A stretch of DNA of 29,514 bases, from the NCBI GenBank assembly GCA_045047115.1, contig JASFYR010000027.1:1-29514 (forward strand), written 5' to 3'. Every line of letters begins with the position of its first letter. Positions within the stretch are counted from its first letter, which is position 1. Positions 1 to 29,514 of the stretch are shown one piece after another. The DNA is from Sulfurospirillum sp. (lineage in GTDB: Bacteria; Campylobacterota; Campylobacteria; Campylobacterales; Sulfurospirillaceae). Below the pieces are notes generated by a model. That model was not told where the DNA came from and made no database searches. It was given only the letters and a program-made list of their open reading frames with translations. Position numbers and translations under genes: made by a program.

Positions 1-1
1 T

Positions 2-184
2 TTTACAGAAGCAAGAATCTGGAAAGGAAATTTTTCACAGGCAAAAATTGACAACTGTAATTTCAATGATTCAGCATTGGGCTCAGCAATATTTGAAGAC
101 AATAATTTAACAAATTCAACGTTTAAGGGTGCTATATTATATAAAACGATTTTTAAAAGATGTGTTATCGGTACTCCACAATAA
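2..184 (+). CDS. Pentapeptide-repeat protein, 3' part (5' end outside window); cassette gene
   Basis: My translation of frame 2: FTEARIWKGNFSQAKIDNCNFNDSALGSAIFEDNNLTNSTFKGAILYKTIFKRCVIGTPQ*. Hydrophobic F/L/I every 5 residues; the stop lies just before attC1. Confidence 0.8.
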   Translation, partial: FTEARIWKGNFSQAKIDNCNFNDSALGSAIFEDNNLTNSTFKGAILYKTIFKRCVIGTPQ

Positions 185-185
185 A

Positions 186-253
186 ATATAACAAATTGTA
201 GGAGCGAATAAATGCCCTAGCGGTCATTTATTCGCTCTACTCAACCGTTAAGT
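186..253 (+). repeat. attC site 1 (68 bp)
   Basis: ATATAAC, 5-nt spacer, GTAG(G)AGCGAATAAATG..CCTAGCGG..CATTTATTCGCTCTAC, 6-nt spacer, GTTAAGT. Confidence 0.88.
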
Positions 254-282
254 ACCAACAAAAACTGAATTGAGGATTTAAA

Positions 283-1134
283 ATGGATTTTATTGCTATT
301 GATGTAGAAACAGCCAATGCTGATTTATCTAGTATATGTCAAATAGGGTTAGCCTTCTTTAAAGATGGAAAAATAATCGACACTTGGGAAACTTTAATTA
401 ATCCAGAAGAAGAGTTTGATCCCATCAATATATCTATTCACGGAATTGATTATTCAAATGTAAAAGATGCTCCAACATTTAATGATATTATTGAAGAGTT
501 TATAGTATTAGTAGACAATAATACACTTGTGTCACATATGTCTTTTGATAGAGTAGCAATATACAGAGCATTTGAAAAGATTAGCCATGAACATTTAAAC
601 TCTTCATGGATAGACAGTGCAATGGTTGTTAGAAGAACATGGAATGACTTATCCAAAAAAGGTTATGGTCTTGCGAATGTTGCAAAAAAACTAGATATAA
701 AATTTGAACATCACAATGCACTTGAAGATGCTAAAACTTGTGGAATAATTTTAGTAAAAGCTCTTACCGAGTTATCAATGGATTTAACTGAAGTTCAGAC
801 TAGAGTTAAACAATCAATTGATGGTCAAAATAATAGAATAAATTTAGAAGGAAATCCTGACGGTAACTTAAATGGTGAAGTTTTAGTTTTCACGGGGGCA
901 CTAATGATTCCAAGGAGAGAAGCAGCAAAGATGGCAGCAGATGCTGGCTGTGATGTTTCAGCAAGTGTTAAAAAGTCTGTAACTATCTTAGTTATTGGAG
1001 ATCAAGACACAACGAAGCTAGCAGGACATAAAAAGAGTTCTAAACACAGAAAAGCAGAAGAATTAATTCAAAAAGGTCAAAACATTAAAATTATCGGTGA
1101 AAGTGATTTTAAAGCAATGGTTGGAATAAACTAG
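283..1134 (+). CDS. DEDDh 3'-5' exonuclease (DnaQ/epsilon-like) with C-terminal BRCT domain
   Basis: ExoI motif AIDVET, ExoIII HHNALEDA, BRCT-like LVFTGAL..RREAAKMAADAGC..VKKSVTILVIG. SD GAGG upstream. Confidence 0.9.
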   Translation: MDFIAIDVETANADLSSICQIGLAFFKDGKIIDTWETLINPEEEFDPINISIHGIDYSNVKDAPTFNDIIEEFIVLVDNNTLVSHMSFDRVAIYRAFEKISHEHLNSSWIDSAMVVRRTWNDLSKKGYGLANVAKKLDIKFEHHNALEDAKTCGIILVKALTELSMDLTEVQTRVKQSIDGQNNRINLEGNPDGNLNGEVLVFTGALMIPRREAAKMAADAGCDVSASVKKSVTILVIGDQDTTKLAGHKKSSKHRKAEELIQKGQNIKIIGESDFKAMVGIN

Positions 1135-1136
1135 TT

Positions 1137-1204
1137 ACTTAACAAAACAGAGTAGCCAATAAATTACCTAGCGGCAATTTATTGGCTATCTTCGACCGTT
1201 GTTC
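1137..1204 (+). repeat. attC site 2 (68 bp)
   Basis: ACTTAAC is the reverse complement of GTTAAGT at 247. Stem TAGCCAATAAATT/AATTTATTGGCTA; GTT at 1198. Confidence 0.9.
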
Positions 1205-1227
1205 GTGCCCGCTACGCGGGCGCGACC
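1198..1227 (+). repeat. 30-bp GC-rich hairpin unit, copy A, at attC2 crossover
   Basis: GTTGTTCGTGCCCGCTACGCGGGCGCGACC followed by a second core GTTAGAT; 28/30 identical to 4788-4817. Confidence 0.85.
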
Positions 1228-1255
1228 GTTAGATAGCCAAAGGAATATTACAAAA

Positions 1256-1996
1256 ATGACAACAATTTTTATTTTAATGATATTAATATTAGTATTTGTT
1301 AAATCTTCATTTGGGAAGGGTTTGATTGGTGAATTTTTAGTAAATTTGGCAATAACTCTCAGGCTAGATAAAAATGAATACCATCTTTTTAAAAATGTGA
1401 CAATTTCAACTAACGATGGTACAACTCAAATCGACCATATTATAGTTTCAATATATGGAATATTTGTGATTGAAACTAAAAACATGAAAGGTTGGATTTT
1501 TGGAGATAAAAATCAAAAGACATGGACTCAGAAAATATACAAACATACCAATAAATTTCAAAATCCACTGCATCAAAATTATAAACATGTTAAAACACTT
1601 GAATCACTATTGAATATTAATCAAAATAAAATATTTTCAATTATTACTTTTGTCGGAGACAGTACTTTTAAAACAGAAATGCCTGAAAATGTAACATATA
1701 CAGGAGGATTTATTAATTTTATTAACTCTAAAAAAATAAAATTGTTATCAGAACAAGAAGTTTTTGAAATTAATTCACTCATCTCTGAAAAACGATTAGC
1801 ACAAACATTTAAAACACATATTAATCACATGCAACATGTTAAAGATATTGTCAAAGAAAAAGAAAACAAAAAATTATGTCCAAAATGTGGAAATTTTTTA
1901 GTAAAAAGAATTTCAAAACGAGGTCAAACAAAAGGTAGTGAATTTTACGGGTGCAGTAGTTATCCAAAATGTAGATATACTACACAAAGTATCTAA
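1256..1996 (+). CDS. NERD nuclease-domain protein with N-terminal TM helix and C-terminal topoisomerase-type C4 zinc ribbon
   Basis: TTQIDHIIVSIYGIFVIETKN (NERD) and CPKCG..FYGCSSYPKCRY. Start reassigned to ATG 1256 (AAGGA upstream) because the track start lies inside the att region. Confidence 0.9.
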   Translation: MTTIFILMILILVFVKSSFGKGLIGEFLVNLAITLRLDKNEYHLFKNVTISTNDGTTQIDHIIVSIYGIFVIETKNMKGWIFGDKNQKTWTQKIYKHTNKFQNPLHQNYKHVKTLESLLNINQNKIFSIITFVGDSTFKTEMPENVTYTGGFINFINSKKIKLLSEQEVFEINSLISEKRLAQTFKTHINHMQHVKDIVKEKENKKLCPKCGNFLVKRISKRGQTKGSEFYGCSSYPKCRYTTQSI

Positions 1997-2058
1997 CAAA
2001 ACAGAGTATCCAATAAATTACCTAGCGGCAATTTATTGGCTATCTTCAGTCGTTGTAT
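1991..2058 (+). repeat. attC site 3 (68 bp)
   Basis: ATCTAAC contains the NERD stop codon and is the reverse complement of GTTAGAT at 1228. Ends GTTGTAT; 56/60 identical to attC2 between AAC and GTT. Confidence 0.9.
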
Positions 2059-2132
2059 CTAAAGTCATAACTTCTAAAGTGATTTTAAATATGGCTAATT
2101 TATTAGTCTAAAAATCACATATGGAGGTCTAC

Positions 2133-2507
2133 ATGACAAATGAAGACAAAATTAACAGCCTTGATGTAAGTGATAGCTGGAAAGCTAAACTTATGACAAT
2201 TGACAAGGCAAAGCCTATAAGTTTTGGTTTTATACCAAAATTCGAGAATCCAAAAGAGTTAAATTTTAGTGCAAAATTTAATTTTTTAGCATTTTTCTTT
2301 AGTGTAATTTATTATGCAATCAAAGGGATGTGGAAAAAAGCACTGGCAATTTTAGGGTTAAATATTGTCCTTGTGGTAATAGTAAGCATGATAAATCCAA
2401 ATTTTGCTCAATTTGTTAGCTATGGTATAGCAGGATTAGCAGCAAGCATGGCAAATAACGATTTTTATCGTTTTAAAGTTTTAGATGAAGGGAATTTTTG
2501 GTGGTAG
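2133..2507 (+). CDS. DUF2628-like small membrane protein
   Basis: FNFLAFFFSVIYYAIKGMWKKAL..ANNDFYR pattern with hydrophobic helices; GGAGG before ATG 2133. Confidence 0.75.
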   Translation: MTNEDKINSLDVSDSWKAKLMTIDKAKPISFGFIPKFENPKELNFSAKFNFLAFFFSVIYYAIKGMWKKALAILGLNIVLVVIVSMINPNFAQFVSYGIAGLAASMANNDFYRFKVLDEGNFWW

Positions 2508-2509
2508 AG

Positions 2510-2719
2510 ATGAATAAAATATTTGAAAGTGATGATTTATCGAAAATTGTTAAAGATAGGAGTTTTGTAAATTGTAACCAAAAGTGGGAATTAGAAGATT
2601 TACAAAAACAAGGCTATTCTCTGGATGCGATTAAGCATTGTTGCAAAAAAGACTTAGGAAACAATCCAAGAGATAAATTTGAGGATTGTTTAAAAAACTT
2701 TGAGAAGGGTCAAAAATGA
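2510..2719 (+). CDS. Small hypothetical protein
   Basis: Tightly packed between neighbours (ATGA overlap with the next gene); no recognisable motif. Confidence 0.55.
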   Translation: MNKIFESDDLSKIVKDRSFVNCNQKWELEDLQKQGYSLDAIKHCCKKDLGNNPRDKFEDCLKNFEKGQK

Positions 2720-3258
2720 GAAAACTAAAAATACTTTTAATTGGACTGTTTGTATCACTTTTTGTAGCAGGTTGCGGCAATAATACTGATTTAGTAAAAG
2801 ACGGTATTATGAATTTTAATAAAACAATCACTGTTGGTGAAGCATTTGATAACTGGAAAGATTGTAAAAATAGAGAATGGGAATCATTTGAAACTGATAA
2901 TGGTACACCAGTTGTTCAGTTTACATGTGAAAAGAAAAATGCTAAAGAGTATTTACAAAAAGTAAAAAGTTTTTTATCTAAAAAAGAGCAAAAAAAGGCT
3001 TCCTATTTGGATATAAAATCTAACAAACAGATATTTCAATGGACTATCAATAAAGATGATACTTTTCAAATTGACAATGTTCAAGTTGAAACAGTATGGG
3101 CAGATGGCAAGAAATTTTCGGATTCACAAAAACCCATGAAGCAGTTGGAAGCCGTTTATGATAATGAAATTACTTTTAATCTACGTGAAATTAATAAAAT
3201 GACAGCTACTCAATTAGCAAACACATTCTATTGGATAAAAGAAAGAGGGGCAAAATAA
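2716..3258 (+). CDS. Hypothetical lipoprotein
   Basis: Signal peptide with lipobox-like FVAGC. Confidence 0.75.
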   Translation: MRKLKILLIGLFVSLFVAGCGNNTDLVKDGIMNFNKTITVGEAFDNWKDCKNREWESFETDNGTPVVQFTCEKKNAKEYLQKVKSFLSKKEQKKASYLDIKSNKQIFQWTINKDDTFQIDNVQVETVWADGKKFSDSQKPMKQLEAVYDNEITFNLREINKMTATQLANTFYWIKERGAK

Positions 3259-3264
3259 AATTAT

Positions 3265-3305
3265 TAGCAAAACTCAATCCATTTTTATTTGAGTTTTGCT
3301 ATAAT
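3265..3305 (+). promoter_or_regulatory. Extended -10 promoter overlapped by a 13-bp inverted repeat (TA operator or upstream terminator)
   Basis: TAGCAAAACTCAA (3265-3277) / TTGAGTTTTGCTA (3289-3301); TG-c-TATAAT at 3297-3305. Confidence 0.6.
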
Positions 3306-3325
3306 AAATGAGTAGGGAGTTTATT

Positions 3326-3583
3326 ATGCAAACATTAACAGTAAATATTCAAGATGGTTTTATTCAGGATTTTTTATCAATTGTTGAACATTACAAAGGT
3401 AAAATACAAATACAAAAAGATAAAAACTTAGAATATGACCCATATTTCTATGAAAGAAAAAAACAGCTTCAACAAGATATTGATGATATTGATAGTGGCA
3501 AAGTTGAGATGCTATCACAAGAACAATACGATAAAGAAATGAATAGCTTTTTTATAGAGTTAAAATCAAAATATGCAAATTAA
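3326..3583 (+). CDS. Putative antitoxin of the RelE/ParE-type pair
   Basis: Small acidic ORF overlapping the downstream toxin; GGGAG before ATG 3326. Confidence 0.7.
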   Translation: MQTLTVNIQDGFIQDFLSIVEHYKGKIQIQKDKNLEYDPYFYERKKQLQQDIDDIDSGKVEMLSQEQYDKEMNSFFIELKSKYAN

Positions 3584-3863
3584 TCGTTCTCCACGATACA
3601 AAAATAATCTTTTTCAAATTTTAGATTATATTGCACAAGATAAGCTTAGTGCAAGTGAAAATTTTCTAAATGAACTTGATAAGCTAATTAATAATCTTCC
3701 AAATTTTCCATTTAAATTTAGAAAATCAAGATATTTTGATAATGAGAATATCAGAGATATGATTTATAAGGGCTATACTGTGATTTACCGAGTAGATGAA
3801 ACAAAAAATACTATTGATATTATTCGTATTTTTCATAAGAATAAGCCACCATTAAAAAAGTAA
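3573..3863 (+). CDS. RelE/ParE-family type II toxin
   Basis: ILDYIAQDK..ASENF..LPNFP..IRDMIYKGYTVIYRV..IDIIRIFH pattern; 96 aa, basic. Confidence 0.88.
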   Translation: MQINRSPRYKNNLFQILDYIAQDKLSASENFLNELDKLINNLPNFPFKFRKSRYFDNENIRDMIYKGYTVIYRVDETKNTIDIIRIFHKNKPPLKK

Positions 3864-3866
3864 AAG

Positions 3867-3934
3867 ATACAGCAAAACAGAGTATCCGATAAATTACCTA
3901 GCGGCAATTTATCGGCTATCTTCAACCGTTAGCA
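3867..3934 (+). repeat. attC site 4 (68 bp; inverse core AAC changed to AGC)
   Basis: AGATACAGC versus AGATACAAC expected from GTTGTATCT at 2052. Compensatory stem change at G3888/C3913; ends GTTAGCA. Confidence 0.88.
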
Positions 3935-3950
3935 TACATTCAAATATTAA

Positions 3951-3979
3951 AGTTCTATTAATGGGAACTATAGTATAAT
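3951..3979 (+). promoter_or_regulatory. higBA promoter/operator
   Basis: Imperfect palindrome AGTTC-tattaatgg-GAACT (3951-3969), then TATAAT at 3974-3979. Confidence 0.6.
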
Positions 3980-3985
3980 ACCTTT

Positions 3986-4285
3986 ATGAGAGTAATATCC
4001 AAAAAGACGCTGAAAGATTTTTATGAACAACCGAAGTACTCTGATAGCAAAAGTGCTTTAGAATCTTGGCATAAAGAAGTCATAAAACTTGATTGGAATA
4101 CACCAAATGAGATTAAAGAAATGTATCGAAATGCCAGTGTTATTGGAGATACAAAAGTTGTCTTTAATATAGCAGGGAATAAATACAGATTAATAGTTGC
4201 CATAAACTATTATGCAAAAATTGTATTTATTAAGTTTATTGGAACACATAAACAATATGACAAAATAAATGCAGAGGAGTTATAA
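3986..4285 (+). CDS. higB: HigB-family toxin
   Basis: MRVISKKTL..W..PNEIK..VVFNIAGNKYRLIV..FIGTHKQYDKI; toxin-first gene order. Confidence 0.93.
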   Translation: MRVISKKTLKDFYEQPKYSDSKSALESWHKEVIKLDWNTPNEIKEMYRNASVIGDTKVVFNIAGNKYRLIVAINYYAKIVFIKFIGTHKQYDKINAEEL

Positions 4286-4286
4286 G

Positions 4287-4658
4287 ATGAATATTAAACC
4301 CATTAAAACAGAACAAGACTACAGCAGTACATTAAGCCAAATAGAAAGTCTAATGAATGCTAACCCAAATACAAATGAAATGGATGAGTTGGAGGTCTTA
4401 ACAACGTTAGCTGAAGCCTATGAGGAACAACATTACAAAATAGAAGCTCCAGACCCTATAGAAGCGATAAAGTTTAGAATGGAACAAGAAGGCTTAAAAC
4501 AAAAAGATTTAGTTGCGATTGTTGGAAGTAAATCTAGAGTATCGGAAATCTTAAATAAGAAAAGGAAACTCACTATTGAAATGATTCGCAATTTACATAC
4601 TCAACTACATATTCCAATAGAAAGTCTTTTTTTAGATTACAAAACTAACTGTGCTTAA
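4287..4658 (+). CDS. higA: HigA antitoxin (HTH)
   Basis: IKPIKTEQDY..PDPIEAIKFRMEQ..SKSRVSEILNKKRKLTIEMIR. Confidence 0.93.
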   Translation: MNIKPIKTEQDYSSTLSQIESLMNANPNTNEMDELEVLTTLAEAYEEQHYKIEAPDPIEAIKFRMEQEGLKQKDLVAIVGSKSRVSEILNKKRKLTIEMIRNLHTQLHIPIESLFLDYKTNCA

Positions 4659-4659
4659 A

Positions 4660-4794
4660 TGCTAACAAAACATAGCAAGAAAATATGTTACCCAAGCCGC
4701 GTTTAACTTTGAAAACTTCAAAGATTTAGCTACCATTGTAGAACTTAAAAGAGTACAAAAAAGGGTAACATATTTTTGTACTCAACCGTTGTTC
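4660..4794 (+). repeat. attC site 5 (135 bp, different type)
   Basis: TGCTAAC is the reverse complement of GTTAGCA at 3928. Stem AAAATATGTTACCC/GGGTAACATATTTT around a long variable region; 5/6-nt spacers; GTT at 4788. Confidence 0.85.
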
Positions 4795-4817
4795 GTCCCC
4801 GCTACGCGGGCACGACC
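4788..4817 (+). repeat. 30-bp GC-rich hairpin unit, copy B, at attC5 crossover
   Basis: GTTGTTCGTCCCCGCTACGCGGGCACGACC followed by a second core GTTATGT. Confidence 0.85.
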
Positions 4818-4991
4818 GTTATGTGTCACAAGAAGCACCTTGCTTAGAGTTAAGTTGTTTTGCAAACAAACAGAGTTTTGAAAAGATTTGTTTACAAACA
4901 TATTTTGTGCCACCATATAAACTAAAAAGATATCTTAATACTCCAAAAAATTTTACCCTTATATAAATTTGCAAGACAAAATGGTATAAGA

Positions 4992-5237
4992 ATGCGCGCA
5001 AACAAGAATGAATACCGTACCTATAAACACTTAAGATTTATAGACAAAGCAAAAGGCAAATTGCCAAACAAGAGTATAAAAGAAAGTTTTGCAGCACTTG
5101 TATTTGCAATGGAGCGTTTTCCGAGAAAAGCTACAATGGATATTGAGACAATGGATTATTCAAATAAAAAACCAGGCAATGGTCCGCTAGCAAAAGGAGA
5201 AATTCTCTTAAATCCAAAAATAAAAACTAATGCATAG
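4992..5237 (+). CDS. Hypothetical protein, possibly the 5' part of a decayed gene
   Basis: 81-aa ORF with no SD and no motif; the same frame continues with several stops to about 5420. Confidence 0.35.
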   Translation: MRANKNEYRTYKHLRFIDKAKGKLPNKSIKESFAALVFAMERFPRKATMDIETMDYSNKKPGNGPLAKGEILLNPKIKTNA

Positions 5238-5416
5238 GTGATATAGGCAAGACTAAAATTTCCAGGGTATTACAGAGGTAAAATAGATGAATATTTTGGT
5301 AAAATTCAAAAAAAGCATTAGGCTACTTTATAAAAGACCTCCTTGGAGCACGCTGCAACAAGTGGTCTGCAAAAGTTCAAAGAAAGTTATTTTGAAATAG
5401 TGGGTTCTAGTCGTAG

Positions 5417-5448
5417 CTACATGCCAATTTTTAAAGATTGGCATGTAG
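5417..5448 (-). terminator. Hairpin downstream of nifU
   Basis: CTACATGCCAAT / ATTGGCATGTAG, a perfect 12-bp stem 10 nt after the stop codon; no clear U tract. Confidence 0.65.
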
Positions 5449-5458
5449 TTGATTATAA

Positions 5459-6448
5459 TTAGATGGGTAAAACTCTTATTTTATCACTCAAGTGCTCTCT
5501 TAGCACCGCCTCTATAGCATACAGTGTCCCTGTGCTGCTACTGGCGCATCCACTACAAGCTCCGAGGTATCTGATATATATATCTGTATATCCATCATCT
5601 GTATCTCTGATATCTATAATTTCAAGATTTCCACCATCTATCATGAGCATTTCTCGGATATTTTCATCGATGACTTTTTCTACTTTTTTGAGTTTTTGAA
5701 CCATTGTCATATCTTCAAAAGCAAATTCACTGCTTTCATCTGTCTTGGCATCAGCGAGCTCACCTAGTTTTTTCTTTTCCATCTCTTCTCTTGTTTCTTT
5801 TAAAATATCAACAAGATAATATTCTCTCTCCTCGTGACCACCTGGTTTTATACAAGATTTGCAAAATGCACCGGCTTTTGTATAATCAGTAATCTGCTCT
5901 ACGGTTTTTAAGTCATTTAAGATTATCACCTCTTTTATCGTGCCAAGACTCACTCTTGCGCATTCACATACTATGATTTGATCCTCAAAACTAGCAGCAT
6001 CCACACCTTTGTATGAAGCAGCAGCCTCTTTTATGACATCATATGCCATAACTGAGCAGTGCATTTTTTGTGGTGGAACAGCAGGAGTGTCCGGATTGTC
6101 ACGCATAGCTTTCTCAACATCTATATTCGTAATCTTTATGGCTTCATCAACTGTTTTACCTTTGCACAACTCAGCCATAGTATCACTACTGGCTATCGCT
6201 GTTCCACATCCAAAACTCTTAAATTTCGCCTCTTTGATTATATCAGTTTCTGGATCAACTGCCCAATACAATCTTACTGCGTCTCCGCAGCTCTCAGCTC
6301 CAAAATCAGCTACTACAAGTTTAGCTCTCATCTCTTTGGCTTGTTCTTCTGTTATCTCTCCCATGTTTTTAGGGTTATTCATCAAATCTTGTACTTTTTG
6401 GCTGTACTCTTCCCAAATTGATCCGCCTATTAAGCTATTTTTTCCCAT
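5459..6448 (-). CDS. nifU: NifU-type Fe-S cluster scaffold
   Basis: SCGDAVRLY, FKSFGCGTAIASS, KMHCS, central CEC..CKSC, C-terminal Nfu GACSGC. Confidence 0.96.
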   Translation of the reverse strand: MGKNSLIGGSIWEEYSQKVQDLMNNPKNMGEITEEQAKEMRAKLVVADFGAESCGDAVRLYWAVDPETDIIKEAKFKSFGCGTAIASSDTMAELCKGKTVDEAIKITNIDVEKAMRDNPDTPAVPPQKMHCSVMAYDVIKEAAASYKGVDAASFEDQIIVCECARVSLGTIKEVIILNDLKTVEQITDYTKAGAFCKSCIKPGGHEEREYYLVDILKETREEMEKKKLGELADAKTDESSEFAFEDMTMVQKLKKVEKVIDENIREMLMIDGGNLEIIDIRDTDDGYTDIYIRYLGACSGCASSSTGTLYAIEAVLREHLSDKIRVLPI

Positions 6449-6458
6449 AATTTATCCT

Positions 6459-7688
<1,230 letters not shown>

Positions 7689-7751
7689 TTATTTCTATTT
7701 GCGCATATTAATATTTTAAACATTAAAATTTGATTAAACAAAGGATTTAAA

Positions 7752-9056
7752 TTAAGAAAGCACCTCTTTTAATCTCTCTTTGGTTTCATAAAGTGAAATT
7801 ATTTCGTCAGGATTTTGCTGTAAAAATTCATTCATCTTCTCTTTTTTTGAAATTGCCAAATCCAACTCTTTATCATTTCCTTTTTCATAAGCTCCGATTC
7901 GTATCAAAATTTCATTCTCTTTTAAAAGAGAGCTTAATCTCTTAAATTTCATTGCTAATTTTTTATGTTCACTATCTATCACATCTCCCATAACCCTGGA
8001 TGCACTGTTTTGTATGCTTATTGGCGGATATATACCAAAATCGGTTAGTTCTCTACTTAAAACAATATGGCCGTCTAAAATACTTCTCGACTGATCAGCG
8101 ATAGGATCACTCAAATCATCTCCTTCGACAAGCACGGTAAAAAATGCTGTTATAGAGCCTTTTCCCTCCTCTTTTCCTGCTCTCTCCATTAGTTGAGGCA
8201 AGAGTGTGAGAACTGAAGGAGGATATCCTTTGGATGTCGGAGGCTCTCCTAAAGCCAAGCCTATTTCTCTTTGAGCCATCGCAAATCTTGTGATAGAATC
8301 CATGATAAAAAGCACATCATTGCCTCTGCTTTTAAAGTATTCCGCTACACTCATAGCACAAAATGCACCATATTTTCTCATAAGAGGGGAGTCATCACTC
8401 GTAGCAACTATAATCACAGTATCACTCAAATCTCCACCAAGGTTTTTTTGTATAAATTCCGGAACCTCTCTTCCTCTTTCCCCTATGAGTGCTACTACTT
8501 TTATCTTTGCTGATGAACCCTTTACAATCATTCCCATCAAAGTTGATTTGCCAACTCCACTTCCTGCAAATATGCCTAGTTTTTGACCTTTTCCACAAGT
8601 TAAAAGAGCATCTATAGTTTTAACTCCTACCGAAAAAGGCTCATCTATGAGACCTCTTTTCATCGCATCAAGTGGTGGCTTCATGATAGGAGTACAGATA
8701 TCAGCTATTATCTCAGCCTTCCCATCCTTTGGTCTCATAAAAGGATCTACCACTCTTCCTAGCAGACTGTCTCCTACGGGTATCATCATCCCCTGATCAT
8801 TTATAAAAATCTTATCTCCTATTTTGAAGCCCTCAACAAAACCAAAAGGGGAGATAAAAAAAGAGTACTGATCTATCTCTGTGACCATTCCAAGCTCGTT
8901 CTTATCATCATTATTAGAAACCATTTTGACTATATCACCTATACTTGGGTTTAATCCTATCGCCTCTATCTTAGTCGAACTAATCTTTTTAATAGTACCA
9001 AAGAGAGGCGATAGTTTCTCTTTGGCAAGCTTGGCTCGAAATCTATTGATAGGCAT
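7752..9056 (-). CDS. fliI: Flagellar export ATPase
   Basis: FAGSGVGKST, ALIGERGREV, DSITRFAMAQREIGL, GEPPTSKGYPPS. Confidence 0.96.
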   Translation of the reverse strand: MPINRFRAKLAKEKLSPLFGTIKKISSTKIEAIGLNPSIGDIVKMVSNNDDKNELGMVTEIDQYSFFISPFGFVEGFKIGDKIFINDQGMMIPVGDSLLGRVVDPFMRPKDGKAEIIADICTPIMKPPLDAMKRGLIDEPFSVGVKTIDALLTCGKGQKLGIFAGSGVGKSTLMGMIVKGSSAKIKVVALIGERGREVPEFIQKNLGGDLSDTVIIVATSDDSPLMRKYGAFCAMSVAEYFKSRGNDVLFIMDSITRFAMAQREIGLALGEPPTSKGYPPSVLTLLPQLMERAGKEEGKGSITAFFTVLVEGDDLSDPIADQSRSILDGHIVLSRELTDFGIYPPISIQNSASRVMGDVIDSEHKKLAMKFKRLSSLLKENEILIRIGAYEKGNDKELDLAISKKEKMNEFLQQNPDEIISLYETKERLKEVLS

Positions 9057-9631
9057 TAAAATCTTGCAGCAGCAGGAGCATTTATGATATCAAAAAATTC
9101 TTTTCTTGTATTTGATTTCAAAAAGAGTCCTCTGAGTGATGATGTTGTGGTATTTGAGTGGGTTTTTTCAACACCTCTCATCTCCATACACATATGTCTT
9201 GCCTGTATAACTACCCCTACACCTTTTGGAGCTATTACCTCATCAATAGCCTGGGCTACTTGTTCGGTGAGTTGCTCTTGTATTTGAAGTCTTCTTGCAA
9301 ATATATCTACCATTCTTGGTATCTTTGAGAGTCCTACAACTTTACCATTAGGAATATATGCCACATGTGCTCTTCCTATAATAGGCAAAAGATGGTGCTC
9401 GCACATCGAGTAAAACTCTATATCTTTTATGAGCACCATCTGACTGTTATCGCTGGTAAAAAGAGCTTCGTTGAGCACTTTTTTTGGATCTTGGTGGTAT
9501 CCTTGAGTCATAAACTCAAAAGATTTAAAGACTCTTTTTGGTGTCTTGATAAGTCCTTCTCGCCCCGGATCCTCTCCTAAAAGCTCCAACATTCTTCTAA
9601 CCAGATTTTCAAATTCTTCTTCTTTTTGCAT
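9056..9631 (-). CDS. folE: GTP cyclohydrolase I
   Basis: [32 protein letters not shown]. Confidence 0.97.
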
Positions 9632-9764
9632 AAAAATTCCTCATATAAACTGGTTCTTATTGTATCTCTTTTTTGCTTTTTGATAGTTAAAAGAGCAAGG
9701 ATTAAATGGATTATAAAGCAAAAATTGGATATATTAAGAAAATTTTTATTTGAAAAGGGAATAT

Positions 9765-11087
9765 ATGCAGATTAATGCTAAAAAAATTGATGATGCAAAT
9801 GCAGTCGTAGAGGCAAAAATATCTACAGCATTGCTAAACAAAAAAGAGGATAAGATTGCTGCAGCTGCAGCTAAAAATATGCAAGTAGATGGTTTTAGAA
9901 AAGGCAAGGTTCCGATTCATGTTGTAAAAGCAAGACATGGTGAACAGATCAAACAAGATGCTGAACAAGAGGCGCTAAAAGAGCTATTTGATGTTTCCTT
10001 GGTGGAACTAAGTGCAAAAGCCGATGAGATGGTTGGCGAGCCTACTATAAGTAAATTTGATAAAAATGACGATGGTATAGATGTTGAGATAAAAATCTCT
10101 TTTAAACCAACTGTAATTATAGACGGATATAAAGATTTGATTCCTGAGTATAAAACACCAAGAATTATGAAAAAAGATGTGGAAGCAAGAGTTGCAGAAA
10201 TGTTAAAAGCTGTAGCGCCAATGAAAAAAGTGGAAGAAGACAGAGGACTGCAAAACGGTGATTTTGCTTTGATTGATTTTGAAGGCTTTATAGACGGTAC
10301 TCTTTTTGAGGGTGGCAAAGCCCAGAATTACCAACTGGAAATCGGAAGCGGTGCATTTATACCTGGCTTTGAAGCCGGTTTGATTGGTTTAAAAGCCGGC
10401 GAAAGCAAAGATGTAACAGTTACATTTCCAAAAGAGTACAATAGCAAAGAACTAGCGGGTAAAGAAGCGCTCTTCAAGGTAAAATTACATGAAATTCAAG
10501 CAAAAGATGCAGATGCCAAGCCTGATGCCGAGGGACTCAAAAAACTGCTTCCGGCAGAAGAAGAACCAACTGTAGAAAAACTGGAAGAGCAAGTCAAAGA
10601 GCAGTTGAAAAATGAAAAGCTTGCAAAATTATTTAATGACGAGGTAAAACCAAAGTTTGTAGATGCCATACTAGAAAAAATAGAATTTGCTTTGCCTGAA
10701 AATATTATAAACCAAGAGATTGATTTACAAGTGAGAAATATATTTGCAAAATTGAGTGAAGATGAGATAAAAGAGTACTCAGAGCACCCTGAAAAGATAG
10801 AAGAAGAGAGAGCAAAGTTTGCTGACGAAGCTAAAAACAGTGTAAAACTTACTTTCTTGGTGGATGAATTGGCAAAAGCAGAAGAGATCAAAGTCGATGA
10901 TCAAGAAGTTATGCAGATGATATATTTTGAAGCGATGCAACAAGGGCAAGACCCAAAACAGTATTTTGAATACTATGAAAAGCAAGGTCTGCTTCCTGCA
11001 ATTAAAATGTCAGTTGTGGAAGACAGACTGTTCACAAAACTCTTTACAAAAAAAGAGACAAAACAAAAAGAGGCTGAAGAAAAATAA
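9765..11087 (+). CDS. tig: Trigger factor
   Basis: GFRKGKVP signature; FKBP-like IDFEG..FEGG..FIPGFE. Confidence 0.97.
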
Positions 11088-11674
11088 TGAGCTATGTTCC
11101 TATAGTAGTTGAAAAAACAGGAAGAGGCGAAAGAAGTTATGATATATACTCCAGGCTTCTAAAAGACAGAATTATAATGCTAAGTGGCGAGATAAACGAT
11201 GCAGTTGCATCTTCTATCGTCGCTCAGCTTCTTTTTTTAGAGGCAGAAGATCCGGAAAAAGATATATATCTATATATAAACTCACCCGGCGGTGTAATCA
11301 CGAGTGGTTTTAGTATCTATGACACCATGAACTATATAAGACCGGATATCTGTACTATTTGTATAGGACAAGCTGCATCTATGGGAGCATTTCTCCTCAG
11401 TTGTGGTACAAAAGGTAAAAGATATGCTCTGCCAAATTCTAGAATTATGATACATCAACCATTAGGTGGGGCTCAAGGGCAGGCAACGGATATAGAGATA
11501 CAGGCTCGTGAAATTTTACGCTTAAAAGAGGTTTTAAATGGTATATTGGCAAAAAACTGTAATCAAAAAATGCAAAAAATTGTAAAAGATACAGAGAGAG
11601 ACTTTTTTATGAGTGCAAAAGAGTCTGCTGAGTATGGCTTGATAGATAAAGTTCTGGAAAAGAGCTTTAAATAA
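11087..11674 (+). CDS. clpP: ATP-dependent Clp protease proteolytic subunit
   Basis: [32 protein letters not shown]. Confidence 0.98.
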
Positions 11675-11692
11675 AATTTAGGGGGAACTTGA

Positions 11693-12742
11693 ATGGTTCG
11701 TTTAGATAAGGATAAACTGCAAGGAGATTTTATCTCTCCTGCAAAAAAAGTACACAATATCGAAACAGCAAGTACTCAAAATGCAAACAGTGAATTGGAA
11801 AAATTTTCTCTTTTTGTATTAAGATCCATTATCGATGATAATGTTCCCCCGACTCCTGGTAATTTTCAGATATATTTTGAAAAATTACTGGAAAACAAAC
11901 CGATGTCGTTTAAGAAACGAATGAAAGAATACCAAGACAGTGATGACATAGATGCAGATGAGTACAGAGCAAAAATGGAAAGGGAGATAAAAGAGGGGTT
12001 TATACAAATCAAAGGCATAGTAAAAGTCGTCTCAACTATCTATAAAAATCTGAATATCATGAAACAGATTGTCAAAAAAAGATCAGACGAGCTCAAGATC
12101 AATGCTAGCCAATTGTCTGTAGAGAACACTCTTTCAAAGCTCAATGAAGACATAGAAAAATTAACAGCTTTAACAACCAAGCAGATGGAAACACTGAAAG
12201 AACACTATGCAAAAACGATTGAGATTCTCAAAGATGTCGAAGACAAGGCTATATTTGACTCAAAGTATGGCGTCTACAATAAAAAACATCTTTTAAACTT
12301 TCTTCAAAAAGAGTTAGATACAATCAAACAATATAACCACAAAAGCTCAATAGTTATGGTAAAAATAAAAAGCAAAGTGCTGGATAAAATAGTCACTGTC
12401 AAAGAGAGAGAAATCTTAACAAGAAATATAGCAAAACTTCTAATGAAAACATCAAGAAGAAGCGATGTAGTAGCTCATTATGGTGGTGGGATTTTTGCAA
12501 TTTTGATGAAACATACCGATTTAAACAGCGCTCAAAAAGCCTGCGAAAGAATAGGTGAACTCATATATGGTACTAGCTTTTTTATCGACGAAACGGAGAT
12601 AGAGATAGATATAGAATTGGGAATCATGCCTTTAGACCCTCACTACAGCATGGAGGAGTCTATCATAGCCGCCCTTGATGTACTTCCACAAACAGGAAAA
12701 GATGCGCAAATGTATCTTGTTGGACAATTTAACGGAAAATAA
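11693..12742 (+). CDS. Coiled-coil plus degenerate GGDEF-domain protein
   Basis: DSKYGVYNKK start of domain; RRSDVVAHYGGGIFAILM in place of RxxD...GGDEF. Confidence 0.82.
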   Translation: MVRLDKDKLQGDFISPAKKVHNIETASTQNANSELEKFSLFVLRSIIDDNVPPTPGNFQIYFEKLLENKPMSFKKRMKEYQDSDDIDADEYRAKMEREIKEGFIQIKGIVKVVSTIYKNLNIMKQIVKKRSDELKINASQLSVENTLSKLNEDIEKLTALTTKQMETLKEHYAKTIEILKDVEDKAIFDSKYGVYNKKHLLNFLQKELDTIKQYNHKSSIVMVKIKSKVLDKIVTVKEREILTRNIAKLLMKTSRRSDVVAHYGGGIFAILMKHTDLNSAQKACERIGELIYGTSFFIDETEIEIDIELGIMPLDPHYSMEESIIAALDVLPQTGKDAQMYLVGQFNGK

Positions 12743-12753
12743 GAGAGTAAACA

Positions 12754-13269
12754 ATGATAAGAGATATAGTTATCTATCCGGACAAGAGACTTAGAAAAAT
12801 CTCACAGGATATAACAGAATTTGATGAAAAGTTACATGAACTTTTAGATGATATGTATGAGACAATGATAGCAAAAGAAGGCATAGGACTTGCAGCCATA
12901 CAGGTTGGTGTCGAAAGAAATGCTCTTCTTATAAATCTTGCAGATGAAGAAGGAAAACAGCACAAAGAGGATCTTCTTGAAGTTATAAATCCCAGAATTA
13001 CACATCTTGAGGGAAGCGAGATATACCAAGAAGGCTGTCTTAGTGTGCCTGGATATTATGATGATGTACAAAGAGCTCAAAATATAACGGTTGAGTATTT
13101 TGATAGATTTGGCAACAAGATAGTAAAAGACCTAGAAGGTCTATTGGCGATAGCGATGCAACACGAAATGGACCACTTAAAAGGTCATCTCTTTATAGAA
13201 AAACTCTCCTACCTAAAACGAAAAAAATTTGAAAAAGAGTGGAAAAAGAAATTAAAAGCGGGCAAATAG
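12754..13269 (+). CDS. def: Peptide deformylase
   Basis: GIGLAAIQVG, EGCLSVP, QHEMDHLKG. Confidence 0.98.
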   Translation: MIRDIVIYPDKRLRKISQDITEFDEKLHELLDDMYETMIAKEGIGLAAIQVGVERNALLINLADEEGKQHKEDLLEVINPRITHLEGSEIYQEGCLSVPGYYDDVQRAQNITVEYFDRFGNKIVKDLEGLLAIAMQHEMDHLKGHLFIEKLSYLKRKKFEKEWKKKLKAGK

Positions 13270-13271
13270 CA

Positions 13272-14798
13272 GTGCCCAAAAGCAAAGTCAAAAAAGCGTT
13301 TTGTGCTACACTTGACTTTAATATGGCAAAAAAAATCTTTGTAGAATCAACTTTTATAAGAGCCCTACCTGGTTTCTCCATAGTAGGCATGGCAAACCAA
13401 AGCATACAAGAGTCGCGAGATCGGATAAAATCAGCACTTTTAGGCATAGGTTTTAAATTTCCCTCGCAAAAGATCACTATAAATCTTTCACCAAGCGACA
13501 TAAGAAAAGAGGGTAGCCATTTTGATTTGGTTATAGCCCTTTTGGTTGCATTTCAGAAAACGAGCTCTACATGTAGAGACTTCTATATCTTTGGTGAATT
13601 GGGACTGGACGGTGAAGTCAAAAGCACATCTGCCATATTTCCTATACTCCTCTCTTTGGCCAGAGAACATAAAGATATAAATATTTTACTGCCAAATAGT
13701 ATGATGGAAAAAGCTTCTCAAATAAAAGGCATCAAAATTTATGGTGTCTCCACGCTATCAGAGGCGATAGAATTTTTTCAAGAAAAAAGATACGAGTTGC
13801 CATACAAACAGATAGAAACAAAAGAATTTTTTGACAAAAAAATCAGAATTGAAAGGAAAGAGTATTTTTATGACATGGATTTTTTACTCGATTTTAAAGA
13901 TGTCAAAGGACATAAATTCTTAAAACGGGCCTTATGCATAAGTGCTGCGGGTATGCATAACCTCTTATTGGAAGGCAGCCCCGGATGTGGTAAAAGTATG
14001 AGCATTAAAAGACTAAGATATATACTTCCTCCTGTAAGCATAGAGGAAGTTTTAGAGTCTCAAGCCTACAAATCTATAAACCAAGAAAATGAAAGCTTAA
14101 GTGCTAAAAGAGCTTTTCGTTCACCTCATCACAGTTCAAGCAAACCTAGTATCTTTGGGGGAGGAAGCTTAAGAGCTATGGCAGGAGAAGCGGCTTTAGC
14201 ACACAATGGCATACTCTTTTTTGATGAACTGCCACACTTTTCAAAGCAGATTTTAGAGAGCCTAAGGGAGCCACTAGAGAACCATAAAGTATTGATTTCA
14301 AGAGTAAACAGTAAGATAGAATATGATACAAAATTTTTATTTGCGGCCGCTCAGAACCCCTGTCCTTGTGGAAATCTTTTTAGCAAAAGCAGAGAGTGTC
14401 GGTGTTCGGATTTGGAAATTGCCAGATATAAATCAAGAATTTCGGATCCGATTTTAGATAGAATTGATCTCTATATCTTGGTGGATGAGGATTTTTCAAA
14501 AGAGGAAACAGCAAGCTCCAAAGAGATGTTTGAAAATGTACTAAAAGCCTTTGTTTTTCAGAAAAAAAGAGGACAAAAAGAGTTAAATGCAAATTTAGAC
14601 GAGCAGGATGTAAGCAAATTCTGCATACTTCAAGAAGATGCAAAAGACATGCTCGACACTGCTATAAACAGGTACGGGTTGAACCAAAGAAGCGTGAGTA
14701 AGATACTCAAGATCTCAAGAACCATAGCAGATATAAGCGAAAGTAAAATCATACAAAAAGCACATCTGCTAGAGGCTTTAAACTATAGGAAGAGATAA
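13272..14798 (+). CDS. comM: YifB/ComM Mg-chelatase-like AAA+ ATPase
   Basis: ITINLSPSDIRKEGSHFDL, GSPGCGKS, FRSPHHS, FFDELP, NPCPCG. Start uncertain (GTG 13272 chosen). Confidence 0.92.
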   Translation: MPKSKVKKAFCATLDFNMAKKIFVESTFIRALPGFSIVGMANQSIQESRDRIKSALLGIGFKFPSQKITINLSPSDIRKEGSHFDLVIALLVAFQKTSSTCRDFYIFGELGLDGEVKSTSAIFPILLSLAREHKDINILLPNSMMEKASQIKGIKIYGVSTLSEAIEFFQEKRYELPYKQIETKEFFDKKIRIERKEYFYDMDFLLDFKDVKGHKFLKRALCISAAGMHNLLLEGSPGCGKSMSIKRLRYILPPVSIEEVLESQAYKSINQENESLSAKRAFRSPHHSSSKPSIFGGGSLRAMAGEAALAHNGILFFDELPHFSKQILESLREPLENHKVLISRVNSKIEYDTKFLFAAAQNPCPCGNLFSKSRECRCSDLEIARYKSRISDPILDRIDLYILVDEDFSKEETASSKEMFENVLKAFVFQKKRGQKELNANLDEQDVSKFCILQEDAKDMLDTAINRYGLNQRSVSKILKISRTIADISESKIIQKAHLLEALNYRKR

Positions 14799-16186
14799 TG
14801 CAAAAGGTATTTGATGAAGTTTTAACCCTAGATAGAAGATGCTACGAAGAGTTTGCACTAAGCGAAGACATACTGATGGAGCATGCATCCATATCTCTAT
14901 GCGAAGCCATAAAAAAAAGAGTAAAACCAAAAAGCAGAGTTTTCTTTTTGTGTGGTCCGGGAAACAACGGAGGAGACGGCATAGCCTGTGCTAGAATTCT
15001 GCATAAGGAGTATGATGTATCCATCTGCCTACCTTATGGTGCAAAATCCAAGATGGCAAGACTACAACTTAAAAGATATGAATTACTTGGCGGAAGAGTT
15101 GTGGAAAAGAGACAAGAAGCAAGTGCATATGTAGATGCACTTTTTGGCTCCGGGCTTAGAAAAAAACTTGATATTAAATCATCTGAAATGATAAGTTGGA
15201 TAAACTCTCAAGAAGGTGTAAAGGTATCTTGCGATATACCAAGCGGAATTGGTATGGATTTTATATCTGATGTAGTATTTAAAGCGGATGTCAGCATAAG
15301 TATGGGGGCTTTGAAGCTACCTCTTTTTGAGGACTTTGCAAAAGACTATATAGGCGATGTAAGGGTAGCTGATTTGGGAGTTGCAAGAGAAGTTTACGAA
15401 AGTAGCAGTGATATTTTCTTACTCGAAGCAAAAGATATGAAACTTCCTTTTAGGGAAAATAAAAACTGCAATAAAGGCTCATTTGGACATACCTGCATAA
15501 TCCAAGGTGAGAAAAAAGGCGCAGCACTGCTTAGTGCAACAGCAGCGTTAAATTTTGGTTCAGGCTTAGTAACAGTCTTAACTAACGATGCTAACGACAT
15601 ACTACCTCCATATCTCATGGGCTCAACTCAAATTCCAAAAAATACAACTTCGCTCACAGTCGGAATGGGACTTGGAAACAGGGCATTTGGACTCGATATC
15701 TTACTCAAAATCAATTTCCCAATCGTATTAGATGCAGATATGTTTTATAATCCAAACATAACCAAACTATTAGAAACAAAAGACAATATCGTACTAACAC
15801 CTCACCCAAAAGAGTTTGCTTCACTACTTGAGATATGTGACATAGCACAGGTTGACACCAAAGCAGTGCAAGCAAATAGATTTAAATATATAAGAAAATT
15901 TTTAGAAAAATTCCCAAAAACAACACTTATACTAAAAGGTGCTAACACGATAATCACTCATAATAAAAAGATATACATAAGCACACTCGGAACTGCAAAA
16001 CTCTCAAAAGGAGGAAGCGGAGATGTTCTAAGTGGTCTGATAGGTGCTCTTCTTGCACAGGGTTACAGCACAAAAGATGCCGCCATAACATCTGTTTTGG
16101 CTCACTCTATCGCTGCAAACAGTGTTAAAATCAACAATTATGCACTAAATCCTCTGGATATATGCAAGGAGATAAAATGTCTATAA
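14798..16186 (+). CDS. nnr: Bifunctional NAD(P)HX epimerase/dehydratase (YjeF)
   Basis: CGPGNNGGDG, DIPSG, LTPHPKEF, KGGSGDVLSG. Confidence 0.94.
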   Translation: MQKVFDEVLTLDRRCYEEFALSEDILMEHASISLCEAIKKRVKPKSRVFFLCGPGNNGGDGIACARILHKEYDVSICLPYGAKSKMARLQLKRYELLGGRVVEKRQEASAYVDALFGSGLRKKLDIKSSEMISWINSQEGVKVSCDIPSGIGMDFISDVVFKADVSISMGALKLPLFEDFAKDYIGDVRVADLGVAREVYESSSDIFLLEAKDMKLPFRENKNCNKGSFGHTCIIQGEKKGAALLSATAALNFGSGLVTVLTNDANDILPPYLMGSTQIPKNTTSLTVGMGLGNRAFGLDILLKINFPIVLDADMFYNPNITKLLETKDNIVLTPHPKEFASLLEICDIAQVDTKAVQANRFKYIRKFLEKFPKTTLILKGANTIITHNKKIYISTLGTAKLSKGGSGDVLSGLIGALLAQGYSTKDAAITSVLAHSIAANSVKINNYALNPLDICKEIKCL

Positions 16187-16752
16187 AAAAAGTTGCCATA
16201 CTCTTTAGTGGCAGTGGAACAAATCTGGAAAATTTACTGGAAAAACTACACCTTAAAGAGTTTGGGGAAATAAAAATCGAGGTTGTTGCCACGATATGCA
16301 ACAATCCAAACGCAAAAGGCATACATAGATCAAAAAAATACGGCATAGAACCGACTATAATCGATCACAAAAAGTATAAAGCAAGAGAAGAGTTTGATGC
16401 AAGGCTGGCAGATGAGATCAAAAAAAGTGGTGCCGAGTTGACTGTCTTAGCAGGTTTTATGAGATTTTTAACACCTGTTTTTACAAAAAATATAAACGCT
16501 ATCAACCTTCATCCCTCTCTTCTGCCACTTTTTAAAGGTGGGCATGCGATAGAAGAGAGTTTTGAATCAAATATGAAAGTGGGAGGCATAACAGTCCACT
16601 ATGTAAATGAAGAGCTGGATGGGGGAGCGATAATAGCTCAAAAATGTTTTGAAAAAACTGCCGATATGGGTATGGAAAAATATGAAGAAAAGATACATAA
16701 ATTAGAGTATGAGCTGCTTCCTGAAGTTATTATTGAGCTATTAAGCAAATAA
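16177..16752 (+). CDS. purN: Phosphoribosylglycinamide formyltransferase
   Basis: FSGSGTNL, VLAGFMR, INLHPSLLP, LDGGAII. Confidence 0.97.
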   Translation: MSIKKVAILFSGSGTNLENLLEKLHLKEFGEIKIEVVATICNNPNAKGIHRSKKYGIEPTIIDHKKYKAREEFDARLADEIKKSGAELTVLAGFMRFLTPVFTKNINAINLHPSLLPLFKGGHAIEESFESNMKVGGITVHYVNEELDGGAIIAQKCFEKTADMGMEKYEEKIHKLEYELLPEVIIELLSK

Positions 16753-16764
16753 ATAAAAAATACC

Positions 16765-16793
16765 TTGACAAATAAGCAAAATTTGTGTAGAAT
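16765..16793 (+). promoter_or_regulatory. Sigma70 promoter of the tRNA operon
   Basis: TTGACA, 17 nt, TAGAAT. Confidence 0.8.
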
Positions 16794-16836
16794 TTCACCC
16801 TTAAAATACCAGTATTAATATGATATTTTATTGTGT

Positions 16837-16914
16837 CGGGGCGTAGCGCAGTCTGGTTAGCGCATCTGGTTTGGGACCAGAGGGCCGAAGGTTCGAATCC
16901 TTTCGCCCCGACCA
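16837..16914 (+). tRNA. tRNA-Pro(TGG)
   Basis: Cloverleaf; anticodon arm TCTGG-ttTGGga-CCAGA; GTTCGAAT; CCA. Confidence 0.97.
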
Positions 16915-16929
16915 TTTAAATATATATCT

Positions 16930-17007
16930 GGTGAGTGTAGCTCAGTTGGTTAGAGCATCGGGTTGTGGTTCCGAGGGCCGTGGGTTCGAATCCCATCATT
17001 CACCCCA
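16930..17007 (+). tRNA. tRNA-His(GTG)
   Basis: TCGGG-ttGTGgt-TCCGA; G-1 and C discriminator; CCA. Confidence 0.97.
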
Positions 17008-17026
17008 TTGTCTTTAACGAGTTTTT

Positions 17027-17103
17027 GCGCTCGTAGCTCAATTGGATAGAGCAACGGACTTCGGATCCGTAGGTTGTAGGTTCGACTCCTGTCGGGCGCA
17101 CCA
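17027..17103 (+). tRNA. tRNA-Arg(TCG)
   Basis: ACGGA-ctTCGga-TCCGT; CCA. Confidence 0.96.
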
Positions 17104-17122
17104 CCAAAAAACCGATATAGAT

Positions 17123-17199
<77 letters not shown>

Positions 17200-17213
17200 T
17201 TTTATTGTTATGT

Positions 17214-17298
17214 GCGGATGTGGTGAAATTGGTAGACACGCCAGACTTAGGATCTGGTGCTTCACGGCGTGGAAGTTCGAGTCTTCTCATCCGCACCA
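17214..17298 (+). tRNA. tRNA-Leu(TAG)
   Basis: CCAGA-ctTAGga-TCTGG; long variable arm; CCA. Confidence 0.97.
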
Positions 17299-17406
17299 TT
17301 ACCTTTAATAGGTACTTTCAAAGACTTTTTCTAAAAAAATATTAATTTCATAAAAAAATAAAGTATGGTTTAGGGTATGGTTATAGAACTATTATTGTTT
17401 TATAAA

Positions 17407-19137
17407 TTATTTCTGCATAGATGTCAAACTCCCTCTTTTACCCTCTAAACTCACCCCCCCAAAAAAAAACAATCCCCCGCCAGAAAGCGCACAAACCCTC
17501 TTTTTATAAGCTGTAATACTTTTGCTAAGATTCTCAATATCCTTTTCAATCTTCTCAATTTTTTTACTTTTCTCTCCCATCTCTTTTTTTAGCTTTTGAT
17601 TCTCTTTATTGATGATTTCAATTTTGGTGTTATTGATTTTTATATCTTCTAATTCATACTTTAAAGTATCAACATAAGGAAATATACTTTTAAATCTATG
17701 TTTTATATCTTGAATTTTTGATACACTAAAACAATCAACAACCTTTATCTCTTTTGTAATTAAATCCTTCTGATATGCCTGATGAGAGAGATACAGTGAT
17801 GCCTGGTGAAGTAAAATGGTATTGTTTGTCTTTTTTGTGCTAAAACTATTAAAGATATTATTACTTGTTTGATATTCAAGTTCAACAAGGTCCAGTTCAT
17901 CTTTGTCAACAAAGGAGGGCTCTAGTATATATTTTTTATTATCTTTAAAATCAATATATTCAAATCTCTTTAAATCATTGGTGATACTCATCATTTCATC
18001 ATTTGTCTTAAAAGAAAAAACAGTGGCAATGTTTCTTTTTATTTCTGTCATGTTTATTCTTCCTATTTTGTTTTCTAGTAAAGTTATATCTTGTGTTGCT
18101 AAAATATATTCAAATGCATTTTCTCTGCACACATCAACATCAGGAATGTATTTGCTTGTAAGTACCTTTTGTGCTTCATCTATGAAGATAGATATGGGAT
18201 TAAGACTTTGATATGAAACTCTTTTGGTTAGCTCATCATATAGTGCTATATTTAAAGCAGAGATAATATTTTCACCAAGAGAAGAGACATTTAAAATGAT
18301 TATTTTTGAGCTGTTTAACTCTTTTATTATATCAAAGCCATCATTGTTTAAAAACTCCAGATTTGCAATACCACTAAGCACAGAAGAGAGTACTCCAATA
18401 ACCCCAAACTTCCCGGAAGTTTCATTTGAATCTTTTAGGTTTTCATAGGTTTTAAAAGAATCTAGTTTGTTTATCAGCTCATCATATGCAATATAGAGTT
18501 TATCGCTGTTTTTAAAATCATTTTCTTTTAGTATCTTTTCTAAAACCAAAGTGGAGAGTTTTGCTTCTGATATAAAGCTTGAGAAGTATATGGGGTCACA
18601 TGTAAGAGAATATATTGTTTTAAAAGACAGTGCATCTATTTTAAACTTGGCAAATATTCTTTTGTAGCAATCAAGCAGTTTGTAATCTTTGTCTTTTAAC
18701 TCTTGTTCTAAAATCTCTTTTGTTATTAAGAATGATTTTAACATCACAACCAGAGTGTTAAACAGATTAAATGATGCATTTTTCCAATACTCTTCAGAAG
18801 TATTACCGTGCAGGGTACTAAATACATTTTCTAAGCTAGAAGAAGAGGTTAGGGTGAGTAGGTTTATACTGCTACCCCATAGTTTTCCTATTTCATATAC
18901 TAAATCTAGTTTGTTGTATTTATTTGCAATTTGTTTTACCTGGGTGTGCAGGTTTCCTTTGAAGTCATATATCAGTAAACTGTGACCTAGTTTTATTCTC
19001 TCTTCTATATTTGGGAGGATATATCCTACTGTTTTACCTGTGCCTGTTTGACCATAGCAGATGGAGTTTGTGAAGGTTGTGGGGATTAACGGGGTATTAG
19101 GCATTACTGTGTTTTTACTAAAACCAATTTGAGTCAT
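17407..19137 (-). CDS. VirD4/TraG/TraD-like (FtsK-HerA superfamily) P-loop ATPase
   Basis: Walker A YGQTGTGKT, LIYDFKG, Walker B IFIDEAQ, ILATQD. No N-terminal TM; coiled-coil tail; last ~30 aa doubtful. Confidence 0.78.
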   Translation of the reverse strand: MTQIGFSKNTVMPNTPLIPTTFTNSICYGQTGTGKTVGYILPNIEERIKLGHSLLIYDFKGNLHTQVKQIANKYNKLDLVYEIGKLWGSSINLLTLTSSSSLENVFSTLHGNTSEEYWKNASFNLFNTLVVMLKSFLITKEILEQELKDKDYKLLDCYKRIFAKFKIDALSFKTIYSLTCDPIYFSSFISEAKLSTLVLEKILKENDFKNSDKLYIAYDELINKLDSFKTYENLKDSNETSGKFGVIGVLSSVLSGIANLEFLNNDGFDIIKELNSSKIIILNVSSLGENIISALNIALYDELTKRVSYQSLNPISIFIDEAQKVLTSKYIPDVDVCRENAFEYILATQDITLLENKIGRINMTEIKRNIATVFSFKTNDEMMSITNDLKRFEYIDFKDNKKYILEPSFVDKDELDLVELEYQTSNNIFNSFSTKKTNNTILLHQASLYLSHQAYQKDLITKEIKVVDCFSVSKIQDIKHRFKSIFPYVDTLKYELEDIKINNTKIEIINKENQKLKKEMGEKSKKIEKIEKDIENLSKSITAYKKRVCALSGGGLFFFGGVSLEGKRGSLTSMQK

Positions 19138-19291
19138 TTTTTATTCCTTTTAGATTATTTTGGATCAAAAGAAATAAGCGCTTTTTTCTTTGTTTGGAGA
19201 ATTATACTGTTTAGGATGCAAAAGGAGAAGAGGGAATGTGTTGCTTTTTGGGTGGGTGGGAAAATAGTGTTTTATCTGTCTAAATTTATTA

Positions 19292-19371
19292 TTACTTCTT
19301 TCTTAAATATGCTGGAGTATCTAAATCTACTTCTTTTTTTATTGACATAGAAACATTGCCTATAATCGGTC
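19292..19371 (-). pseudogene. 3' gene remnant ending in an FtsZ C-terminal-like peptide, cut by the IS3 element
   Basis: My translation: ..PIIGNVSMSIKKEVDLDTPAYLRKK* then two more TAA; the frame is open up to the IS3 end at 19372. Confidence 0.5.
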
Positions 19372-20371
19372 TGATCCGGCTACACTATTTCCCACAAAGA
19401 ATACAAAGCAATTCTTTGGTAAAATAAACACGAAAAGGTGAAAAAATGAGAAATAGCAGATACACAAAAGAGTTCAAGGATTCAACTGTTCAGTTAGTTG
19501 TAAATGGAAATAAATCAGCACTGCAAGTTGCAAGAGAACTTGATGTAAATTCTAAAACACTGTACAATTGGATAAGAGAGTATAAAAAAGCAAATAATAT
19601 CAAAATCGACAACAGAAGGACAACCCAGCTCCCTACATCTAAAGAAACAATAGAAACTGAAAATCGAAGACTTAGGTTAGAAAATAAGTTGCTTAAACTA
19701 GAAAGAGATATATTAAAAAAGGCAACAGCATACTTTGCGAAAGAAACTCTGTGAAGTATGCATTTATTGAAAAATACAAAATGAGTTTCAATATAAATTT
19801 AATGTGTAAAGTTTTTAAAGTTGATAAAAGCAGCTATTACCACTGGATAAGATGCGGGAGCATAGTCAAAAAAGTTGATGAGAAGCTAAATGAGTTAATA
19901 GAGATAATTTTTATGTAATCTAGGCAGACATACGGAACAAGAAGAATTAAAGATAAACTATTGCAAAGATATGGTTTTATAGTCTCAAGAAGAAGAATTA
20001 AAAACATCATGAAAGATTTAAGCTTATCAGTAAAAATGAAAAGAAGATTTAAAATAAGCACTACTGATTCCAGCCATCATTTGCCTATTGCTCCAAATAT
20101 CTTAAATAGAGATTTTTATGCTTCAAATCCAAATCAAAAATATGTTGGTGACATAACATACATCCCTACTAATGAAGGATGGTTATATCTTGCTACCGTT
20201 ATAGATTTATATTCAAGAAGAGTTGTTGGATGGTCAATGGATGAGCGCATGAGAGTATCTTTAGTTAATGATGCATTAAAGATGGCACTATTGTCGAGAA
20301 ATCCTCCAAAAGGACTTATATGGCATACTGACAGAGGTAGTCAATATGCGTCATACGAGCATAAAGATTTA
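19372..20371 (+). mobile_element. IS3-family element, 3'-truncated
   Basis: Left end TGATCCGGCTACACTATTTCCCAC; orfA plus overlapping orfB; no right inverted repeat. Confidence 0.9.
19446..19754 (+). CDS. IS3 transposase OrfA (HTH)
   Basis: RYTKEFK..VARELDV..TLYNWIR..ERDILKKATAYFAKE. Confidence 0.92.
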   Translation: MRNSRYTKEFKDSTVQLVVNGNKSALQVARELDVNSKTLYNWIREYKKANNIKIDNRRTTQLPTSKETIETENRRLRLENKLLKLERDILKKATAYFAKETL

Positions 20372-20374
20372 TGA
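19751..20374 (+). pseudogene. IS3 transposase OrfB, inactivated
   Basis: Frame opens at GTG 19751 with an in-frame TAA at 19916-19918. GDITYI and WHTDRGSQY present; truncated before the catalytic E region. Confidence 0.9.
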
Positions 20375-20420
20375 TCTGTTAGCCCCATTTCCAACTCAGA
20401 ACGCTACCATTTTTTTTATG

Positions 20421-21771
20421 GATACCGCCCCAAACTTTGTGTAAATGCTAAAATTCCAACAAGATAAAAAAAATAAAGAAAGGAAAAGAAGCATGAACAC
20501 AGAAATCAAGAAACAATCAGTTATGGAAAACATAGATTTCAAAGCACTTTCACAGGAGTGTAAAACTACAGAGGATATCTCAAAGCTCACCAAACAGTTT
20601 ATGAAGCAGATGATCGAGGGAATGCTCCAGGCAGAACTCGAAGAGCATCTCTCCCAAAGTGACACGACACCCAAAAACGGCAGTTACACTAAAAAGGTTC
20701 GCTCCGATTCAGGTGAAATAGAGCTGAATATTCCAAGGGACAGAAAAGCGGAGTTTGCCCCAACCGTCGTTAAAAAGGGACAAAGAGACATCTCCGGAAT
20801 CGATGACAAGGTCATCTCGATGTATGCCGGGGGTATGAGTCTAAGAGATATAGAGAAACAGATCAAAGAGATGTCCGATGTGGAGATGTCCGATACCCTC
20901 ATCAGTAGAATCATCGACAAGATCACTCCACAAATCACGGCTTGGCAAAACCGTACCTTAGAAGCAATCTACCCTATTGTCTATATGGATGCAATGGTCT
21001 TTAAAATCAAAGATGAGAGTGGCTTTTATAAAAACAGGGCTTTGCACTTCGCTATTGGTATTACCCTTGAAGGAAAGAAGGATTTGCTCGGTATGTGGCT
21101 CACAGACAACGAGGGTGCGAAGTTCTGGTTACAGATTGTAACGGAGCTCAAAAACAGAGGCGTGGAAGATCTACTCATAGCTTCCGTAGACGGGCTCAAA
21201 GGCTTTAGTGAAGCGATTAACTCCGTTTTTCCAAAAACCATCGTACAGCGCTGTATTATTCATCAGATTTGCTATTCACTGAAGTATGTCGGTAGTAAGT
21301 TTCAAAAAGAGTTTATGAGTGACCTCAAGCGCGTCTATAAAGCCCCTACTAAAGAGGCGGCCGAAGAGGCGCTGCTCCAGCTCGAGAAGAAGTGGGGTGA
21401 GCGCTATCCTATGGTCATCAACTCTTGGGTGAACAACTGGAGTGAACTCTCGGCTTATTTCAAATATTCCGAGCCTATCAGACGCATTATCTACACTACC
21501 AATACCGTCGAGGGATTCAATCGTCAAGTTAGAAAGATAACAAAGACAAAAGGAGGATTCAACAGTGACGATTCACTCTTCAAACTGGTATTTTTAGCTT
21601 ACAGGGATATCGCTAAAAAGTAGGAAAAATCGATCTCGAACTGGGCGGAGATAATTTCGCAGCTCTCCATTCATTTTAGCGATCGACTTGAGGGAAAAAT
21701 AAGATGAAGTCTGTTATAATGGATCTCTCAAAAAAGGTGAATTTGGTTTACACAAAATATGGGGCGGTCTC
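20421..21771 (+). mobile_element. IS256-family element with complete ends
   Basis: 25-bp IRs GATACCGCCCCAAACTTTGTGTAAA / TTTACACAAAATATGGGGCGGTCTC (22/25). 8-bp target duplication TTTTTATG at 20413-20420 and 21772-21779. Confidence 0.95.
20493..21707 (+). pseudogene. IS256 transposase with late nonsense codon
   Basis: YPIVYMDA, ASVDGLKG, QRCIIHQ, IYTTNTVEG. TAG at 21621-21623 where KKW is expected; frame continues EKSISNWAEIISQLSIHFSDRL.. to TGA 21707. Confidence 0.88.
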
Positions 21772-21807
21772 TTTTTATGGGCTATTTGCTTTTTTTCTGG
21801 AAAAATT

Positions 21808-22408
21808 TTACCGTCGCCACCTCACAAATTTATCAGCCTCATCCAACTTTTCCGATACATTATTTTCATCATAAAAATAATCCAAAGTAGAAGTTTTTAC
21901 TTCTTGTGTTTTTGCTCTATCTCTTAGATTGTCTATATTATCAGTATATATACTAAGCTCTTCTTTGGCTCTTGTTACCTGAACATAAAATGAATTCATA
22001 TTAGCCATATTTGAATCTGTAAATACTATGACTTTTTTAGATGTTTGTCCTTGAGACTTATAGTCTGTTATAGCATATCCATAATCCAAATAATTATAGG
22101 TATTTCGATTTATTATTATTTCGATTGAATCTTCTTTTTGTACAGTTATTTGTTTGTTGCTGATCTTCTTAATTATCCCAGTCTGCCCATTTTTAATTTT
22201 TAATTTTCGATCATTTTTGGTGAAAATAATCTTATCTCCGACTCCAAACTCTTTATCTTTTATATCAAAGCTGGCTAAATTGCCGCCATGTTTTGATAAG
22301 CTTACCATAATTTCTTTTTGGTCCGCTGTTTTTAAGGTAAGTATATTTTTTTGCTGGTTTACTTCTTGTATGAATGCCTCAGTCCCTGCTTTTAGTCCGG
22401 TAACTAGA
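21808..22408 (-). pseudogene. Fragment of a TraI/TrwC-type relaxase helicase domain
   Basis: FGVGDKIIFTKNDR..IKNGQTG..LDYGYAITDYKSQGQT..SFYVQVTRAK. The frame extends ~100 nt upstream of the track start; relaxase domain absent. Confidence 0.85.
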
Positions 22409-22534
22409 TAAAGAATTAGACGAATGTATCAATGATATTTTAAAGAGTAAGATTGACGAAAAGAAATTTTTATCGAGAGCTCACTTGCTCCCTGCTGAGT
22501 AATCAAAGATTTTTATCTGTGATGGTGTATAAAG

Positions 22535-23500
22535 TTATAATTTATTTACAGTCAAGATACTCGCCAAAGCCTCTATCTTGATTTTTACATCATTCATTTG
22601 TGGTAGTGTCTGAGCATAAACCAAGTCTTTAAAATCGTTAGTGTAGAAACTGTTGAGTTGGTCGAGGACTGTACTTGTATCAGTAAATATTTTTGTTGTA
22701 TATAGTGGTATACTAGCCCAATTATTTTGATTAAATTGGTTTTGGTCATCGATTCTAACTTTTTGTATCATATCTACAAACTCATTTGAGTTTAAAAATG
22801 ATTCTATCTCCACTTCATTCATTAAAAAATAAATATCATAAAAATGTCTGATTTTTTCTTTAAGTTGAGTCTGTTCACTATCACTCTCATAAGAAGCTCG
22901 TGCGACTGCACTTATCTTTTCACAAAAAGTTCTTTTATAGTTTAGCACATTTACATTGAATGGCTCAAGAGAGTAATGTTCTATCATAGCAGGAGCAACT
23001 TTTGATAAAAAATCAAATATATAGGTGCTTATCTCTTTTGCTTCAAAGGGGTGTGGGTGTGCAAAAGAGTTCAATTCTAAGATAATACTTTCATTTGCAT
23101 GACCAAAATTACCGCTTTCTAGTTTCATATAATCGTGAACAGTTTTTCTAAACTCTGAGCCTTTTGAAGTTTGTTCATGGTTTGGTAACTCATTAAAATT
23201 TTCATCTAAGATAGCGACTTCAATTTTTTTAATCAGCTTCTTTATTTGATTCGAACCTGCACCCTCTGTTATAACTGCCAAATCAATATCTTCTGAAAAT
23301 CTATCAATGATTTTATAAGCTTTAGATAACGAGGTTCCACCTTTAAATATGGCAATTTCAGAGTACTCGCTGTTAGCTAGATTCTTTAACACATAAGTAA
23401 CCCAATAATCTTTTTCAATATATAGGAATGGTAAGTTTAAATCTTTTGCAGTTGTATCAATAAGCTCTTTAAAAAGTTCTCTATCCGTGTGAAGTGTCAT
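22535..23500 (-). CDS. AbiEii/AbiGii-family nucleotidyltransferase toxin
   Basis: IEKDYWV, FKGGTSLSK..IDRFSEDIDL, RTFCEK, RHFYDI. Confidence 0.93.
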   Translation of the reverse strand: MTLHTDRELFKELIDTTAKDLNLPFLYIEKDYWVTYVLKNLANSEYSEIAIFKGGTSLSKAYKIIDRFSEDIDLAVITEGAGSNQIKKLIKKIEVAILDENFNELPNHEQTSKGSEFRKTVHDYMKLESGNFGHANESIILELNSFAHPHPFEAKEISTYIFDFLSKVAPAMIEHYSLEPFNVNVLNYKRTFCEKISAVARASYESDSEQTQLKEKIRHFYDIYFLMNEVEIESFLNSNEFVDMIQKVRIDDQNQFNQNNWASIPLYTTKIFTDTSTVLDQLNSFYTNDFKDLVYAQTLPQMNDVKIKIEALASILTVNKL

Positions 23501-24213
23501 ATAATGTTCCAGTATTTTTTTGAAGGTAGAGTATCACTACTGATACCTATTTTAAAACTTGTGATAGGGTTGAGTGTTTCTTTGAGTTTAAATGCTTCTT
23601 GCCAAAGTCCAATCTCTTTGAGTATCGCCCCTAACAATACTCGTGTTCTTGGTGTATATTTCATCGCATACTCAGCGAGTTTAATCTGATTTTCTTTAGT
23701 CTCTTTTGTAATGATACTTTTTAGATATATAAAAGCACTCTCAGGTGTTGTAGCAGGTATCTTTTTAATGTCTTTTAAGGCATCAAGTATCTGTACTAAG
23801 TAAATATCTTCTTTGGCTACATCAACTCTTTTAGGAACAAGTTTGAGTTTGATATTGTCTATCTTTACTTTTTTGTAAGGCTTTGAAGTTGCGATAGTTA
23901 TAGTGTTTGCTATCTGTGTAGTTAAACCAAGTTGTCTGAAACTATTTAACCCAGTTTCATAACTTACACCATCGGCACTGTTTAAATAGCTTGATATTTT
24001 ATCATCGCTACTTGGTTCAACTTCACCAAACACTCTTTTTTTAGGTTTATAAAACTTACCCTTAGATACTTTTTTTATAATCCCTTTTTTATAAAGACGA
24101 GAAAGTTCAATAGCAACTGTTGCTTTCTTGTCGCTAGGTATATCAGCATAAGTAAACAGTTTTGCACCATCAAGTTTATCTATATAGGTTCTAGTGGTTT
24201 GTGCTACTGACAT
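23497..24213 (-). CDS. AbiEi-like (DUF6088-type) type IV antitoxin
   Basis: N-terminal wHTH LSRLYKKGIIKKVSKGKFYKP and LGLTTQI; 4-nt overlap with the toxin. Confidence 0.85.
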   Translation of the reverse strand: MSVAQTTRTYIDKLDGAKLFTYADIPSDKKATVAIELSRLYKKGIIKKVSKGKFYKPKKRVFGEVEPSSDDKISSYLNSADGVSYETGLNSFRQLGLTTQIANTITIATSKPYKKVKIDNIKLKLVPKRVDVAKEDIYLVQILDALKDIKKIPATTPESAFIYLKSIITKETKENQIKLAEYAMKYTPRTRVLLGAILKEIGLWQEAFKLKETLNPITSFKIGISSDTLPSKKYWNII

Positions 24214-24235
24214 ATTTCTCCCTTTTTTTATGAGT

Positions 24236-24273
24236 ATTATAACACTTTATGAAATGTTTTACAAGTATAAAAC
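24236..24273 (-). promoter_or_regulatory. AbiE operon promoter with short palindrome
   Basis: Minus-strand TG-t-TATAAT (24236-24244); GTTTTA-caagta-TAAAAC at 24256-24273. Confidence 0.5.
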
Positions 24274-24445
24274 TTTATTTTTTAAGGTTTGATTAATTAT
24301 TGAATGAGTGAAAATTATGGCTCTTTTACAGTAGATTTTAAACTCTATTTGAATATAATTCAACCATAGATTGGAGTGAGAAACTTATTGGAAAGTTTGA
24401 AACCTCTGTATTGCCTACTATGACGGCATTTGAAGGACAGTATTC

Positions 24446-24461
24446 TCTCGTCCGCACCATT
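24446..24461 (+). repeat. att-like copy of the tRNA-Leu 3' end
   Basis: 15/16 match to 17285-17300, same orientation, includes CCA. Confidence 0.8.
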
Positions 24462-25525
24462 CTTTAAAATACGAGCTTCCAAGAGGTTTTGTGCTTACTT
24501 TAAAAAATCTTAGAAATTATCTTTTTACTACATTTTTACTACGAAGCAGTATTCTTTTGTAATAATAAATTTTATAATTGTATCTCTTTTTTTTCATAAA
24601 TGAAAAATTTTGTACAAAATGAAATAGAATGAAACAAAATACAATACTTTTTTGCCATTTTTTTCTTTATGGACACTCCTGCTTTTTTATAGTATTATTA
24701 TTCCGTTATAATTGTTCAACGAGGGTACCAAGTATTTTTCACTCCCAATACTTTGGCTTCCCATTGAGTAATTTAGCTGGGATACTTGGTGCCTATTCCT
24801 TCTTACTCCTTATTGTATCTCTAGTGTTAAATATATGATAGGCGTTTTATCAAGCGTCTGGTGAAGTAAATTTTTGGCTATATGCAGGCATAGTAATATG
24901 TATATAGCAGGGTACTCAGATTTTAAAAAAATAGTAGAAATTAATATAGTTGCGGCTGGCTCTTACATGGAAACAAAAAAAGGGGATCGACCACATGCGG
25001 ATATGGGCGCTGTGGATGATACTATGCTCTCATCACCTTTCTATACTTACCTAAATCAATCTAACTAGCACATAAAATTGACAAGGAACAAGCTGTACAG
25101 CACAACCGACAGTTGATAGTATACCTAATGCTAAACATGCAAAAAGGCAATGAGGCAGTGACGAATAACCAATCAAAACGACGGAATTATATACTCAATT
25201 TTTTGGGTGCTTCTTGTGTCCTTCCGCTGCTCCTCCTCCCTACTCACTTGTTTTTTTAAAGATAAGATCTTTATACTATTATTCACAAAATGCTTAATTT
25301 AGACACAAAAACACAAGTTTATTAAAAATGTAGATAATGGTAATATTCTACTTTTCAGAACTATATCTATATTTTTTAGTTCTGTATTTTTAGACAATCT
25401 TGCAGGATTTGATCCCATCTCACCTATTTTGATTTTTATATTGCAATTGTAAATATTTTTATTTTAAGCTTTTTGCGAACTACTTTTATATTTTTTAAAG
25501 ATAACTGGCAAAAACACTTTCTTTA

Positions 25526-25534
25526 TGCTATAAT
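25526..25534 (+). promoter_or_regulatory. Extended -10 upstream of the HipA-like gene
   Basis: TG-c-TATAAT. Confidence 0.5.
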
Positions 25535-25581
25535 ATTAAATATTTTTTAAATTGATTCGCAATAAGCTTAAAAGGGTTGAT

Positions 25582-27171
25582 ATGTCTATAAATAGGATTC
25601 AAAAAGATATTTTAAGGGTTTTGATAGAAGAAAAAACATATATAAACTTAAACGATATCATCCTTAAACTTTCTTCCCACAAACTAACTACGAGGACTTT
25701 TCAAAAGCATATAAAACCTCTTGTTGAGACAAATAGGATTGATATATCAGGAAAAGCTTCCTCAACCAAATACATAATCAGTGAAATTCAAAGTTCATAC
25801 CCATCATCTGAGTTTTTATATGTATATAAAGACAACATAATCATAGGGCAGTTTTTTAAAATAAAAGGGATATACAGGTTTTATTATGACAGTGAATACC
25901 TATCGCTATATAATGAGGCAATACCAACTCTTGAGTTAGGTGTAAACCCTTATGACTTTGAAGAGATTCCAGCTATATTTGAAGACAATATACCAGAGGG
26001 CATAAATAAGGAACTCATAGAGATCAAATATAAAGAAGCAGATGAGTTTGAGATATTAAATCTTATGGATGACAGTATAGGTGATTTATGTTTTTCCAAA
26101 TCAAAAGAGAGTTGTTATATTGAAGGTAAAAAAGCACACGGTTTTTTAAGCTCTCTTGATGAGATACTCTCAACTAATCCCAAAATCAATATCTTAGAAG
26201 GATTTAGTATTGATTTGTCAGATGCTGGGCTATTTCTCGAAAACGAAGATTTGTCATCTTTAAAAAATGTTAGAGCAGAGGGAATAAGTGGTTTTCAGTA
26301 TAAAAAGTTTGTAAATATCGATTTTAACAAAAAACAAATTCTTTCAAATGAGAAAAACAGTCAATATATCCTAAAACCATACAGCAAGATAAAAGCTGAT
26401 CCAAAAAGTGATCACTATTTTCCGCATATGGCACTAAATGAACATCTGCATCTCTCTTTTGCAAAGAATGAGCTAGGTTTTCGAGTACCTTACAGTGCTT
26501 TGATAAAAAGAGATGGGGATGAAGAGTACCACTATATTGTAAAGCGCTTTGACAGGCTTGGGGGTAAAAGATTTGCAAAAGCCTCGTTTGCTGCATATAT
26601 GGGATTAAGAAGTGAAAATAAGTATAGTACGACAAGTGAAAAAATGTTTAAACGCATAGAAAGAGAACTTATTTCGCCAAAAGAGAAGATGGAGTTGTTA
26701 AAACATTATGTTTACTCTGTGATAATCGTTCATGAAGATCTACATGCCAAAAACCTTTCTCTTATATATGACAATAATAAAGTTTTATTTGCACCACTGT
26801 ATGATGTCTGCTCTACAGCATTTTATGGTAATGGTTATGGATATGAGTCTCACTTAACAATAAATGGAAAAAGAAATAATATAAGGCCTAACGATTTTAA
26901 AAATATTTGCAAAATACTAAATATCCCTTTTAAAGAATTCAAAAAAGAGGCTGCAAATATCGCCAAGGCATATATCGAAAAAATGCCTCTATATTTTGCA
27001 CAAATTAGAAAAATAGGCTATATACCCTACTCTATCAAAAAACAGGCTACAAAAAGAGGCGAAAGTAGCAGCGTATATATGAAAATAGTTGAAGAAAAAA
27101 ACTTTGTGGATATTTTAGAAAAAAACCATACACAAAGAATTGAATCACTGAAAGAGCTTGGTTGGTGCTGA
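25582..27171 (+). CDS. HipA-family kinase with fused N-terminal HTH
   Basis: GISGFQYK loop, YILKP, YIVKRFDR, HEDLHAKNLS, FAPLYDV; HipA N-subdomain YRFYYDSEY..FEDNIPEG; wHTH-like first ~65 aa. Confidence 0.87.
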   Translation: MSINRIQKDILRVLIEEKTYINLNDIILKLSSHKLTTRTFQKHIKPLVETNRIDISGKASSTKYIISEIQSSYPSSEFLYVYKDNIIIGQFFKIKGIYRFYYDSEYLSLYNEAIPTLELGVNPYDFEEIPAIFEDNIPEGINKELIEIKYKEADEFEILNLMDDSIGDLCFSKSKESCYIEGKKAHGFLSSLDEILSTNPKINILEGFSIDLSDAGLFLENEDLSSLKNVRAEGISGFQYKKFVNIDFNKKQILSNEKNSQYILKPYSKIKADPKSDHYFPHMALNEHLHLSFAKNELGFRVPYSALIKRDGDEEYHYIVKRFDRLGGKRFAKASFAAYMGLRSENKYSTTSEKMFKRIERELISPKEKMELLKHYVYSVIIVHEDLHAKNLSLIYDNNKVLFAPLYDVCSTAFYGNGYGYESHLTINGKRNNIRPNDFKNICKILNIPFKEFKKEAANIAKAYIEKMPLYFAQIRKIGYIPYSIKKQATKRGESSSVYMKIVEEKNFVDILEKNHTQRIESLKELGWC

Positions 27172-27341
27172 TGAATTAAAAAACATGGTAGGTTTTTACA
27201 GGGCCACCATTTTCTTTTGCTACTCATTTTACACACCTTTATCTTTTATCTTTTTTATTCTAAAATTAGGAGTAAGAAAATTGGTTTAAGTAGTTTGATT
27301 TGTGGGGAGCGTTATACTTTTTCCCGGAACTTTTGTCCAAA

Positions 27342-29061
27342 TTAATTTTTACTTATCATAAGTTTTATTGTAAAAACGGCACCTTTTGTATTATTTTTTA
27401 TATCTATATGTCCATGCATGTTTTCTTCTATGATAATTTTACTCATATAAAGTCCAATCCCGGTACCTTGTGTTGGATGCTTGGTAGTAAAGTATGGTTC
27501 AAAGATTCTATTCATTATATTTTTACTTATACCTCCTCCGTTGTCTTCTATCTTAACAAGGGCATATTTCCTGCCTTTTTTCAAGGTTAATCCCATATAT
27601 GGTTCTTCTATCCTTCTTTCGACTAGAACATCTTTTGCATTAGATAAAATATTTAAGATAGCTTGTGAAAATTCTCTTGGGTATCCAAAAACTTCACAAT
27701 CTTCTTTTATATTGATTTCAAAATTAATATTATTATATTTTAAAGATGATTCTATGATATAGCTGGCTTTTTTACATTCGTCTTTAAGACTAAATATAGA
27801 TTTTTCCTTGGATGGTTTGAAGAAATTTTGAAAAGCAGTTATAGTTTTTGACATATGAGAAAGTATTATATCACACTCCTGTATATTTGCATTGAAATCT
27901 TTATCGCTTAAGTTATCACTCTCTTTTTTTGCCTGCATGTATATCAATATCGCATTTATCTCACTTAGAGGTTGTCTCCATTGATGAGCAATATTGCCTA
28001 TCATATTTCCCATTGCAGCTAATTTGCTTTGCTGAATGAGGAGTTTTTCCTGTTTTGTTTTCTCACTTATCTCTGCAACTATTCTATCTTCCAGGCTATC
28101 TATCATTTTATTTATAATTTTTTTTAATTTAATTAATTCTTTACTGCTTGCAAACTCTTTTAGTCTTTTTTCTAAATTTCCTTTTCTAAGTTCATTTACA
28201 ACATCAGTAGTGTCTTCTATAAGTTTTATATCTTTTTTAAGATTATTTTTTAAGATTTTTATTTTTTTATTTTTTATTTTTATTATTACCATTACTATCT
28301 TTAGGCATCATTAATAAAGCAAGAGTTACTTCTCTGGCTATTGTGTCACTTATGTTTTTTGTTTTTGCAAATGCCCATTCAGGATAAAGTGCAGTACTGC
28401 AAATAAAAGGAAATTTTTCATGGTGCTGTTTATGTAAGATAGTGATATTTTGTAAATCTAATTGTTTCCTGGCTTGAAGCTCTTCTAGTACGCCTGTTCT
28501 TATAATTCCTATATCTGCTTCATTATTCAGTATAGAATTAACTATTTTTACATGTGAATCTAAAAATGATACATTTTTTTTATTAAATTTCACATGATTT
28601 TTTATAAATGTATCAAGACCTATAAGCCATCCACCAAATCCAAAAGGTGCTACGGCATCTATGCGTGTGTTTTCATTTATTTGCGAAAGTTTAGTTATCC
28701 GAGATTTTTTACTAGCAATAATAACTGATCCAAATTCGGTAACCCTGCCTAGTCTTTTTAAAGTTAATATTTTAGAAATACCTACGGTTGATTCCAAATC
28801 AATATATATAACAGGCTGAGTAATTACAAAGTCTATTTTACCGGCTATAATTTGTTTTTTTATATCAATAAATTCTTTGGGGTAAAATGTTTTTAATTTA
28901 AAATTATATTTTGAAAGTTTTTTATTTAGGTAGTTTACCGTAGGTGTCCATTGCTCTACAGCATGTTCTATGCTATGATCAGCACGTACTGCTATTGTTA
29001 TAGTCTGAGCATTAATAATAAAAGGTAATAATAAAATAAAAAATTTACCAAAATACATCAT
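27342..29061 (-). pseudogene. Sensor histidine kinase with PhnD-like periplasmic domain, split into two ORFs (28267-29061 and 27342-28292)
   Basis: 5' ORF has a signal peptide and binding-protein fold (FGFGGWL, STALYPEWAFA). 3' ORF has IAHQWRQPL, NILSNAKD, DNGGGI, GTGIGL. No TM helix between them; frames differ. Confidence 0.8.
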
Positions 29062-29091
29062 AAACCTTTTTTAGGGTTTGACAATAAGAGC

Positions 29092-29514
29092 CTAACTCTC
29101 CACAAGTTTATACCCGATACCTGAAAGGTTTTTTATACAATCTTTTGAAAGCTTATGTCTTATATTTCTAACTAACGACTTCAACGCTTCATTGCTCATA
29201 ATGTCATCTTTCCAAATATATTTTTGCAATTCCTCATAAGTTACAACTCTATGTTTATTTTGGATTAGTAATTCAAAAAAGGCGATTTCCTTTTTACTTA
29301 ATTTTATTTTCTCCTCTTTACTTGCAAGTGTTTTATTGTCAAAATCATACCTGTATCCGCAAAGAAGATCTTTTGCTATGGCATGGTTGCCAGATATGAC
29401 CTCCAAGCATTTTTGGAGAGCATTGCTTAGCTCTTTAAAGTTGACGGGCTTTACTATGTACTGCTCTATGTGCAAATCAATTAAACTTAAAAGATATTCT
29501 TTATCCGTATAGGC
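29092..29514 (-). CDS. OmpR-family response regulator (5' end outside window)
   Basis: Frame open to the window end: AYTDKEYLL..YIVKP (receiver end) and LKSLVRNIRHKL..GIGYKL (winged helix). Confidence 0.9.
   Translation of the reverse strand, partial: AYTDKEYLLSLIDLHIEQYIVKPVNFKELSNALQKCLEVISGNHAIAKDLLCGYRYDFDNKTLASKEEKIKLSKKEIAFFELLIQNKHRVVTYEELQKYIWKDDIMSNEALKSLVRNIRHKLSKDCIKNLSGIGYKLVES

Follow-up and report, generated by a model that had tools for sequence, protein, structure and literature searches.

A 30-bp hairpin unit at integron crossover points is probably the collapsed remnant of a small ORF-less cassette

Some integron arrays raise the question of what a 30-bp hairpin unit is doing at the points where cassettes meet, and whether such a unit moves by itself or is what remains of something longer. 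The window considered here (the whole stretch analysed, 29,514 nucleotides of a Sulfurospirillum sp. contig, JASFYR010000027.1) begins with a cassette array that occupies its first 4.8 kb and contains five attC sites. A preliminary description had located two copies of the unit in this array, and their coordinates (1199-1228 and 4789-4818), their 28/30 identity and the G|TT on each side of both are all borne out. We consider it probable that the 30-mer is the collapsed remnant (the scar) of an ORF-less integron cassette of 181-191 bp, called the parent below, whose site has been deleted. The features on which the argument rests are the following.

248-1198, + strand: upstream cassette, RNase_T-type exonuclease with a BRCT domain (ORF 283-1134)
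1137-1204, + strand: attC2, ordinary site closing the exonuclease cassette, crossover G at 1198
1199-1228, + strand: probable scar, copy 1, 30 bp; 1199-1221 correspond to the 5′ hairpin body of the parent and 1222-1228 to its 3′ end
1211-1217, − strand: hairpin tip, a GCGNAGC-type DNA mini-hairpin as read from the bottom strand
1229-2052, + strand: downstream cassette, NERD plus Top1 zinc ribbon, closed by attC3 (1991-2058), with the scar fused to its 5′ end
4660-4794, + strand: attC5, 135-bp site closing the higBA cassette, crossover G at 4788
4789-4818, + strand: probable scar, copy 2, 30 bp; 4789-4815 correspond to the hairpin body and 4816-4818 to the 3′ end of the parent, the junction being in the shared CGA
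4819-5458, + strand: final array segment 3′ of scar 2, with a core-like GTT at its start

Each unit is flanked by intact cassette ends, because cores match inverse cores on either side. The core of the exonuclease cassette (247-253) matches the inverse core of attC2 (1137-1143), the higBA core (3928-3934) matches that of attC5 (4660-4666) and, as had been noticed before, the inverse core of the NERD cassette (1991-1997) pairs with the second core (1228-1234). No closing attC was detected for the segment 4819-5458. It had also been correctly described that the position of the unit is precisely that of a G|TT crossover point, that it is missing after attC1, attC3 and attC4, that it has neither an inverse core nor L boxes (there is no AAC and there are no L-box arms), and that it is non-coding and cassette-related. 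By contrast, attC5 is not the unrelated site that it had been called, as its first ten and last ten bases are common with the attC1-4 family and only the interior differs. The proposed fold is a perfect 10-bp stem in the consensus, while each actual copy has one imperfect pair. Its tip corresponds to a known DNA mini-hairpin motif, GCGNAGC (PMC13037366; this and the other cited sources are used for the portions of their text that were available).

The open frame of the NERD gene extends upstream to a TTG that coincides with the start of the scar (1199-1996), a gain of 19 codons that is probably a matter of chance. Elsewhere in the window, a single cassette span of 1.9 kb (2053-3928), in which no attC was detected, has five ORFs, a ParE pair among them, and probably consists of fused cassettes. 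Additionally, a tRNA cluster is followed by an island (17407-24213) with IS fragments, an AbiEii-like pair and what is left of a helicase or relaxase, all named from a reading of the translations only.

The hairpin has six matches in the 2.14-Mb genome (G000) and none for a reversed control, so these matches are not due to chance. Two of them are in the window, one is at an attC on contig C14, two are at attI-like sites without an adjacent intI (C40 and C24), and one is at the attI beside intI. The short 30-mer accounts for five of the six places, three at attC and two at the attI-like sites of C40 and C24, both outside the window. At the remaining one, at the end of C2, which is also the contig that encodes the only IntI of the genome (418.7 bits), the hairpin continues into an inverse core and more structured sequence and not into a second core; this is the long form. 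The parent or its remnant follows 3 of 3 attI-like sites versus 3 of the 10 attC ends found in the genome. As had been anticipated, one cassette occurs with and without the unit, namely a TA cassette present on C24 (with) and at L288 (without), with 216 of 230 aligned bases matching.

Some of these contigs show other particularities. There are attI-like sites with their own −10 box far from any intI (C40, 97-118; C24, near 3360-3380), and further intI-distant attI-like sites were seen at L228, L231, L232, L241, L243 and L249, as well as in G418, a single-contig genome with 10 pattern hits. On C9 (1082-1249), the body of a parent copy truncated on the left is fused to an ordinary attC truncated at the 3′ end, a further decay product.

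To place these copies in a wider frame, we combined the loci of 8 positive genomes among 14 of the genus and of 15 among 401 of the order with 88 raw hits in GTDB contigs and 76 in metagenomes; 105 contexts were left after duplicates and hits without a core were dropped. Many of the 88 GTDB hits, obtained with a 23-letter pattern, were in GC-rich genomes and had no core; a stricter motif removed them as chance matches or unrelated repeats. The hairpin continues into a conserved left arm in 88 of the 105 contexts, while eight are the 30-mer, two are a 33-bp collapse, four are inverted and three are of other kinds. Named records with the parent are mostly labelled Campylobacterales or Campylobacterota, and a covariance model found the parent in 17 of 61 family genomes and 8 of 151 order genomes, some of these matches being partial. 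A spread across phyla was considered and set aside, since the copies in Gracilibacteria, Crocinitomicaceae and Acidobacteria bins are on contigs shorter than 5 kb, occur with the same attC families and may be misbinned. The pattern had no hits in viral contigs, no plasmid matched a parent copy, and two DNA sequencing runs (shares 0.05-0.06) contained cassettes of relatives and not this locus.

The parent consists of a hairpin body of 26-27 nt, with the core at its start and the inverse core at its end, and then of an attC-like site of ~160 nt. In 30 of 38 copies, the arms of this site are perfect inverted repeats of 17-19 bp around two branch hairpins, with no unpaired central spacer and no extrahelical bases in these first 17-19 bp; a mismatch breaks the arms earlier in the remaining eight, and some bulges are present in the divergent L249 and L313. 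The length is 181-191 bp in 42 of the 44 copies with both ends found, and copies beyond those 44 are cut by the end of a contig or are missing the right end. There is no ORF, and the element is conserved over its length and repeated, as is expected of ORF-less cassettes. The core is complementary to the inverse core of the same copy in 93 of 94 copies, with three heptamer types, and a divergent subfamily has GAT/ATC in place of GTT/AAC. The members of this subfamily (L228, L230, L241, L243, L280-L283, L285, L303 and L305) were found only directly at attI in the loci examined.

The structure seems to be maintained, as compensatory changes are observed at 23 of 56 pairs and 97.4% of cells pair among the 38 distinct copies; none of 500 shuffles reached these values, although the relatedness of the copies inflates such counts. 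The bottom strand is more stable than the top one in all 38 related copies, by a mean of 9.3 kcal/mol, and a more stable bottom strand is general among attC sites (PMC5027507). When the parent is folded as a circle, nearly all of it is paired, with an unbroken stem of up to ~31 bp across the crossover point. At the GCGNAGC tip of the bottom strand all four middle bases occur, and a GNA loop is found in 100 of 105 contexts, a count partly forced by the search patterns, divergent copies often having TTT loops. A consensus scan of one copy (L017) found no sigma-70-like promoter inside it. In the alignment (A1), the body loop plus the inverse core recur in the first branch hairpin (columns 81-104), which tends to change together with the core across subfamilies.

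Regarding its insertion, 24 of the 105 contexts are attI-like and 62 are attC, and 18 of the other 19 look attC-like by eye, the attC scorer being crude, with scores that overlap those of shuffles. G000 has IntI, as do 12 of the 18 draft genomes that were positive for the pattern among the 24 searched, and the single-contig genome G011 has a parent copy but no IntI match. By its core and inverse core, and by G|TT contexts with varying neighbours, the parent would pass, at the level of sequence, as an integron cassette that departs from the type only in the canonical bulges. In one locus (L047), an ordinary attC and attI face each other over the hairpin, joined exactly at the inverse core, possibly by top-strand recombination. 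Flipped hairpin loops at L050, L153 and L200 were also considered as products of top-strand use by IntI and discarded, since L294 flips away from any core, which leaves L047 alone as a possible case.

The ends of the 30-mer indicate how it may derive from the parent. It comprises the first 23-27 bases of the parent and its last 3-7, joined at an imperfect repeat, GC-N-CGA, that closes the hairpin body and occurs a second time just within the right arm. There are two junction variants, as the base at N is that of the right arm in seven scars and that of the body in copy 2. In copy 1, the junction is within the shared GC at 1220-1221, or in the CGA with later repair, and the hairpin variant of copy 2 is also present in the full-length copies L012 and L020. 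Among the copies that have the matching right arm, scars were observed in 8 of the 27 with a longer GGC microhomology versus none of the 22 without it (Fisher p 0.006, confounded by lineage). Other subfamilies have scars at their own microhomologies, of 23 bp (L318, with L313 as parent), 33 bp (L148 and L216), 34 bp (L260), about 42 bp (L252) and 57 bp (L301), and, therefore, 30 bp is one among several decay products.

According to the model that we favour, IntI would excise and insert the parent as a folded single-stranded circle at the G|TT of attI and attC. During replication, the 160-nt site would fold and the polymerase could slip between the GC-N-CGA copies, deleting the site and leaving 30 bp. 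One slippage event, with or without repair, might yield both junction variants, and replication slippage across the folded site is the most likely mechanism. Lacking both an inverse core and an L box, the scar is expected to be unable to move alone and to be carried as a 5′ passenger of the next cassette. The same fused pair of scar and cassette was not seen in two places, and at no site were the long and the short form both observed, which makes the deletion a deduction and not an observed event. In any case, the preliminary suggestion of a self-contained micro-cassette or attC-targeting miniature element finds no support, as the unit has no attC of its own and appears to be a deletion remnant of a longer element. 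The alternative that it had raised, an apical fragment of a longer attC left by deletion, was right about the deletion, but the fragment would correspond to the two ends of a whole ORF-less cassette and not to an attC apex.

Other origins of the short form have to be weighed against this collapse. The 30-mer could have arisen from the parent in one or a few events and by now be mobile by itself, its second G|TT being a secondary IntI site at which partners are swapped on both sides, a possibility to which we give a low probability. The distribution of the scars is compatible with such movement: the neighbours on both sides differ among all eight, including the five that this genome alone contributes. 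Additionally, five of the six hairpin copies here are short, and G005 and G008 have none short. The scars of C14 and C24 share a base present in none of 94 long copies, though one is at an attC and the other at an attI, and this private base fits the spread of an already-short unit as well as repeated deletion. By contrast, the 30-mer has no inverse core or L box, and a circle of 30 nt would, as judged from its fold, put the GTT in a loop; moreover, the hairpin variant and the junction of copy 2 match a different long parent, and scars of other lengths exist. It seems still less probable that IntI itself makes the scar, through aberrant L-box cleavage of the bulge-less site at integration or excision. 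The overlap region expected for IntI is the last 7 nt, which are exactly kept in seven of the eight scars, and most scar junctions coincide with the expected L-box cleavage position. Furthermore, the bulge described as blocking attack at the L box (PMC5027507) is absent from the parent. However, this mechanism would require a further cut within the hairpin, which contains no AAC-like triplet; other junctions, each at a microhomology, are found in copy 2 and in the scars of 23, 33, 34 and 42 bp; and loop interiors flip even without an IntI site (L294), which points to template switching. Finally, we regard as very improbable that the short form is artefactual, the product of polymerase slippage over a strong hairpin in library preparation or assembly. 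Although the long form does break contigs (at the end of C2, and many loci end inside it), scars are also found in G007 (two) and on a metagenome contig (L159), where they have point changes of their own, and one contig (L017) contains a long and a short form at a distance of 508 bp.

Identities of other kinds were also rejected. A group IIC-attC intron is contradicted by the absence of a reverse transcriptase (PF00078) match in the genome and by an element of only about 190 bp, and a miniature dependent on IS1111-attC or IS110 by the fact that the one PF02371 gene of this genome has no element motifs within 3.4 kb. The element does not look like a MITE either, as 27-30 bp separate the left end from the start of its inverted repeats and the integron core is the sole end repeat. 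A search of positions 1-5500 against Rfam gave three weak chance matches and nothing relevant at the 30-mer.

Although the 30-mer was noticed at attC sites, the parent and its remnants are frequent at attI, where they head 20 of the 29 attI-pattern hits in the genus, with two uncertain. Seven hits are without them (for instance, L286, L287, L288 and L255), at least two of which are probably not attI, and this speaks against the unit being a fixed part of attI, an option left by the preliminary description. At the attI, the parent forms a terminator-like hairpin facing intI and starts about 8 bases past the likely Pc start (consensus scan of one copy). The pairing probability of the R box of the upstream attC has a median of 0.024 before the parent (21 copies) and 0.22 in lone sites (6), and ranges from 0.007 to 0.85 before scars (4); this comparison is a hint only, as the sites are unmatched and core complementarity is a confounder.

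Three roles may be envisaged for the parent. The likeliest of them, with about an even chance of being right, is a selfish, very frequent insertion with some plugging of attI, in which the hairpin would pair with the core box, as the folds weakly suggest; retention for a regulatory role in host expression appears appreciably less likely, and neutral persistence would be less likely again. A more complete version of the first can only be proposed tentatively. In this scenario, the parent would be a minimal integron parasite or plug, a gene-less single strand that closes near-fully paired, and the IntI of Campylobacterales would recombine sites without bulges. At attI, the core box would be sequestered, so that the parent would stay first and slow capture, and the 30-mer would be an escape product of the host that frees the core.

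Several of these traits have precedents. ORF-less cassettes are known in Vibrio (PMC1382264; 10.1101/2023.11.21.568050), Treponema (PMC6557892) and Xanthomonas (10.1101/2025.06.18.660453), and the parent resembles them in its lack of an ORF, its multiple copies per array and its conservation across species, selfish or regulatory roles having been proposed for the known ones. By contrast, the Vibrio ORF-less cassettes that were tested are of 491-666 bp and have promoter-bearing bodies, while the body of the parent is a hairpin of 26-27 nt and, consequently, its whole circle is self-paired. Likewise, ORF-less first cassettes are rare in the data of PMC6557892 (1/42 and 1/5), as opposed to the 20 of 29 attI-pattern hits described here. 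A precedent in position may be SuezGC14.1 (PMC3146285), a first cassette made up of attC only, which is empty like the parent and comes from a marine sediment sample rich in Delta/Epsilonproteobacteria; however, it is a single case dismissed as non-functional, the available text describes neither a structure nor a family, and the comparison is by description only. Cassette fusion by partial attC loss is also known, as in blaGES-1/aacA4, in which 91 bp of attC were lost (PMC8876359). Both there and in the 30-mer an internal attC deletion fuses a remnant to the next cassette, but here the cassette that loses its site is gene-less, so only 30 bp are left, and the collapse recurs.

The parent shares with canonical attC sites (PMC5027507, PMC2727003, PMC7439510) the core and inverse core, the G|TT crossover, a branched terminal structure and a more stable bottom strand. 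It differs from them in that 30 of 38 copies lack both the unpaired central spacer and extrahelical bases over the first 17-19 bp, and in the GAT/ATC core of one subfamily. Bouvier et al. observed that removing all extrahelical bases and pairing the spacer produced a drastic drop in recombination with both strands (PMC2727003), although Nivina et al. found that some sites tolerate the loss of the bulges alone (PMC5027507). The poor recombination of a bulge-less site by IntI1 would sit uneasily with a parent mobilized by IntI. Thus, there are precedents for empty cassettes, for a first cassette consisting of attC alone and for fusion through the loss of attC, while a description of the parent family was not found in our literature search, although the supplements of PMC3146285 could hold a member.

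The 30-mer alone, as a scar, is of little weight, the parent being the more unusual object. It represents a natural and widespread version of the bulge-less, paired-spacer architecture that crippled IntI1 recombination in mutagenesis and, as such, tests the generality of the attC rules. As it is so frequent at the first position, it offers an object of 190 bp with which to test directly an old question, whether empty cassettes have a selfish or a regulatory role. Additionally, units of this type may escape attC detectors and break short-read assemblies at attI.

Insertion-sequence-like features were also found around these sites. A transposase-like ORF between short G-rich repeats is inside an empty cassette, or replaces part of it, in G000 (C3, about 15100-14170, minus strand), L033, L236 and L051. 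Furthermore, five different attC sites (L021, L034, L067, L128 and L192) have their inverse core replaced, at about one position, by the same IS-like end, which suggests an IS that targets attC.
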